NCBI GenBank assembly: GCA_918797485.1
Contig: CAKKNE010000004.1
Coordinates: 310,001-374,000, forward strand
DNA length: 64,000 bases
From: Pelagomonas calceolata
Lineage: Eukaryota
Direction of reading: 5' to 3'
Shown: positions 1 through 64,000 of the stretch, one piece after another
How positions within the stretch are numbered: the first letter of the stretch is position 1
Layout of the letters: each line of letters begins with the position of its first letter
Notes under the pieces: model-generated
Told to the model about the DNA's origin: nothing
Database searches by the model: none
The model's input: the letters and a program-made list of their open reading frames with translations, nothing else
Position numbers and translations under genes: made by a program

Positions 1-3000
1 CCTTTACTGGAGGCCTTCGCGAACGCGACCACGGTACGGAACGGCAACTCCAGTCGTTTTGGGAAGTTCGTGCGAGTCTTCGTCGATCGGCTGTCGGGGA
101 CCGTTGCCAGCGCCACGGTCGACCACTACTTGCTGGAAAAAACGAGGTGCGTTTCACTGAATGAAGGCGAGCGGAACTTTCACGTTTTTTATCAATTAGT
201 AGCGGATTCTCATTTGAGGGCGGACGACCGGCGTTTGTTAAATCTTGGGAATCGCGTTCACCCGCCGCGCGACCAGCCGGACGATTATCAAGAGACCCTG
301 CGGTCGATGCGCGCTCTCTCGGTTCCGGAAGATGTGATCAAGGACATCTCATCGACTTTAAAAGGCATTTTAGCTGTCGGCGAGGCCCACTTCGAGAGCG
401 TAGAAATCCCGGGCCAAGATGCGGGTAGCAGGATGGCCAACGTGACGAGTGACGCGTCGAAGTGTCTGGGCGTGGCGTCCGACGACTTGGCGGAAGCTTT
501 TGTAGCGAGACGCGTCGCTGGTGTGCGCGTACCTAACAGCAGTAAGCAGGCCGAGGACGCCCGTGACGGGTTACTCAAAGCTTTGTATGCTAGGTTGTTC
601 GACAAGATCGTAGCGTTGGTGAACAGCGCTCTGGGTGATGACAGTTCAAAGCCGAACATGGGGAAGGACGAACGGTTGTTCGTGGGGTTACTTGACATCT
701 TTGGCTTTGAATCATTTGTTTCGAATAGTCTGGAGCAACTGTTAATTAACTACGCGAATGAACGGTTGCAAGCCCACTTCAACAACTTCGTCTTCGAGAC
801 GGAGGCGAAGTTGTATACGCAGGAGGACATACCGGTACCCCCGACGGCCTATGTAGATAACGCCGGGGTCGTCGCATCTCTCGAAGATGGCGTGCTGCGG
901 TTGTTGGACGAAGAATGCGCTTTACGGAGAGGTTCGGATCAACAGTTCGTGGCGAAATTGGATCGGGTCTCTGATGGGGATGTGCTAGCACCTTATAGGG
1001 GTACCGCGAGAACTGGAGGGGAACTCGTAGGGAGAGCCTTTATCATCTCTCATTTCGCGGGCAAGGTCACCTATACGACGGATGGCTTCGTGGCCAAGAA
1101 TAGAGATGCTCTCCCCGATGCGGGCGCGTCAACACTCGCCGCGTCCTCGAACCCGCTCGTAGCATCCCTCTTCGCAACATCGGTCGCTGTTGAGCGCAAA
1201 GGTGCTAGAGCGGCTAGACGAGGGAATAGACGAAGGGAGTGCGTCGCCAAGGCCTTCGGGAAATCACTAAAAGAGCTCACGCGGACGGTGGAGAGTACGA
1301 GACCGCAGTTCGTCCGCTGCGTGAAACCGAACGCCGACCAAGCGCCGGCGTCCTGGCGCGGCGCGCTGGTCTTGGAGCAATTAAGATATATGGGCCTCCT
1401 GCAAGTCGTCGAGGCTCGTAGAAGAGGCTACCCGCGACGGTACTCCTATGAAGCCTTTTTGAAAAGGTTCGGGAAACTCTGCGACATGACGCATTCTCCC
1501 AACCGGGAGGGCGCCGTGTGTTTGGTGGATGCTCTAGCGTCATCTTTATCTCTAGAGAGGGATGCCATTGTGGTCGGTCGTACGAAAGTGTTCCTAAGGG
1601 CAAGAGCGGAGGCTCTGATCGAAGGGGCACGGGACAAAGCCTTGCGCAAGTCGGCCCTCAAGGAGTTGGAAACGGCCATCGAGATGGAAAATGTGGATGC
1701 GTTGGAGGCGGCGGTCGCCATCGCTACCGAGTTGCGATTGGACGGGTCCGTGCTAGATAGAGCTAGAAGTAGAGTAGCGGTTCTGAGGTTCCGGAAGCAC
1801 ACCGCAAGCTTCAAGGAGGTCATGAAAGCTATACTGCCGGACATGCACCGCGACGTCTTGAAAGATATTTACAAGAATGCTTCTGTTTGTTTGGACGACG
1901 CCGCGCGTGTTGCGCAAGCGGAGACCACGGCGGCGTGGGCGATGGCCGCAGATATTGATACGTTTAAGCAGATCTTGCGGAGGTTGCGACGTAAATTGCG
2001 GAAGCTGGAAGAAAGGTGCAAGGCTGCTGCTTCTCTCGAGAGAGCGGGCAACGAGGTGATGGAGACGTGTCGCGATTTAGAATTAGTTGGTGAAGATGCG
2101 ATGCGCGTCCTCGAGAACGCGCGAGCGGACCTAGAAACGGCCCACAAAGCAGCCGAAGAGTCAGGTGTACCACCTACCGCGCCAGAAGCGCTGATTGCCC
2201 TGAAGGCGGCGGACGTTCTGGCCGTGGCCTTCGACCGTCATTTACAACAGGCCGAGGAAGAAAAAGCGGAAAGGGTCGCCTTCCTGGACCACATGCGCGA
2301 GGGCCAGGAGGAGGGCAAGGACGCGGACTCGCCGGCGACCATTGCAAGGAGGTCTGCCGTCGAGGTCGACCTCGACGTTCGTTTCCCGCGTCTTGTGTTT
2401 TTCGTTCGCGCGAGATGTACGCCACGCCCCGCGGACCTCCTCGCCGCGCTACGCCGTCGCCGCGTCGACGCTCTCGATGCACGCAGGCGGTGCCGCCGAC
2501 GTCGCCGCCGACGTCGCCGCCGACGTCGCGCGTCCGAGAAATGAAGCCGCCCCCCGTGCCGCCGCCGCCGGAAGTGACCGTGACGCCGCCCGATTCCTTG
2601 CCGGACGACGACGTGCAAGTGATCGTGCCGAAGCCCCCTGCTTATGCCGACGAGGCGCGACCGGCGACGTGGCTGTCGGACGCGGAGCAGCACGCCTGCC
2701 AGGCTTTATCTTCAAAGGTGTCGTCGGCGATTGTGGTCGCGGACGACCCGGAGCGACGGGCTCGCGCGTTAGCATTGGAGCGACCGGCCGTGAAGCTCCA
2801 AAAGAGCGGGTCGGAGTGGAAACGAGTTGTTGTGGAAAAGGATTCACTCGTGTGGCGCAACCAGAAGAAGTCGTCCTTTTCTCCGCGAAGTACGGGTACG
2901 GTGAAGCTCAAGGACGTGGAGCGAGTCTGCTTAGGCCCAGAAGTACCCAGAAGAGACGGCGAGGGCGGTTTGGTGGACGAGTATCATCTCCAAGTGAAAC

Positions 3001-4536
3001 CGTCGCACCGAGCCGCGTCGCGGTGGCACTACGTGACGGTGACGACGGTCCAGAGGGACTATGTGTTTGGTCTTGTCAGAACAGAGGAGGAAGACGACGA
3101 CGCGTGGAGCTTTGCGTTGCACCTCGAACGGCAGTGCGACTTCTTCGCTGGGAGGTCGAGACCCTTCGGCGCTGGTGTTCTCGCTAGAGCGCAGAAGGTG
3201 TGGCAGGAGGATGATGCCTATAGTACACAAAGGTCATTATCGAGGCTGTGTCCTGCTCTACGACCGCTGGCCCCGATCCTCGCTTCGCTGTCGGAGACGT
3301 CCTTCAAATCGTATAAGTTACCTAGAGGCGCGGCCTTCGGCGCGTCGGCGCCGGCGTCGCACGCGCCCTTGGCCTGGCTGCCCTGCGCCGTGCTCGATCA
3401 AGGGTGTCGAAGCGGCCTGGCGTTCGGGACGACGTTTGACCCCTGCGAACCTCGACCTGTTGAGGGGCCCTACCCCGTTCTCGTCTGTGTGGAAATCAAA
3501 TTTCGGACGCCCCACGCCATCGACGCAGCTCCTAGCTCACTGGTTGATTTCCACACAGGCTCTCGTGCAGTGCGAGAAATACGTCAAGGACACTTGTCCA
3601 CAACTAGTATCAACAAATATCACCTCAACGAGGAGACCGGCGCCGCAGTCACCACGAAGCCCGGCCCAGAACGCGGCCCAAGCTCTACGGAAGCGACCGT
3701 CCGCTAAAAGGCAAGTGCCGGACCGGCCGAAGCCGGTCCACTTATTCGCGGCGTGCGCTATGGGCGACCCTGATCTCGTGGAAGCGCTGGTGCTGCGGTG
3801 TCGCGTCAAGGTCGACGCTCGTTATCCGCAGGAAGATCCGCAACAGTGGGCACAGCTCTGTCCCCAGCAGGCCGACGCGGAACCGCACGAGGGGACTACT
3901 GCGTTGTGCTATGTCGTGACGTGGTGCGACGTGCTGGGCGAGGCCAATGTCGAGAAAGTAGCTAGACGGTTGATGCTACTCAGGGCGGACCCGGCTCTCG
4001 ATGACGGCCACCCCGACGTGCGGTTCCCGCCGCTATGCGCCGCGGTGGCCAATGGGTCGACGCAACTCGCCTTGTTACTGTTACACGCGGGCTCCGATCC
4101 CGATGTCCGGACGTCGGACGGTCGCCAGGCGATTCATGTCCTGAACTTGACGCGGAAGGAGGAAGATCGCGCGACTCTCTTAGAAGCTTTGGTCAACGCG
4201 GGCGCGGACGTCGACGCGACGACCAATAGTGGCGACGCTGCTTGTCATGTCGCCGCGCGCGAGGGCTTGCATGACGTGCTCTGCCGGCTTTTGGAATTTG
4301 GGGCGAACATGATGGCCGAAAACGGTCGGCACCAGCGCGGAAATCAACCAGTGAGTTAGGTTCTCGAGCAGACGCAGCTACGGAGAAAATATCGCGCCGA
4401 TGGCGTGGGGCGCCCGAAATTCGAATTCCACACAGGTGATGGATTGACTCCGGCCGAGGTCGCGTATGTCGAGCTGCAGGGCGATTCGTCGAAGGACGCG
4501 GCGGCGCTGGCGCGATGCCACGAGCTGCTTGCCTAA
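1..4536 (+). CDS. Myosin (5'-partial): motor domain, helical/coiled-coil region, Pro-rich linker, PH-like region and C-terminal ankyrin repeats; exons <1-2376, 2487-3476, 3559-4324, 4436-4536
   Basis: Frame 1 from base 1 reads PLLEAFANATTVRNGNSSRFGKF (switch I), then LLDIFGFE (switch II), ERNFHVFYQL and FVRCVKPN. Three GT-AG introns join ORFs 70..2544, 2415..3707 and 3061..4359 in frame. The last splice restores the ankyrin motif ENGDGLTPAEVA, stop TAA at 4534-4536. Confidence 0.85.
2377..2486 (+). other. Spliceosomal intron (110 nt), probably an old introner
   Basis: GTTCGT...ACGCAG, phase 0, joins VDLD to AVPPTS in frame. Confidence 0.7.
3477..3558 (+). mobile_element. Introner element (intron-forming MITE)
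   Basis: Perfect 15-bp TIR CTGTGTGGAAATCAA (3485) / TTGATTTCCACACAG (3558); 8-bp TSD GTTCTCGT / GCTCTCGT; splicing restores the frame (YP|ALVQC). Confidence 0.9.
4325..4435 (+). mobile_element. Introner element, opposite orientation to 3477-3558
   Basis: Internal sequence matches the reverse complement of the 3477 element (GGAAATCAACCAGTGAG...CGATGGCGTGGGGCGCCCGAAATT); GT lies 8 nt before the decayed TIR; ends ACACAG. Confidence 0.85.
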
Positions 4537-4899
4537 TTCAGAGTGCTGTTTATTTTTTCTCCGGAGTCGTAGTGTTGTTACGATTTTCTCTGGACTCGTC
4601 GTAGTTTCGTGCGGCGTTTTGCTTTTCTAGTGTCTTGCAGCTAGCTAATCACCCAGCCAGAGCGAAGCAGAGCAGTCACAGTGCGCAGCGGTCGACCTTT
4701 CCTGGTGCAGAGAGCCGTGACGAGGTCGCGGCGCGCTCACACCCCGCGGGGCAACCTGTAGTTCAGAGAATTGGCGCTTTCCCCTGGCTGGGGCAGCCTC
4801 TGCTTGTCTGTCAAGCAAAGCATCGACGGCGTCGGCGCGAGCGTCAACAGCCTGTTCACTGGGAGAACTAGTCTGAACACGCGCGGCTTGGCATCTGCA

Positions 4900-5313
4900 A
4901 TGCCAGTTGTCCTTGACAAAAAGAATGCGGCCCCCAACCTCACGAGCGACGAGATCGTGAACACGGTCACGCAGATACTCTTGACAGATGACAAATTCGC
5001 GAACGAATTGGAACGCTGGTGCGAGCAGCACTGCGACCGGTTCTTCCTCGACGACGAGAGCGAGCACTTGATGGAGCACTGGAAGCTGCATGAGGATTTC
5101 TGCAACTTGTTCGAGAAGCGCATCGAGGCCTGCCTGACGGAGAACGGCTACTCCGTCGACGAGTTCTGGGACGCGCTCATGAAATTCGTCGACGGCCAGA
5201 AGGGCGCGACGGGCGCGGAGGGCTTCCTGCTCGAGGCCCTGCGGGCCTCGACGGATTACCGACAGTTCGCCGTGACGATGCGCCAGATGCGGCGCGACCG
5301 GTCGGGGAAGTAA
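4900..5313 (+). CDS. BART (ARL2/ARL3-binding) domain protein, CFAP36-like
   Basis: EHLMEHWKLHEDFCNLFEKRIEACL...DYRQFAVTMR resembles the BART domain; ATG at 4900. Confidence 0.7.
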   Translation: MPVVLDKKNAAPNLTSDEIVNTVTQILLTDDKFANELERWCEQHCDRFFLDDESEHLMEHWKLHEDFCNLFEKRIEACLTENGYSVDEFWDALMKFVDGQKGATGAEGFLLEALRASTDYRQFAVTMRQMRRDRSGK

Positions 5314-5324
5314 AACTTGTATTG

Positions 5325-6326
5325 TTATGGGAGGTCGAGCGAACCCAGTGCGTCGACGGGCTTGACGCTCGCGGCGGCCGCCGTAGAGGCGGCGCCGGAT
5401 CCGTAGCGGGCCTTCCAAACGAGACGACCGACGAACAGAAGTGAAACATAATATGTGAGCATCATCGCGTAGAGAACCAGGAACGATGCCCGGGGATTCG
5501 GGCTTTTCTGACCAGCCAAGACGTAGCCGGCCAACCCTGAGAGAATATGGAGCCCGGTTGAGATGAGCGCCGCGGTCTGCAGACAGGTGAGCCGAAGTTT
5601 TGCGGCTGCACGGGATTCGACAGCGCAGACGTCAAAGATGGCCACGAGGTAGAACCAGGCGACATACAACGAGATGCTAAAAGTAACGGCGGCAAAAAAC
5701 CGGTCGGATGTCCTCCGCCCATCGACACCCATAGCAGCCGCTCCCACAGCTATCAATATCTGAAGCCCCGCGACTTTCAGAAGCCTGTTCGTGTAGTGCT
5801 CCGCCTGGCTCGCCAGACCTCCCCGCTTGCGGAGCAGCTCGACCATAAGTCGACACAGCCATGGATAACAAACCGCGTTGACGCCTTGCGCGAAGATCTG
5901 TAGAACGGCCTCCTCGTACCTCTTGACAGACCAAAACGCGAGAAATTCAGTAATAATTTGGCAGGACGCATGGACGCGGAGAACCTGAATCGCGCGTCGC
6001 CCGGCCTCGGACGAATCGAGGGTCCCAAAAATGAGCCCGAATAATGCCGTCCAGCAAACGGGCCAAGCGTAGCAAATCACCTGCATCGAATTGCTGTAAA
6101 AGCCCATTGGGCTGAACAGCGCGGAGCCCACCATGCCGACAGAGACGAACACGCATAAGAGGATGGTTAAATAAAAGTTGCGCGCGTATTCCGCGAGCGG
6201 CTGGTCGACCTCCTCTGCGTCGGCTGCCGGTGCGCCTAGATGCTGCTGCAGCGCATCGAGCTGCTTGGCCAGCAAGCTCTGCTTGCCCTCGATCTCGTCG
6301 TACCATTGGTCGCTGCGCGCTGCCAT
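5325..6326 (-). CDS. Unknown multi-pass (about 8 TM) membrane protein, tandem paralogue 1
   Basis: Similar to the next two ORFs (GTLDS..AGRRA, QILI, AAKLRL, KPVDALGSLDLP); ATG 6326 chosen by alignment. Confidence 0.75.
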   Translation of the reverse strand: MAARSDQWYDEIEGKQSLLAKQLDALQQHLGAPAADAEEVDQPLAEYARNFYLTILLCVFVSVGMVGSALFSPMGFYSNSMQVICYAWPVCWTALFGLIFGTLDSSEAGRRAIQVLRVHASCQIITEFLAFWSVKRYEEAVLQIFAQGVNAVCYPWLCRLMVELLRKRGGLASQAEHYTNRLLKVAGLQILIAVGAAAMGVDGRRTSDRFFAAVTFSISLYVAWFYLVAIFDVCAVESRAAAKLRLTCLQTAALISTGLHILSGLAGYVLAGQKSPNPRASFLVLYAMMLTYYVSLLFVGRLVWKARYGSGAASTAAAASVKPVDALGSLDLP

Positions 6327-6510
6327 TTGCTTCACCAGAATTATATGCCGCGGAATCGCATTCGTGCGCGCGATTCGGGCTGCCCCAGCGCCAGCGCCCC
6401 GCCCAGCGCCGCGCGCGCGATCTCTGCGCCCGTGCGGGTCGAGATCGCGCGCGGGTCGAATCTTGAGTGCCGACATGACCGCACGCATCTTAGAACATAT
6501 TACTTATAAG

Positions 6511-7497
6511 TTACGCGCCGGGCAGGTCGAGCGAACCCAATCCATCGATTGGCTTCACCGCGGCCGGGGAGTCGTCGCGCCCATGATGATACCGCGCGAC
6601 CCAGACGAGGCGACCCACGGGTACGATTGAGGAGAAACCAGTAGCCAGCATGACGTGACCAACCAATAATACCACAGCCCCTGGCGGCTCTTTCTGGCTG
6701 GATAAGACGTATCCGCAAAGGCCTGAGAGGACGAACGCACCGACAAGGATGAGCGCTGTCGCCTGGATGCATGAGAGTCGCAGCTTGGCAGCCTCGCGCC
6801 TGTTGACTGCTGCGACGTCGAAGATCGCAATCATATACTTCCACGCAAATGACATCGAGGCGCTGAAGACGAATGTGGCATAAATCCGCGGGTAGGTCTC
6901 CTTTCGGTTGATGCCTTGGCCGACGGCAGCCACCAGGAGCAATATCTGGAAGCCCGCAAGCTTGAGAGAGCGCGAGGTGTAGTACTCTGCCTGGGCCCTC
7001 CGCGACCCCCGCCTCCGGAGCAGTTCGATCATGGATCCGCATAGCCAGGGCAAATAGAAGATGTTAATTAAAAATTGGAAGATGGCGAAGAGAGCCTGCC
7101 CGCGAAGGCCCGAGGTCCAGTGGAGAAGAGGCACAACGATCAGGTGGGCGACGCAACAGAGACGGAGCAGTCTGATGGCACGCCGCCCAGCTTCCGCCGA
7201 GTCGAGTGTTCCGAAACAGAGGCCGAATATCGCGGTCCAAGGAAGGGGCCAAAGGAGGTATCCAAATTGGGATAAATTGCCTTCGATGCCGCCGGCCGCC
7301 GTAAACGATATGACCAGCCCCGACGAGCAGTTGTAGATGAGCAACGCGACAGTCGCGGCGAAGACGCGGTTATACTCGGCGGCCGGAAGATCCACGTCCT
7401 CCGCTTCCGCTGGCGTCACCCCTAACTGCTTCTCCAGCGCGTCTATGCGTGAGTGCTGCCTGCTTAGCAACGCGCGCAAATCTTCTGCTTCTGCCAT
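6511..7497 (-). CDS. Unknown multi-pass (about 8 TM) membrane protein, tandem paralogue 2
   Basis: 328 aa, N-terminal short coiled coil, 8 hydrophobic segments, C-terminus KPIDGLGSLDLPGA. Confidence 0.8.
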   Translation of the reverse strand: MAEAEDLRALLSRQHSRIDALEKQLGVTPAEAEDVDLPAAEYNRVFAATVALLIYNCSSGLVISFTAAGGIEGNLSQFGYLLWPLPWTAIFGLCFGTLDSAEAGRRAIRLLRLCCVAHLIVVPLLHWTSGLRGQALFAIFQFLINIFYLPWLCGSMIELLRRRGSRRAQAEYYTSRSLKLAGFQILLLVAAVGQGINRKETYPRIYATFVFSASMSFAWKYMIAIFDVAAVNRREAAKLRLSCIQATALILVGAFVLSGLCGYVLSSQKEPPGAVVLLVGHVMLATGFSSIVPVGRLVWVARYHHGRDDSPAAVKPIDGLGSLDLPGA

Positions 7498-7683
7498 CGT
7501 GCTGCCGAGACTGCTAGCTTACGGTCGCGCCTGCATCACGTGCAGTGCATTATTCGCATTCATGCGATTAGGCAGCCCGATTTCGTATCGAGCAGCGCCG
7601 CGGGCAGCCGCGCTGCAGATCGCGTGCGGGTCGAGCAAATCCGGCATCGACTCAATATGATTACCTAGGACATCCTACTTATG

Positions 7684-8670
7684 TTACGCCCCAGGCAGGT
7701 CGAGCGAACCCAGTGCATCGACTGGCTTGACGCTCGCGGCCGGGGGGACATCGCGCCCACGACGCGCGACATAGACGAGGCGACCGACGAACGCCATCGT
7801 GATCCAACCAGAACCCATCATCACGTAGCCCACCGCGAATGAAGCCCATCTAGATGGCCTCCGCTGACTAGCTAAAATGTATCCTGCAAGCCCAGCGAGG
7901 AGGTTCACACCCCAAAAAGCAAGCGTCGTCGCCTGCAACGGCGAGAGTCGCAGCTTGGCAACAGCGCGACTGTCTACATTGCAGACGTCAAAGATAGCCG
8001 TCAGGTAGACCCAAGAGCTGCTCAGCACGACGGAGAAGACGAAGGTGGCGTAGACCCTTGCGTACGACTCGCGTCCGATGCCCTGGGCCAAGGCGGTTAT
8101 AGCTAGCAAGATCTGAAATCCCAAGACTTTCATGGCGCGATTCGTGTACAGCTGCGCCTGTGTTGTCAGCGCACCCCTAGCCCGAAGGGTCTCAAGCATC
8201 ATCTTGCCCATCCATGGCCAGAAAATCGCGTTCACTATAAACATGACGAACAGGAACACAGCGACCTCGCGCCTCCCGCTGTTCCACCAGAGGAGCGGAA
8301 TGACCACGACTTGGATGATAGCCCAGCCACGATATATTAGAAGGGCGTGCCGTCCGGCGACCGACGAGTCCATGGTTCCCAGCACCAGAGCCATTAGTAC
8401 AGTCCAGCACATGGGCCACAAAAGCGTTTCGACTTGTCCCAAATCACCTTCCATTCCGCTGGTAAACGCGGCGATGGACATTGCTATGCTATCCCACAAG
8501 AGAAACGCGGCTGTCGCCAGGAACACGCGCCTGTATTCGGCGGCCGGTACATCCGCCTCGTCCTCCGGTGTGCTGACGCCCAACTTCTTCTGCAGAGTGA
8601 TAATCTGCGATTGCTGGCTCGCCAGCAGTTGCTGCAGCGCTTCCAGCTCGTTCCTCCATTGCGCATCCAT
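7684..8670 (-). CDS. Unknown multi-pass (about 8 TM) membrane protein, tandem paralogue 3
   Basis: 328 aa, colinear with paralogue 2, C-terminus KPVDALGSLDLPGA. Confidence 0.8.
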   Translation of the reverse strand: MDAQWRNELEALQQLLASQQSQIITLQKKLGVSTPEDEADVPAAEYRRVFLATAAFLLWDSIAMSIAAFTSGMEGDLGQVETLLWPMCWTVLMALVLGTMDSSVAGRHALLIYRGWAIIQVVVIPLLWWNSGRREVAVFLFVMFIVNAIFWPWMGKMMLETLRARGALTTQAQLYTNRAMKVLGFQILLAITALAQGIGRESYARVYATFVFSVVLSSSWVYLTAIFDVCNVDSRAVAKLRLSPLQATTLAFWGVNLLAGLAGYILASQRRPSRWASFAVGYVMMGSGWITMAFVGRLVYVARRGRDVPPAASVKPVDALGSLDLPGA

Positions 8671-8875
8671 AGCAGCCGTCGCGTTACATCTTCGCAGGCT
8701 GCCCCATTGCGATCGGCGCGCGCGCCCGCAGCGGCTGCCACAGCGCTTGGCAGCCTCTCGCGCAGCGCGAGCAGGCGCTGCGCCAACCTACTAGCCGGAG
8801 TCACGACAGGCTTCTTCTTACAACGCATGGAAGGCGCGGCACCGGTGTGCCGCGCGAGGAGGGAAGAGGGGGGGG

Positions 8876-9205
8876 TCAGGGGTGGCGCGACCGCATGACG
8901 GCCGCGGGCGCGAAGGCGCCCTGCGTCGCGATGTCGCGTTCGACCATGGATTCGAAGAGCAGGCCGCGTTTCTTGGCGACGCCGCGCCAGGCCTCATCAT
9001 GCAAAACCTTCTCCGTCTCCGCGGTTAATGACTGCGGCTGCGTCTCGAGGCCGCCGACGGCGCGGAGTTCCGAGGAGTCGAAGTAGGTCTGCGGGTTGTC
9101 GAGGCTCGTGAGGAAGGCGGGAGGAACCGGTTCCGTCGATCGCGACCAGGTGGAGCCCCGGCGGAGCAGGGCCCTCATCGTCGTTCTGCGGAGCAGCAGG
9201 GCCAT
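8876..9205 (-). CDS. Hypothetical protein, possible mitochondrial presequence
   Basis: MALLLRRTTMRALLRRGSTWSRS Arg/Leu-rich N-terminus, GC3-rich codons, no recognised domain. Confidence 0.35.
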   Translation of the reverse strand: MALLLRRTTMRALLRRGSTWSRSTEPVPPAFLTSLDNPQTYFDSSELRAVGGLETQPQSLTAETEKVLHDEAWRGVAKKRGLLFESMVERDIATQGAFAPAAVMRSRHP

Positions 9206-9477
9206 GGGGCAGCCTTCCGCAAGTCTGTAGGAAGTAGGGATCCCCGCGGGACTTCTTCTGCGGCGCGGTGGGGGCTCGTTGCTTGAGCACGGCGCGGCTT
9301 CTCTGTTTCCTTCGCGGCGCTGGGAGATCATGTTCTGATGTCAACAGCCCCGCGCGCAGGTCTCCGGGCGGATTCGGGGGTCGCCGAGTTATGGGCAGAG
9401 TCCTCGGACCCGCCTCGCACGACCTAAGGGAGCTCGAGCGAAGTCGCGCGGCAACGTCGCGTCACCTCAATGATACC

Positions 9478-9540
9478 GCCGATGAATCGGCGACGAGCGG
9501 GGTCTCCCCAGGGGTCCGGCCCACTAGTCCTAGCACCGTA
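9478..9540 (-). repeat. 3'-associated repeat family (GGTGCTAGGACTAGTGGGC), copy 1
   Basis: Reverse complement aligns over about 55 nt with 13733-13789 and shares its core with 33646, 56575 and 59442. Confidence 0.8.
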
Positions 9541-9579
9541 CAATAGACAGCTCAATGATAAAACTTCAAACTAAAAAAC

Positions 9580-10770
9580 TCACAACCACGCCCCCTCCCG
9601 CTCCGAATGCCGCCGGATGTGGTAGCCCGCCGCCGCGAAGTCGCAGGGCGCCTCCTCCCTTCCGGAAGCCGACGCGAAGCCGGGCACCGGCTCGGGAATG
9701 GCCACGGGGTCCGGCGGCGGCGCCTCGTAGTAGCGCAACTCGAGCCGCAGGGCCGCCACGGCCGCGTAGCCCAACAGATGTTCGGGGTGAAAGGTGCACT
9801 GCGCATCTTTGTACAGCGAGGGAATGTACTCGTAGAGGCGCGCGACGCGCCCGAACGTCGCACCCTGCGCCACGAAGAACTGGTCGTTCACGCCCCGATA
9901 GCCCGGCGGCCACGTGAGGAACGCCGCACTGTTCACGATGGCGTGGCCGCAGCGCGGCACGTAGAGCGCGAATTTTTGTAGATCTAAATATCTCTCGAGG
10001 TTGTGGTCGCGGTCGAACTCCATGTCCGTCCGGACGCGCGCGGCGACCTTGAATGTCGTCCCGGTCGCCTCCTCATACGCCTCGCGCAGCGCATTCGCGT
10101 CTCGAATGCCCTTCCACATGTATAGCAAATTCACGTGCGGCTCGGGCTCCTTCTTCCGTCGCGCCGGATAGGGGTAGTGCTCCGCGTGGTCGCGCCGCAC
10201 GGCGTCGGTGTCATTCCCCGCGAATTCCACAGCGCCGACGAAGGGCAGCGCTTCGAAGGCTTTTTTTGTGCTTTCTGGTAAAACTTGACCGCCGCTCAAC
10301 ACCGCGAAAACCATCGCTCCTGAGGGCCGAACGACACGCTCGTAGAGCGATTCGAGCGTACTCGCGAGCTTGTTCGTCGAGCCGGACAGTACGATAGCTA
10401 TATCACCGAAAGGCTCGTAGCCGGCGCTCGCCTTTGACAAGCGCTGCACGACATCAGCAAGCCGCTCGGGCCAGTCCGCATCACAGGAGGCGGTCGCCGC
10501 GGCCATGCGCTCCGCCAACGCGGCCGTGATGCAATTGACATCGTTCCCGCAGGCGTGCGTCTGGCGCAAACTGTATTTGGTGGCGAAGTCGCGGGCGTGC
10601 GTCTGGAGCTCGGTCTCATTTAATGAAGAATCCCAGGACAGCGGCACGCCCCATCTTGCAAACATGGGCGCGTCGTCGGAGTCGAATCCCGGCACGAGCA
10701 CGTACTTCATTAGTGTCTCGGCGCCGCACGACGCCAGGAGGCAGGCCGCGGCGGCGGCGCGCGGCGATGG
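9580..10770 (-). CDS. Secreted glycosyltransferase-like hypothetical protein
   Basis: Signal-peptide-like MKPSPRAAAAACLLASCGA; motifs VAARVRTD, GVNDQFFV and HPEHLL recall uncharacterised algal GT-like proteins. Confidence 0.6.
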   Translation of the reverse strand, partial: PSPRAAAAACLLASCGAETLMKYVLVPGFDSDDAPMFARWGVPLSWDSSLNETELQTHARDFATKYSLRQTHACGNDVNCITAALAERMAAATASCDADWPERLADVVQRLSKASAGYEPFGDIAIVLSGSTNKLASTLESLYERVVRPSGAMVFAVLSGGQVLPESTKKAFEALPFVGAVEFAGNDTDAVRRDHAEHYPYPARRKKEPEPHVNLLYMWKGIRDANALREAYEEATGTTFKVAARVRTDMEFDRDHNLERYLDLQKFALYVPRCGHAIVNSAAFLTWPPGYRGVNDQFFVAQGATFGRVARLYEYIPSLYKDAQCTFHPEHLLGYAAVAALRLELRYYEAPPPDPVAIPEPVPGFASASGREEAPCDFAAAGYHIRRHSEREGAWL

Positions 10771-10977
10771 CTTCATCGTCCTCTTCACGAGCACACCGAT
10801 GCGCTACAGCCTGGACGACGCTCGATGAGACTCTCTGAGAGAACCTTTAGGGAGCTTGCCAGTACCGCATCGATGGAAAAGCGGCGAGCTACGGCGGGGA
10901 GAGATAAATAGATTCACGTAACAGGCTGCCCACCCCCGATTGGTGTCGATTGGGCAGCGCTCGCAACGTAAAAAAGC

Positions 10978-11007
10978 TTGCTAGTGTCTTACATCTGCTA
11001 GCTCACG
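10978..11007 (+). promoter_or_regulatory. Conserved intergenic motif TTGCTAGTGTCTTACA-N3-GCTAGCTCACG
   Basis: 28/30 identical to 16225-16254; further copies at 4627, 34898, 37663 (-) and 46934 (-). Confidence 0.65.
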
Positions 11008-11622
11008 CCCTTGAAGCAAATCAAGGGGGCGGGGTTTCGCGGCGACTGACTAGATCATTAGTCTGGGGAAGGATTCAGGGGAAGGGTCTGTAGCGCGGCG
11101 GGGCGGCCGCGTTGTATCACGGCGAGGACCGCCGCGTTGTGTCGCCGGGCGCGCCCGGCGGCTGAGAATCATCAATAATGCGCGACGACGTCGTGATGAA
11201 GCCCGGCGCGGACGCGAAGAGGCCGAGGCCCCCGCCGCCGAAGGCCGAGTAGGTCGCCGAGAAGCCCGAGCCGTAGTCGCGCGGCGGAGCCGTAGTCGCA
11301 GAGCCGCGCGGCATTTTGGGCGGCACAGTACCACCACTAGCGAAGAGGCCACCGAGGTTCGGATGGGACGCGCCGACTTGTGGAGGAGGCGGCGCCGCGG
11401 CGGGCGGGCCGGGCGCGCCGAAGGCGCCAGGCGCCGCGGCGTAGGTCCGACACAGAGAGCTGGTTTGAACTCGATGAGTGCAGGGCGGGCCTCACAGGTT
11501 TGGTGGTTCTTTGACGGCGTCTCGCCAATACTTTACACGTCGCGCGTGGCCCCAGGGAGGCCGCTCACTGGCCGCGCGGCGGCTTTGACTCGGCTTGAAA
11601 AACCCGATTATTTTTTGCCCAG

Positions 11623-11985
11623 GAGTCTCTCATAACGCTCAAGGCAGCCAACAACTACGCGGCATCCCTTGTTGATTTACAGAGCTTCGAAGAAGCCAAG
11701 CAGCTGCTGCGCAAAATAATGGCCATAGCGCGACGCGTTCTTGGGGACAGGCATAGACTCACGCTCAAGATGAGGTGGACTTTCGCGACGGCGCTCTGCC
11801 GGGCCGACGGCGCGACGCTCGACGATGTCCGCGAGGCCGTGGCGACGCTCGTGGAGACGGAACGGACCGCGAGACGCGTGCTTGGTGGCGCGCATCCGCT
11901 CACATCGGGAATTGAGAACAATCTACTACTCGCGCGAGCCGCGCTCCGCGCCCGCGAAACGCCTTCGTCGCCGGGGAGTGCTTGA
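11623..11985 (+). pseudogene. Orphan C-terminal fragment of a TPR (kinesin-light-chain-like) protein
   Basis: TLKAANNYAASL...ARRVLGDRHRLTL...ARRVLGGAHPLT repeats; no plausible upstream ATG or N-terminal part. Confidence 0.5.
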
Positions 11986-12017
11986 GCCCTAGCAAGACTA
12001 AAAAACAGTATCAAACG

Positions 12018-12446
12018 TTACGTGCCCACCGCCGTCGGCGCTTTCGACGCCATCGGCGCTGCGGCCTTCTTCTTCGCAGCTATTCGCCTCGACCGCCGCA
12101 CCGTCTTCGGCCGTCGTCGGCGCGGGCGCGCAGGCGTCTCCGGCGCCGGCGTGGCGTCGTCGGCGCACCGCCGGGACCCCGCGGACGGCGCCTCGAGCGT
12201 GTCGCACACGGCCGCCGCGGCCCGCTTCTCGCGCGGCGGCCGCAGCGGCGTGTGCGGTGCTACAACCGCCGGCGCCGTCGATCGCACGTCGTCGCGCCGC
12301 GACGCGTCATCACACCGGCGCTTGGAGCCGGCGGCACCGCAAGGCAGAGCCATGAAGCACCTCGCGCAGCGGCAGTGGTCGCAGCGGCGGCGGCCGCGAC
12401 CATCTACGACGCCGCAGAGCGGACAGGTGAAGCGCGGCGGGGCCAT
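12018..12446 (-). CDS. Small Cys-rich hypothetical protein
   Basis: MAPPRFTCPLCG...CDHCRCARC, basic C-terminus VRRSRRIAAK. Confidence 0.35.
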   Translation of the reverse strand: MAPPRFTCPLCGVVDGRGRRRCDHCRCARCFMALPCGAAGSKRRCDDASRRDDVRSTAPAVVAPHTPLRPPREKRAAAAVCDTLEAPSAGSRRCADDATPAPETPARPRRRRPKTVRRSRRIAAKKKAAAPMASKAPTAVGT

Positions 12447-13104
12447 GGTTTTGAAATGCGCAGCCTGACGACGGTCGCGCCGTCGAATGCGTGTTGGCGC
12501 CCAGTGCAGTGCTGCGGGCCAATTCCAGTCGTCACGCCACGAGCTGTGGTTGCGCGTGCGATTACTAAATGGTTCGAGGGGCACGCAACAGAATCCACGG
12601 CAGTAATGGTGCGATGGTGAGTGCAGATAACGCGACAGGCGCGCACCAGTTGTGAGAGCTAATTTGAGTGAGACGGCTGAATCTCGTGACGGCTTCGGAC
12701 GGCGTTGGCTTCGTCGCGAGACGGTTGACGACCGACAAGGACGTATACTGGGTTTCGGCTCTTTCCGGCGGGTTTTGGCGGCACGAGAATCGACTTTGTG
12801 CAGCTGTTTTTGAGCGCCTCCGTCGCTTGTCAGACCCGCAGGCGTTCGCAACGTCTCGCTGCCACCGCGACGACAGCGCGTGAGCAGAAAGAAGCGGTCC
12901 CAGGAGAGGCCCCAGGGGCTCCCAGGACCGCCTGCAGCCGCCGGGCAGTCGACACCGCGCGCGACCGGCGCGCAAGCTGCAAGCGCCGCCAGGCGAACCC
13001 TGGCGCGCTACGCCGCGCGGGCAGCGAGCCCGCGCCTCGTCTACGCCGACGGCGCGCGGCCCTTCCCGAGGCGGCCGCGGCGCATGTTTGCCAGGAGGAG
13101 AGGC

Positions 13105-13735
13105 ATGGGGCGGCATGATGTGACGCTGATCTGCCTGCAGATTTTATGTTTGCAGTGCCTCTACTATGCGATGCTGGGGGTCTGGTTCATTGGAGGGCAC
13201 ATTGTTTTTGGGATCACATTACATTTGGACCGTTTTTTCGACACGCACACGTCGTTGGATGTCCAAAGCATGTCGGCGGCCTTTGAATTGGCGGGCGTCC
13301 TCGGGGCTGGCATGGGCGCGGCCTATTTGTTGGCGGTGGTCGTGGAGAAGGCAAGAAAGTGCCTCGACTTCGCGGTCTGACTCGGCGTCTGTTTCTGACC
13401 TTTTCTGAACTTCAAGTTCGCGTCGATGGCGTCAACGCGACGCGATGCCACCGTGACGCCGTCGACGTGGCCGTCAGAGCGTCTACGCGTCTCGTGAATG
13501 TGCAGAAGTGGTTTCGTGACGACGTCGTTCAACGCAGGTGACGTTGTATGGGACCCACTTGTTACTCTCGCTGTGCTACTCTCGAAGTTTCCCGCGCTGG
13601 ACGTGGTGGCTCTGCCACGGCTGCGCGTTGGTGGTTGCCGTCGTCTGCGGCGAGTTCCTCTGCGCGCGGAACGAGTTGAAGGAGATCCCTCTGGCAGTTG
13701 TGCCCGGGGAACGGACGCCTAAGGCCGAGAGATAG
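13105..13735 (+). CDS. SYS1: SYS1 Golgi integral membrane protein; exons 13105-13374, 13538-13735
   Basis: QILCLQCLYY, VEKARKCLDFA|VTLYGTHL, FP..WW and GEFLCARNELKEIPL match the SYS1 pattern after splicing. Confidence 0.85.
13375..13537 (+). other. Intron (163 nt), degenerate introner
   Basis: GTCTGA...ACGCAG, phase 0; contains the family motif CGCGTCGATGGCGT. Confidence 0.8.
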
Positions 13736-13789
13736 GACTAGCGGGCGGGACCCCGGGGGGGAGACACCGCGCGTCGCCGATTCATCGGC
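13733..13789 (+). repeat. 3'-associated repeat family, copy 2 (overlaps the SYS1 TAG stop)
   Basis: TAGGACTAGCGGGCGGGACCCCGGGGGGGAGACACCGCGCGTCGCCGATTCATCGGC matches copy 1. Confidence 0.8.
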
Positions 13790-13860
13790 CGTGCCGCAAG
13801 TCTTGCCGCGTTCTAAAGGCTTAAGTCGACGGGATATGTGCAAACAATTACATACTAGTA

Positions 13861-16122
13861 CTAGCGCGCCGCGACGACGGCATCATCAACGAGCGCCTCC
13901 TCGCGCACCCCTCCTTCCACCAACGCGTCGGCGACGGCTCTAGCTTTCAGCACCACTTCATTCCACTCTTCCTCCGTGTCCGATAGGGCCGTCAGAGCGC
14001 CGCCCGCCGCCACGTCCAAGCGCGGCTTCGAGTTCAAGCCCGATAAAACGGCAGTGCGTATGACGACGTTGAGGTCGGCACTACCATCAAAGCCAAAGAA
14101 CCCCAGACACCCGGCGTAGCAGCCTCGCGCTCGCCCCTCGAGGTCGTCCAAAATCTCGCAGGTCCGCCTCTTCGGCGCGCCCGTCATGCTTCCGGGAGGG
14201 AAGGCCTGTTTGACGACGTCCACGGTACTCGTAGACGCGGTCCCCTCGACCGTCGTGACGAGCTGGTGCACCGTGGCGAAGGACTCCAAGGCACACAACT
14301 CCGTCACATTGACACTACCCAATTCACAAGAACGGCTCAGGTCGTTGCGGAGGAGGTCCGCGATCATGAGGTTTTCCGCATTTGATTTGATACAATTTTG
14401 CAGCGTCAGGGCGCTCCGGAGGTCCTGAGTAGCATCATCGTAGCGCGCCGCCGTGCCCTTGAAGGGCCGCGCCTCCACGCGTTTTGTCGCGGCGTCAATA
14501 GATAGGAAGCGTTCGGGGGACGAACACAGTACGGCCACGTCATCGAGCTTGAGATACGCAGCATGCGGCGCCGGGTTTTGTTTTCGTAGCGCCTCGTACC
14601 ACGTCAGGGGGTCGCCCACGTGATCCAACTCCGCGCCAAAGGTCGTCGTGAGACAGACTTCGTACGAATCGCCGGCGTCGATCGCGGCGCGGGCCCTTGC
14701 CACTCTTTTAGCGTAGGCGCGCTTCGACATGTGCGGTCTTAATGATATCTCGCGCCTCGCGAACTTTTTTGGTGTAGGCTTTGCTGCTCGGACGGCGGCC
14801 TCGGCCGTCCGACGCCAGGCGCCGTCGTAGTCCGTGCCACGTTGTTGTAATTCGAGGATCCACACAGTACTGTCCTGGACCACAACGGCGCGACCGCACC
14901 GGATGAACGCGGCGTCGGGCTCCGGCGCCGATTTCTCGGACGTCTCGCCGGGGTAGTCGGCCGTCTCTCGTCTTACCTCATAGCCCAGGTAGCCGACGAG
15001 GCCCAGGCGGAAGGCGAAGGGTAAGTTTACCTGGGAACCGGTCTCATCTACGACAATATCGTGCGCCATGGTTGATAACTCGCCCTGGACGTGGTCCAGC
15101 ACGTCTCCTCTCAAAACCTCACCGTCACGATGCGTGATACCGCCGCGCAACGACGTTCTATGAGTCAGCACGGCCCCAAACGGCCCGCCCGCATCACCCA
15201 ACACCGACGTGTTCCTCCCATCCAGCCAAAAGCCGTCCTCCGCGAATAAGGAACGGTGCACGGCCGCCGCGTCCACACCGTCCACGTCTAAACGCGTCGC
15301 GCGCGTCACGAAGGACGATGTTGATGTAGGTACGTGCTTTTGGATAGAAGGCACGAGTGGCCGTCTTCGAGACCGCTCCCGCACCACATCGAGAAAGTTC
15401 GCCGCGATTGATGAACCGCGCGGCGTCGCCACCGACTCCGGATGGAACTGCACACCGTACCTCGGTTTGGCGACGTGCTCGACGGCGAGCACGTCGCCCT
15501 CCCTCAGCCCTCGCGCCGTGATGCGGAGGTCGCTGTTTGTTAGAGATGACTCGTCTACTGTCAGGGAGTGGTAGCGCGTGGCTTCAAAGCCTTGCTCCAT
15601 GCCTTTGAATAGTCTGGAACCAGTGTGGGCTACTCTGCTTACCAAACCGTGCTGTGGTTCTTGTAAACGTTTCACGGCACCGCCCTCACTCAGTGCGAGG
15701 AATTGATGGCCCAGGCAGACGCCTAGGACCGGCATGTCGTCCGCGTGTCGCAGGCACTGGTGTAGTGTACGAGGCACGTGGGCCGGGTGGCCCGGCCCCG
15801 GTGATAATACCAACGCGTCGTACTTCCTTAAGAGTGCTGCGGCGTCTTTGTTGAGTTGTTCCTCGAACGCGGCGTCGTCGGCGGCGACGACCTCTGGTGT
15901 GGCGCCCGCATCGTGCAGCCAGCTCGCGACGTTGTGCGTGTAGCTGTCGTGGCAGTCGACGAGGAGGACTTTAGGTCTTTGCGAGTGGTGCAGCGCTGAC
16001 GCTGACCGTGTCAACAAGGTGAAAGCCAGCGCCAGCCGCGCCGGGCGCGAGTGCTGCAGCGCTGACGCCGTCAGTGTCAATGTGAAGCCCAGCGACGCCA
16101 GCCGCCCCGGGCGTCGCCGCAT
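13861..16122 (-). CDS. pabAB: Bifunctional aminodeoxychorismate synthase (PabA-PabB fusion), probably plastid-targeted
   Basis: GATase motifs DSYTHN, LSPGPGHP, LGVCLGHQ, RYHSL, QFHPES; chorismate-binding domain SYEVCLT, SSPERFL, AENLMIADLLRNDL, PPGSMTGAPK. Confidence 0.92.
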   Translation of the reverse strand: MRRRPGRLASLGFTLTLTASALQHSRPARLALAFTLLTRSASALHHSQRPKVLLVDCHDSYTHNVASWLHDAGATPEVVAADDAAFEEQLNKDAAALLRKYDALVLSPGPGHPAHVPRTLHQCLRHADDMPVLGVCLGHQFLALSEGGAVKRLQEPQHGLVSRVAHTGSRLFKGMEQGFEATRYHSLTVDESSLTNSDLRITARGLREGDVLAVEHVAKPRYGVQFHPESVATPRGSSIAANFLDVVRERSRRRPLVPSIQKHVPTSTSSFVTRATRLDVDGVDAAAVHRSLFAEDGFWLDGRNTSVLGDAGGPFGAVLTHRTSLRGGITHRDGEVLRGDVLDHVQGELSTMAHDIVVDETGSQVNLPFAFRLGLVGYLGYEVRRETADYPGETSEKSAPEPDAAFIRCGRAVVVQDSTVWILELQQRGTDYDGAWRRTAEAAVRAAKPTPKKFARREISLRPHMSKRAYAKRVARARAAIDAGDSYEVCLTTTFGAELDHVGDPLTWYEALRKQNPAPHAAYLKLDDVAVLCSSPERFLSIDAATKRVEARPFKGTAARYDDATQDLRSALTLQNCIKSNAENLMIADLLRNDLSRSCELGSVNVTELCALESFATVHQLVTTVEGTASTSTVDVVKQAFPPGSMTGAPKRRTCEILDDLEGRARGCYAGCLGFFGFDGSADLNVVIRTAVLSGLNSKPRLDVAAGGALTALSDTEEEWNEVVLKARAVADALVEGGVREEALVDDAVVAAR

Positions 16123-16224
16123 CACGTTGCAGGGCCTGCACGTAGCCAATGCGATCTGCAGGGCTATGCCAAGGTGAGCTAGAATGCTATGTGACGAACG
16201 AGTCGTCAGGCACAAAATTGACGC

Positions 16225-16254
16225 TTGCTAGTGTCTTACAGCCGCTAGCTCACG
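16225..16254 (+). promoter_or_regulatory. Conserved CTAG-based motif in a divergent promoter
   Basis: Near-identical to 10978-11007; lies between the pabAB start (-) and the 16404 start (+). Confidence 0.65.
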
Positions 16255-16403
16255 GCCGAGTTTTTATGCTCAAACTCGCCAGGCTTCGCGTGTTGTCCAC
16301 GAAGGACTCGTCTGGACAACCATTGGAACCGCCTTAATCGAACCTCCAAGCGCTGGCGCGAGAAATGACTATTTAGCACTCAATTTTTGCCTGACCTAAG
16401 GAC

Positions 16404-17835
16404 ATGGCGTCGCTACGCGTTGCACTGCTCCTCGCCATCGCCCAAACAGCGCGCGCAAGAAGCGCGACGCTCGCCGCGATCGCGTCAAACGCCGACTACG
16501 CGAATCGGCTCTACGGCTCATCACACGCCGTCGACCCGGCAAGACTCCGGGTCGTCTGGCCGGACCTCATGCCGCCGAAACTCCGGGCGGCGTTGCGCGT
16601 CGAGTGCGGGCAGACGCGGCAGACGCTCTTCTACGAGCGCCACTTCCTGCAGCGGCGCGCTTTGTGGGTGCACCGGCCGCCCGGCTTTGAGGAGGTCTTC
16701 GCGGACAAGTCGTGGGTCGAGGTGACACACTGCGCCTACGGCACAAATAAGACTGCCGGCCCGTTCTTCTTCGCGGCGGCGGGAAGCGGGGTCTTGATCT
16801 GTGCATAAATCAACCAGTGCGTCGGGCGCACGAACGCGTCGTGAAATTTTGATTTATGCACAGGTCTGGATCAACGTGGGCCGCTCGCTAAGGCTCGACT
16901 TCGAGGCCAAGGCAGGCCCGGCGATCCACCGCGCCATCGCCGACGGCGACTTCGCGACGGCGGCGCGGCTGCTCGGCGGCGTCGACGTCACGAAATACGA
17001 CAGCGTGCAATTCCGCCGCATGCACGGCGGCACGTGGCCGGCGGACGTCGTCCTGACCGAGATCGCGTTCCTGAAAATAGACGGGTCCGAGGCCGACGCC
17101 GTGTCGGTGTTCCACCACGTCCTCAAGTGCGGGCCCCGGCGCGCCTTGCGGCACTGCCGCGCCGGCGACGTGGCGGTCGCCCTGCAGAGCGACTGTCGTC
17201 TATCTCTTATCAACGACGTATTCACACCGCACGCAAATAAACATGGCCACACGCCCCTCACGGACGTCGTGCCATCTCGAGGCGTGCGCGACGTGCTCGA
17301 GCGCTCGCGGTGCACCGTCGAGAACTGCTCGGCGGCCGCGGCGCGGGCCGGTTGGTGGGAAGCGCAAATTTCCGAGTGGGACGCACAAATTCCCGAGGCC
17401 GAGGCCGCCGTGGAGCGGCAACGCCAGGTCGTCGCGGAGCGCCGGGCGAAGCGCGACCGCGCCGCGCAGAGGCGCGAGAACGATCCTGGCAACAAAAAGT
17501 ACGTCGCGGACCTGAAAAGTGCCGAGGCGTCCGTGGCCTACAACCTCGAGAAGCTCCGCAACGCCACGGACCACGTTGACTATGTCCGGGCCAAGACCGA
17601 GGCCGCGCGGCAGCGCGCGCGCCTGGCCGAGGCACACCGCCTCGCGTGCGTCGGGGGCGACGATGAACTTCCCGTCGTCGGAAGGCGCCCGGAAGCCGGC
17701 TGGGGCGGCCTGCTCTACCGCTTCATGATCGGCGCGGAAACGACGTTGATCGTGCTCCTGCTGTGGGTCGCCGCGGCTGGTCGTGCTCCTGCTGTGGGTT
17801 GCGCCCGCGGCGGGAATATTAAAATAAGCATCTAA
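16404..17835 (+). CDS. Hypothetical secreted or type I membrane protein; exons 16404-16790, 16864-17835
   Basis: Signal peptide MASLRVALLLAIAQTARA; splice gives AAAGSG|VWINVGRS; coiled coil and hydrophobic segment near the C-terminus. Confidence 0.7.
16791..16863 (+). mobile_element. Introner element, variant TIR
   Basis: Perfect 15-bp TIR CTGTGCATAAATCAA / TTGATTTATGCACAG; TSD GTCTTGAT / GTCTGGAT. Confidence 0.9.
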
Positions 17836-17962
17836 ATAGTATTCCATAGCCCGGCCGGTGAGCATCAAAGCCACGGATACGCCCAGTTGCGTAGGTCCTA
17901 GGGAAGGAATCCCACGCCATCGAGCAGACGAAAAAAAAACGGCAAACGCTAGTTAGGAATCC

Positions 17963-20023
17963 TCAGTACGCATTCTCGCGCGCGCGGGGCTTCTGCCAGG
18001 AGAACTTCGAGAAGGCGGGACTCTTCGGCACCGTCGGCTGGCGCTTTTTGCGGTTCGCGTGCGTCCCGCGCCGCAGCGGCGCGTAGGCCCGCGACGCCTT
18101 CGTGTAGGCCTTGGACCGCGCCGTGTCCCTCAAATAGGAGGGCCCGCCGCTGTCGTCGCTTCTACGTAGTCTCCCGTGGGTCACGCGCGGCGGCAGGTCC
18201 GGCGCGCGGCCCGCGTCCCGCGAGATCTGGTTCGCAAACGTCCGCGCGGGCGGGTCCGGTGACGGCGGCCGCGGCGGCGCGCGCTGCGGCGGCGCCGGGC
18301 GCTCGCGGTGCTCGCAGGGCAGGGGCGCGGGCGGGCGCCGCGGCAGCTCTTGTACAGGAGGCGGCGGCGTCGGCTCCTGGTAGACGTAGGCCGGCGCCGG
18401 GGCGGGCGGCGCGTACCGCTTCGATTCCGTATGTTCGCGGAATCGCTGCGACAGCGGGTCGCTCCGCCGCTTCGGGAGCTCGGCGGCGGCCTCGCGGAAG
18501 GCCCGCGAGATGGGGTCGTCGCGGCGCCGGCGAGGCGCCGCGTCGCGCGCGGCCTCGACGCGCGCCCTCGCTTCCCGCCTCTGTTGCGCTTCCCGCTCCC
18601 GCGCGTTCGCCTCTTCTCGTGCGCGGATCTCGCGCTCTCTTTCTCTTCGCTCGCGCTCCCGCTCCAGCTCGCGCTCGGCCCGTCGCGCTTCCTCCCTCGC
18701 TTTGGCTTCGGCCTCCCGCGCGCGCTGCGCCGAGGCCTCGACCTCGCGCCGCGCTTCCGCGTAGGCGTCCCGCCTACTCGACTCGCGCCGCGGCGGCTTC
18801 TCCTCGCGCCGTCGTTGCCGCTCGACCGCCCGTCGAGCCTCGTCAGAAGCGCCCTTCGAGTACAACTTCGAAGACCCGGACCGCCGCGCGTCGCCGTCGC
18901 GCTGCGACGATGTCGTAGAACTACGCTTTGGTGAGGGGTCGTAGGCCCGCACCTCGTCGATGATCGATTGCTTGAGGTCCTCCGCGGCCAGGTCCTTGTA
19001 CTCGAAACGGAAATCGGCCTCCGGCGCGTCCGGCTCCTTGATGGGTAAAGGATCAGCATAAGACAACGTGCGGAAGTAGTCATGTTCCAACAAGTCGACG
19101 GCCGCACTTCTATCGGTCGAAGAATAAGCTAATAGTTTTTCTAGCACGTCATGGGCCGCGCGATGCGCCTTCGGGAACACCTTGCTAAAAGGCACCTTGG
19201 GCTTGCCCTTGACGGTCTCGAGGAACTTGCGCGCTTGCTTATTCCTCACGGCCTTCGCTCGTTCCGGAGACGGCGCGCCGATGACGTCGAAGATGAGTTG
19301 TAGTTGATGGACAAAGTTTTTCCCCGGAAACAGGGGTCTTCTTCCCAACAATTCGGCAAGAATGCACCCGACGGACCACATGTCTACACTGTTCGTATAG
19401 CGTCCATCAGGAGCGAGCATGAGCTCCGGAGGCCGGTACCAGCGCGTGACCACATGTTGGGTCATCGGGCCCGCATCCACATCGCCGCCCTGGCCCCGCG
19501 AGCATACGGACTGCAGTCGTGCAAGTCCGAAATCCGTGATCCGCAGTTCACAGGCCCGCGTCACTAATAAATTCCCGGGCTTGAGGTCCCTGTGTATGAT
19601 ACCTCTCTCATGCATGTATTTACAACCTCGCACCAACTGGTACATGAAGAAGCGGTGGTGGGCATCCGTCAGGTCCTGCGGCGACTGGATGATGCGATGG
19701 AGGTCGCTATCCAGGAGCTCCATGGCTATATACAAAGCGTTTTCCCTCACGTCGCAGAATAAATCTCGGACACCTAATATATTCGCGTGGCCGCCTAGTA
19801 ATTTCATGCACCGTATCTCCCTCAGGGCATGTTTGGCATCGGAAGCGTGGCCGGACATGGGCTTTATTCTCTTGATGGCGACCTTTTTTTTCGTCTCGGA
19901 ATCGGTGGCGCTCACTACTACGCCATACGAGCCTCGTCCTATCACTTTAAAGCCGCCGTACCTCGGTCTTACACTAAATGACGTGCCTCCCACGGACACA
20001 CTCACTAAGCCGCGGGTGGTCAT
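17963..20023 (-). CDS. MAP kinase with an atypical TQH activation loop and a long charged/Pro-rich tail
   Basis: GRGSYGVV, VAIKRI, HRDLKPGN, DFGLAR, MTQHVVTRWYRPPE. Confidence 0.92.
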   Translation of the reverse strand: MTTRGLVSVSVGGTSFSVRPRYGGFKVIGRGSYGVVVSATDSETKKKVAIKRIKPMSGHASDAKHALREIRCMKLLGGHANILGVRDLFCDVRENALYIAMELLDSDLHRIIQSPQDLTDAHHRFFMYQLVRGCKYMHERGIIHRDLKPGNLLVTRACELRITDFGLARLQSVCSRGQGGDVDAGPMTQHVVTRWYRPPELMLAPDGRYTNSVDMWSVGCILAELLGRRPLFPGKNFVHQLQLIFDVIGAPSPERAKAVRNKQARKFLETVKGKPKVPFSKVFPKAHRAAHDVLEKLLAYSSTDRSAAVDLLEHDYFRTLSYADPLPIKEPDAPEADFRFEYKDLAAEDLKQSIIDEVRAYDPSPKRSSTTSSQRDGDARRSGSSKLYSKGASDEARRAVERQRRREEKPPRRESSRRDAYAEARREVEASAQRAREAEAKAREEARRAERELERERERREREREIRAREEANAREREAQQRREARARVEAARDAAPRRRRDDPISRAFREAAAELPKRRSDPLSQRFREHTESKRYAPPAPAPAYVYQEPTPPPPVQELPRRPPAPLPCEHRERPAPPQRAPPRPPSPDPPARTFANQISRDAGRAPDLPPRVTHGRLRRSDDSGGPSYLRDTARSKAYTKASRAYAPLRRGTHANRKKRQPTVPKSPAFSKFSWQKPRARENAY

Positions 20024-20478
20024 CCTGTACTGGTGTTTGCTTGTGCGTTTACGAGTGCAGCGGTCGGCTGCCGCGGCGCGGTCTCTGGCGTCTCACGGAC
20101 GCGGCGGCGGGCGCGCGCAACCGTGCAGCTCCGTTGGCCGGTGCTGGGGCGCGCGGGGCAGCCTTCACGTCGACCGGCGGGGCAGTTTTTGTCTCACCAA
20201 CTGAATCCCACTAGTTCGGTCGTGGCGCGGCAGACGGGTCGTCCAGGCCCTCCCGCGGGACCTTTCCGCGGACGAATGCTGTAGTTTCAGATCGATTGCT
20301 TGCGTGCGGGTACACACTCAGACAGGCAGAGCATAACTTTGTTGTGTCCGTCAGCATCCACGGGGCATTGCTCGAGGTCAAACGACTGCTGTAGGCCGTC
20401 TACGAACGGTGTAGAAGCGCTTGTCAGAAGACCGCGTTCACGCAGCGCAGCAGCTCGGCCAAAACTGTGCGATCCAGC

Positions 20479-21293
20479 ATGCTCCGCATCAGTCTCTTGC
20501 TCGCCGGCGCGCGCGCGCTCCAGGCGCCGCCGCGCGCGCACCGCGCGACGCACTTGCGCGCTGCCGAGGCCGCTTTAGCCGTCGACGCGGCCGACGCGTT
20601 CGACCAGTTCGGCGTCGCCGCCGTCGCCGCCTCGGCCAAGCTGGCGTCGCAGGACCCGGCCGGCGAGAAACCGAGCGACGCCCAGACGCGCGGTGTTGTT
20701 TTAGCTACGGCCGCGGCGGGCGCCGTCGCCGTGCTCGCGGCCGCGCCGAAGACGGCGCGCGCGTCGATCGCCGAGCCGGTCCAGCCCGCCGTGGCGAGCG
20801 GCATCCCGAACAAGCTCGCGCGGCAGCTGCTGCAGATCGAGCGGCTGAACGTCGACTCCAACGGCTCTGGAGACAGAAGGACGCACAAGCCGCGCCTGGA
20901 CATCTCGGGCAACTCCGCGAAAGTGTGTATTGACGGCTACGAGCCCGAGGGCAGCGATCGGGTCCAGTTCATCTGGCTCAAGAACGAAGAGGCGGACGCG
21001 ATTGTGGCGGCGAAGGTTTGATGCTGTGTGGAAATCAAACCATCGACGCGACGTCGTCCCCCTGACTGTATCTGCTCGATGGCGTGGAGATTCTAAGCCA
21101 TCGACGCGACGTCGTCCCCGTGATGCATCTGCTCGATGGTATAACTCACTGGTCGATTTCCACACAGGAATTCCCCGAGAACTTCAAGGGCACGCCCATG
21201 CTGTCTTGCAGCGTGACTCCCGGTAGAACGTACGCGCCGTGCGCGTACTTCACGACGCACGGGCTGTGGCTCGGTAGGTCGGAGACGGCGTAG
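20479..21293 (+). CDS. Plastid (possibly lumen) protein with a desulfoferrodoxin/superoxide-reductase-like C-terminal domain; exons 20479-21015, 21168-21293
   Basis: Signal peptide ending ARA-L, second hydrophobic segment ending TARA; THKP, VQFIWLK and HGLW resemble the SOR fold. Confidence 0.6.
21016..21167 (+). mobile_element. Introner element with an internal tandem duplication
   Basis: GT 8 nt before TIR CTGTGTGGAAATC; ends GATTTCCACACAG; CCATCGACGCGACGTCGTCCCC...TCTGCTCGATGG occurs twice. Confidence 0.9.
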
Positions 21294-21370
21294 TGGAGTG
21301 CTCTCGGGAGTAACTCAACATTACGTTAGTTCTGGACACATTTGGGGGGGACTAGACTTGGAGGGGTGGG

Positions 21371-21424
21371 CCCGCCGGTCGGGTCCGCGGCGAAAGGGCG
21401 CCGCGGGCCGTCACAGAGGCAGGG
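21371..21424 (-). promoter_or_regulatory. Putative SECIS element (GUGA_CC_GA type)
   Basis: Minus strand CCTGCC-TCT-GTGAC-GGCCCGCGGCG-CCCTTT-CGCCGCGGACC-CGAC-C-GGCGGG: helix I, UGAC/CGAC quartet, 11-bp helix II with one mismatch. Confidence 0.5.
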
Positions 21425-21443
21425 CTGAGGGAAAGCGAGGGCT

Positions 21444-22189
21444 CTAGCACGGTCAGCCGCCCTTGTCCTCGCCGTACTTGCCGCGGAACGTGTTGATGTC
21501 CTTGCCGCCCTTCTGGACGCCCTCCGTCGTCGTCCAGTTCTCGTCGTGCTTGCGCGCCTGTGTGTAAATCAAATTTCAGGCGCCCCACATTTTATAGCTT
21601 CATCTGCTCCATGGCAAAACACAACTCACTGGTTGATTTCCACACAGGCCCACACGTGGTTGTCCTTCTTGATCTTCTCGAGCGTCTCGAGCCGCTGCCT
21701 TTTCGACTCCTCCTTCTCGCGCGCGGCCTTCTGCTCGGCGTCGCGGCGCGCCTGCTGCTTGAGCGTGAGGGGACCGTCGTTCGACTCCTTGACCACGACC
21801 TTGGGCGTGCCGTCGGCGTTGAGCTGCGGCGACGAGCGGAGAGGCGGGGGCGCAAGCGCCCGCGCGACGGCCGCGGCCGCGCCGGCGGGCGGCGCGCCGC
21901 TAGCGACGAGGCGGCTGCCCTGCGTCTCGAAGCCGACGGTCGCTAGCAAAGTCATGGCCGCCGGCTCGGAGACCAGCTTCGCGCCGGCCTTGCCCTCTAA
22001 GTTAATCGAGCGGAACTTTTCGTTCGTCGGGTCGCGCTCGAGATTTTGCACGATCTTGACCAACAGAGGCGCGGCGGCGGACGTCTTCGGGACCTGAGCC
22101 GCCACGGAGGCGACGACGGAGGAGTTGACGGTGCTGGCGGCGTCCATAGAGGCCGGGGCGCCGTTGCCGCCCAATATTAACACACTCAT
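21444..22189 (-). CDS. PUB-domain (p97/Cdc48-interacting) protein, candidate selenoprotein ending KGG-U-P-C; exons 22189-21656, 21557-21444 (ends at 21453 if the UGA is a stop)
   Basis: PUB motif LLVKIVQNLERDPTNEKFRSINL...LLATVGF; the spliced last exon reads ARKHDENW...INTFRGKYGEDKGG TGA CCG TGC TAG. Confidence 0.8.
21558..21655 (-). mobile_element. Introner element
   Basis: TIRs CTGTGTGGAAATCAA / TTGATTTACACACAG; GT 8 nt before the TIR; phase 0 splice DNH|ARK. Confidence 0.9.
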
Positions 22190-22574
22190 TTTTGCCGACG
22201 AGCTAAAAAAGTGCTGTGCTGTGACTTGAGCCTATGAGCCCCAAAAGATGCCGCGGCGGCGCGTGGACGGTAGAACAAGTACTACTGAACGATTTCCCCA
22301 GCGCGCTGCGTCCCTGACGTGCAGGCGGCCTCGCTTGCGGCGCGTCAAGACACGTTCGTCCGAGTCGAGGTCGTTGCCTTGGGGCTAGTATGTCGACGAC
22401 GCTAGCCTGGAAGGTTCGTTCTCATGGCTCCACCCGCTCATGCCCGCGCAAGAACTCGTCGCCGACCACCACTCTAGCAACAAACCCCCTAAAAAGCTTT
22501 AAATCAGGTGGGAGTTCGCAGCCATCTCAAAAAAGGGCAGCATCGATCGACGCCGGGGCAGCCACTGCACAAAA

Positions 22575-24242
22575 ATGTCCCTCTTCGAGACGACGCAACG
22601 CTTAGAACAGCTGCCCGTGCCTAGGGATGACGCCCACCAGCAGGTGGTCCCTGGGCGGTCCAACCCTTACAGCAGACCGGAGTTCTCCAGAGGTTTTGAT
22701 TATTCGAAGTGGGACAACATCGACACGGACGATGATGAAGAAGAAAAGCCGCTCTCACCAGCGAAGCGCGAGGCGCCGGTGCCGACGCGCGCCGCGCCGC
22801 CCGCGCAGCGCTTCGAGACCCTCGAGGACGCCATCGTGAGGGCGCGCGCGGCCGACGGCTGGGGCCGCGACGGCGTCAAGGAGGTGGCCGACGCCCTGAA
22901 CTTGCCGGCGGATGACCCGGCCCGTTCTTCTGTCGAGGCGCTGCAGACGTCGCTAGCCCAGGCCGGTGCGCTCGAGCAGGCGGCGGCTCTGCCGTTTGTG
23001 GTCGGCTGCGAGCCGGATCCGAGGTCCGTGGAGAAGGTCAAGGAAGCTTATCAGAGAAGGAAGGCCACGCCGATGGCCGGAGAAGTCGGGGCGAGGTCCG
23101 CCGCGGAGACGGTCGCGCGCTCCGAAGCCCGCAAGATCGCGAAGATCGCCCGATGTCTCCTAAGGGAGCCCGACGGCGCATCACGGCTCCTCGCGACGGG
23201 CGCCGTGCCTTCCGGCGTGCGCGGTCTCGGGAAGCTGCGCAACGCGCCCGAGCTCCAATTAGCGACGGCCGCCGTGAACGCCATGGAGAAGAAGGCCGCC
23301 GAGCGGTTGGTGCGGGCGGCCGTCGACGGTCCCACTTCTCATAGGGAGGAGTTCCTGCGGCACACGCCGTTCCAGACGGAACTGTCGCGAACCGCGTTCA
23401 AGGCGAGCAAGGGGAAAACTGCATTAAATGAACTCCGGTCCAAGGGCTACTGCGTGTTGAATGATGCGGTCTCCCACGAGGACTGCTACGCCATCCATAA
23501 TTTTTACACGAGGCCGAAGCCCGCAACTGACTTGCCGATCGAGCTCGGCCTGCAGTCCGTGCGGGCCCTGTCTCCGTCATTGTTCAGAAACTATAAGGAG
23601 CTGCAGCCCGACCCCGAGACGCAGATGGCGTTGCGGGCCGCGATCCAAGCTTTGGTGGGATGTGCTCATGAATTGGAACAGCGAGCACCCGAATTAAGGG
23701 ACGGCCTCGCATTACCTGCTTATTGTAACATACGAAGCCAGCGCCCGGAACAGATCATGGCGAGGGAACCGCTGTGGCGCGACGACGACCCCGCGGACGA
23801 CGCGGAGTTGGTGGCGTTTGTCTTCGCGAATGCTCGGGACTGGGATGATGACCTTGACGGGGGTACACTTATTGTAAGGGACGACCACGACGTGGCCCAC
23901 TACCTGCCGGCGACGGGCGGGTCGGTGGTCCTGGTGCTGGCGCGGTGCCGCGACGTCGAGTTCAAAGCTCCCAAGAAGCGGCACAGCGTGGTCCTGCGAT
24001 GCCGCTACGACCGACGACGGGCCGACGTCGACGTCGAGGACGAAGATTCGGAGTCGGACGAGGAGGCGGGGTCCGCCGAGTCGCGCGCGGCGTCCTTGGC
24101 CGCGAAGCTCCGGGCCCGCGCGACGGCGGGCGGGGAAAGCGGAGGCACGTGGGGCCCTAATGGCTTCGAGCCCGACGGCCGGGCCGTGGATCCCTCGAGC
24201 GTGGGGTTCACCGGCGACGAGCGCGAGGTGGACCTCGTGTAA
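22575..24242 (+). CDS. Protein with a Cdc37-N-like DYSKWD motif and a degenerate 2OG-Fe(II) oxygenase-like domain
   Basis: FDYSKWDNIDTDDD; LRSKGYCVLND and DWDDDLDGGTLIV resemble the EGLN/P4H fold, but no HxD motif. Confidence 0.6.
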   Translation: MSLFETTQRLEQLPVPRDDAHQQVVPGRSNPYSRPEFSRGFDYSKWDNIDTDDDEEEKPLSPAKREAPVPTRAAPPAQRFETLEDAIVRARAADGWGRDGVKEVADALNLPADDPARSSVEALQTSLAQAGALEQAAALPFVVGCEPDPRSVEKVKEAYQRRKATPMAGEVGARSAAETVARSEARKIAKIARCLLREPDGASRLLATGAVPSGVRGLGKLRNAPELQLATAAVNAMEKKAAERLVRAAVDGPTSHREEFLRHTPFQTELSRTAFKASKGKTALNELRSKGYCVLNDAVSHEDCYAIHNFYTRPKPATDLPIELGLQSVRALSPSLFRNYKELQPDPETQMALRAAIQALVGCAHELEQRAPELRDGLALPAYCNIRSQRPEQIMAREPLWRDDDPADDAELVAFVFANARDWDDDLDGGTLIVRDDHDVAHYLPATGGSVVLVLARCRDVEFKAPKKRHSVVLRCRYDRRRADVDVEDEDSESDEEAGSAESRAASLAAKLRARATAGGESGGTWGPNGFEPDGRAVDPSSVGFTGDEREVDLV

Positions 24243-24318
24243 GTACCGGTGTATCACTACGAAATTTAACTAATCCTTGGCGCCATCGGCGCACTTATCG
24301 GCGCGGCTCCGGAGGTGG

Positions 24319-27300
24319 TTACTTCTGATGCTCCTCGAGGAGCGCGACGATGGACGAGTGGCCTTTCTTCCGCGCGATGCCCAGTGGCGTTGTGCCCTTT
24401 TTGGTCACACAACTGGCATCCGCGCCTTTGTCCAGTAACAGCCGCGCCGCGTCGATGTGGCCGTTTTGGCAGGCGATGATCAGCGGCGTCCAGCCGTTCT
24501 CCGTCGCCCGGTCGACCTCCGCGCCTTTATCTAACAACAGCCGCGCCGCGTCGACGTGGCCCTTCTGGCAGGCGATATACAGCGGCGTCTCGCCGTCCTT
24601 ATTCGCCCGATCGACCTCCGCGCCGTTGTCCAGCAGCAGCCGCGCCGCGTCGACGCGGCCCCACTGACAGGCAATGTACAGCGGCGTCCGACCGTCCTCC
24701 GCCGGACGATCGACCTCCGCGCCCTTGTCCAGCAACAGCCGCACCGCGTCAACGTGGCCGTTCTGGCAAGCGACGAGCAGCGGCGTCGTACCATTCTCTG
24801 TCGCCCGATCGACCTCCGCGCCGTTGTCCAGCAGCATCCGCACCGCGTCGACGTGGCCCTGATGGCAGGCGATCAACAGCGGCGTGACACCCCCCTCATT
24901 TGCCCGATCGACCTCCGCGCCCTTGTCCAGCAACAGCCGCACCGCGTCAACGTGGCCGTTCAAGCAGGCGATGTACAGAGGCGTCGCGCCGTCCTTGTTC
25001 GCCCGGTCGACCTCCGCGCCTTTGTCCAGCAACATTTTCGCCAATTCGACGTGGCCGTTCGAGCAGGCGACGTATAGCGAAGTTGCGCCGTCATCCTTCG
25101 TCTGGTCGATCGCTGCGCCGTCGTCGAGGAGCCTCATCATTTCATCGACGTCGCCTGCCTTGGCGGTGGCGTGCAGAGGGTAAAGCTGCTCCTCGAGGAG
25201 CGCGACGATGGACGAGTGGCCTTTGCTTTTTGCGATGGACAGTGGCGTGTTCCCATTCTTCGTTGCCCGATTGACCTCCGCGCCTTTCTCCAGCAGCAGC
25301 CGCGCCGCGTCGATGTGGCCCTCCTGGCAGGCGACGAACAGCAGCGTTGTGCCGTCCCCCTCGTCCGCCCAGTCGACCTCCGCGCCGTTGTCCAGCAGCA
25401 GCCGCGCCGCGTCGATGTGGCCATAGTCGCAGGCGATGCATAGCGGCGTCCTGCCGTAATGGTCTGTCCGGTCGACCTCCGCGCCTTTATCCAGGAACAT
25501 CCGTGCCGCGTCGACGCGATCGTGCTCACACGCAATATGCAGAATCGTACGATCAATTTCGTTTGCACAATTCGGATCAGCGCCATGTTCCAGCAACAGC
25601 CGCGCCGCGTCGAAGCGCTCGTTTTCACACGCATCATACAGAATCGAACCACCCTCCCAATCTGGATCACCCTCTTCGTTCGTCCAATTTTGATCGGCGC
25701 CGTGCTCGAGACATAACTGCATCGCGTCGAGATTCCGGTTCCGATAAGCGAACAAAAACGGCGTCGTACAATCCAAGCACAAATCGACAGCTGCACCTCG
25801 CTCCACCAATAGCGTCGCGACGTCGAGGTGTCCGCGAGCACACGCAATCCCAAACGGCGACCAATCACCCTCACGCCTCTTATCGACCGCGGCACCCGCA
25901 TCGAGCAGCAAGCGCGCGGCGTCGACGTGCCCTTTCAAACTCGCTACAAACAGCGGCGTATAGTCGTCATCATCTTCCTGATCGACGTTATCACCCTGCT
26001 GAAGAAGAGCGCGCATCGCCTCAATGCCGCCTTGATAGCATGCGAGCGTGAGTGGCGTCGTGCCGCTCTCGACGCGCAATTCCCCCCACCGCTTCCCAAA
26101 AGAGACAAAGAATCCGCTCATGTCGCTCCTGACAGCCAAGGTCTTAATCTCATCATCAAAAGGAATCACCCGCAGCGCCGCACCGCCCTTGCTCGCGTCC
26201 CACACCTGCAAAGTCTTGTCCTTCGACCCGCTCACGAGCCGCATCTCGCCCGTCGCCGGATCCGCGAAGGCCGTCAGCGCGTTCACGTCATAATTCGTGT
26301 GTCCCTTGAGCACGAACAGCGGCGAGGCAACCCTGGTCTCGTCTTCGTCCGAGGCCTCCTCGTCCTCGTCCTCCTCAGCGGCATCGGACTCCTCGGCCGC
26401 GCCGCCCGCGGCTAAGTCCCAGATCCGCACGAAACCGTCCCTATCTCCGCTCGCGAGGCAAAGTCCGCCCGTCGCCGAGTCTTTGAAAACAGTCAAAGCC
26501 AGCACCCAGTCCGTATATGCGCAGTCAAGTACGGCCAATGCCCAGCCGCCCGCAACCGGGTCGTATATGCGCACCTCTCTGCTACAACCACAAGCAATTC
26601 GCAGCGCACCCGTCGCCGGGTCCGCGAAGGTCGCCAGCGCCGTCACGGAGCCAACGTCGATCACGACCAGCGCTTCCCCACCAGCGACCGGGTCAAAGAC
26701 GCCCACCTTCTCGTCATAACAATCACAAACGAGCCGCGGCGCGCCCGTCGCAGGATCCGTGAAGACTTCCAGCGCGCCAGCGCGCACGTCGATCACGACC
26801 AGCGCCTCGCCTCCCGCGACCGCGTCGAAGACAAGCACCTTTCCCGACGCGCATGCAAGCCGCGGCGCGCCAGTCGCCGGGTCCGTGAAGAACGCCAGCG
26901 CAGAAGCCCCCTCTTTAATCACGAGCAACACATCGCCAGTCTCCGTGTCCCACACGCGAATATCATTCGACCCGGTCGCGACCCGCAGCGCGCCCGTCGC
27001 CGGATCCACAAAGGTCACCAGGGCGCTCACGTCGTCAGAGTGCCCCTCGGGCTCCGCCTCGATCGCCGCGCCGCTCGCCGCCGGGTTCCAGACTTGGAGG
27101 GCAGAATACGAGTACCTGCTCACGATCCGCGGCTCGCCCGTCGCCGGGTCCGTGAAGGCTGCCAAGGAATTCACCCAGTGATATTGCCCCTCAAGCACGA
27201 CCAGCGCCTCGCCGCCCGCGACGGGGTCGAAGACGCGCACCTTTTTGTCGTCTGCACAGCTCGCGAGCCGCGGAGCGCCCGTCGCCAGGTCCTTGAATGC

Positions 27301-30300
27301 GACCAGCGCATTCACCACTTCGTCGCCTGCGTCGCACTCGAGCAGCGCATCGCCGCCAGAAACCGCGTCAAAGATAGACACCCCCCTCCAAGAACCACAC
27401 GCGAGCCTCGGCGCGCCCGTCGCTGGTTCCTTGAAAATCACCAGCGCACTCACTCTACCGCCCACGAACAGCGCAGAACTAATATCTAGCACGAACAGCG
27501 CGTCGCCGCCCACGACCGGGTCGAAGACAAACACCTTATTTCCCGACGCGCACGCAAGCCGCAGCGCTTCGTTGTCCTCGGCATGCGAGTTCTCGTCGTC
27601 GTCGTCCTCGTCGTCGCCGTTGTCTTCGTACTCCTCCTCTTCCTCTTCGCACTCCTCCTCTTCCTCTTCGCATTCCTCCTCTTCCTCTTCGCACTCCTCC
27701 TCTTCCTCTTCCTCTTCCGCGGTCGGGGCCGCGAAGACCACCAGCACGTTAGCGTCCACGTCGATCACGACCAGCGCCTCGCCACCAGCGACCGGGTCGA
27801 AGACAAGCACCTTCCCAGCAACTTCATCACCGTCCTCATCAAGCCCCCCCGTGCCGCACGCGAGCCGCGGCGCGCCCGTCGCCGGATCCTCAAATACGAC
27901 CAGCGCTTTCACCTCACCACCCACATCGATCACGAGCAGTGCCTCGCCGCCGGCGACCGGGTCGAAGACGCGCACTTTTCCGTCCTCACATCCACAAGCC
28001 AGACGCAACTCGCCCGTCGCCGGGTCTTTGAAGACCGCCAGCGCGTAGACCTCGTCGCCGGCATCAATCACGACCAACGCCGCGCCACCCGCAACCGGAT
28101 CATAGATGCACACCTCGCTTCTAGACTCACAAGCAACCCGCGGCTCGCCCGTCGCCGGATCCACGAACATCGCCAAGCTCCTAACATCAGATCCGACCTC
28201 GATCCGACACCGCTCCGCCCCACCCGCCGCGGTCAGGCCCATCGGCCACACGGTCGAGAGCGGCAGCTTGCTCGCAGCACGCTTTGCGTCCTCGGCCAGG
28301 CGTTGTGCAGCTGGAGACGACTCCGCATCGGCGCGCGGCATCAGCCGCTGCCACAACTGCTCTATGAGAGGCACTCCCCGTGATAGCAGGTTCCGCGACA
28401 ACACCAAGGAGTCGGTCAGCAGCAGTGTATCCTGGCCCTTCAGAGCACGCAAGTCCGCCACGAAGGAAACGATGTCGCCAGCGCTCCGCTTCCGCACGTA
28501 CGACAGACTGCAGGCGATCGCGACGGCCTCGCTCTCGTTATTCGACCGCTCCATGTGAAACAAACACCACCGCAACGCATAAGCATCCGACGCCACGCCA
28601 CCGTCGCCCTCCACGAACGATGCGAGCACCTCATCTGCGGCCGCGTCGCTCGAATACGACTTTGTATCCAGAACACCAGCACGAATAGCTTGAGCACAAG
28701 CCCGCGCCATTCGCCGGTGCGCCGCGTCCCGCGAGACGAAGAACGCGTCCTCAGAAGAACGCTTATCGAACGGCGCCTCGCCGGTTAGCCAATCCGTTAC
28801 GGTCTTATGTAATACACCGATCACGTCGCCCTCGCGCAGCGGGAACAGCAGCGACACTTCCGCGCAGAGACGCTCGCAGCGATCCCGATCCCAGCCGAGC
28901 GCCCCGCTCGCAGCGTCAATCGTCAACGGCTCTGCAGCAACGCAGATTAATTCAATGAGCGGCAGCGCATCGCCCCACGCGTCATCATCGACAAACACGC
29001 GTCGAAAGTTCTCCGCGTAGATCTCGTCGAGGCCCGCCGGCAGCGCGCCGACGCTCGCAAAGTCGATCTTGCCCGTCGTGGACGCGAGCTGCTCGGCAAT
29101 CAGGCGCGCGTAGAGCATCAGTCCTCCGGCCTTTCGTTCGAGCGAGGTTACAGCCGCGTCGAGCGCCGACGAGTTGAGGCGCTCGGCGATGAACGTCTCA
29201 AGCTCAGTCGCCTTGACGCTCGTGCCCTCGCACATCTTCGGTAGCGCCAGTCTAATGACTTCGTACTGCTCGTGGGCAATGTGCTTCGCGTCCAGGACGC
29301 TCTTTAAATGCAGCTGGACCTCGGCGAGATGTTTTCGGCCGTCGTCGAGGCGCACGCTGACGTTCAAATTCATGTCGCGGTAGCCGAGGGGCGTCGGGCT
29401 CGCGAACTTGTTTTTTAATTGCGCGATCTCCAGCCCGAGGCCGCCGCCGTCCAATTCAGTCAACACCTTAAGTAGGTCAGTAGCGCTCTCGAACACGACC
29501 GTCGCACGGGCTAGATCCCGGAATTTCTCGGGATGTGGCACACCATTGTCGGTGTATTTGTCCGCGAGCTTGCGCTCCGCAGATTCACGCCCTTTGACGC
29601 CTGGGTCCGCCACGTCGCCCGGCAGCGTCTTCAGCGCGTCGACCAAAATTGTCTGCGCCAGTGATGCGTCGGCATAGAGCTTGTCGAAGTCAGTCTCATC
29701 TTGTATCAAGTCGAGACGTCGCTCTTCATACTTCTCGAGCTCGCGGATCCCAGGAACGCCGCGGACCGCCTCGTCGTACGCGCCCTTTGACCGGCGCAGC
29801 GGATCCTCAAGATCCGCGAACGTGTCGAGATTCTTCAAGCCCGGGAACTTCGCCTCAACCTCGTGCCGCAGCGAGTCCATGGTTACCTCGAGCTCGACGT
29901 GCTCCTTCGCGAGCACCGTCAGGTACGCGCGAACGTCCTGCCGGTTCCGCGCCTCGTCGACGCGCAGCTCCGACGGCGTAAAGCACGAGAGCCTCGCTTT
30001 AATTTGAGCTTCGTCGCGGCTTGTCACGACAAGTTTGATCCACGGCGGCAGCGTCTTGAGCTCGTTCGCGAGCAGAGAGAGCACGGGCTGCAAAGCGTCG
30101 CGCGGTAGCTCATCGAGCGCGTCGACAATTAATACGAGAGCGTCGTCCGCGCCGCGCGGCGCCTCGACGTTTTGCAGCGGTTTTGCTACTAAAGCCTCGA
30201 AGAGCTCGTCGACCTTGTCCGTCGCGTTGTCGCTGCCGCCGCCCTCGCGCAGGGCGTCTTCGAAACCCTCGACCGTTGCGCAAAGCATGCCGGCTAGCGA

Positions 30301-30945
30301 CCGCAGCAGCGCCATTGGCGCGGACCGCGCCGGCTCGGTGTGCTTGCAGAAGTGCCACGCCGCGACGTTTTCTTTGTCGAGCAGTCGCGCCAACAACTCG
30401 GCCGCCGCGACACTCTTGCCCGTGCCACCACCGCCGACGAGCCAGAAGAGCTTCGCCGCTTCCGGGTCCGTGCGCCAGCGCATGACCGCCTCGAAGACCC
30501 ATTCGCGCGTCCCAGTTAGGTGCTGCCCGCGTTTCTCGGCAATTATGGCCGAAAGATCCAGCGCCTCCGCCACGCCGGAGCGGTCGACGCCGTGGAGCTT
30601 TTTGTAGAGCTGCTCCGAAATGCCTGCCCTTTGAGCACGCTCGACGGCCGCCGCCCGCGCCTTCGCGTGCGCGATCCAGCCCACCTTCGCGACGCCCTTC
30701 TTCCAGCGCGCTATCGCGGTGGCGGACTTCTTCTTCCTCTCGTCCGGCGGCCCCGCGCCCTTGCTCGCCGGGCCGTCCGCATTTGCCTTGGCCTCCGTCC
30801 AGCACCGCACCGCATCGTCCCTGGAGATCTTGGCCTCGGCGTCCGCGAATTTCTCCTCCCACGCGGGCTGCCACTCGGTGCCCGCCAGCTCTTTTGCCTC
30901 GGCAAGTGAGACCTCCGCCGGGAGAGATGATACACCGCCGCCCAT
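24319..30945 (-). CDS. NLR-like STAND protein: myristoylation motif, NACHT with inserted RelA/SpoT-like NTase, WD40 array, ankyrin arrays (2208 aa)
   Basis: MGGGVS; GTREWVF, Walker A GGGGTGKS, HFC, Walker B LIVDALDE, VVTSR, AGGLMLYA, LPAGLDEIY, LHKTVTDWL; FxDPATGxxR WD40-like repeats; TPLYIAC..GH ankyrins. Confidence 0.9.
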   Translation of the reverse strand: MGGGVSSLPAEVSLAEAKELAGTEWQPAWEEKFADAEAKISRDDAVRCWTEAKANADGPASKGAGPPDERKKKSATAIARWKKGVAKVGWIAHAKARAAAVERAQRAGISEQLYKKLHGVDRSGVAEALDLSAIIAEKRGQHLTGTREWVFEAVMRWRTDPEAAKLFWLVGGGGTGKSVAAAELLARLLDKENVAAWHFCKHTEPARSAPMALLRSLAGMLCATVEGFEDALREGGGSDNATDKVDELFEALVAKPLQNVEAPRGADDALVLIVDALDELPRDALQPVLSLLANELKTLPPWIKLVVTSRDEAQIKARLSCFTPSELRVDEARNRQDVRAYLTVLAKEHVELEVTMDSLRHEVEAKFPGLKNLDTFADLEDPLRRSKGAYDEAVRGVPGIRELEKYEERRLDLIQDETDFDKLYADASLAQTILVDALKTLPGDVADPGVKGRESAERKLADKYTDNGVPHPEKFRDLARATVVFESATDLLKVLTELDGGGLGLEIAQLKNKFASPTPLGYRDMNLNVSVRLDDGRKHLAEVQLHLKSVLDAKHIAHEQYEVIRLALPKMCEGTSVKATELETFIAERLNSSALDAAVTSLERKAGGLMLYARLIAEQLASTTGKIDFASVGALPAGLDEIYAENFRRVFVDDDAWGDALPLIELICVAAEPLTIDAASGALGWDRDRCERLCAEVSLLFPLREGDVIGVLHKTVTDWLTGEAPFDKRSSEDAFFVSRDAAHRRMARACAQAIRAGVLDTKSYSSDAAADEVLASFVEGDGGVASDAYALRWCLFHMERSNNESEAVAIACSLSYVRKRSAGDIVSFVADLRALKGQDTLLLTDSLVLSRNLLSRGVPLIEQLWQRLMPRADAESSPAAQRLAEDAKRAASKLPLSTVWPMGLTAAGGAERCRIEVGSDVRSLAMFVDPATGEPRVACESRSEVCIYDPVAGGAALVVIDAGDEVYALAVFKDPATGELRLACGCEDGKVRVFDPVAGGEALLVIDVGGEVKALVVFEDPATGAPRLACGTGGLDEDGDEVAGKVLVFDPVAGGEALVVIDVDANVLVVFAAPTAEEEEEEEECEEEEEECEEEEEECEEEEEEYEDNGDDEDDDDENSHAEDNEALRLACASGNKVFVFDPVVGGDALFVLDISSALFVGGRVSALVIFKEPATGAPRLACGSWRGVSIFDAVSGGDALLECDAGDEVVNALVAFKDLATGAPRLASCADDKKVRVFDPVAGGEALVVLEGQYHWVNSLAAFTDPATGEPRIVSRYSYSALQVWNPAASGAAIEAEPEGHSDDVSALVTFVDPATGALRVATGSNDIRVWDTETGDVLLVIKEGASALAFFTDPATGAPRLACASGKVLVFDAVAGGEALVVIDVRAGALEVFTDPATGAPRLVCDCYDEKVGVFDPVAGGEALVVIDVGSVTALATFADPATGALRIACGCSREVRIYDPVAGGWALAVLDCAYTDWVLALTVFKDSATGGLCLASGDRDGFVRIWDLAAGGAAEESDAAEEDEDEEASDEDETRVASPLFVLKGHTNYDVNALTAFADPATGEMRLVSGSKDKTLQVWDASKGGAALRVIPFDDEIKTLAVRSDMSGFFVSFGKRWGELRVESGTTPLTLACYQGGIEAMRALLQQGDNVDQEDDDDYTPLFVASLKGHVDAARLLLDAGAAVDKRREGDWSPFGIACARGHLDVATLLVERGAAVDLCLDCTTPFLFAYRNRNLDAMQLCLEHGADQNWTNEEGDPDWEGGSILYDACENERFDAARLLLEHGADPNCANEIDRTILHIACEHDRVDAARMFLDKGAEVDRTDHYGRTPLCIACDYGHIDAARLLLDNGAEVDWADEGDGTTLLFVACQEGHIDAARLLLEKGAEVNRATKNGNTPLSIAKSKGHSSIVALLEEQLYPLHATAKAGDVDEMMRLLDDGAAIDQTKDDGATSLYVACSNGHVELAKMLLDKGAEVDRANKDGATPLYIACLNGHVDAVRLLLDKGAEVDRANEGGVTPLLIACHQGHVDAVRMLLDNGAEVDRATENGTTPLLVACQNGHVDAVRLLLDKGAEVDRPAEDGRTPLYIACQWGRVDAARLLLDNGAEVDRANKDGETPLYIACQKGHVDAARLLLDKGAEVDRATENGWTPLIIACQNGHIDAARLLLDKGADASCVTKKGTTPLGIARKKGHSSIVALLEEHQK
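24329..26060 (-). repeat. Ankyrin-coding tandem array (99-nt units, high DNA identity)
   Basis: Recurrent TCGACCTCCGCGCC...CAGCCGC...GTGGCC at 99-nt spacing; 38-nt exact duplicate at 24329-24366 and 25187-25224. Confidence 0.9.
26100..28210 (-). repeat. WD40-like coding tandem array with conserved DNA units
   Basis: Repeated FxDPATGAPRLAC...VFDPVAGGEALVVID, DNA core CGCCCGTCGCCGG. Confidence 0.85.
27630..27710. repeat. 21-nt coding minisatellite, (EEEEEEC)n
   Basis: ACTCCTCCTCTTCCTCTTCGC, about 4 copies. Confidence 0.9.
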
Positions 30946-31223
30946 TTTCTTCCGCCTTCCCGGGGCTGCCCTACTGAGGCACAGAGATTGATACTCTCGT
31001 AATGTCGCGCCTCCTAGCGCCTGGACCCGCGCCTGGACCCGACCCCAGTGTCACCCCAATCTCCAATCCTAACCCGCACTGGAGGACCCAGAAGGAGATT
31101 CCTCCCGAGGGGCAGGGTTGGGCACGACGAAGCGTGCCTGGAAGAAACAGACAAAAAACCCGTTTTCGAGTTAAGAGCGCGCGGCGCGCGCGGGCCGCGA
31201 GACGCTGCCCGCACGGCTGCCCC

Positions 31224-32687
31224 ATGGCCTCCCTCGTCCAGCGCCGCGACAAGCGCACCGACATCAATAACCGACGGCAGTACCTCCAGCTGTTTGCCTG
31301 CCAAAGGGCCGCACCGCTGTACCGATGGTGGTACGCATTGGCCATTGATACGAAGCACGACCTCCTGAAGAGCTGGGGCATTCCCGTGCGGCCGATCAAC
31401 GCGCCGAACCCCCGATTCCCATCTCATTTCCACGTCGACGAGCTGCTGAAAGCGGACGACCAAGCACCAGTCACGCAGCCACCCCTGTATGCACCCTTGG
31501 ACGGTGTTTTAAGGACCTTCGCCATCGTCGCCGACCCGCTGACACGGTGGGCGCCGCGCGTCTCCGATGAGAGCGTCGACTGGTTGGACACTCTGACGGC
31601 GATCTGCGAAGCATTGGCAGACGAATACGTCGAGCGAACTTTGGACGATGGGGCCTCGCCGGTTATGTTGAGTGAGAAGGTGTCTGAGCGAGTGAGGGAG
31701 CACTGGCTGCCGGAGAGCTGGGACCGCGCGAAATTGCAGAAACGTTTTTTTCCGGACGAGACATTGTCGGACGTCGCCTGTCCGGCGTCGCGGTCGCTGC
31801 GAAAACACCGAGACGCGTTGTGTCTGGCCCACCGGAAGGATTCTGTAAGGGCCCTGGAGCAGGCCCTTGCTCTTGGTCTATGTGAGGACGATGAGGATCG
31901 TAGCATGGTCGCTGCCGCGCTGGCGTTGCTCGCCGATAGCGTCGCCTGGACGTCGCAGGGCTTCCTGACGGAGCGCGAGGCCAGGGCCGTGGCTGCCGCG
32001 GGCGAGAAGGTCTACGAGCGACTCGCGTCGTATTCGGCGCATTGCCGGCCGCACCAGTTGTTGTTCCTGAAGGCGCTATGTCTGCTCCAGAAACAAACCG
32101 CGAACGTCGCGGAGACCTTCGGCGACTTTTTCGTGCTGGCCGACGACGAGGCGCAGATGTTGCATCGGACGTACGCGTCGGACGACCGGCGTGCCCAGGA
32201 CCGCGGCGCAACCATATTGGTTGCGGTCGCGCGGGCGCACGTGGCATTTGGAATAGCGAAGGGCGACGAGGACGGCGGCGTCGAGCGCGCTTTAGGGATG
32301 CGGGACTGGGAAATTGATGTGGGTTGCGGGTGGCACGCGCGGCGCGGGTTGCGGCGGTTCCGGAGGGGTGACGACGAGGGGGCGTTGCGGGACCTGGACC
32401 GGGCCCTGTGCGGCCTGTCGCCCGACGACGCGGAGTTCGCGGCGTGCTGCGCCATTCTGGCAATTCTGATGAAGCGCGCGGGCGACGAGGGGCGGGGCGC
32501 GCGCTACTTGGAAGTCGCGAAAAATGGCGGTGCGTGTCCGGAGCTGGAACTGGCGCGGGAGGCCTTCGGCGAGGCTTCTGCTGCCGATGCGGAACCGGAC
32601 GGCGTGACGCGCATCGTCGGGTCGCGCGTGCCCAAGGTCCTGCGGACGCCGCGTGTGGATGATCTCGTCGACGAGGCGCGGGAGTAG
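31224..32687 (+). CDS. Hypothetical helical protein with a C-terminal TPR-like motif
   Basis: RRGLRRFRRGDDEGALRDLDRAL is TPR-like; divergent from the NLR gene. Confidence 0.6.
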   Translation: MASLVQRRDKRTDINNRRQYLQLFACQRAAPLYRWWYALAIDTKHDLLKSWGIPVRPINAPNPRFPSHFHVDELLKADDQAPVTQPPLYAPLDGVLRTFAIVADPLTRWAPRVSDESVDWLDTLTAICEALADEYVERTLDDGASPVMLSEKVSERVREHWLPESWDRAKLQKRFFPDETLSDVACPASRSLRKHRDALCLAHRKDSVRALEQALALGLCEDDEDRSMVAAALALLADSVAWTSQGFLTEREARAVAAAGEKVYERLASYSAHCRPHQLLFLKALCLLQKQTANVAETFGDFFVLADDEAQMLHRTYASDDRRAQDRGATILVAVARAHVAFGIAKGDEDGGVERALGMRDWEIDVGCGWHARRGLRRFRRGDDEGALRDLDRALCGLSPDDAEFAACCAILAILMKRAGDEGRGARYLEVAKNGGACPELELAREAFGEASAADAEPDGVTRIVGSRVPKVLRTPRVDDLVDEARE

Positions 32688-32763
32688 TCCCGACGTACTA
32701 GTGTGTTAAAATTTCAATGTTTACAACAAGAGTATGGACAGGCAGGGGGAATTTTGGTTGTGG

Positions 32764-33204
32764 CTAGCCGTTGTTCCGCAGGAACCACAGGAAGGCGCAG
32801 TTCGGCGCCTTTTTTCTAGGCGGCGGCTCGGCGCGGCGGAAGGGGTCGAAGGCGCCGTCGCTGTGGAGCTTGAACGGGTTCTGTTCCGGCCGCAGCGCGC
32901 GCGCGCAGGCGACGTCGTGGCGCCGCAGCGCTCGCGCCGTGAGTCTAGGCGACGCTTCCGACGCCTTCTCCTCGGTTGCTGGAAGGTCCGGCGTCGGGTC
33001 CATTGAGGACAAACTGACGTCGACGCTCGTCTTGCAGCGCCTCAACGAGCTATTGTGGGAGCTCGAATTTTCAGAGGCCAGCAGGAGGAGCTCGTCGGCG
33101 CTCGATGCCGACGTGAGCGGGGCGTAGGTCTTGAGGACCATCAGATTGCCGTCGACGTTGACGACGTGGTGGTCGTCCGCCGCGTTTTGGCCGCCGGAGC
33201 CCAT
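32764..33204 (-). CDS. Hypothetical protein
   Basis: 146-aa ATG-initiated ORF, no recognised domain. Confidence 0.4.
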   Translation of the reverse strand: MGSGGQNAADDHHVVNVDGNLMVLKTYAPLTSASSADELLLLASENSSSHNSSLRRCKTSVDVSLSSMDPTPDLPATEEKASEASPRLTARALRRHDVACARALRPEQNPFKLHSDGAFDPFRRAEPPPRKKAPNCAFLWFLRNNG

Positions 33205-33645
33205 GGTCGTTGTTTACGAGCGGCCTCAGCGCGTATGGGGCATGATTCGAGCACGTTGGAGCAGCCTTGGAGGCTACGGGTTTACGAGGCGCGAGACAGC
33301 GCAGCGCAGCTGCTTGGGATATTATGTTGATTTCCTCCCGCCCGTGCCTCTTAAGACTCCTGATTTTGGCGGGAGACGGCGGCTAGGGTCAAATGGATTG
33401 CGTGCCGGCGTCTGCGGCGCAATGAGTGGCTAGGCGGCCAGCACGAGGCCGAACAAAAACGCTGCCTGATTAGCCAAAATAGTACTCGCGTGCGCGGGTT
33501 CGTGCCGCAAATCCGCTACCAGCACACGCTGTCGCAGCGCCGCCCCGTCTACTGCATCCGCGCGCGCGAGAGAGTAGCACAGTAGCGGGACTCGGCGGGA
33601 GCGCGCGCGCCGAGCGGCGAGCGCCCCCGACGAAGCACGCCGACG

Positions 33646-33679
33646 CCCAGGGGCTCCGCCCACGAGTCCTAGCACCGCA
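33646..33679 (-). repeat. 3'-associated repeat family, copy 3
   Basis: Minus strand TGCGGTGCTAGGACTCGTGGGCGGAGCCCCTGGG, 54 nt after the PP4c stop. Confidence 0.75.
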
Positions 33680-33732
33680 ACCAAAGAACGACTCACCGCC
33701 ACCGCTACTTACACCGAAAGAAAAAACAAGGC

Positions 33733-34650
33733 TCAGAGGAAGTACTCCGGCGCCGGGCTTTTTTGAGGGACGCCTCTTGACTCTTGCGGCGCCGCCTCGA
33801 AGATTCTGTATGTTCGCGCCAGCTCCCCGTCCAGCTCCAATATGGCAGCAACATTCCCGCACCGATAACAATAGTTCGGCGCGCTCCAGACCGTGACGAG
33901 CGTTTCGTCAAATAAGGGCTTGTAGCCCTCCATGACCAGCTGATGCGCCCGCGCGATGAGCTTCAGCGCGTTCACCTCGTTGAACTTCTCGACCACATCT
34001 CCCCCAAACAAGTAGCCCGCGCCTCTCGGGGACAAACCCCACCCGGAGATCTCTTCCGGATCGCTCCACATCAAGTCGCACATCGCGCCGTCGTGCGGCA
34101 CCTCCTGCTTCCGGTCGATCGTTCGGACTTGATCTAAGGTGTTCACGGATGGCGACAGACCGCCATGCACGCAGAAGACCTGGTCATCTACAATAGCCGA
34201 CAGTGATAGGAAGTCAAACACTTCCGTGCAATATTTCCAGACATTTACACTTCCATATTTTCTCTGACATTCGTCGTAAAACCCATACACCTGGGTTATT
34301 TGTCTCGACTCATGATTGCCTCGGATCAACGTGATGCGGTCCGGATATCTAGCTTTGAGAGCTAGCAGTAAAAGAAAGGTCTCCACGGAATAATGCCCGC
34401 GATCCACGAAATCACCCAAAAATAAATAATTCCGTTCCGGACAGGCCCCGCCGACCCGAAATAACTCGATCAAGTCGTAAAATTGGCCGTGAATGTCGCC
34501 ACAAATAGTAACTGGCGCATCCACCCGCTGGACGTTCGACTCTTCCACCAGAATCTCCTTCGCCAGGTCACAGAGCTCCAGCACCTCGTTCTCCGTGAGC
34601 GTCTCGCACTCCTTTAACTGCGCGATGCAGCGGTCGAGGTCGAGCGGCAT
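33733..34650 (-). CDS. PPP4C: Ser/Thr protein phosphatase 4 catalytic subunit
   Basis: [62 protein letters not shown]-terminal EYFL. Confidence 0.92.
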
Positions 34651-34897
34651 CGTTTGTTGCTTGGTCGCGGCGGCTCACTGCTGCGCCGGCGGGCTCGCGC
34701 GCGCAGCGGCTTCAGCGCGGCCGGCGCTGGCAATTCGCCTGGCCTCTGTTTAGCCGGCAGAGTGGCAGCGCGAGCCGCACGGATTTGAACGCTTCGATCA
34801 GCCCTTGCAGCGATGCGACAGCGTGGCTTGCCAACGTCGCTGGCGCATCTACAAGCTCGTAGACAGCGGCTAACTCACTCGCGCCTCTTTTGCTTGT

Positions 34898-34919
34898 TTG
34901 CTAGTGTCTTACCGCTAGC
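34898..34919 (+). promoter_or_regulatory. Conserved CTAG-based motif in a divergent promoter
   Basis: TTGCTAGTGTCTTACCGCTAGC between PP4c (-) and 35142 (+). Confidence 0.6.
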
Positions 34920-35141
34920 GCGCTTGGGCTTAGCCCGCAAAAAACACGAGAGCGAGCCATCAGCAAGGGGTTTATGCCGTGCAACAGATGGCTGCGGTTA
35001 GTTAAGTTTAAGGGCTCAACAAAGTCTGCTGGCGCACTGAGTGGCAAAAATCGTCTCTAGGCGCAGCCGCTGACTCACATTGGAACGTGCGAACGCGTCA
35101 GAGGTCTCCCTGGGTCGGCCGCAAGGCGTCACCCGAGCACG

Positions 35142-35510
35142 ATGGCCCGCCGCGCGCCGACCATGGTGTTCTTGGCTTGGCTAGCTGCCAGCAGTGCATT
35201 CAGCCCGAGCGGCCGCGCGCCGCACGCCGTCGGCCCGAGCCGTCCCCGCACGCAACGCGCCCCGACGCGCCAGCACCTCTTCTTCGGCTCGCCCTTCCAA
35301 TGGTTGATAGGCGGCGACGAGCCGACCCCAAAAATGGTCCGACGGAAGGCCCGGCCGAACCGGCGCCACGCCGACGGCCCGGTCGGCGAGGTCCGCCCGG
35401 TACTCGAGGCGGAGGAGCCGGACAACGAGCCGGAGGTGGTGGTCCCGGACGAACTGCGGCCCAAGACGTTGTCGAACAACGTGCTGCGCTTTCCTCGTGA
35501 CGAGGACTGA
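35142..35510 (+). CDS. Small hypothetical plastid-targeted protein
   Basis: Signal peptide ending ASSA-FSP (ASAFAP-like). Confidence 0.55.
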   Translation: MARRAPTMVFLAWLAASSAFSPSGRAPHAVGPSRPRTQRAPTRQHLFFGSPFQWLIGGDEPTPKMVRRKARPNRRHADGPVGEVRPVLEAEEPDNEPEVVVPDELRPKTLSNNVLRFPRDED

Positions 35511-35586
35511 ACCGGCGTGTCGCGCCCTTGCTGCATCTTGTCCCGCTCCCCCCGTATTTAATGTCTTAGTGTATAAACAAACAAGA

Positions 35587-37410
35587 TTAGTCAAAAAGCG
35601 TCGTCGACGTCGACCGCACGCCCGCGCGCACGCCCCCAACCACATCTTGACCAGCGTGGGCCACGCCGCCGACGACGGAACCGACCCCACCGACCACCCC
35701 GCCCGCGAAGGCCCGGCCCGCCTCGCCGAGCTGGCCCACGTCGCCCGACGTCGCTCCTTGGACCAATGCGCGACCAGCAGCTAAAGACCCGCCGACGACG
35801 GCCGTCCCACCCCCGACCACGCCCCCGACCGTCGACCGCACGCCCCCCGTCACGCCCGTGACCACACGAGAACCGCCAAATCTCTCAGCAACGCGGTCCG
35901 CCACGTCCAGCGGCGCGAACACGAGACCCGTCACCGCCGACGCCGCCCCACTAAACGCCGCGTCCATGACGTCGAATCCAACGTTCGCCACGGCGCGCAC
36001 GGCCAGGCCCTGGATCCAGGCGAACGTTTGAATGCGGGACTTGAAGTTTTTTTCTAAATCAGCCGTCTCATCTCGTAATTGTATGGTCCCGAGGTGCCTC
36101 GCCCCAAAGGGCGACCGCGCGACGAGTCGTACCGCTAAATTCCGGAAGTGGACGCCGCGGTAGACGAGCGACCGGGGCTTCGTCGAGGGAGGCGGCTCGT
36201 CCTCGTCGAACTCTTCCTCGGCCTCGCCCCGGAACCTCTTCAAGTTCGTGTCCCTAAACCTAGCGTCGTAGGTCGCGTAGCAGAGCGTGAGGCCCGTGAC
36301 CTCGGCGGAGATCTCGGCCCGCAGCCGCCTGGATTTACCGACGCGCCGCACGATTATCGAGACCACGATCGTCTCCAGAGCCAGCAACGGGTCCTTCTGT
36401 TCCTCGTCGTCGTCCTCGTCGTCGGAGTCGTCGTCGAGCAGCGCCGGGTCTTCGTAGACGATGTCTGTCAAAGTGATCTGCAGGGCCGCGCCGCGGACGG
36501 CCAGGTCCAACGTCGGCGGCCGCCTTAAAGGCATTTTGCGCGTCGCCAGCCGCACGAGCGCGCGCCGGAAGACGTAGGCGTTGACGAGGATCAGGAGAAG
36601 GGGCAGGAGGACGTAGCGCAGGACGGCGAGCAAGATCTGCGGTCGCATGACGACGACGCACGAGACCAACACGACGACCAGCGCGCCTCCACTAGAGCCG
36701 CCCCGCACGTCGCGCGCCTCGTCGACGGGCGCCCAGATCCGCGCCACGTCCTGACGAGAAGCGCCGCGCCGCGCCGCACTTAAACAAGCGAGCCACCGCT
36801 CGGCGTCGCCCTCGGCCAAACCCTTGAAGCGCACGTCGTTGACCACGAACGTGTCGTCGTTCTCACCAGGAGCGATCGTGGCGTTTCTCACGTCGACGCG
36901 GCCGCCCGGCCGCTTCTGATTGTCGGCGTCGGACCACTCGAGGCGCCAGCGGTGGCCGCGCGCCGCCGTCCACGCGTCGCTCCGCAACTCGGCGCTCCGC
37001 CGGTTCCAGAGCCCGTGCTGCCCTTGCTTGAGCAGAATACCGTGGACGGCCGGCGCCGGGCGCGGCGGCGGCCGCGCGGCGCCGCTCGCCCGGGCCACGT
37101 CGCGCAGCCAGCGCCGCTTCTCTCGGGCCGTGTCGCAGCGGAAGACGTGGTCGTCGATGCAGAACGTGTGGCGGCCGGGCTCGTCGACGTCTTCGAGCTT
37201 TGCGTCGGTCAGATCTAATCTCTCGGCGCCTATACTGAGCCGGCCTCTCCGTAACACTGCGCGCCGCCGAACCCACCTCCACCGGTTCCGCTTCAGCAGG
37301 AGGCCGGCTAAGATTGGCTCGGAGGGCTCGTCGGGGCTCCGATCTCCTCCGCAGTCGCAGAACATGGTCGTTCGTTCGCCGCAGCAGACTGTCGTGCAGC
37401 AGTCGAGCAT
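35587..37410 (-). CDS. Protein with two PH-like domains, TM segments and a Gly-rich C-terminus
   Basis: AGLLLKRNRWRWVRR...EKRRWLRDV and HGILLKQGQHGLWNRR...AERWLACL; hydrophobic stretch in the middle. Confidence 0.7.
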   Translation of the reverse strand: MLDCCTTVCCGERTTMFCDCGGDRSPDEPSEPILAGLLLKRNRWRWVRRRAVLRRGRLSIGAERLDLTDAKLEDVDEPGRHTFCIDDHVFRCDTAREKRRWLRDVARASGAARPPPRPAPAVHGILLKQGQHGLWNRRSAELRSDAWTAARGHRWRLEWSDADNQKRPGGRVDVRNATIAPGENDDTFVVNDVRFKGLAEGDAERWLACLSAARRGASRQDVARIWAPVDEARDVRGGSSGGALVVVLVSCVVVMRPQILLAVLRYVLLPLLLILVNAYVFRRALVRLATRKMPLRRPPTLDLAVRGAALQITLTDIVYEDPALLDDDSDDEDDDEEQKDPLLALETIVVSIIVRRVGKSRRLRAEISAEVTGLTLCYATYDARFRDTNLKRFRGEAEEEFDEDEPPPSTKPRSLVYRGVHFRNLAVRLVARSPFGARHLGTIQLRDETADLEKNFKSRIQTFAWIQGLAVRAVANVGFDVMDAAFSGAASAVTGLVFAPLDVADRVAERFGGSRVVTGVTGGVRSTVGGVVGGGTAVVGGSLAAGRALVQGATSGDVGQLGEAGRAFAGGVVGGVGSVVGGVAHAGQDVVGGVRAGVRSTSTTLFD

Positions 37411-37662
37411 CCAGGACCGGTTCCTGCCCTCTAACACTTGTGCCTTGCCGGTATTCCAATGTGTTAACCCCCGGGGCGACGGCGTGCTGGCCTATAGCTC
37501 TCTAAGCAAAGTAACACAAGCACGCTATTTGGGCGGCGCGAGTCGGCCCAAAAGCTTTGTTCACGCCGCCAGAGCGTGAAATGCGGACAAATGCGCGAGT
37601 GAGGGTCTTAACAATGAGTTCTGGTGCGTGTATGGTGGGAAACAAGCAGCCGGACCGCGATT

Positions 37663-37686
37663 AGCTAGCGCCTGTAAGCCACTAGC
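37663..37686 (-). promoter_or_regulatory. Conserved CTAG-based motif in a divergent promoter
   Basis: Minus strand GCTAGTGGCTTACAGGCGCTAGCT. Confidence 0.55.
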
Positions 37687-37767
37687 CGGCAGCCAAAAAA
37701 TCGACGTCGGCTGCCAAACCGCCGTGCACGCGCCGATGCGTCGATGCGAGGTGCCGTAGGCAGCAGC

Positions 37768-38724
37768 ATGCTTCGATGGGCAGCACTATTACCGCTCATC
37801 GATGCCCTGAACACGTCCACCCTAAACCAATGGCACCACGCCCAGCAATCACCCATCTGCAGCCGCAATACGTCCCTGAGCAAAGCGATCGGCGTCATCC
37901 CGCCCTTGATCAACACGGTCTACTACACCGGTCGAAGCGATTCCGATTTAAAACACCTCACAGCTGCACACGGCGGCGCCACGTGGCCCGCGGCCTCGAC
38001 CGACATAAGGTGGCCGTCGCACTACCGCTTTTTGTACTATGATGATGACGCTATGATGAAGAGCATGGCCCAGCTGGATCCGTTACTTGCGGAGGTCGGT
38101 GTGCGCGGCACGCTCAAAGCCTTCCGAGCTTTGAGGCCGGGCGCGTTCAAGGCCGATATTTGGCGCTATGCCATGTTGTGGGCCTGCGGCGGCATCTATG
38201 TCGACGGCAAGATGCGCCTCGCGCAGGACTGGGACGCGTTTCTGCGGAAGGAAATGACCATAGGCAAGTACACATTTGATGATGGCGGAGACCATCTCAT
38301 AAGCTGTATAGACCGGTGGGTGACGCGTTTAGACCGGAACCAGACGATCAAAGGGGTCTGGCAAGGTTTACTTGTCTCTACGCCGCGGCACCCCGATTTG
38401 CTGCGAGTGTTGCGGCATGTCGTCGACAATGTGGAGAAGAGAAGGTACTTCCCGGACGAGGGCAAGCTCGAGATGTTGTATGTGACGGGCCCCGCGGCGT
38501 TTGCGCGCGCGACGCAGACCCCGGGCTCGGGCTGGAAAGGTAGAATTCATCTGCCCTGCCACATGGGGAACCACGGTCCTCAGTTGCGGACGATCTGGGG
38601 CTCGGGATCTGTGTTGTTCGTGCAGGACGCGCAGCTGCACGAGGGGTTGCGAGGCGGTCCGGACCAGAGCTACCCGGAGCTGTACAAGAAGCACCTGACG
38701 TACGTGGACGATGTAGGTACATAA
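37768..38724 (+). CDS. Glycosyltransferase family 32 (OCH1-like)
   Basis: PGAFKADIWRYAMLWACGGIYVD, YVTGP; signal peptide. Confidence 0.85.
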   Translation: MLRWAALLPLIDALNTSTLNQWHHAQQSPICSRNTSLSKAIGVIPPLINTVYYTGRSDSDLKHLTAAHGGATWPAASTDIRWPSHYRFLYYDDDAMMKSMAQLDPLLAEVGVRGTLKAFRALRPGAFKADIWRYAMLWACGGIYVDGKMRLAQDWDAFLRKEMTIGKYTFDDGGDHLISCIDRWVTRLDRNQTIKGVWQGLLVSTPRHPDLLRVLRHVVDNVEKRRYFPDEGKLEMLYVTGPAAFARATQTPGSGWKGRIHLPCHMGNHGPQLRTIWGSGSVLFVQDAQLHEGLRGGPDQSYPELYKKHLTYVDDVGT

Positions 38725-38787
38725 ATACGTCTTCCTTCCTTAGGCGGGCGCCTTGTGCGTCCCGCGGGAGAGCGCCTTGTGCGTCTC

Positions 38788-41700
38788 TCAGAGAGCGGCT
38801 TCTTGCGGCGTCGCGACGGCCGCGGTCGCCGCGGACGCGTCGCCCGGGGACGCGTCGGAGGCGCGCGGCGCCACCTTGGTCGAGCCCGTCGCCGGGGACC
38901 GCGGCGACGCGTTCGTCGCGTCGGCGAGCGGCGAGGCCGGCGGCGCGGCGTTCGTCGCGTCGGCGAGCGGCGAGGCCGGCGGCGCGGCGGGAGCCGGCGC
39001 GGCCGCGGGCTCGGCGACGGGTTCTGGGAGCGGCGGCATGGGCTCGGCGGCCACGGGCTCGGCCGGCTCCATGGCCACGGGCTCGGTCGCGGCCTCGGCC
39101 GGCGCCGTCGCCGGCTCGACCACGGGCTCGGGCAGCGCCGTTGCCGGCTCGACCACGGGCTCGGCCACCGACGGCTGCTCGACGGGCGCCGGCGCCGGCG
39201 GCTCGGGCTCCAGGGGCGCCGCCACGGGCGGCGGCGGCCCCAGCAGGACGCCGCCCTGCCGCGCGCCCGTGGGCAGCCAGGGAGCCGGAGCGGGGACGAG
39301 CTCGGCCGCGGCCTCGGCCGGCGCGGCGACCGGCGCCGGCGGATCGGCGGAGAGCGCCCGCTTCACGCGGAGCCGCTCGCCCGCCTTGAGCCCGACCTCG
39401 CGGAGCAAGTCCATCAAATCGCCCGCGCGGTGCGCCTCCAAGATCGCGTCTAAATCGATCTCCTCGTCCTCGAAGGCGCCTATTTTGTCGCCGAGCCGCG
39501 CCGCCTCGAGCAGGCTCCTCAGAGTCTCGGGATCGGCCGGCGGCTCGGCGACCGGCGGCTCAACGGGCTCGACGACGGGCTCGGTCTCCATCGCCGCTGG
39601 TTGCTCGGCCGCCTCGGCGGGCACGGGAACCGGCTCGGCCTCCTCCATGGCCGCGGGCTCGGCGATGGGCTCGGTCTCCATAGCCGCAGGCTCGGGCGCC
39701 GCCGCGGCCGGCGCGGCAGCCATCGGCTCGGTCTCCGCGGGCGCGACCTCGACCTCGACCGGCGCGGGCGCCAGCACCGGCGCCGGCGGCTCGGCGGCGA
39801 GCTCGACGGGCTTGGCCGCCGTGGGCTCGGCCATAGGATCGGCCGGCGCCGGCGCCGGCTCGGCCTCCAGCGGCTCGGCCACGGGCTCGGGGAGCGGCGG
39901 CATGGGCGCCGTGGTCTCCGCGACGGGCTGCTCCGCCTCCATCGGCGCCAGCGGCTCGGCGGGCTCGGCCGGTTCCTCGGTCTCCATGGCGACGGTCTCG
40001 ATCGTCGGCTCGGCGACCGGCGGCTCGGTGGCGACGGGCTCCGCGACGGGCTCGGCGGCCGGCTCCGTGGCAGCGGGCTCCGCGACGGGCTCGGCCGCCG
40101 TGGGCTCGGGCTCGGGCTTGGGCGCCGTGGCGACCACCGGCGCCTCGACCGGCTCCGTCGTGGGCGCGGTCGACTCGGTCTCCATCGGCTCGGCCTCCGT
40201 CGCGATCTCCGTCGGCTCGGGCGCCGGCGCAGCGACCGGCTCGGGCGCCAGCTCGACGGCGGACGTGGCCGGCTCCGCGGGCCGCGGCTCGGCGCACGTC
40301 GCGCGCGAGGCCTCGTTCTTGAACGTGCACGCCGAGCAGGGCCAGCGCTCGGGCTGGTCGTCCTCGACCTCGACCTCCGCGTCCAGGCCGCCGCTCCCGG
40401 TCTTGGGGGGCGTCGGCACGGCGTCGGCGGCCGGCGCCGCGGCGGGTTCAGTAATCGGCTCGGTCGGCTCGGCGACGGGCTCCGCCGGTTCGTCGGTCTC
40501 CATGGCGACGGGCTCGGGCGCCGGCGGCTGCTCGGCCGGCGCCGGTTCGGCCTTCGACGCGGCCGGCGCCGGCGGCTCGGCCTCCATCATCGGCGCGGGC
40601 GCGGGGACGGGCTCGACCGGCGCCGTCTCCTGCGTCTCGGCCACGGGCTCGGCAGGCTCGGCGTTCGGCTCGGGCTGGGTCTTGGCGGTCTCGGCCAGGG
40701 GCTCCGCGACGGGCTCGGCCGCCGGCGGCTGCTCGGCCGGCGCCGTCTCCTGCGTCTCGGCAGCCAACGGCGCTTCCGCGGCGGGCTTGACGGGCTCGGC
40801 CGCCGGCGTGGCCAGGGGCGCGTGGGCGGCGCCGCGGCCCGCGGCGGCGCGCCGCTCCTCCGGCGACTTCTCCGGCGGCCCTCGGGGCACGATCTGGGGC
40901 CCCTCGCGCGGGCGCGGCGTCGGCGGCGGCGGCGGCGGGGCCGACTCCGGCGACTGGAGCGTCGCCGCGAGCTCGGCCTCCATCTTCTTGAGCGCCGCGT
41001 CGGCGGCGGCGACGTCGGCTTGCGTAGGCGAGAACTCGCGGCGCGCGGGCTCGCGCGGCGGCATCACAAAGGCCTTCTTCTTCTTCTGCTTCTTCTGCTT
41101 CTTCTTCTTGCGCTTCGGCACTTTGGGCGGCGGCGGCCGGCCGCTCACCTGCAGGCCCTCGCCCTCGAGGCGCGCGATCTCGCCCTGGATCACGGGGTCT
41201 TCATCGATCTCGGCCTGGCGCTTCGCCCTTTCCTCAGGATCCATGGGCTCCATGCCCATCTTCGCGCGCTCTTCGTCGGTGGCCAGCGTGCCCACGGGCC
41301 ACGACGCCAGTAATTTATCCACCGCTCTCTCGTCGTCGGAATCCGTCGTCTGCTTCCGCGCCATCATCCCCTCGACGGCCTCGGGCGGCTGATATAAGAG
41401 AGAAGCGACGTACTCCGACGACGCGTTCGGCATCAATTTCGCGCGATTGATATCGACGGAGTGGAGGATCGGCGGGTTCCGCGAATCGTAGTTCGCCCGG
41501 TCCTGCTGGCGCTTGCGCTTCGCCGCGGCCGCCTCGGGCGGCTCCGGCGGGTCCGGCGGGCCCTCGCCCGGCGGGAAGAGCTGGCCGGAGTTGATGATGC
41601 GCACGGGTTCGGTGGGCGCGCCGCCCTCCTCGGAGCCGTTCATCGGCGTGCCGTATCTTTCGACAACTCTCAGAACGGGCAGGCCCTCGTACAACACGCC

Positions 41701-42183
41701 AAAGACCGTGTGCAGGTGGTCGAAGAAGGGGTGCGCCCTGAGCTCGATCATGAACTGGCTCCCGTTCGTGTTCGGGCCCTGGTTCGCCATCGAGATGACG
41801 CCCGGGCCCGCGTGTCTGAGCGAGTTGTACTCGCAATCAAAAAACCCGTCGGGGTTCTCTTCGGACTGGTAGATGGACGTCTGGCCCGCGCCGTTCATCG
41901 GGTCGAGCGCGTCCGGGTGCACCACATCCCCGCCCTGGAGCAAAAAGTCGGGCACGACCCTATGGAACGACGAGCCCTTGAAGTGGAGCTTCCGTCCCTT
42001 CGAGTCGACGCCCTTCTCGCCCGTGCACAGACACCGAAAGTTCTCGCAGGTCTTCGGCGCCTTGTCGGCCTTGAGGATGATGACGACGCGGCCGACGGGC
42101 GTCGGGCCGACGGCGAGGTCGAGGAAGACGCGCGGGTTCGGGTCGTCGGGCAGGTGCGGGAAGAGCTCGTTCTTCCAGCCCAT
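38788..42183 (-). CDS. Cyclophilin-type PPIase with a long Pro/Glu/Ala-rich tail, a partial RanBP2 zinc finger and a SAM-like segment
   Basis: PKTCENFRCLCTGEKG, FHRVVPDFLLQGGD, SMANQGPNTNGSQF, HTVFG; WPCSACTFKN. Confidence 0.88.
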   Translation of the reverse strand: MGWKNELFPHLPDDPNPRVFLDLAVGPTPVGRVVIILKADKAPKTCENFRCLCTGEKGVDSKGRKLHFKGSSFHRVVPDFLLQGGDVVHPDALDPMNGAGQTSIYQSEENPDGFFDCEYNSLRHAGPGVISMANQGPNTNGSQFMIELRAHPFFDHLHTVFGVLYEGLPVLRVVERYGTPMNGSEEGGAPTEPVRIINSGQLFPPGEGPPDPPEPPEAAAAKRKRQQDRANYDSRNPPILHSVDINRAKLMPNASSEYVASLLYQPPEAVEGMMARKQTTDSDDERAVDKLLASWPVGTLATDEERAKMGMEPMDPEERAKRQAEIDEDPVIQGEIARLEGEGLQVSGRPPPPKVPKRKKKKQKKQKKKKAFVMPPREPARREFSPTQADVAAADAALKKMEAELAATLQSPESAPPPPPPTPRPREGPQIVPRGPPEKSPEERRAAAGRGAAHAPLATPAAEPVKPAAEAPLAAETQETAPAEQPPAAEPVAEPLAETAKTQPEPNAEPAEPVAETQETAPVEPVPAPAPMMEAEPPAPAASKAEPAPAEQPPAPEPVAMETDEPAEPVAEPTEPITEPAAAPAADAVPTPPKTGSGGLDAEVEVEDDQPERWPCSACTFKNEASRATCAEPRPAEPATSAVELAPEPVAAPAPEPTEIATEAEPMETESTAPTTEPVEAPVVATAPKPEPEPTAAEPVAEPAATEPAAEPVAEPVATEPPVAEPTIETVAMETEEPAEPAEPLAPMEAEQPVAETTAPMPPLPEPVAEPLEAEPAPAPADPMAEPTAAKPVELAAEPPAPVLAPAPVEVEVAPAETEPMAAAPAAAAPEPAAMETEPIAEPAAMEEAEPVPVPAEAAEQPAAMETEPVVEPVEPPVAEPPADPETLRSLLEAARLGDKIGAFEDEEIDLDAILEAHRAGDLMDLLREVGLKAGERLRVKRALSADPPAPVAAPAEAAAELVPAPAPWLPTGARQGGVLLGPPPPVAAPLEPEPPAPAPVEQPSVAEPVVEPATALPEPVVEPATAPAEAATEPVAMEPAEPVAAEPMPPLPEPVAEPAAAPAPAAPPASPLADATNAAPPASPLADATNASPRSPATGSTKVAPRASDASPGDASAATAAVATPQEAAL

Positions 42184-42782
42184 GGTTGCGTTAGTCCTTG
42201 CGGGCCTGCGGCGGCGGCTTACGGTGAGGCGCGTCCTGGGCGCGCGGCGGGCGGGCCGCGGCGGCGCGGCGGCGGGCGGGGCGGCGGCGGGCGGGTGGCG
42301 GCTGTGCGCGCGGCGGCGGCGGCGCTGTGGCGCTGGGGCCGGGGCCACGGCGCCGCGCGGCGCCGCGCGCGGCGGCGCGATTTCAAAGCTGACAATCGGA
42401 AGCCGTTGTTTGACGCCTTCCCGCGAACCGCGCGGTCTGAGACTGCTCTGCCGCAGCAAGTCTGTTATGAAGATTGTTGACGCGGCTGTTCACGTTCAGC
42501 GCGGCGCTCTATGGGCTGCGCTGCGGTCGAGAGCGCGGCCTTTGCGAGATGAAAGCGGCCAAGGAGATCAGCCTCCGCCGCGGTCAAATTACACCAAAGA
42601 ATGGCCTCCCACGCCGAACTAACTATAGGCGGGCCCGGCCGGACGTCTGGACGAGCTCCACCAAAACCCGACCTGAGCCAAAAAGTGAAGCATTGCTGCT
42701 CATTGCATGATGTCAAACGCTGTCAAACGCAGCCTGCACGCCATGAAAACGATGCAACGTGTGCCGTAAAAAAGGGCTACCC

Positions 42783-43835
42783 ATGGAGGGCAGCCTCCCA
42801 CGCCCCGCGCGAAGCAGGCCCTTGGAGCAGCCCACAGCACCACCAGCAAGGCGCCGCGACGACGCGAGGCGCCTCCCGCTCGTGCTCTCCCTTCTAGCCG
42901 CTCTGGCTATTACCTTCGTGCTCACAGAAAACAGAAGAATAGAAAGGAGCCACTTCGAAGAGAGGACGCGCCGCGGCACTGACGACCTCCGGGAAAGGCG
43001 CATCCCGCCCGTCATCTGGCAGACCTGGCGCAGTCGGCCCGACCCGGCGACGCCGCTGGGACGCCAGGTGCGATTACTGAAAGCAAGGAACCCGTCTCAT
43101 CAGTACCATTTCGTCGACGACCAAGCGCAAGCCGCCTTCATGCGCACGAATTTCACTGGAGAAGTGGCGGAGGCCTACTTCTCGATAGATCCGGAGAACG
43201 GGGCCGCGCGCGCGGATTTATGGAGGTACTGTGTCTTGTGGAAGTTCGGGGGATGGTACGTGGATTTGGACGTTGGCTGTAGGACACCTCTCCAGGACTT
43301 ACATTCGGCAAAGGACGAGCTGGCCTTCGCCTACGAGCGTTCCGCACTGCCGAAGGCCGTGCCTCGGTCACTGGGATGTGTGGCACCACACGCGTTCGAC
43401 GCGAACGTGTCGCGACTACTTATGTCAAAAAGCTTCTTCCGCCGGCGTTGTATAGCGCAGAACATTTTGGGGGCGGCGCCGGGGTCTTTACCTTTGAAAG
43501 CGGCCATCGACCGCGTCGTATCGTCGTTGCGAGAAATGAAAAGTGCCCGAGAGGCCTCCTGTCTGCAAGAATATACGCCCTCGAAGCGTGACCTCGCCAA
43601 GAATCATAGTTGGACGTGGTTACGGACCATCTGGCTGACCGGTCCTTTCGCTTTGACGGTCGCGCTGCGCGACTACGTCGCGCGGCACCCCTCCTCATCT
43701 TTGATGATGGGCACCTTCGACGCCCACGGGACGGGCTGCCTCTCGTCCAAGCGAGTGAACGCGGCGATGGCGTCGGAGCGGCCGAAATACGGCAGCCTGG
43801 GGCGCGACCGGCCCTTCGTCGTTTCGTCGTCCTAG
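42783..43835 (+). CDS. Glycosyltransferase family 32 (OCH1-like), type II membrane
   Basis: IPPVIWQTW, GAARADLWRYCVLWKFGGWYVDLD, WLTGP. Confidence 0.88.
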   Translation: MEGSLPRPARSRPLEQPTAPPARRRDDARRLPLVLSLLAALAITFVLTENRRIERSHFEERTRRGTDDLRERRIPPVIWQTWRSRPDPATPLGRQVRLLKARNPSHQYHFVDDQAQAAFMRTNFTGEVAEAYFSIDPENGAARADLWRYCVLWKFGGWYVDLDVGCRTPLQDLHSAKDELAFAYERSALPKAVPRSLGCVAPHAFDANVSRLLMSKSFFRRRCIAQNILGAAPGSLPLKAAIDRVVSSLREMKSAREASCLQEYTPSKRDLAKNHSWTWLRTIWLTGPFALTVALRDYVARHPSSSLMMGTFDAHGTGCLSSKRVNAAMASERPKYGSLGRDRPFVVSSS

Positions 43836-44157
43836 TTGTGTGGTAAGACCTGTGTCGTGTTTCCGAGTTCTCCTGGCGGCGCGTCCCCCGGCGGGAGGCC
43901 TCGGGGACATCGACTGGTTATGAAACCCGAAGAAGGGATCCCCCAGGCTCAGGGAAGGCTCAGGGGAGTCGACGGCGGCGCGCGCGCGAGTGCGGATGTG
44001 CAGCTTGGGAGCCTGAGGGAAGCCCAACGGTCCCGGCGGAGAGATCCCTCCGCGCGCTCCCGGGAAGCGCTCCACGACGCGCGGAGCCCCCCCGATCCGA
44101 GCACTAGTGAAGAGCTTGCACTGTTGCTCTGCGTGTGATCTGCAGCAAATCAGCACC

Positions 44158-45398
44158 ATGAAGGCCGCCGTTCTCCTCGCCACCGCCGCTCATGCCGCCA
44201 AGCAGGCCGTAGAGGAGCCTGCCGAGTCGCCGGTCGCGTGCGTGCCCGCGTCCAAAATTAACATTCGGCTGCCGGCGCGCCTCGGCGGTCGCGCGCGCCG
44301 CGCGCTGGGGGGGCAGCCGCGGAGCGCTTCCATCAAGCCCCCGCGGCCGCCCGGGCCCCGCCGCGTCGATCGGCGGCGCGGCGCCCGCCCTTGGTTGCGC
44401 CGCGCGCGTGTGGCGCCGCAACCGCGACCGCCGCGCGCCGCGACCGCGCCCGCCGCCCGCCCCGGCCACGCCCCGGCGCGCCCGCCGCGACCGCAACCCC
44501 AAACACGCAGGTTCCTCATCGACCCCGTCAAGGAGATGGTGAACAAGGGCATCGAGACCGCCACCACGGGCGCGGGCTGGCTCAAGGGCGGCCCGCAGAT
44601 GGTCTCCGACGTCGTCTGCGGCATCATCGACACCTGGGTCTCGGTCATCGACCCGAACGAGGGCACGATCCGCAAGGCGATGTCGGGCGACGCCGCGACG
44701 CTCGACGAGCTCGCCTCGCTCGCCTCCACCATCGGCTCCATCGTCTTCGTCGTCTACGTCTGCATGACGGCCGTCAACCTCTTCCTGGCCACGGCCGAGT
44801 CCGTGCCTGCGTGGGAATCAATTGTCGCGGCGCGTCTCCACGCCATCGACGCGTCGCCACGCCATCGAGATGTGGTCTCTCATTGGTTGATTTGCGCACA
44901 GGTCGGTTCGCGACTACTTCAAGAACTACCTCACGATTCCCAAGCTCTCGAAAGCCGTTCCGATCGTCGGCCAGTACCTCGCGCCGGCGGACGGTCCGTG
45001 GGCCACCGCCACGGGCCCGATCCAGAAGTACGTCTTGGACCCCGTCAAGAACTGGAAACACCGCACGATCCTGCCCTTCGAGGGCTCGCACGGCTCCACG
45101 CTCTCGGGCACGATTGCGACCATCACGGCCGCGACGTCAGTCCTGTGTGGAAATCAAATTTCGCGGCGCTTCTGAGGTGTGGATCGTAACCCCCTCGATT
45201 CAGTCATCACAACCGCCTTGTCGCCGAGAAACGACACTCACTGGTTGATTTCCACTCAGGTCCGCCTGCTTGCTCCTCTCGACGACGCCCGACGTCCTTG
45301 CTTTGGCTCGCGGTGGTGCCGACAAGGCCGCCGCCGAGGCGCTCGCCTGGACGGTCGGCACGGCCCTGGGCCTCAAGTACGTCGCCGCGCGCGCGTAG
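44158..45398 (+). CDS. Hypothetical membrane protein; exons 44158-44237, 44511-44798, 44902-45135, 45260-45398
   Basis: Signal peptide MKAAVLLATAAHA; three GT-AG introns give one open frame to TAG 45396-45398; strongly GC3-biased exons. Confidence 0.7.
44238..44510 (+). other. Intron (273 nt, GC-rich)
   Basis: GTGCGT...ACGCAG; would otherwise encode low-complexity Arg/Pro sequence. Confidence 0.65.
44799..44901 (+). mobile_element. Introner element
   Basis: TIRs CTGCGTGGGAATCAA / TTGATTTGCGCACAG; TSD GTCCGTGC / GTCGGTTC. Confidence 0.85.
45136..45259 (+). mobile_element. Introner element
   Basis: TIRs CTGTGTGGAAATCAA / TTGATTTCCACTCAG; subterminal ACTCACTGG. Confidence 0.88.
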
Positions 45399-45586
45399 AG
45401 CACTTGGCACCCCGCCTCGCCGGAGACAGAAAAACCCCCGGCCGCGCGGCGCTTCCCCCACCATCTCGAGCCGGCCTGTTCCCCGCCGGCATAAGTTATC
45501 CCGAGAATATCCCATAGACACGGTGGCAGACCCCGGTACGCCAGCGGCGCGCGCTATAGGCACTTTCAAGTTAGGCACAGGAGGCG

Positions 45587-46729
45587 TCAGGGCACACGCG
45601 CGTAAAGCCGGCACGGCGCCTCCGGCGCGCCCGCCACGAGCAGAGGCGCGACGGTCATGCGCGCGCCGCGCGCGGGCAGCTCCTCCTTGAGGTTCGCGTT
45701 CGCCACGACGTAGGCGTCCCTCTGGAGCAGTTCCCGCAAAGCCCCAGACACACCAGGGCCGTCGAGCGCCATCGTATCGATAACCACACCAACAACGCCC
45801 CGGTCCCTCAGGAGTCTAGCCGCGCCCTCGGCGACGCCCGGGAAGTGCAGACGAGCGAGACCCGTGCTCTCATCAATATCTGTCCAATCAGTCACGTTGT
45901 AGTACGCGTCTCGGTTCGCGTAGTGCCTGGCGGCCCAGCCCGTCCTTATTGCAACCAAACTGCCTCTAGGTATGGGGGCGTGGCGCCGCTCGTCCTGTTC
46001 AATATCTTCCGGTGTCAGTACGAAATCAGCATCGACGTACGGCGCGCCACAGTCGATGACAACTAGTGGTACGTCCACTAGTTCCTCAATCGAGAACCTA
46101 TCTATGCTTCTACCGCCGACCACGTAGTGACTGGGTGCTTGGAGATGCGTGCCACTTCCACCATCTAAGGCAAATGATTTCCTTTCCACGGCTCCGGGAT
46201 ATCCTGAAGTTTCGACCGCGTCTATGAATAAGGGAGCGACGTCGGGCCGCTGCGTCGCTTCCGAACTCAGGGAGAAGCCGCAGTCCACAATCGAACCGCC
46301 CGTGGTGACGGCCTTGCCGCCGCCACATCTCGTTTTTTCAGTAGGCCTGGACGGCGCTTGCGGTGCCCCGCGGGCGAAGCACTTCGTCCGCTCCGGTCTT
46401 CGTGAAGGCGGCGGCGGCGGCGGCCGCGCGCGCCCGCCGCAGCGCGTCCGCTCCGTCTCCCTAAAAGGATTCGACTCGGCCGTGCGTCGCGCGAGCCACC
46501 CTCGGTTCGCGCAGCGCGTCCGCTCCTGCTCTCTTAAGAATGGATTCTGGTCGCTCCTCCCATTATTGCGGCAGTTCACGCGTTCGGTCGCGCGGCTCGC
46601 GAGCCTTGACGGCGTTAACGAGCCGTTCGCGCACGCGACCGGCAGCAAATTGCTCCGCGTCTTGGCGCGCGGGTCTTCCGTTTGTGTCCTAGCGCGGTCG
46701 AGGGGCGAGTCGACGTTGAGGCGCTCCAT
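45587..46729 (-). CDS. Cyclase-family (kynurenine formamidase-like) protein with an N-terminal repeat extension
   Basis: GSGTHLQAPSHY (variant of HxGTHxDxPxH), VAIRTGW, HFPG, GVVIDT, GAPEAPCRLYA. Confidence 0.75.
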   Translation of the reverse strand: MERLNVDSPLDRARTQTEDPRAKTRSNLLPVACANGSLTPSRLASRATERVNCRNNGRSDQNPFLREQERTRCANRGWLARRTAESNPFRETERTRCGGRARPPPPPPSRRPERTKCFARGAPQAPSRPTEKTRCGGGKAVTTGGSIVDCGFSLSSEATQRPDVAPLFIDAVETSGYPGAVERKSFALDGGSGTHLQAPSHYVVGGRSIDRFSIEELVDVPLVVIDCGAPYVDADFVLTPEDIEQDERRHAPIPRGSLVAIRTGWAARHYANRDAYYNVTDWTDIDESTGLARLHFPGVAEGAARLLRDRGVVGVVIDTMALDGPGVSGALRELLQRDAYVVANANLKEELPARGARMTVAPLLVAGAPEAPCRLYARVP

Positions 46730-46933
46730 TGTTCTAGGTTTGTCTCGGCACGCCTGTGGCGTTCTTCTGCGTTATTGGCACCTGTGGTCTCCCGAGCTCT
46801 GTGCGGGGTGCGGCCGCGTCGGGCCGGGCTGGACCGACGGCGCAGCTTCAGAATATGTGCTGCGCCCTGTTCTTACGGTACGCCGTGTGTTTTTTAGCGC
46901 GCTTGCGGTGCTTTACCTTGCTCTTGTGATTAT

Positions 46934-46958
46934 CTAGCGGTCTGTAAGGCACTAGCGA
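46934..46958 (-). promoter_or_regulatory. Conserved CTAG-based motif in a divergent promoter
   Basis: Minus strand TCGCTAGTGCCTTACAGACCGCTAG. Confidence 0.55.
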
Positions 46959-47021
46959 GCTCCAGCAATCGCATCGCAGCAGTCGACTGTGAGCCATTCA
47001 GAGCATCCGGGCCGCTAGAAT

Positions 47022-47801
47022 ATGATGCCGCGACCCCTGTTGCTGATTGCAGCCGCCTGCGGCAGCGCACATGCCCTCGCGCCACTGCAACAAAGCCGGA
47101 GAGCGCTGCTGACTACCCCTGCAACCGGCCCCGCGGCGCACGTAAGCCGGCGAGCGCTGCTGACGACCACCGCGACCGGTTCCGCGGCGCTCGTCCTCAG
47201 CCCGGCGACGGCATCGGCCGGCAGCAAACTGGAGGACGGCCTCGCGCTGCCCGACGGCGCGCGGCAGTTCAACGAGTTCCAGGGCCTGAAGGGTGAGTGG
47301 ACGCGCTTCGGAGAACGGCTGAAGAAGACGGACATCGACGACAAGGAGTGGGAGGGCGTGCCCCTGTTGTTGCGACGTGTGTATGATGCCGGAGATGATA
47401 TGTTATACATGGCCAAGGGTGCGTTCCAGCGTAGTTACTTCCAGACATATCTCCCAAGGACGACATCCACTACTGGCAACCGAGTGCGAGGGCGTGACAC
47501 CCCGACCACGTGAAGCTGACGAGAACCCAAACTTTGAATCAACCATCCGAGGGGCGTTTATATGTATCGCGGGTCGTTCGTCGTCGCTGGCGCGCGGTCG
47601 ACCGCATCTCACACAGGCCTCGCCAAGGACAAGCAGGACGCCGCGAAGAAGCTCGCGAAGGACTTCCAGAAAGGTGTGAAAGACGCCGACCGGCCCGCCC
47701 AGGCCAAGGACCGGGCGACGGTCATCAAAGCCTACGAGGCGACCGCACCTTTATTGTCGGACTTCCTCGACCTCACGAGCGACGTGCCGGCCGAATTGTA
47801 G
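47022..47801 (+). CDS. Thylakoid-lumen helical protein, PsbQ-like; exons 47022-47418, 47617-47801
   Basis: Signal peptide, twin-Arg SRRALL motif and AxA cleavage site; helical mature part; intron GTGCGT...ACACAG restores the frame. Confidence 0.65.
47419..47616 (+). other. Intron (198 nt), probably an old introner
   Basis: GTGCGT...ACACAG, phase 1. Confidence 0.75.
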
Positions 47802-47857
47802 GATGTTTAATGTTTAACACGAGAGTACGCTATCGACGCGATGTCAATCACACAACT

Positions 47858-49360
47858 TTACGCCGGCCTAGCTGATCCGAACGTCGCGTTCCAGGCCTCG
47901 TACTGCTCCAAGTCGGACTGGGCCACGGTGGCAGCTGTCACGGCCAAAGCGGCGTCGAAGTGTTTGAGGGAAATGGGCGGGATCTGCGACTCGTCTATAC
48001 TACCACCGGCCGCGAACAACTTGCTACCAACATCGCGCATGGGCCCCATGGCCGCCTCCTGGCACAGATTCCGCATGTCCGCCCCGGAAAACCCGTCGGT
48101 CTTCGGGACGAGGTACCCTTCAATATCCGCTTCCGTCAAACAGTGGCGGTTCTTCGCGAGTAACGTTTTGAGTAGCGTCGTCCTCGCGTCGTCGTCCGGT
48201 AATGGTACGTAGAACCTTTTGACGAAGCGGCGCCTCGCGGCCTCATCGAGCTCCTGCGGGCGGTTGGTGGCGCCGACGACTAATACCCTTTCCTTGTTCG
48301 ACGCATCTCCCGACCCGACGCCTTCCAGCTGCACCAGGAACTCCGTCTTCAGTCTACGGGAAGCCTCGTTCTCGTTCGAATTGCGCTGACTGAGTAATGA
48401 ATCGACCTCGTCGATGAAGACCACGGAGGGCTCCTTGTAGCCGGCGACCGCGAACATCGTCCGCACCAACTTCTCGGACTCGCCGATCCACTTCGACATC
48501 AATGACGAGGCACTGATCGAGAAGAACGTGGCGCCCGACGACGACGCGATGGCTCTCCCAATTAAAGTTTTTCCAGTCCCGGGCGGTCCAAATAAAAGCA
48601 TGCCCTTGGGCACGGCTCGGAGCCCCGTAAACAATTCCGGCCGCTGCATCGGCCAAATCACCATCTCCTGGATCGATCTTTTGGCATCTGCCAAACCGGC
48701 GACGTCTTCGAAGGTCACGGGCGAGCCGCTGTCGATGACCTCCTGTTCGATGCGCTTGACGAGCTCCTTGTCGCAGCCTTTTAATCTTTCTGGCAATTCG
48801 TCCTCTTCTTCTTTTTTTTCCTCCTGCTTCTTCTGCTTCTTTTGTTGCTGTTGACCGCCGGGCTGGGGCGAGGCGGATCTCGCTCTAGGCACGCGGAAGC
48901 CGCGTCTTTGTCCGCCACCGGCCGCGCGGAACCCGCCTCGCGACGGCGGCGGCGGCTCGTCTTCTTCGTCACTGTATTGGGGCGGGCCGTACCTCGGCGC
49001 GCGCGGTCTAGCCCGTTGCGGCGGTTGTCTTCTCCGATCGGGCACGTCTCCAAAACTCCGGCGTTTCGGTGGTTCCTCCTCTTTCGTAGTCCCCATAAGA
49101 GCAGCCAGCGATGAGCCTCCCGGCAGCGGCGCCGGCGCCGGCTTCTTGGGCGCCTTCGCCGCGATTTCACTTACTGATGGTAAGTTACGGACGTCGCTTA
49201 GTCGCAGGGGTTCGGCGACGGCCGTGGCCCGCGCGAAGGCCGCGGCCGCGACGCCGAAGCGCTGGCCGCGGGCCCTTTTTGCTGCTTCTTGTAAAGATGG
49301 CGGTAGACCACAGGGCTGGCTGAGGGCGGCCCAGGCGGCGTCGAGTTCTGTCGTGTCCAT
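47858..49360 (-). CDS. FIGNL1: Fidgetin-like 1 AAA ATPase
   Basis: VTFEDVAGL, VIWPMQRPELFTGLR, GPPGTGKTLIGRAIAS, FIDEVDSLLSQR, GATNRPQELDEAARRRF. Confidence 0.88.
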   Translation of the reverse strand: MDTTELDAAWAALSQPCGLPPSLQEAAKRARGQRFGVAAAAFARATAVAEPLRLSDVRNLPSVSEIAAKAPKKPAPAPLPGGSSLAALMGTTKEEEPPKRRSFGDVPDRRRQPPQRARPRAPRYGPPQYSDEEDEPPPPSRGGFRAAGGGQRRGFRVPRARSASPQPGGQQQQKKQKKQEEKKEEEDELPERLKGCDKELVKRIEQEVIDSGSPVTFEDVAGLADAKRSIQEMVIWPMQRPELFTGLRAVPKGMLLFGPPGTGKTLIGRAIASSSGATFFSISASSLMSKWIGESEKLVRTMFAVAGYKEPSVVFIDEVDSLLSQRNSNENEASRRLKTEFLVQLEGVGSGDASNKERVLVVGATNRPQELDEAARRRFVKRFYVPLPDDDARTTLLKTLLAKNRHCLTEADIEGYLVPKTDGFSGADMRNLCQEAAMGPMRDVGSKLFAAGGSIDESQIPPISLKHFDAALAVTAATVAQSDLEQYEAWNATFGSARPA

Positions 49361-49678
49361 GGCTCGTGCTTTGGTCGCGTCGATCGCTGCGCTCAAATTG
49401 GGTGTGCTTTGGCTAATGCTGTGAGCGCGCTTGCTGGGCGCGGTCACAGCGCAGGAGTGAAAGCAATGGTCAGTAGCACTGTGAGAGTTGCTCAAACAAC
49501 CGCTACGTTGATTTGTGCGCGATAGTACGCTGGACGACGAGCGCACGCGCTCGATCGATTCCTGGTCACGGGTTTTACTCGATCACCGTCGCAGCCCATG
49601 GAGACCGCGATAGATCAATACAGGGTACTTAGTAAGCGGCTCAAATGCACTCGGCGCCTTCGCGGCGGCACGCCTCCG

Positions 49679-51147
49679 TTACGCGCCGTCGAAGCTCGAG
49701 CCGGTCGTGAGGCCGCGGAGCACCGCGGGCCGGCCCGTCGTGTGCGGCTTCGGGTCGCCGCTGCCGGCCACGCCGTGCCGGTCCGCAATTGTTTTGACGG
49801 CGTCGGCGAAGATAGCAAGGCCTTCATCCAGATCCTCATCATTCACGATCAACGGCGGGATCAATCGACAGGCCTCGTGCACACCGGCCGTCAGCGCGAG
49901 GAGCCCGTTCGCCTCGCACTCGCGCGACACCTCGCCGGCGAAGCCCGTGAGCGACTTGTCGAACTCGACTCCTAACATCAAGCCCGGGCCGCGGACGTCT
50001 ACCACCGCGGGACACTCTGCCTTGAGCGTGTTTAGAGTGGAAGTGGCGCGCGCGCCCTGCTTCCGGACCTGTGTGGAGAGACCTCCGTGAGCCGCCACGC
50101 CATCGAGCAGACGCGTGCACGCCGGTTCCGCACGTTATCGAGGACGCCCTCTTCTTCAAATACGTCGAGCGTCGCGATGGCCGCGGCGCACGCGACGGCG
50201 TTGCCTCCATACGTCCCGCCCATGCAGCCCGGCGGCTGCTTGTCCGCAATTTCGGCCTTCGAGATCACCGCACTCAGAGGATAACCGGACGCGAGGCCCT
50301 TCGCCGTCGTCAGAATGTCCGGCTGCACGCCCGCCGCTTCACAAGCGTAGAACGCGCCCGTGCGCCCGGCGCCGCTCTGGACCTCGTCGGCGATCAGCAA
50401 AGCGCCGTGCGCGTCGCACCACTCGCGCAGATGTTTTAGGAAGCTATGCGGCGCCGGGACGAAGCCGCCCTCGCCGAGGACGGGCTCGAGGATCACGGCG
50501 GCCAACTCCGACGGGGCGACCTGCTGCTTCACGAGGAGGTCGAGCTGCTCGCGGCAGTAGGCCTTGTCGCCGCCGAGACCGGGATACGGGGCAAAAAACG
50601 CGCCGTACGGCAGCGGTCCGGCGTTGCCTCCCCTGTACCCGATTCCAGAAGTAGTGATCGCGAGCGTGCCGGCGGTGCGGCCGTGATAGCCACCGCGAAA
50701 CGCTACGACACCGGCGCGGCCCGTCGCCTGGCGCGCCAACCGGAGCGCCCCTTCGACGGCCTCCGCTCCTGATGTGGCGAAGAAAAACCGGTCCAGACCG
50801 AGCGCGTAGGGCTCCAACCGCTCGATCAACTGCAGCGCTCGATCATGGTGCGTCACGCTCATTTGTAAATGCGACGCGAGGCCGGCCTGCTCTCGGACGG
50901 CCTCGACGACTTTGGGGTGGCAGTGGCCCGTGCTCGTCACGCCTATCCCGGACGCAAAGTCGATGAGTTCGTTGCCGTCCGCATCCCAGACGCGGCTTCC
51001 CAAACCCTGGACGAGGACGCGCTCCGAAAGGCGTTTTATGCCGGGAAAGAGTTTCGCGGCCGCCGTCACGCGCGCTTCTTCGGACGCCTGTAAGGTCCTG
51101 GCGACGGAGCACTTGAGAGCTTGCGGTCTCAGCGCGGCCTGGAACAT
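49679..51147 (-). CDS. gabT: 4-aminobutyrate aminotransferase (class III PLP enzyme); exons 51147-50134, 50068-49679
   Basis: SGAEAVE, GYHGRT, LEPVLGEGG, LIADEVQSGAGRTG, AKGLASGYPL, GGTYGGN, DVRGPGLMLGVEF. Confidence 0.85.
50069..50133 (-). mobile_element. Introner element with a decayed 5' TIR
   Basis: TSD GTGCGGAA / GTCCGGAA; ends TCCACACAG; internal GCTCGATGGCGTGG. Confidence 0.85.
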
Positions 51148-51450
51148 TGCCTATTGGGGCGTGCGTGCCCGCTCAACTACTCTCTTACAGTGTGTGGTCT
51201 GAACTAAAGCTCCTTGGCAACACTGCTCAGGACTTCTTCACAGTTAGAAATTGCGGATCTGAAATGAGGACAAGCCAAGTGCCGGCTTTATTGTTTCGAC
51301 ACCACTGATGTGCGTGTATCGCCCGTCTCAGAGACTTCCAAATAGAAGCTCTGTAAAACCCGTTTTTATTTACCCAGAGTTGTTTCCGGATCCTTCAACG
51401 GAAAAGACTTGTCGGAAGGCACACGAACACGAATTACACAACATCGCCAC

Positions 51451-51921
51451 TCACCGCGGCGGCGCCCCGTCGGCGTCGAGCAAAGCCTTGTCGTCTTCCT
51501 CATACGCCTCGCCGCGCCGGTCGTAGTCGTCGGCGTCGGCCGAGAACGCGCCGATAACGGGCCGGAAGAGCCGCGCCCTGCCCGCGCGGTCGCGCGCCGT
51601 GACGCCGCGGACGAGGCGCGGCCGGCCGGAAGTTCCGTCCAGCCCGTGGTTCCGGTGTAGCAGGCAGTGGTAGTGCCTCGTCACGTTCTGGGCGCATTCC
51701 GTCGTGAACGACACGGCGTCGCCCCTCACTTCCCAGGTGCCCTCTTCGTTCTGGTCGTCGTCGAACCAGCAACATCCATTCTCCTCGAAGACGAGGCGCC
51801 GCGTCGCCCTCGAGAGCGTCCACCGTCGTCTTGTCGACAGCGTCCAGGGGCTCGCCGCCGGTAAGAGCGGGTCGAGCGCGGCGCGGGCGACGGCGACGAG
51901 CGCGGCGAGCGCTTTGCGCAT
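51451..51921 (-). CDS. Hypothetical protein with signal peptide
   Basis: MRKALAALVAVARA; beta-rich body. Confidence 0.55.
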   Translation of the reverse strand: MRKALAALVAVARAALDPLLPAASPWTLSTRRRWTLSRATRRLVFEENGCCWFDDDQNEEGTWEVRGDAVSFTTECAQNVTRHYHCLLHRNHGLDGTSGRPRLVRGVTARDRAGRARLFRPVIGAFSADADDYDRRGEAYEEDDKALLDADGAPPR

Positions 51922-52328
51922 GGCTCGGATACGTCGGTGGTGCGTACTGGATTTTGCTGCGCGTGTCGTTAGCGCCGTAGCGACGGCGTGCGAGCACGCC
52001 GGACACCGCTGCCGTGCACTGGCTGGGTCTGCTGCTCACTGGCAGGTTGTGGACGCGCGGTCGCCGACGCTTGCAGCGTTGCTTCTACGCGTTTCTGCCG
52101 ATCGTGTCACGCCTGGCGTCGCTTTTTTGTGATCACTTTTGTCCTAGACGCAGCGATTAGACTCGGAGAGCGCCTGCCTGCAGCGACACGCAGAGCAGTT
52201 TGAAGGTGCTGGCACTGCCGCAACGCGGCACCGCTGACCACGCGGGACTCGTCTCCGGCGTCACGCACGCCACCGCTGCAAGTACAAGACAGCAGGACTC
52301 GTTGCGTCGCACGCATACCGAGACAGCA

Positions 52329-53387
52329 ATGCGAGCACTACTGCTGCTTCTCGCCGCGGGCAGCGCCGCAGGCTGGCAGCGCAGCAACAACGCCGCCGGC
52401 ATGCCGCAGCAGCAACACGCAAGGTCATCAAGACGCCTCGCGCCGCGACGTGCCCTGAAGGACACCTTCGAGGCGCGCATGATGTCGCTGCCCGGCAAGG
52501 ACGAGCTACGACGAGCGCTGTCGGCGGACGGCTTCGTGAGCGCGAAGGCCGTCGACGTCACGAGAGCGGTGCGCGAGATCTGTCAGCTGCAGGACTGCCT
52601 GCCGTTGGCAGCTACTGCCTTGGGGCGGGCCGTCGCGTCGACGACGCTGGTGGCTGACGGCTTGGAGGCCGAGGAGACGTTTCAAGTGCGTTTTGCCGGC
52701 GACGGACCCTTGCGGGGCGTGTTCAGCGTCTCGAACGGCGCCTTGGAGTCGAGGGCGTACGTGGGCAATCCTAGAGTTGATCTCTCCCCACAAGGCGTCG
52801 CTGCGGGCGTGGGTCGAGGCGAATTGCAGGTCGTCCGACTAAAAAACTTGCCCGGCGAGACGCAAGCGACGACCTACTCGTCTGTCGTAGAAATAAAAAC
52901 GGGCGAAATCGCCGAGGACATCAACCACTACGTGGCGACGTCCGAACAGCGGGAAGGTGCCCTCTCGGCCGGTGTGTCTCTCGACGAGAACGGTGCCGTC
53001 GACGCGTGTGCGGGCTGGCGCGTGGAGCTGCTGCCGGGCGCGCCGCAGGACGTCGCCGACCATTTGATCGAGAACATCAAGAAGGCTGCCACGACGTCGT
53101 CTACGTCGCTGTTGAAGGAGGGCAACACGTGCGAGGCGATCTTGAGGGTTTTGTTAGATGGCATGGACGCTGATTATGCGTTCGACGTGCGGAGACCGCA
53201 GTTCAAGTGCACGTGCGACATTTCTCGCGTGTATCGCACATTAGCCTTGTTGCCGCGGCACGAGGTCGACGAGATTCTAGACTCGAACGAGAAAATAGAA
53301 GCGAAGTGCGAGTTCTGCGCTAGGACCTACTCGCTCGGGCCGGAGGAGATCCGGGCGAAGCTCGACGCGGGCGTGGCGACGGACTAA
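52329..53387 (+). CDS. hslO: Hsp33 redox-regulated chaperone, organelle-targeted
   Basis: ALGRA, GDGPLRG, GEIAEDINHYVATSEQ, CTC and CEFC zinc ligands. Confidence 0.9.
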   Translation: MRALLLLLAAGSAAGWQRSNNAAGMPQQQHARSSRRLAPRRALKDTFEARMMSLPGKDELRRALSADGFVSAKAVDVTRAVREICQLQDCLPLAATALGRAVASTTLVADGLEAEETFQVRFAGDGPLRGVFSVSNGALESRAYVGNPRVDLSPQGVAAGVGRGELQVVRLKNLPGETQATTYSSVVEIKTGEIAEDINHYVATSEQREGALSAGVSLDENGAVDACAGWRVELLPGAPQDVADHLIENIKKAATTSSTSLLKEGNTCEAILRVLLDGMDADYAFDVRRPQFKCTCDISRVYRTLALLPRHEVDEILDSNEKIEAKCEFCARTYSLGPEEIRAKLDAGVATD

Positions 53388-53551
53388 GTATGTGATTAAA
53401 TACCCCGGGCCGGCCGCGTAGCCCACGCCATCGTCTCGAACTCGAAAGCACCGTGACGTGCACCGGTCGAGGGAAATACCGGTCGCGCAAGATGTCGCGC
53501 AGAACCCGCGGCCTACTAGCTCTAGCAAAGAAAAGCACAACACACACTAAG

Positions 53552-54484
53552 TTACTCCTTCAGCAGGAACGCCAAAGCAGCGTCGGCGTCCTCGGCGCTC
53601 GCCTCGCTCCGCCCGTACGCCCGCGCGAGCGCCGCGCCCAGCGCCGAACTGCGGGAAGAGAGGTCGTCCCGCGCGACGACGCGCAGCGTCCCGAGCTCGG
53701 CAGCCCCGCGCCTCCCAAGCGGCGCGGCCACGACGCCGCGCCAGGCCGACGTCGCCGGGTCCGCCAGCAAAAACCCGCCGCCCGACACATATCCTGCCAC
53801 CCTAAGTAATCTAACGAGCTGCCGCGACTCCTGCGGCGAGACTCCATTTAAAGTCCTGGAGAAGTACGTATCGTCCAACGCCAAAGGTGCTGCTCTTTGT
53901 TCCAGTACTTCAGCACCCGCGCGTCGCCACGTCCGGATCGCACCTTCGACGCGCCGCTGCGTCGGCGCGTCGCGCGGCATGGACAAGACAGCGACGCGTT
54001 TCGCCGCCGGTCTTCGAGTGGCGGGCACATCCCCTAAAAGCTGGACGTGCACGCCCTTGAGCGGTAGCGACGGAGGCAGCGCCCGCGGGAGACTCGTGGC
54101 GACGAACGACGCGCCTTCACCGATACCGATGGCGTACAACGGCACCTTCCAGCCTTCTCTCGTAGAAAGCGCCACGAGGGCGTGGGCAGCGCGCGGGCCG
54201 TCGTCTTGACTCCATGTTGTTGAGTGTGCGGTGAGCGAGGCCGCAGCTAGTCCATGCTTAAGGCAGGCCCGGGCTAGACTCGCTTCGGCGGGCAGCGCTT
54301 TACAAGATGGACATTTTGTGGATGCGGGCCACCAGTGGTGCGCGCGGCGGCCCGTCGCGTGAAACAATGCGACTAAACCCTTTGGGGTGGTGGCTGGCGC
54401 AGCCCAGACGAGTTCCACGCCCTCCAATACTTCATACCGCTGGGCGGCGGCCGTCGCCGCGAGGAGCGTGGCCAGCCCGCGCAT
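53552..54484 (-). CDS. Secreted alpha/beta-hydrolase-like hypothetical protein
   Basis: Signal peptide; PKGLVALFH, CPSCKALP, PLYAIG. Confidence 0.6.
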   Translation of the reverse strand: MRGLATLLAATAAAQRYEVLEGVELVWAAPATTPKGLVALFHATGRRAHHWWPASTKCPSCKALPAEASLARACLKHGLAAASLTAHSTTWSQDDGPRAAHALVALSTREGWKVPLYAIGIGEGASFVATSLPRALPPSLPLKGVHVQLLGDVPATRRPAAKRVAVLSMPRDAPTQRRVEGAIRTWRRAGAEVLEQRAAPLALDDTYFSRTLNGVSPQESRQLVRLLRVAGYVSGGGFLLADPATSAWRGVVAAPLGRRGAAELGTLRVVARDDLSSRSSALGAALARAYGRSEASAEDADAALAFLLKE

Positions 54485-54825
54485 GGTGCGTGGCTGCCCG
54501 GCGGCCGTCGCGCCAATTATTGTGGGGCTGCTCTCCGCTTGTTGTCATCACATGGCGGCACCTGTCTCGACGCCTCGCCGAGGGCTCCCCGCGCGCGGCG
54601 AGGACTCGGTCCGAGCACAACGAAAGCGCGGCGCCGTCGGTGCGGGTTGTCCTACTAGCAGATACTAGGAATAACGCTGCTCTCCTCGCGAGACGCGAAA
54701 GCCTGCGACGCGCATCAAAGGAGCCAGCAGGAGGCACCCGTGTCGCTTTAGACGTAGCGCCGCGACCGCGAGCACAGCCGGGGCGAGCCAGGGGCTGCCC
54801 GAGCCCCGGAGCACACAGCGCCACC

Positions 54826-56535
54826 ATGGCCTCAGCGCAAATCGACTGGGCCGAGGATTTGGTGACGGAGGTCGTGGGCGAGCGCCTGAAGGCCGCCACA
54901 AGGAAACGGGGCGCCGAGCCTTTGAGTCATGCCATCGAAGCAAAAAAACTAAGAGAATCGTGGGAGGCGCTGCGCGTCTGGCTGCGGGCCAAGCTCCTGG
55001 CCAAGAGAGGCGCGTCCATCCCGGGCTTCGGGCGGTTCACGTGGCAAGTTCTGGGGGATTATAAACCGTCGGACTTGCAAGATCGACCCGATGAGTTGAT
55101 CCCGCTGCGACCGGTCTTCCAATTTTCTGAAGACTTCTGCAAGGCCCACCTACTGCCCTGGCGGCCCATCGCCGAGGATAAATTGGTCGAATGTGCGGAT
55201 TTGAACTACTCCATACTCGCGCTGAGACACACGTCGCGACTCACAAAAGATATGGTCTGGAGCGCGTTGCGGGATTTACAAAGGAAGATCGGCGACCGCA
55301 TCGCGTCCGGTTATTCCTTAACTCTAGATTTTGGCGTCGGCCAACTGGTGAGTGATCGGGGGAAGCCGCGCTTCCTTTTTGACGCTAGTAAGCTGAGACG
55401 CGAGGAAGAACAAGTTGTGCCACAATCAGCACCCGTTTCCGAAGAGGAGGAGGAACCCCAACCGGTCGTCGAAGCGACTCAAACACCTGTCGTTGATGAG
55501 ACGGAGCCGACCGCTTCCGAATTAGCGACGACCAATGCATTGTTAGCGAGGGATGGTACCGAAGCGTTCCTGGCCATGATGCCGCCCAAAGTTTTAACGA
55601 AGGACCCCAGAGTTAAGGTTGACCGGGATAGAACTCCTGCGAGGCCGGAAGCCTCCAAACTGTCTCAGGCTGCTACTAGATTGCTACGATGCGATAGCAG
55701 TGTAGAGCAAGATCAATATGCAAGACATCTAGCGACCATCGAAAAGGACGCCGACAAATTACAAAAGGAACAAGTGAAATTCCAGAAATTGTTGGCCGAG
55801 GGCTTCAAGGCCGACGCGGTGAAAAAAGTGCACTGGAGAGAAGCCAATTTAACGATGCAACGACACCTGAAGGAGCAGATCGCGGCCCAGAAAGCTGCCT
55901 TAGAGGCCGAGGCTCAACAAGAAGCCATTGATTGTGAGGTCATCGATCAGCTGGTCGAGAGGACGAAGCGCGGCGAGAACGTCGATCGGAGTGCGGCCGA
56001 GGCCTTGGGCATGGAGTTCCGACCTGCTTTGACCTGTCCTCTCAAGCAGCACTCCATCACGGGCTTCCCGACGCGAGGCCGGGAGACGACGTGCACCCAG
56101 AAGGAATTGCTCACGTATCAACTCGACCACGTGAATTTGCGGGCTGATTTGGCCAAGGAAGAGAGGGAGAAGTCTCTGGAAGAGGAAAGAAGGTTCCTGG
56201 ACCACGTTGCGAGGGAGCAGCAGTTGGCTGCGATAGAACGGCAGCAACGGAAGGCGGCGACGACCGAGGAATTGTTACGTTCCTGGGAAACGGCTGAACA
56301 CGTGAACAACATAACGCGCCTGAAGGAGATGGGGTCCGATGCGATGCTGTCGTACGCTCGCGACGCCATTCCCTCCGACGATGTGTTGCGGCGGGCGCCG
56401 GCCTTGCCCCCAACTAGGCAGCTCGCCGCCACCATAAACGCGGCGCGGACGGCGGGCCTCGAGGACATGAAGCTTGGGTTTTCGCCGACCTCTAGAGGCG
56501 ACCCGCGGGGGGCGACGCCGGCGGTGGACGTCTAA
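54826..56535 (+). CDS. CCDC81: CCDC81-like protein (HU-like domains and coiled coil)
   Basis: GASIPGFGRFT, PVFQFSEDF, LDFGVGQL...PRFLF, followed by coiled coil. Confidence 0.7.
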   Translation: MASAQIDWAEDLVTEVVGERLKAATRKRGAEPLSHAIEAKKLRESWEALRVWLRAKLLAKRGASIPGFGRFTWQVLGDYKPSDLQDRPDELIPLRPVFQFSEDFCKAHLLPWRPIAEDKLVECADLNYSILALRHTSRLTKDMVWSALRDLQRKIGDRIASGYSLTLDFGVGQLVSDRGKPRFLFDASKLRREEEQVVPQSAPVSEEEEEPQPVVEATQTPVVDETEPTASELATTNALLARDGTEAFLAMMPPKVLTKDPRVKVDRDRTPARPEASKLSQAATRLLRCDSSVEQDQYARHLATIEKDADKLQKEQVKFQKLLAEGFKADAVKKVHWREANLTMQRHLKEQIAAQKAALEAEAQQEAIDCEVIDQLVERTKRGENVDRSAAEALGMEFRPALTCPLKQHSITGFPTRGRETTCTQKELLTYQLDHVNLRADLAKEEREKSLEEERRFLDHVAREQQLAAIERQQRKAATTEELLRSWETAEHVNNITRLKEMGSDAMLSYARDAIPSDDVLRRAPALPPTRQLAATINAARTAGLEDMKLGFSPTSRGDPRGATPAVDV

Positions 56536-56574
56536 GTATCGTCGATGGCGCATTTTTGTTACCGTGACGGCCCG

Positions 56575-56610
56575 GGTGCTAGGACTAGTGGGCGGAGCTC
56601 CTGGGGGGGA
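56575..56610 (+). repeat. 3'-associated repeat family, copy 4
   Basis: GGTGCTAGGACTAGTGGGCGGAGCTCCTGGGGGGGA, 40 nt after the CCDC81 stop. Confidence 0.8.
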
Positions 56611-56705
56611 TGGCGTGTAAGACTAGACCCCTCTTCCGTCGATGATTCCGAGCACCACCGTACGCCATCACCGCGACGCGACCAAGACAAAAAGTAGATA
56701 AAACA

Positions 56706-58109
56706 CTATGTTAGTCCGTCCTTGCGGTAGCTCCAGGACTCGTCCTCGGCGACGCCCGCGAGCCGCGCTTTGCTAGATACGGGAGCAGCTGCTTTCCGCC
56801 GCTCGCGCACGACGCGGCCGTCCCGAATCGCGAAGTTGACGGGTAGCGCCTCGGCCACGCCCTTCCGCTCCGACAGGTACGAATCGAGCAGCCGCTGCTC
56901 GGCGCTTCGTTTCGACTCGTCGGCGAGGCCCTCGTCGAGCGCGAAGCGGAATCGCGACGACCCCGTCCGCCGCTGCGCGTCCGGTTCGATCTCGATAAAT
57001 AACGCGTCGGGGTGCCTCGCTCGTATCGCTCGCTCGATGTCGCGGACTTCTCTCTCAATAACCCTTACGACGTCTTCCGCAAAGTACGACAGCAAAGTGG
57101 GTACCTCGGTTTGCTGGATCGCCTCGGCCTCGCGCCGTTTCTTGGACGGCAATTTAAAGCGCGGCGCGTACTTGTCGTACAATTGCGCCGCGACCCAGGT
57201 CCCATCAAAGTCGACCTCGCACTTGTACGCGAAGGCGTCGGGCGCCAGCCGCTGCGACCGCACCGCGTGGACATCATCCACACTCGGTCTTCTTCGCAAC
57301 AATTGTTCGACGTCATCTAACACATTCTGCTCGACGGCGGCGCCGATCAAATATCTCCCATTCAGCATGGCCAGGACGCCGCCGACGCCGCCCAGCAACC
57401 CGCCAACCGCGATGCCCGCCACGCAGTCGTACACCGGCGTCGCGTACAATAACGACGCGCCCATGCCGCCGGCGACGACGACGACGCCCGCGCACGCCGC
57501 CGCGTCCTCACATAAAACAGCGAGCAGCGTCGGGTCCCGGACGCGCTTCAAATGCGCCAAAAAGGACACGTTGCCGGGCTTGTCTTCCAGCACGTGCTGG
57601 ACGGACTTGCGCAGGACCGTCCCATCAATAGCTAAGGACACCGCGAGCACGCCCCACGCCTCCGGCCGCGTCAACGCCTCCAAGTCCATGGACGGGCCCA
57701 TCAACTCCGTCACCGACGCGTGGAGCGCCACGCCGGCCCCCAACCAGAACGTGCCGAGCGCCGAGACCAGCGACCACAGGTAGACGCTCTTCCCGTAGCC
57801 ATAGGGGTGCGACGCCGACGGCGCCAAGGCCGCCGCGTGGAGCCCGATCAACAACAACGCCTGGTTGCCCGCGTCGGCGCAGCTGTGAACGGTCTCGGCC
57901 AGCATAGCGGCCGATCCCGTCGTCAACGCGACGGCGCCCTTCGCGCCGGCAATGGCCAGATTGCCCGCCAGGGCGTAGCGCACCAAGTCTTCGGACCGCT
58001 TCGAGGGCGTCGTGTTCTTGACGCCGTCGTCGTCGCTGCGGCTCGCGACGAAGCGGAGCCGGCAGGGCTGCTGGAGGCGGCCCAGCGCGCGTGCGGTGCG
58101 GAGGTACAT
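56706..58109 (-). CDS. SLC30A9: Cation diffusion facilitator, ZnT9/SLC30A9 (MTP7)-like, mitochondrial
   Basis: AMLAETVHSCADAGNQ, HPYGYG, VLCEDAAA, KCEVDFDG. Confidence 0.85.
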   Translation of the reverse strand: MYLRTARALGRLQQPCRLRFVASRSDDDGVKNTTPSKRSEDLVRYALAGNLAIAGAKGAVALTTGSAAMLAETVHSCADAGNQALLLIGLHAAALAPSASHPYGYGKSVYLWSLVSALGTFWLGAGVALHASVTELMGPSMDLEALTRPEAWGVLAVSLAIDGTVLRKSVQHVLEDKPGNVSFLAHLKRVRDPTLLAVLCEDAAACAGVVVVAGGMGASLLYATPVYDCVAGIAVGGLLGGVGGVLAMLNGRYLIGAAVEQNVLDDVEQLLRRRPSVDDVHAVRSQRLAPDAFAYKCEVDFDGTWVAAQLYDKYAPRFKLPSKKRREAEAIQQTEVPTLLSYFAEDVVRVIEREVRDIERAIRARHPDALFIEIEPDAQRRTGSSRFRFALDEGLADESKRSAEQRLLDSYLSERKGVAEALPVNFAIRDGRVVRERRKAAAPVSSKARLAGVAEDESWSYRKDGLT

Positions 58110-58439
58110 GACGAATCGGTTACTGCGTCATCGTTGGGTTTTTAGTGAGAGAGATGCGCTACTGTGAGCTTCCAAAAAGCACCCAGGTCCCCACCTTTTT
58201 TTTTGTTGGGCAAAAAAAAGTGAGCTAGCTAAGATGTACTAGGCATGGGCTCCTTTTGCAATTTACGAGACCTTTTACGCCGCGAGTGTTTCGCTGACGC
58301 CGTACGCGTGGTCGTCAGCCCTCTCTGATCACCTCTTTTCGCGCCGGTCTCGTTCTTGCGCGCCCGGAAGCCCCTGCTGCGCCAGCACAGCTCCGCAGCT
58401 CTTTCGGAGCCGCTTATTCGTGAGGCCGTGCGAGCGCAA

Positions 58440-59378
58440 ATGGCCGAAATCTCGGAGGACCCGACGAGCACCGTCGCCTCGCTCGCGCGCGCCGCGGCCG
58501 ACGCCGCCGCCGAGGCCGCGGCCGCGCGCGACCCGGCGGACGCGATCCCGCTCCACGAGCGCGCGGCGCGAGCGTACGTGCGCGCCGCGAAGCGTGTTGA
58601 GGGCCCGCCGCGGACGGCGCTGCTGGCGATTGGCGAGGGCCACGCGGCGCGGGCCGCCGAGCTGCGGCGGCCGGCGGCGCCGGAACCCGTCGACGCGCCG
58701 CGGGAGCGCGCGACGTCCAAGGCCGAGCCGCCGCCGGGCACGTTGTGTGTGGGCGACCTGCTGGCTCTAGAAAGGCGCTTGCACGCGCTGGGCGCGCGCG
58801 AGACGACGGTGCCGGGGGTGGCGGAGGCGCCGCGGGCCGTCGACGCGTCGCCGGCGGTGGCCGCGGCGGCGGACCGGCGCGTCGCCGAGCTGCTCGGCGA
58901 GGCCTGGGCGGCGGCGAGCGACGGCGAGGACGACGAGGCTCCGCCGCCGGCCGCCGACGACGGCCGGCTCGCGCGGACCGTGGCGCGCCTCGCCGCGGCG
59001 AACGCGGAGCTCGTCGAGGAGCGCGACGCCCTCCGGCGGGACGCGCGCCGCGTGGCGGAGACCAAAAGGGCGACGGAGGCGCTGGCGAAGAAGTACGACG
59101 CGAAGTTCGAGAAACTCCGCGAGTCGCTGGACGCGTTCCGGCGCGCCTACCCGGCGCCGTCGAACCCGGCGAACGTGCTCGAGCCGGGCGCGCCGGCGCC
59201 CTCGCTCGACGACCTGGAGCGCGACGCGCGGGAGCTGCGGGCGCAGCTGGCCGCCGAGCGGGACCTAGGGCGGAAGCGGGACGCCATCATCGCGCGCTAC
59301 GAGCACTGGTACTCCGCGCTCAAGGCGTCGGCGGCGGCGCGGCGGCGGCCGTCGCACGAGGGGAGCTTCGAGGCGTGA
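58440..59378 (+). CDS. Hypothetical coiled-coil protein
   Basis: Ala/Arg/Glu-rich helical ORF, strong GC3 bias. Confidence 0.6.
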   Translation: MAEISEDPTSTVASLARAAADAAAEAAAARDPADAIPLHERAARAYVRAAKRVEGPPRTALLAIGEGHAARAAELRRPAAPEPVDAPRERATSKAEPPPGTLCVGDLLALERRLHALGARETTVPGVAEAPRAVDASPAVAAAADRRVAELLGEAWAAASDGEDDEAPPPAADDGRLARTVARLAAANAELVEERDALRRDARRVAETKRATEALAKKYDAKFEKLRESLDAFRRAYPAPSNPANVLEPGAPAPSLDDLERDARELRAQLAAERDLGRKRDAIIARYEHWYSALKASAAARRRPSHEGSFEA

Positions 59379-59441
59379 TTGTTTTTATAGTAGTGTAATA
59401 AGGTGTTTGGGATTTAATTCAGACGGGTTCAAACTAATTGC

Positions 59442-59465
59442 TACGGTGCTAGGACTAGTGGGCGG
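59442..59465 (+). repeat. 3'-associated repeat family, copy 5
   Basis: TACGGTGCTAGGACTAGTGGGCGG, 64 nt after the 59378 stop. Confidence 0.75.
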
Positions 59466-59817
59466 GTTCAAAACTGGAGCGAGCTAGACTCAGGCTCAGG
59501 CTAGTTACGTCGCAGGGTCCCCGTACCCCTCCCGCTCCCCAGACTCAGCCTAGATGCGAGTCGCAATTGCCGACGTCGTCCTCCTGCTGTCTGCCCCCGC
59601 CGGGCCCCGGACACTCTTCCCTAGGTTGTTCTACTTTACACGGGGGGAGAGAAAGGACGTCTTCCGCGCGCGCCGCGGCCTACTTGCCGTCGCGGCGCGC
59701 CGAATCGCCGCTCAGGACGAACAGCTCGTCGTCATCATCTTCCGTGACGGCCGCGGGCGTCGTGACCGCCGCGGCCTTCGTCAGGAGCGCGAGGCCGTCC
59801 ATCGTACAGGTGGGCCG

Positions 59818-60080
59818 GGTTTAGGGAGCGAGAGGCGAGCTCCGGGGGGTTTTGCCGTGTTTTGGGAGCGAGAGGCCTGCGGTGGACGCCATCGCGCAGG
59901 CGCGTCGCGTCGATGGCGTGATCCGGCGCGCAGGCGCGTCGCGTCGATGGCGTGATCCAGCGCGACGGCGACGCGAAAACTGGTGATCTCCGCGCGGCGA
60001 CGGACGAGCTCCGGGGTTGCCGTGTTTAGGGAGCGAGAGGCGAGCTCGTGGCGTTTTCTGAGTTGGTCCTCGGTTTAGGG
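59818..60080. repeat. Intergenic composite repeat patch
   Basis: GTTTAGGGAGCGAGAGGCGAGCTC twice plus a variant; GCGCAGGCGCGTCGCGTCGATGGCGTGATCC twice in tandem. Confidence 0.7.
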
Positions 60081-60751
60081 CCTGCGCGGGGCGGGAAGGG
60101 TGAGATGTGCACTCGGCTTGCGGTTCTGGCGTTCCGCGGGTTCCGGCCGTCGCGGCGCGCGGCGTTAATTTTTTTGGTCCAGCCCGTCTGGCCGCCCCCG
60201 TGAATGTCGATCCGCGCTTTGGGCCAACTCAAGCGCGTCCGCGCCTCCGCCGGAGCGACCGGCAAAAAGGCCGATTTTTTAGCATTGGACGCGAAGGCTC
60301 CGGCCGCGCGTTTCACGGGCAGTTCACAGCGCGAGACAGGACTCATCGGTGAGGCAGGGAGGGGATTTCGAGGCAAAGGCACGGCACAAACCTGGTTATC
60401 CCGAGCTCAAGACCACCTGGCAAAACAGGTTTGTCTGCGGTCCTCGCGCCATTCAGCCTTCAGGCGCTGTTTGGGCGGCCGAAGTGCAAAAGAGAGACCA
60501 GAAGACGTATCGGATTTGCGCGAAACCCGTGCGCTCCGGATGCTCGAGCGCTCGCGAGCTCGACTGATTGCCACAGGCACTCGTGCACTGCTACACGGCG
60601 GCTCAAGCGCTCCTGCATCGCTGCGCGAATCGCGCTACGCATCGCTTCTAGCCGTGCTGCAGCGTGCGACACGCAAGCCGCCATCGCAGTCTCTAAGCCA
60701 TATTTTGCAATCGCTGCAGCGGTGCGACACGCCATCGGGCAGAGCACCACC

Positions 60752-62123
60752 ATGGCAGCAATGACCACCTCGAGATTTGACACTTTACAAGCGCCGCCCA
60801 AGGACCCCATCCTCGGCGTCAAGGAAGAATTCCTCGCCGACGCCGCGACGGACAAGATCAATTTGTCCGTCGGCGCCTATCGCACCGACGAGGGCCAGCC
60901 CTGGGTCCTCCCCCCAGTGGCCGAAGCGAGGAAAAGACTCATCGAAGGCAAGCTGGAACACGAGTACCTGCCGTCGACGGGCTTGAAAAGCTACTGCGAC
61001 CGCGTCGACCTGTTATTGAGGGGTAAGACCTCGGAAACCTCTGCCACGGTGCAAGGTTTAAGTGGCACGGGCGGCCTGCGCCTCTGCTTCGAATTTTTGA
61101 GGAGGCACCACTCTCCTACAGTCTACGTGCCGGCGGTGACGTGGAGCAACCACTGGAACGTTTTGAGAGATGCAGGTTGTGATGCCCGGCCCTACACTTA
61201 CTTAGATGGTATAAAATTAGACTGGCCAAAACTAGTGGCGGATCTCGAGCAAGCGGAGGAGGGCGCCATCATCTTATTACATCTGTGCGCGCACAATCCG
61301 AGCGGAGTCGATCCTTCTTCTGAACAATGGCGGGAGCTCTGCGCGTTGTGCCAGAGGAAGCGTTTCCTGCCGGTCTTCGATTCCGCGTACCTCGGCTTCG
61401 CGTCGGGCGACGTCGACAAGGACGCCGCTCCATTTAGACTATTCTGCGAAAACGGATTGCAGCCGTGGGCCTGCATTTCGTTCAGCAAGAACTTTGGCTT
61501 GTATTCGGAACGAGCTGGAGCCGTCGTGGCGTCCTGCGCGTCGGCACGGGAGGCTTCAGCTGTCAGAGGCCACCTGGGCAAATTGGCGCGTGCATTATAT
61601 TCAAATCCGCCGGCGTTTGGCGCGCGCGTCGTCGACGCCGTGCTCGCCGATGCCGCGTTGGAGGCCCGGTGGCGCGAGTGTTTGGTGGTCATGTCGGGGC
61701 GCATCGCGGACATGCGGGCGAAGCTGCGGAGCGCGCTCGAGGCGAGGACGGCGCGGGACTGGTTTGTGCACTGCGTGGGAATCAAAGTTCGAGCGTCTGC
61801 TCGAGCCATCGACGCGACGGTGTCTGCTCGATGGCGTAGAGGTGCCACGCCATCGACGCGACGGCGTCTGCGCGACGGCGTGGAGGTGCCACGCCATCGA
61901 CGCGACGGTGTCTGCTCGATGGCGTGATGGTCGGTGTCCGCGCAGGTCCCACATCACGTCGCAGGTCGGCATGTTCTCCTACACGGGACTAAACAAGCAG
62001 CAGGTGCTCCGGCTGCGCGCCGAGCACCACGTCTACATGCTCGAGTCGGGCCGCCTCTCCATGGCCGGCGTCACTTCCAGTAATGTGGAGCCGCTCGCCG
62101 CGGCGATCGCGGCCGTGCTCTAA
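60752..62123 (+). CDS. Aspartate aminotransferase; exons 60752-61761, 61946-62123
   Basis: DPILG, NLSVGAYRT, SGTGGL, CAHNPSGVDP, FDSAYLGFASG, SFSKNFGLYSERAG, DW|SHITSQVGMFSYTGL. Confidence 0.93.
61762..61945 (+). mobile_element. Introner-derived intron with three 44-nt hairpin repeats
   Basis: 5' TIR CTGCGTGGGAATCAA; GCCATCGACGCGACGGTGTCTGCTCGATGGCGT three times; splicing restores the DWSHI motif. Confidence 0.85.
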
Positions 62124-62161
62124 CAACTAGTGTGATATAGTTATACGCCAACCAACTACAC

Positions 62162-62758
62162 CTACATGTGCATGTCCATGAGCGGCTTGTCGAAGAGCAG
62201 CGTCTGGATCACCATGCCGACGAAGGCCATCATCGCCAAGCGCCCGTTCGTCAGCTCCCCGAGCATCAAGCGGTCCATCTCCGCCTTGGACTTGCCCTCC
62301 TGGAAGCACAGGGGGTCAAATCCTAAATCCCACGGCGTCTCGCCGTACGTCTTGTCCGCCGTCGCGAGCTCGATCGCGCCCGCCAACATTAAGATTTGGA
62401 GGTTCGCGGCCCACGGCACCGTCCAGGGCGCCGTGAGCGGCTTGAAGTTCTGGTAGTCGGCGCCCGGAATGTGCCAGTACTCCTGGATGATGAAGCCCAC
62501 GCAGGCGAGCATCGCGATGCGGCCGTGCTTCACTTCCGCGCCGCGCGCGTACGTGAGGTCGACCTGGACCTCGGCTAACCGGAGGGGATCAAACCCGACG
62601 TCGCCGACCATGGTCCCATCCAGCTTCTCGGGCCGTTTGAGGAAGGGGAAGGCCTCCGAGTTCTCGGCCCTCACAACAACAGGGGTCGACACGGGCGCCG
62701 GCGCCAGGAAGGCGCCGGCCGTCGCGGCGAGCGTCGCCGCGGCGAGGAGGCGGGCCAT
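62162..62758 (-). CDS. Light-harvesting fucoxanthin-chlorophyll a/c binding protein (Lhcr-like)
   Basis: GDVGFDPL, AEVKHGRIAMLA, DLGFDPL, ELTNGRLAMMA; AGA-FLAP presequence. Confidence 0.93.
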   Translation of the reverse strand: MARLLAAATLAATAGAFLAPAPVSTPVVVRAENSEAFPFLKRPEKLDGTMVGDVGFDPLRLAEVQVDLTYARGAEVKHGRIAMLACVGFIIQEYWHIPGADYQNFKPLTAPWTVPWAANLQILMLAGAIELATADKTYGETPWDLGFDPLCFQEGKSKAEMDRLMLGELTNGRLAMMAFVGMVIQTLLFDKPLMDMHM

Positions 62759-63529
62759 GCTCTGCCTCTGACCTGCGTGGGTGCCGTTCATGCCTCTCGT
62801 GGCGTTTTGCGCGAAGTGTGTTTCTCTCGCCAAGGAGCGAGCGCCGACCGTCCGCGGCCGCTGGCTGCCGCGGTTGACCGCGGCGGCAGCGTCGGACGGC
62901 CCCCGAGCCAGCGCACGCATGTGTCTCGCCGGAGTGAGATGTGGCTCGGCGGCAGCTGTTCGCCGCCCGCCGCGCCCGCGAGCCCCTAAGCGGCTGCGGC
63001 TGCACTGTTCCGCGCTCCGCCGCGCGGCGGCACTGGAATGAGCCAACGGCGCACGGTAACGCGTCGATCGGAATAGACTTGACGTCAAATCCGCCGTGCG
63101 AACCCAGCTCGATCCAGTGCTCGCCGTGCGCGCGTCGTGGAGCAGCGCCGTCGCGCCAGGCTCAAGAGGTGGTCACGTAGGGCACGCATGTGTATCAACT
63201 CGGCCATTTAACGCGTTCTACGCCGGTTGTGGACCGAAAAAAGGCTAAGCTGCAGTCGATCCAAAACCCGTCTCGACTCCATTTGCCCAAAAAAAAGCTG
63301 CGTGCTGACGCTCTTCCGGCGACGCTCGACGCCTGCTACGCGTCCGCAGGCCCGCGCGGCGTAGACGCTGAAAACCCGCGGCTTGGCTGCGAGCTTGCTG
63401 CGGAGCGGCCTGTGTTCTCGCCACTGCCACGATATCTGCATCGATTACGCTGCGTAAGATACGTCCGCTATCCCCTTACTGCAGCCCTTGCAGCGCTGCA
63501 GCTCGCTGCACCGCACAGCTTCAAAAACA

Positions 63530-63956
63530 ATGAGGCGCTCTCCCTTGCTGGCTCTCGCGGCGCTGAGCACCGCTTTCGTTCTGCCACAACAACCACGCCT
63601 TGCCGTCCGCGTCCGCGCGGACGAGATCGAAGCGGCAGAAGACGCCGCCGACGCGGAGCCGCGCACCGCGCCGGAGGTGAACAGCGGCGCCGAGGCCGTC
63701 GCGCTCCGTGCAGGAATCAAAGCGTCGCGGCGCGTCTCCCACGCCATCGCCGCGACCGGTTGATGGCGCGCAGGTCGAGCTCCTCTTCAAGGACCCCGAG
63801 GGCTACAAGCTCGCGCGGGACGAGTACAACAAGAAGATGAAGGAGGAGATCATGGAGGAGGGCGCCCCCGACAGGGCCTTCCTGCTCCAGGCGGCCGCCG
63901 TCGGGCTCGGGAGCTTCCTCTTCGGCTTGTACGGCCCGAAGCGAAAGGATGACTAA
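63530..63956 (+). CDS. Small plastid-targeted membrane protein; exons 63530-63697, 63774-63956
   Basis: Signal peptide ending STA-FVLP; splice GAEA|VELLF; C-terminal TM. Confidence 0.7.
63698..63773 (+). mobile_element. Introner element
   Basis: TSD GTCGCGCT / GTCGAGCT; decayed TIR CCGTGCAGGAATCAA / TTGATGGCGCGCAG. Confidence 0.85.
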
Positions 63957-64000
63957 GAAATTAGGAGAGCGCCTCGAAGGCCCGCTTGAGGCGCTCGAGG

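What the first reader, a model, noticed from the sequence alone, without database searches (positions are those of the whole stretch)
21371..22189. Candidate new selenoprotein: PUB-domain protein ending GG-U-P-C with a SECIS-like hairpin
Seen: once the introner at 21558-21655 is removed, the last exon (not in the ORF track) reads ...INTFRGKYGEDKGG-TGA-CCG-TGC-TAG. About 40 nt after the TGA is a hairpin with a GUGAC/CGAC non-Watson-Crick quartet, an 11-bp helix II, a helix I and a C-rich apical loop. Established: SELENOS and SELENOK end in GG-U near the C-terminus and work with p97 in ERAD; PUB domains bind p97; CC-loop SECIS variants exist (mammalian SelM, SelO); pelagophytes have very large selenoproteomes. 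Inference: a soluble p97 cofactor with a C-terminal UxC redox motif, likely mis-annotated as stopping at UGA. Caveats: the UGA-SECIS spacing is short and there is no AA loop.
Basis: partly seen in the sequence, partly recalled or inferred. Interest (0 to 1): 0.82.

Follow-up and report, generated by a model that had tools for sequence, protein, structure and literature searches.

The report
Algal PUB selenoprotein with close-set SECIS
A gene of the ocean alga Pelagomonas calceolata is annotated as stopping at a UGA codon that very likely encodes selenocysteine instead, giving a likely redox tail (Sec-Pro-Cys) on a PUB-domain protein; a family of that description is already listed for algae, but the recoding hairpin here sits unusually close to the codon.

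Summary
RNA reads confirm the 98-nt intron, and the transcript ends at about 21329-21333, so the hairpin (21425-21370) is in the 3'UTR. All 14 related loci have TGA after the terminal GG, then Cys (U-P-C in 7, U-C in 7) and TAA/TAG; all 12 loci long enough carry a RUGAC..YGAY SECIS-type hairpin. Relatives ending in CC exist (Triparma). Sec is very likely (0.9) but not shown biochemically; Rfam finds no SECIS. The gene is P. calceolata CAH0373033.1, annotated as 212 aa ending at GG. 'New selenoprotein' is overstated: Jiang 2020 (PMC7539508) already lists a 'PUB domain-containing' algal selenoprotein family, whose sequences I could not see. The p97-cofactor reading is weaker than proposed: three of five p97-contacting PUB residues are replaced. 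It is not SELENOS/K (no membrane helix). Worth attention: the UGA-to-SECIS-core gap is 38-45 nt in pelagophyte-type loci, below the 51-111 nt mammalian minimum; the apical dinucleotide varies (CC, UU, AA) between orthologues; some relatives are fused to a thioredoxin-like domain.

The parts
22190..22358 (-). 5'UTR (approximate 5' end 22354-22358)
   Evidence: many molecules end at 22353-22358, depth drops to ~0 beyond 22363
21656..22189 (-). Exon 1, residues 1-178: PUB-fold domain (~37-95), Pro/Ala linker, start of long helix (143-182)
   Evidence: Pfam PF09409 E 2.8e-08, 34.0 bits vs cut-off 34.3; AlphaFold model; PUB structures top the fold search
21558..21655 (-). 98-nt GT..AG intron made largely of an introner-like element with terminal inverted repeats (21648-21557)
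   Evidence: RNA joint skips 98; TIR copies elsewhere in window; absent from 8 of 9 pelagophyte-type loci
21456..21557 (-). Exon 2 coding part, residues 179-212: conserved W..KGG..I.TFR.KYGE motif and GG linker
21453..21455 (-). In-frame TGA, likely Sec213
   Evidence: TGA in 14 of 14 related loci
21444..21452 (-). CCG TGC TAG: Pro214, Cys215, true stop
   Evidence: Cys then TAA/TAG in 14 of 14 loci; no variant rows at 21444-21455 in 8 runs laid
21370..21425 (-). SECIS-type element, type I: helix I, GUGAC/CGAC core, helix II, CCCUUU loop
21329..21443 (-). 3'UTR, ~115 nt, abutting the 3' end of a convergent plus-strand transcript
   Evidence: strand-resolved depth and read starts

Best explanation
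The gene is spliced and transcribed, and it likely encodes a 215-residue soluble selenoprotein in which UGA 213 is likely read as selenocysteine under control of the 3'UTR hairpin, giving a tail ending GG-Sec-Pro-Cys that would act as a thiol/disulfide redox arm. Shown: gene structure, 3'UTR position of the hairpin, conservation of UGA, Cys, second stop and SECIS core. Inferred from established Sec biology: SBP2 binds the kink-turn core and eEFSec delivers Sec-tRNA. Inferred: Sec213 and Cys215 cycle between selenenylsulfide and selenol/thiol, re-reduced by a thioredoxin/nucleoredoxin-type partner (such a domain is fused to the N-terminus in some relatives); the predicted PUB fold plus 40-residue helix hold this arm on a protein-quality-control complex. 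p97/Cdc48 is the likeliest partner for the family (about 0.5) but only about 0.35 for this protein's PUB pocket. It is probably the family named 'PUB' in algal selenoproteome surveys (about 0.75-0.8).
For: 14 of 14 loci TGA then (P)C then TAA/TAG, in three lineages at 84-96%, 78% and 56% identity; a fourth divergent contig type continues TGC TAA after the TGA in two runs (loose ends at 21453). Chance: 5 of 1269 TGA triplets in the window have this context, and TGA ends 21 of 60 long ORFs. SECIS core and helix II in 12 of 12 loci long enough; pattern hit in 9 of 10 UTRs tested, shuffles 0-9 per 1000; distant orthologues L010-L014 carry AA 12 nt after the quartet, the window copy CC at 12, both matching SECISearch motifs quoted in PMC2375036. 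SECIS more conserved (0.64-0.78) than spacer or downstream (0.54-0.57) in 3 of 3 pairs. Natural variants in four metatranscriptome runs fall in loops, none in core or helix II. Cys forms: Triparma columacea ends GEDCC; P0290 ends GGCC where near-identical P0204 ends GG. Thioredoxin_8-PUB-tail fusions P0339, P0233, P0202. The 212-aa product has no Cys at all.
Against: No direct evidence of Sec incorporation; Sec machinery of this species not checked (no genome held). No Rfam SECIS match in window or 8 loci; RNAalifold on a MAFFT alignment did not recover the structure; helix II changes seen in the anchored register may be indel shifts rather than compensatory pairs. L011 missed my strict pattern; L006 has neither AA nor CC; the AA-to-GA distance in L010-L014 (44-45) exceeds the quoted 39 limit. 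Gap of 38 nt is below the 51-111 nt minimum reported for Dio1 (PMC3753652, PMC3316567). The 14 loci are redundant (L011-L014 alike, L006=L007 at the site). DNA of the 53-row clade holding the diatom members was not obtained. One X16 loose end after the TGA was an unreadable mix (agreement 0.65).
Confidence: 0.88

Rival explanations
1. UGA is a true stop, the protein ends in GG (as annotated), and the downstream Cys codon, second stop and hairpin are conserved for another reason such as mRNA stability.
For: Database proteins end there (84 of 106 first-search hits end DKGG); no Rfam hit; short spacing.
Against: Those ends are what gene callers produce at any UGA. Does not explain Cys plus a second stop (TAA in L010, TAG in L011) in 14 of 14 loci, the invariant quartet, or CC-ending relatives.
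Confidence: 0.06
2. SECIS-independent programmed read-through inserts Cys/Trp/Arg at UGA, aided by a downstream stem-loop, giving a minor X-P-C isoform.
For: UGA followed by C is a leaky context (recalled); a close 3' hairpin is typical of read-through signals (recalled).
Against: The +4 base is T in 7 of 14 loci; the hairpin lies 121-138 nt away in L010-L014; what is conserved is the unpaired UGA/GA quartet, not just pairing.
Confidence: 0.04
3. Sec is right but the function is not p97-linked: the pelagophyte-type PUB pocket has been re-purposed and binds another partner, or the GG-ending truncated form acts as a selenium-sensing degradation signal. Compatible with the best explanation on Sec; rival only on function.
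For: Y38, R55, N58 equivalents are I46, N63, G66; PMC6995525 calls YxxN(x)9Y essential and PMC4017264 calls the N58-equivalent the cornerstone. G replaces N in 28 of 92 representatives. C-terminal GG degrons on truncated SELENOK/S are recalled, not tested.
Against: N41 equivalent kept in 78 of 92, Y/F51 in 86, K/R55 in 69, N58 in 59, so most of the family keeps much of the pocket; most of the diatom-containing clade lacks terminal GG.
Confidence: 0.45

Closest known systems
'PUB domain-containing protein' algal selenoprotein family (Jiang et al. 2020, PMC7539508)
   Same: PUB domain plus Sec, in algae; the survey includes the pelagophyte Aureococcus (82 selenoprotein genes, 33 families).
   Different: The main text names the family only twice, with no sequence, motif, species or function; its supplement could not be read, so identity is likely but untested. 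'Pelagomonas' does not occur in its main text. It is called narrowly distributed, whereas homologues here span pelagophytes, dictyochophytes, Parmales and diatoms.
SELENOS / SELENOK
   Same: GG before a near-terminal Sec on a flexible tail; proposed link to p97 (recalled).
   Different: No membrane helix (max KD19 1.21) and no strict RxxxxxAAxxR VIM (motif recalled); no Pfam match to them; p97 link, if any, through PUB.
PUB-domain p97 cofactors (PNGase, UBXD1/UBXN6, HOIP)
   Same: Profile match to PNGase PUB E 1.4e-09 and UBXD1 2.2e-05; same fold.
   Different: No PNGase, UBX or RBR domain; three of five pocket residues replaced; Sec tail.
CC-type SECIS of mammalian SelM/SelO; GUGA-core SECIS of Ostreococcus
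   Same: CC at the apical position (PMC3316567); G before the core (PMC2375036).
   Different: 6-nt loop, type I; orthologues switch among CC, UU and AA; 38 nt from UGA versus 207-5207 nt in mammals.

Membership tests
Eukaryotic selenoprotein (UGA/SECIS) | In-frame UGA conserved across orthologues with coding-like conservation beyond it | tested here: met
   14 of 14 loci
Eukaryotic selenoprotein (UGA/SECIS) | SECIS core RUGAN/NGAN with helices I and II | tested here: met
   12 of 12 loci long enough; strict pattern 9 of 10; no Rfam match
Eukaryotic selenoprotein (UGA/SECIS) | SECIS inside the 3'UTR of the mRNA | tested here: met
Eukaryotic selenoprotein (UGA/SECIS) | Unpaired AA or CC 10-13 nt after the quartet | tested here: met
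   CC at 12 in the window; 12 of 13 rows AA or CC, L006 neither
Eukaryotic selenoprotein (UGA/SECIS) | Cys-containing homologues at the Sec position | tested here: met
   P0236/P0340 GEDCC, P0290 GGCC, P0315 GGGGCC; their DNA not seen, so a UGA after the CC is not excluded
Eukaryotic selenoprotein (UGA/SECIS) | UGA-SECIS spacing above the 51-111 nt minimum (empirical, mammalian Dio1) | tested here: not met
   38 nt to core, 27 nt to helix I; 38-45 nt in 8 pelagophyte-type rows, 121-138 in L010-L014. A measured limit from one host, not a definition
Eukaryotic selenoprotein (UGA/SECIS) | Sec machinery in the genome | not tested
   no genome held; no tRNA gene in the window
Eukaryotic selenoprotein (UGA/SECIS) | Selenium in the protein | not testable with these tools
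   needs 75Se or MS
PUB domain (PF09409) | Profile score and fold | tested here: met
   33.6-34.0 bits, just under the 34.3 cut-off, E 3e-08; relatives up to 64 bits; PUB structures fill ranks 1-11 of the fold search, none at E<=0.001
p97-binding PUB cofactors | YxxN(x)9Y core, Arg55/Lys, cornerstone Asn58 | tested here: not met
   I46, N49, F59, N63, G66 (against 68, 71)
p97-binding PUB cofactors | Binding to the p97 C-terminus | not tested
SELENOS/SELENOK | Single membrane helix near the N-terminus | tested here: not met
Algal 'PUB' selenoprotein family (Jiang 2020) | Sequence homology to the listed members | not testable with these tools
   supplement unreadable; Gobler 2011 and 2013 not held

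The most novel reading that the evidence does not exclude
An ochrophyte-wide selenoprotein family, undescribed beyond at most a name, whose pelagophyte members recode UGA with a SECIS only 27 nt (helix I) to 38 nt (core) away and with no fixed apical dinucleotide, breaking both the 51-nt spacing floor and the AA/CC rule; it is a soluble redox arm for the Cdc48/proteasome system, and such minimal SECIS elements mean pelagophyte selenoproteomes are under-counted.
Probability: 0.35. Interest if true: 0.72.

Novelty: new member of a known kind. Interest (0 to 1): 0.5.

Why it matters
It corrects an annotation in an abundant open-ocean alga and supplies motif, Cys homologues, range and fusion partners for a selenoprotein family that has only a name in the papers I could read. 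The natural SECIS series (CC, UU, AA loops; 38 to 138 nt spacing) on one orthologous gene makes two old questions directly testable: the minimum UGA-SECIS distance and what the apical AA does. If the PUB domain still binds Cdc48, it would be a soluble counterpart of SELENOS/K.

Tried and rejected
Rfam: no SECIS in window 21000-22400 or in 8 of the 14 loci given. RNAalifold on MAFFT alignment of 9 elements: misaligned, 5 pairs, uninformative. Sequence-only RNA model R1 built but not used. No relatives in viral contigs or prokaryotic genomes, so no diatom-clade DNA. Alternative donors 21643 and 21649 not among the listed joints (3 weaker joints were not shown). ESM Atlas: only PUB/hypothetical clusters, nothing further. 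Earlier scan findings: none. Paper searches: selenoprotein+PUB domain+algae, selenocysteine+PUB domain, selenoprotein+PUB+UGSC gave only PMC7539508 as relevant; Pelagomonas calceolata+selenoprotein gave 0; 'selen' occurs 0 times in the main text of the genome paper PMC9481584; two spacing searches showed no eukaryotic case under 51 nt, which is a weak negative. No complex prediction was run. The tree is the quick version, 92 rows, 5 broken representatives dropped and 5 rows added. P0093 and P0098 run past the GG position and may be assembly frameshifts; unresolved.

Full report
Gene model. On the minus strand the ORF starts at ATG 22189. Three in-frame introns were possible on paper; RNA supports one, 21655-21558, GT..AG, 98 nt: 191+13, 135+5 and 51+2 reads in runs X21, X22, X24 (one sample) and an 886-nt contig of X9 (another study) that matches 22315-21655 and 21556-21332 with no other letters. 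Exon 2 translates ARKHD...KYGEDKGG-U-P-C-stop when TGA is read as U (an open frame under that code is not itself evidence). First mates lie on +, so the RNA is the minus strand; molecules begin at 21329 and 21333 and depth drops to near zero beyond, where a convergent transcript takes over. The 3'UTR is about 115 nt and contains the hairpin. The spliced 212-aa product is P0002, named Pelagomonas calceolata CAH0373033.1 / 'PUB domain-containing protein', ending at DKGG.

The UGA. A scan of metagenome contigs matched 42 stretches, 14 confirmed. All 14 have TGA directly after the terminal glycines: TGA CCG TGC TAG in 7, TGA TGC TAG in L006-L007 (78% identity), TGA TGC TAA/TAG in L010-L014 (56%, an intron-containing gene of an unidentified eukaryote). 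These amount to three lineages, not 14. A fourth divergent contig type in X15 and X19 (15 and 19 other letters over about 100) aligns through the TGA and continues TGC TAA; a two-contig loose end in X16 was unreadable. In the window 5 of 1269 TGA triplets, this one included, are followed by (x)Cys and TAA/TAG, and TGA ends 21 of 60 ORFs of 250 codons or more. The 212-aa protein contains no Cys.

The hairpin. Core GUGAC 21414-21410 and CGAC 21381-21378; helix II has 10 pairs and a C.A mismatch that is C-G in 7 of the other 9 rows; loop CCCUUU; helix I 21425-21418/21376-21370. Alone it is unremarkable: z -1.37, 19 of 200 shuffles as stable, no Rfam SECIS, and a loose pattern gives 34 hits on both strands of the window. 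In relatives it is constant: 12 of 12 loci with enough 3' sequence have RUGAC-GGC..GCY-YGAY (L007 and L008 are cut off). The strict pattern hit 9 of 10 UTRs given (L011 missed; L012-L014 left out as alike), against 0-9 of 1000 shuffles each (pattern written post hoc). In a register anchored on the core, position 4 is C-G or U-A and position 5 C-G, G-C, U-A or U-G, though indels could produce some of this, and automatic RNAalifold failed. SECIS identity exceeded spacer and downstream identity in 3 of 3 pairs. Variants in four metatranscriptome runs touch 21395, 21397, 21416 and 21377 (loops), none the core or helix II (some are low-depth contigs). The window copy fits the NTGA..CC..GA motif quoted in PMC2375036 (passages); L010-L014 have AA at 12 nt with a long apical stem (AA-to-GA 44-45 nt, over the quoted 39); L006 has UU. 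GUGA cores are the rule in Ostreococcus (same paper). The gap from UGA to core is 38-45 nt in the 8 pelagophyte-type rows and 121-138 in L010-L014; the published minimum is 51-111 nt for Dio1 and the mammalian range 207-5207 (PMC3753652, PMC3316567, passages).

The protein family. Three homology searches and one profile search gave 340 proteins including my one translation; 274 carry the C-terminal signature and 262 of these end within six residues of it, as expected for calls truncated at UGA but also for a true end. Named members are pelagophytes (Pelagomonas, CCMP2097, Chrysophaeum, Chrysoreinhardia), dictyochophytes (Octactis, Rhizochromulina), Triparma and diatoms (Thalassiosira profunda, Helicotheca); the quick tree puts the pelagophytes in one clade (SH-aLRT 99) and the diatom-named rows in a 53-row clade. 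None was found in viral or prokaryotic collections. Cys-ended forms: Triparma columacea GEDCC, P0290 GGCC (its N-terminus is a transketolase chimera) versus near-identical P0204 GG, P0315 GGGGCC; P0114, P0124, P0125 end NC, NCGS, GC, which would be CU or CxxU if a UGA follows. Three proteins of two clusters join a Thioredoxin_8 domain (WCPPC in the two complete ones) to PUB and the same tail.

Structure and p97. The model (mean pLDDT 81.5, pTM 0.51) has a PUB fold, a linker, a helix at 143-182 and a low-confidence tail; PUB structures head the fold search without reaching E 0.001; the family profile matches PNGase PUB at E 1.4e-09. Pfam gives 33.6-34.0 bits against a cut-off of 34.3. PMC6995525 and PMC4017264 (passages) define the p97 pocket as YxxN(x)9Y plus R55 and N58. 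Here these are I46, N49, F59, N63, G66. Across 92 representatives Tyr38 is never present, N41 is in 78, Y/F51 in 86, K/R55 in 69, N58 in 59 and G in 28. So p97 binding is plausible for much of the family and doubtful for this member. There is no membrane helix, so it is not SELENOS or SELENOK.

Mechanism. Shown: splicing, transcript ends, conservation. Following from established Sec biology: SBP2/eEFSec-dependent insertion at UGA. Inferred: a flexible GG-U-P-C arm forming a selenenylsulfide, recycled by a thioredoxin-type partner, carried by a PUB-helix scaffold on a quality-control complex; when Se is short the product would end in GG (a degron in mammals, recalled). Confidence 0.88 for Sec, about 0.7 for a redox role given Sec, about 0.35 for p97 binding by this PUB.

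Novelty. PMC7539508 (section 5 whole, passages elsewhere) lists 'PUB: PUB domain-containing protein' among 42 algal selenoprotein families, as one of the least widespread and not among its three novel ones. Its supplement and the Aureococcus papers of Gobler 2011 and 2013 (nothing seen) could not be read and bear directly on whether this is the same family; I put that at 0.75-0.8. Searches found no paper on Pelagomonas calceolata selenoproteins and no other relevant paper on PUB selenoproteins. Other papers seen in passages only: PMC6627142, PMC4989117, PMC7435645, PMC9481584. Verdict: a real, mis-annotated selenoprotein gene, most likely a new member of a named but uncharacterised family; the short spacing and variable loop are the parts a specialist would notice. 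Interest 0.5.

Noticed in passing
window 21557-21648; also 3484-3559, 21023-21168, 44806-44902, 45142-45260: Introner-like elements with terminal inverted repeats. The one in this gene is present in L008 but absent from 8 of 9 pelagophyte-type loci, a presence/absence polymorphism indicating recent intron gain; its 5' splice site is a GT seven bases outside the repeat. Introner-like introns are noted in the genome paper PMC9481584.
   Followed up: partly
proteins P0339, P0233, P0202: Nucleoredoxin-like Thioredoxin_8 domain fused to PUB and the same conserved tail ending GGG.
   Followed up: partly
L010 1-264 (minus): A thioredoxin-like ORF (GCGPC) lies upstream and divergently oriented to the distant orthologue.
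   Followed up: no
proteins P0316, P0318, P0319, P0303, P0311: More distant PUB proteins with a related helix-and-W motif; three end in GG and may be a sister selenoprotein family.
   Followed up: no
diatom-containing clade, 53 representatives: Most end abruptly at GE, GEN or GES and many carry a Cys in an upstream SAACxK motif, suggesting a shifted Sec with a distant Cys partner; DNA not obtained.
   Followed up: partly
window 20395-21320 (plus): A convergent, spliced gene with an introner at 21023-21168 whose transcript ends at about 21320, abutting this gene's 3' end; no clear Pfam family.
   Followed up: no
window 22503-24242 (plus): A 579-codon ORF divergent from this gene with no Pfam match at E<=1.
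   Followed up: no

Follow-up and report, generated by a model that had tools for sequence, protein, structure and literature searches.

The window analysed here, a 64,000-nucleotide stretch of the Pelagomonas calceolata genome, holds on its minus strand a gene (Table 1) whose exact protein sequence is also recorded in NCBI, UniRef and nr. All motifs quoted in the original prediction are present, in order and in a single frame. The protein has the features of a NACHT STAND module, with Walker A, a DxxDE Walker B, sensor-1, an interrupted HD1, a winged helix and HD2. Its nucleotide-binding domain (NBD) matched PF24883 (E 6.8e-24) and PF05729 (E 1.8e-6), and the predicted NBD model matched MalT, Avs3 and Apaf-1 in structure comparison. 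The family profile also matched Apaf-1 421-950 (E 1.3e-21; the WHD-HD2-WD40 part). The HD2-like region draws on this match and on PF17908 APAF1_C, which is present in the Prymnesium relatives. Judged by its sequence, the receptor is NLR-like rather than a strict NLR, as its repeat sensor is WD40 plus ankyrin without LRR. The last six ankyrin repeats share 74-84% DNA identity in a fixed frame, with variation at a few positions.

Table 1. Features of the NACHT-synthetase gene, in positions of the window.
Feature	Position	Strand	Details
Whole gene, NACHT::alarmone synthetase (predicted) - WD40 - ankyrin	24319..30945	(-)	one 2208-aa ORF (P0001)
MGGGVS start	30928..30945	(-)	fits MGxxxS
N-terminal region, residues 7-134	30544..30927	(-)	without recognisable effector domain
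NACHT nucleotide-binding domain	29899..30543	(-)	Walker A, Walker B, sensor-1 (VVTSR), first HD1 helix (NRQDVRAYL)
Insert: long flanking helices and synthetase domain, predicted to loop out of HD1	29176..29898	(-)	~240 aa, residues ~350-590; boundaries +/- about 15 aa
RSH synthetase core, RelV/Tas1(Apk1)/EAS branch	29230..29700	(-)	K451, K459, D477, R480, K511, Y522, N526, E542, Q544, H558
Rest of HD1 (AGGLMLYA) and winged-helix domain (LPAGLDEIY, LHKTVTDWL)	28666..29175	(-)	motifs, predicted model
HD2-like helical region	28204..28665	(-)	profile match to Apaf-1
WD40-type beta-propeller repeats	26086..28203	(-)	PF00400 E 5.8e-20; 12 D/E-x-ATG blade motifs; acidic low-complexity loops
Ankyrin repeats	24322..26073	(-)	Pfam and repeat comparison
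GGGGTGKS	30435-30412	(-)	
LIVDALDE	30132-30109	(-)	
VVTSR	30030-30016	(-)	
NRQDVRAYL	29946-29920	(-)	
VKGRESAERK	29598-29569	(-)	
RDLARAT	29520-29500	(-)	
GYRDMNLNV	29385-29359	(-)	
EVQLHL	29322-29305	(-)	
HEQY	29274-29263	(-)	
AGGLMLYA	29130-29107	(-)	
LPAGLDEIY	29043-29017	(-)	

At the N-terminus, a Pfam scan of residues 1-110 returned no family at E<=0.1 and no terminal effector domain. The sole enzyme domain found in the protein is the internal insert. MGxxxS is a myristoylation consensus; among the 13 proteins listed, 10 start with MG and eight with MGxxxS.

The original prediction stood to fail if the insert lacked a pol-beta/RelA fold or if the segment was spliced out or belonged to a separate gene. 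Both points were checked and both favoured it. Sense-strand poly(A) reads fell in all bins across the ORF, read through the insert and spanned both of its junctions; in run X24, 30/30 bins of 28800-30600 were covered at >=98% identity on one strand. Even the best run had a low RNA depth (0.75-17.5), and all three raw-read poly(A) runs come from one sample. No splice joint was seen within 29130-30450 in these reads, and splicing-out of the insert was rejected on that ground. A single joint at 28857-28958, seen in 4-5 reads with ends TT..TG, is located outside the insert; it is probably an artefact caused by a paralogue.

Substitution rates show that the synthetase core is under purifying selection, with dN/dS of 0.13-0.73 and below 0.5 in 14/15 pairs. 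GC3 of the insert is 0.76, against 0.71-0.84 for the rest of the gene. It is therefore scarcely credible that the insert is an artefact or relic, whether assembled in error, introduced by contamination, spliced out as an exon or left as a dead insertion. Such a reading could draw on the absence of a Pfam match for the window's insert and on broken or diverged relatives (L002 carries a frameshift; L004 departs from the family after residue ~370). It is largely refuted by the continuous ORF with its junction-spanning reads, by selection and GC3 in line with the gene, by a layout shared among three named algal genera, and by a GC-AG intron-like stretch within the synthetase domain of one relative.

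Fold and position of the insert

The insert alone returned no Pfam family and did not reach the gathering score of PF04607 (no match). Relatives matched PF04607 at E 2.8e-6 to 1e-3, with all bit scores shown below the 27-bit cut-off, as were those of Photobacterium RelV-type proteins. NCBIfam gave only sub-threshold XopAD/PRK09169 C-terminal matches and PADLOC matched only the ankyrins, leaving the insert unnamed. In the ESM Atlas, one match at 0.93 was to a cluster without a name; the remaining leads fell below 0.9, one being a cluster with RelA_SpoT in 34% of members. Database names for the family mention only NACHT, WD40, ankyrin or hypothetical protein. The family is thus easy to miss, as the domain lies below the Pfam threshold and the names omit the synthetase.

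Against the PDB, the insert as a single sequence matched weakly (Tas1 E 0.012, YwaC E 0.017). A single Prymnesium-type relative gave YwaC at 1.7e-5 and Tas1 at 1.3e-4, and a profile of 11 relatives gave Tas1 at E 2.9e-13, the best match, and YwaC at E 1.4e-9. At the level of sequence, the resemblance to RSH enzymes exceeds chance. AlphaFold2 (AF2) predicted that the ~220-aa domain folds alone (pLDDT 89.1, pTM 0.81). In a VIA structure search the top 11/11 rows were RSH synthetases at Z 8.1-13.9, headed by YwaC (Z 13.9, rmsd 4.0, 152 aligned) and including Tas1 (Z 13.4, rmsd 4.0, 153 aligned), with the next row at Z 7.1. Foldseek agreed, with 26/26 rows shown being RSH-family structures (E 4e-7). 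The insert is thus predicted to carry a pol-beta-like RSH synthetase (SYNTH) fold, bearing out the RelA/SpoT-type fold first proposed.

In a 711-aa model, the NBD together with the post-insert helices superposes as a single unit on Avs3 (model 3-516 on chain 245-502; 244 aligned, rmsd 3.2, Z 15.3) and likewise on Cdc6 (18-521 on 11-275, 232 aligned, rmsd 3.7), so the enzyme, to which Tas1 aligns at model 299-471, is predicted to loop out. The model thereby places the synthetase domain within HD1, the NACHT helical domain, as had been suggested, although its placement relative to the NBD is unsure because whole-model pTM is 0.53. An NBD-only scan for an insert-free close NACHT relative gave seven loci (five with the insert, one diverging after residue ~370 and one ending too early), none joining the NBD directly to the WHD. 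For this reason, the insert boundaries are only approximate.

Enzyme branch and likely product

The original prediction drew parallels with RelA/SpoT synthetase motifs. The motifs are there, but the R of RxK before the first K is absent and GYxSxH reads GYRDxN, with GYxxxN as the general form. By sequence these are traits of the RelV/Tas1 branch and not decay. The insert is closer to RelV/Tas1 than to RelP/RelQ/Rel and belongs, on this comparison, to the RelV/Tas1(Apk1)/EAS branch. Of the earlier label "RelA/SpoT nucleotidyltransferase", the fold therefore holds, whilst the enzyme is better described as a predicted pyrophosphokinase of this branch than as a canonical RelA/SpoT or general nucleotidyltransferase. 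With Vibrio RelV/VpEAS and Streptomyces SaEAS (PMC12691689) it shares QxxxDFxxLYxxAxxAQ, GvKs/g, DLARAT, KNxFxxP, GYRDxN, EVQLHL and HxxYE. Identity is 35% over 180 aa to a Photobacterium RelV-type member and up to 43% over about 150 aa; phage-type relatives, bearing Apk-like domains, reach 23-36%. In 401 proteobacterial genomes all 11 matches fell on the insert, in stand-alone frames of 257-282 aa (RelV-sized) at up to 43% identity. The fetched Vibrio relatives are 257 aa long and have E186 as in VpEAS.

The insert retains catalytic D, R, Y, N, E and Q. R480/N526/E542/Q544 align with Tas1 residues R330/N370/E382/Q as named in PMC12691689, D477 matches SaEAS D121 and E542 matches VpEAS E186, the latter two being active-site mutants (PMC12691689). 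In terms of the RSH synthetase motifs, D477 is the catalytic D, R480 the R of the donor site, K451 and K459 the lysines of the basic helix and Y522 the Y of the G-loop, with E542 and Q544 completing the set. Across 23 long NBD-insert-WHD proteins, K451, K459, D477, R480, K511, Y522 and N526 are kept in 23/23 and E542, Q544 and H558 in 22/23, with Walker A and B intact in 23/23.

If the enzyme is active, we give (p)ppGpp an even chance of being its product. Among bacterial proteins, the closest relatives found were of the RelV/VpEAS type, and VpEAS is G-specific whereas SaEAS makes both products (PMC12691689). (p)ppApp is possible but doubtful, both products together are unlikely, and tRNA or another product is more unlikely again. 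We had initially read the best PDB match, to adenine-specific Tas1, and the shared N370 as pointing to (p)ppApp; this was lowered because G-specific RelV-type enzymes are as close or closer and have the same N, which occurs at the N370 position in Tas1 and in RelV-type GYRDLN alike. No residue separating G from A acceptors was found in the Tas1/RelV/EAS comparison. A tree, built without Tas1 and SaEAS, supported the algal group (86/95), RelV-like (88/99) and phage-type proteins (93/85), with 73/42 for the joining branch, leaving either of the latter as sister to the algal group.

Like CapRel and FaRel2, the protein could instead be a switch-controlled toxin that acts on translation by pyrophosphorylating the CCA end of tRNA. 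In favour of this are the close fold match to CapRel (Z 12.3) and the role of CapRel as a phage-triggered defence protein (PMC11782079). We consider it very improbable, since the insert matches the nucleotide synthetases Tas1, YwaC, SaEAS and RelV-type proteins in sequence, and CapRel and FaRel2 are absent from the 11 profile matches.

Relatives and variation

Pelagomonas, Prymnesium and Triparma, three algal groups that include haptophyte and Parmales algae, share the NACHT-insert layout, with the insert at a fixed position. The layout is thus conserved, and wider than the pelagophytes in which the original prediction proposed to look. The profile search gave 7,934 matches. NACHT flanks were found in 29 of the best 150 representatives. 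No NACHT-flanked copy turned up among 50,697 phage records, 72,556 plasmid records, IMG/VR or the 401 proteobacterial genomes, which gave insert-only matches. The gene has several dispersed paralogues, and pelagophyte-type copies vary from 5 to 12 blade motifs and from 0 to 14 ankyrin motifs. Together with the positions that vary between the near-identical ankyrin repeats, these features are NLR-like. The head-to-head neighbour protein gave only a weak TPR match, and comparison of L001-L007 found no conserved partner gene (no DNA match outside the gene, no neighbour-protein match). Nor was an export signal, delivery domain or adjacent immunity gene recognised for the window's gene. By sequence, the insert resembles RelV/Tas1/EAS enzymes yet represents neither an EAS nor a toxSAS system.

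The insert occurs as two deep types on an unresolved NACHT background. Between paralogue types its identity is about 62%, against 84-89% for the NBD and 82-90% for HD1/WHD, and its dS is 1.1 against 0.64 and 0.40 for the flanks. Such divergence could suggest an integrated decoy or sensor, in which the synthetase-like domain baits pathogen inhibitors or hydrolase partners and trips the NACHT switch, with the output elsewhere; the additional N-terminal EEP/nocturnin-like domain of Prymnesium copies could be that effector. We find this quite improbable. Catalytic residues are near-invariant over the NACHT-flanked representatives, which are separate 50%-identity clusters (D 28/29, R 29/29, K511 29/29, Y 26/28, N 27/28, E 27/27, Q 25/26), the window's protein lacks any other recognisable effector, and the insert position is single in all three algal groups.

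The same stalked domain also occurs without NACHT, beside EF-hands (4/21 non-NACHT matches scanned), an E2 domain (1/21), LRR or ankyrins, and therefore may serve general signalling. An active, switch-controlled synthetase whose second-messenger role lies outside immunity (nutrient, calcium or plastid-related signalling) and whose repeats bind a host partner would also agree with transcription in three poly(A) runs and with bacterial relatives that make (p)ppGpp. It nevertheless seems unlikely, given that the family is multi-copy and varies in repeat number and repeat positions, and given the two deep insert types and the description of fungal and bacterial STAND-enzyme fusions as defence proteins.

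A candidate defence output

From sequence and models, we lean towards a receptor in which alarmone synthesis in the cytosol is the defence output and the STAND switch controls the synthetase. Myristoylation of the MG start would tether the protein to the membrane and the variable WD40/ankyrin repeats would sense a ligand. At rest the enzyme may be held off by occlusion or a strained stalk; it is expected to be off because RelV/EAS/Apk1 enzymes are toxic in the cytoplasm and no neighbouring immunity gene was recognised. Ligand on the repeats would flip the switch, with nucleotide exchange and oligomerisation shifting HD1 and turning the enzyme on. Its product, likely cytosolic (p)ppGpp and less likely (p)ppApp, could drain GTP/ATP or act as a signal, and the invaded cell would be arrested or killed. 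More tentatively, the genes may form a widespread algal NLR-like family in which a bacterial-toxin-derived RelV/Tas1-type enzyme was built into HD1, resistosome-type activation yields non-plastid (p)ppGpp/(p)ppApp and aborts infection, and exchangeable cassettes are kept among paralogues.

The original prediction did not recognise the architecture as a described one, but coupling of RelA_SpoT to NACHT is already known, at the termini, in fungi and bacteria. Fungal RelA_SpoT-NACHT-WD40/ANK NLR-like proteins have an RSH domain proposed as N-terminal effector (Dyrka 2014, PMC4986451; Sordariales survey, PMC12258605). They share with the algal protein an NPHP3_N-type NACHT, WD40/ANK repeats of high internal identity and an RSH domain. 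The fungal domain, however, is N-terminal and detected by PF04607, whereas that of the algal hosts lies inside the NACHT module, is sub-cut-off and RelV/Tas1-like, and follows a short MG-start region. Bacterial NACHT effectors include alarmone synthetases and are described as lying at the extreme N- or C-terminus, and the only insertions in the module mentioned in the accessible part of the source are TM regions (10.1101/2022.07.19.500537). Bacterial NACHT/Avs STAND proteins share the sensor-NACHT-enzyme logic, and the algal NBD-HD1 model matches Avs3; their effectors are terminal in that part of the source, unlike the internal algal enzyme. RelV/VpEAS/SaEAS are stand-alone, signal-peptide-bearing and exported, whereas the algal domain is embedded in 2208 aa without a signal peptide at the start. 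Tas1/Apk1 (PDB 6OX6), a tied top fold match with aligned active-site residues, differs as an adenine-specific toxin that is injected by one bacterium into another and kept in check by an immunity protein. CapRel, a fused toxSAS phage sensor, likewise combines sensor and RSH-fold toxin in one invader-triggered chain, but has no STAND module, acts on tRNA and belongs to another toxSAS branch by sequence.

No paper describing a RelV-type domain inside HD1 in algae was found. New relative to these systems are the placement within the module, the branch of the enzyme and the algal lineages concerned. An enzyme on HD1 rather than at a terminus would be a different wiring of STAND switch to effector. 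The proposal is directly testable, as the domain is predicted to fold alone, its catalytic residues are mapped and the family occurs in named cultured algae. Eukaryotic (p)ppGpp synthesis has been described mainly for plastid RSH enzymes. If the proposal is true, bloom-forming and open-ocean algae would possess an alarmone synthetase that works outside the plastid under the control of a switch. Eukaryotic innate immunity would then gain a nucleotide output, and there would be a concrete candidate for the way in which phytoplankton abort infections.

Gene structure and transcription

The gene lies opposite in strand to its two plus-strand neighbours (table below), and its product has letter-identical 2208-aa entries in NCBI, UniRef and nr. 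All of the motifs quoted in the original prediction were located in this frame, in the order stated. Pfam also detected WD40 and ankyrin repeats but no family within residues 340-610. Among named relatives of the protein, the closest belong to Pelagomonas calceolata, which makes a pelagophyte the most likely host.

Features of the NACHT::synthetase gene and its surroundings
Feature	Position	Strand	Remarks
NACHT::synthetase-WD40-ankyrin gene	30945-24319	minus	Single open frame, 2208 aa
NPHP3_N	Residues 145-310		Pfam, E 6.8e-24
NACHT	Residues 167-319		Pfam
Acidic tandem stretch	27580-27720		EEEEEEEEC repeats, in propeller loop
Neighbouring gene	30978-32687	plus	Expressed; head-to-head with NACHT gene; weak TPR match the only one

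One-strand poly(A) reads from three runs (X22, X23 and X24) cover the whole ORF. Counted at 98% likeness over 28800-30600 in 30 bins, X24 covered 30/30 bins (92 reads, depth 0.75-17.5), X22 27/30 and X23 20/30. The original prediction had named splicing-out of the insert as a refuting result; the insert is transcribed, with no joints within 29130-30450 in these reads, which come from one sample at shallow depth and so leave room for a minor spliced form. The gene is real, expressed and conserved, and an artefact is extremely improbable. The head-to-head neighbour had no counterpart beside seven related loci.

Fold and position of the insert

Queried alone against the PDB, the insert had just two matches, Tas1 (E 0.012) and YwaC (E 0.017). 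A profile of 11 relatives, one of them a phage-type sequence, gave 2.9e-13 for Tas1 and 1.4e-9 for YwaC, with alarmone synthetases making up 10/11 matches; a single NACHT-insert relative, with no phage sequence involved, gave YwaC at 1.7e-5 and Tas1 at 1.3e-4. When the AlphaFold2 model of residues 372-590 (pLDDT 89.1, pTM 0.81) was compared with 48,161 chains, RSH enzymes occupied rows 1-11 (Z 13.9 to 8.1), YwaC, RelP, RelQ and Tas1 tying for the top four places, and the first unrelated row followed at Z 7.1. Foldseek was concordant. The RelA/SpoT-type fold originally proposed is supported by both profile and model, and the insert has a predicted RelA/SpoT synthetase fold.

Its placement within HD1 is likewise predicted by modelling. 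In the AlphaFold model of residues 120-830 (pLDDT 78.5, pTM 0.53), the NRQDVRAYL helix leads into further helices and then the synthetase core; after the core, one long helix precedes those around AGGLMLYA. Model positions 3-516 aligned with Avs3 chain residues 245-502 alone (244 residues, rmsd 3.2) and positions 18-521 with Cdc6 11-275, both spanning the insert, while Tas1 aligned with positions 299-471. Judged by these end points, the NBD is predicted to build an ordinary NBD-HD1 unit together with the helices that follow the insert, some 240-250 residues looping out of it; the boundaries are approximate by about 15 aa, depending on which flanking helix belongs to native HD1. Downstream of the insert, the family profile matches Apaf-1 421-950.

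Catalytic residues, enzyme branch and distribution

Insert residues R480, N526, E542 and Q544 align with Tas1 residues named in PMC12691689 (numbering offset of 21, derived here). Among 23 long NBD-insert-WHD proteins, many of them close kin and all retrieved via the insert, seven positions were invariant in 23/23 and three more in 22/23. A stricter test took 7,934 representatives, each standing for one cluster at 50% identity, and examined the best 150: NACHT flanks were found on both sides in 13, on the NBD side in 8, on the WHD side in 8 and on neither in 121, many of the last being fragments or other proteins. The 29 NACHT-flanked representatives kept D in 28/29, R in 29/29, E in 27/27, Q in 25/26 and Y in 26/28. 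Across six DNA copies, pairwise dN/dS was 0.13-0.73 in the core (14/15 pairs below 0.5) and 0.10-0.26 in the NBD. The synthetase domain thus looks alive, and a decoy role is rather unlikely.

From a plasmid collection came a Photobacterium protein whose start resembles a signal peptide; it shares 35% identity with the insert over 180 aa. Most of its relatives in Vibrio have 257 aa and carry the catalytic E at position 186, an exact match to VpEAS (257 aa, E186A mutant), and the insert's motif string recurs in the Vibrio proteins that PMC12691689 lists in its supplement on Apk1 homologues. In 401 proteobacterial genomes, 11 matches (10 genomes), all to the insert, were 257-282-aa frames at 34-43% identity; phage-type relatives reached 23-36%. 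A tree of 29 domains held three groups: the NACHT inserts together with P0065 (86/95), RelV-like domains (88/99) and six mostly phage-type rows (93/85); the joining branch (73/42) singled out neither of the other two as sister to the inserts. PMC7591505 places Tas1 with RelV. According to PMC12691689, VpEAS makes pppGpp, SaEAS both products and Apk1 (p)ppApp. Since these relatives differ and the tree singles out no sister group, the product cannot be read from sequence; we lean towards a guanine-type product, and a tRNA toxin seems very unlikely.

Other members of the branch were noted. L009:2366-4198, on a Photobacterium replicon of 2.1 Mb that is catalogued as a plasmid, holds two tandem unannotated RelV-like genes; the UniProt name of RelV-like proteins in the PMC12691689 supplement, phosphoribosylglycinamide formyltransferase, looks misannotated. 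Phage-type members are P0058, P0061, P0062, L008:1539-3146, P0064, P0017 and Bordetella phage vB_BbrM_PHB04 36157-36501; one phage-type protein adds MuF, ADP-ribosyltransferase-like and topoisomerase IB domains. More divergent synthetase-like domains occur in other large proteins (WD40, LRR): P0065, P0066 and, from Aureococcus anophagefferens, P0068, which apparently lacks the first synthetase motif.

Prymnesium parvum, with five named loci, and Triparma laevis share the NACHT-insert layout with P. calceolata; an NBD-only scan gave seven loci, five insert-bearing, one divergent and one cut short. Pelagophyte-type inserts split into two types (100/100), whereas the NBD and WHD trees do not resolve the copies, and dS between types was 1.1 in the insert versus 0.64 and 0.40 in the flanks, which fits cassette exchange or homogenised flanks. 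Within the synthetase domain, L002:4031-4092 is a 62-nt GC..AG intron-like stretch between IAQ and LKNKF at which several database proteins end (P0057/P0063 resemble the two parts of a single gene divided at this point); no intron is present at 29410-29430 in the window copy. Stalked domains without an NBD also occur: a scan of 21 of the 121 unflanked representatives showed neighbours that included EF-hands, ankyrins, LRR and an E2 domain. Such copies (P0116, P0133, P0176, P0187, P0188, P0227, P0231) include some with HD1-like flanks and EF-hand, E2 or BspA LRR fusions. The stalked synthetase looks like a mobile cassette, some copies possibly being calcium-gated alarmone synthetases of a non-plastid kind. 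Prymnesium-type P0011, P0012, P0014 and P0072-P0074 carry extra N-terminal ubiquitin-like and EEP/nocturnin-like domains before NACHT (seen for P0011, P0012); the latter might serve as an additional effector or as a phosphatase offsetting the synthetase.

Related receptors and a candidate function

RelA_SpoT is already described as an N-terminal effector of fungal NLRs (PMC4986451, PMC12258605), and bacterial NACHT effectors include alarmone synthetases placed at the termini (10.1101/2022.07.19.500537), whereas the synthetase here is internal, predicted within HD1. The accessible part of PMC3153485 notes that fungi, amoebae and diatoms have divergent SAS and does not mention NACHT in that context; PMC11782079 describes CapRel as a defence protein triggered by phage. 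The PMC12691689 supplements contain no Pelagomonas, Aureococcus, Emiliania, Prymnesium, Triparma or NACHT. No publication describing the HD1-internal layout was found in a search with subscription papers mostly outside its scope, as were the supplementary tables of 10.1101/2022.07.19.500537. The window protein is an enzyme-effector NLR-like protein of a known kind, its function presumed, unusual in internal position, enzyme branch and hosts.

In STAND proteins the repeats sense, and ADP-to-ATP exchange parts the WHD-HD2-sensor block from NBD-HD1, whose units then assemble into a ring. This change would reposition an HD1-borne enzyme. VpEAS, SaEAS and RelV without a signal peptide inhibited bacterial growth (PMC12691689), so a cytosolic copy likely must be kept off; no immunity gene was recognised near the NACHT gene by Pfam or comparison with seven related loci. 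The receptor's resting state would likely provide that restraint. On the sensor side, blade and ankyrin counts differ among paralogues and six ankyrin repeats are 74-84% identical in DNA with a few variable positions, which looks NLR-like. General signalling is a less probable role, though the likeliest of the alternatives. Taken together, an enzyme likely to need restraint and a variable, NLR-like sensor make gated alarmone synthesis as a defence output the reading we modestly favour.
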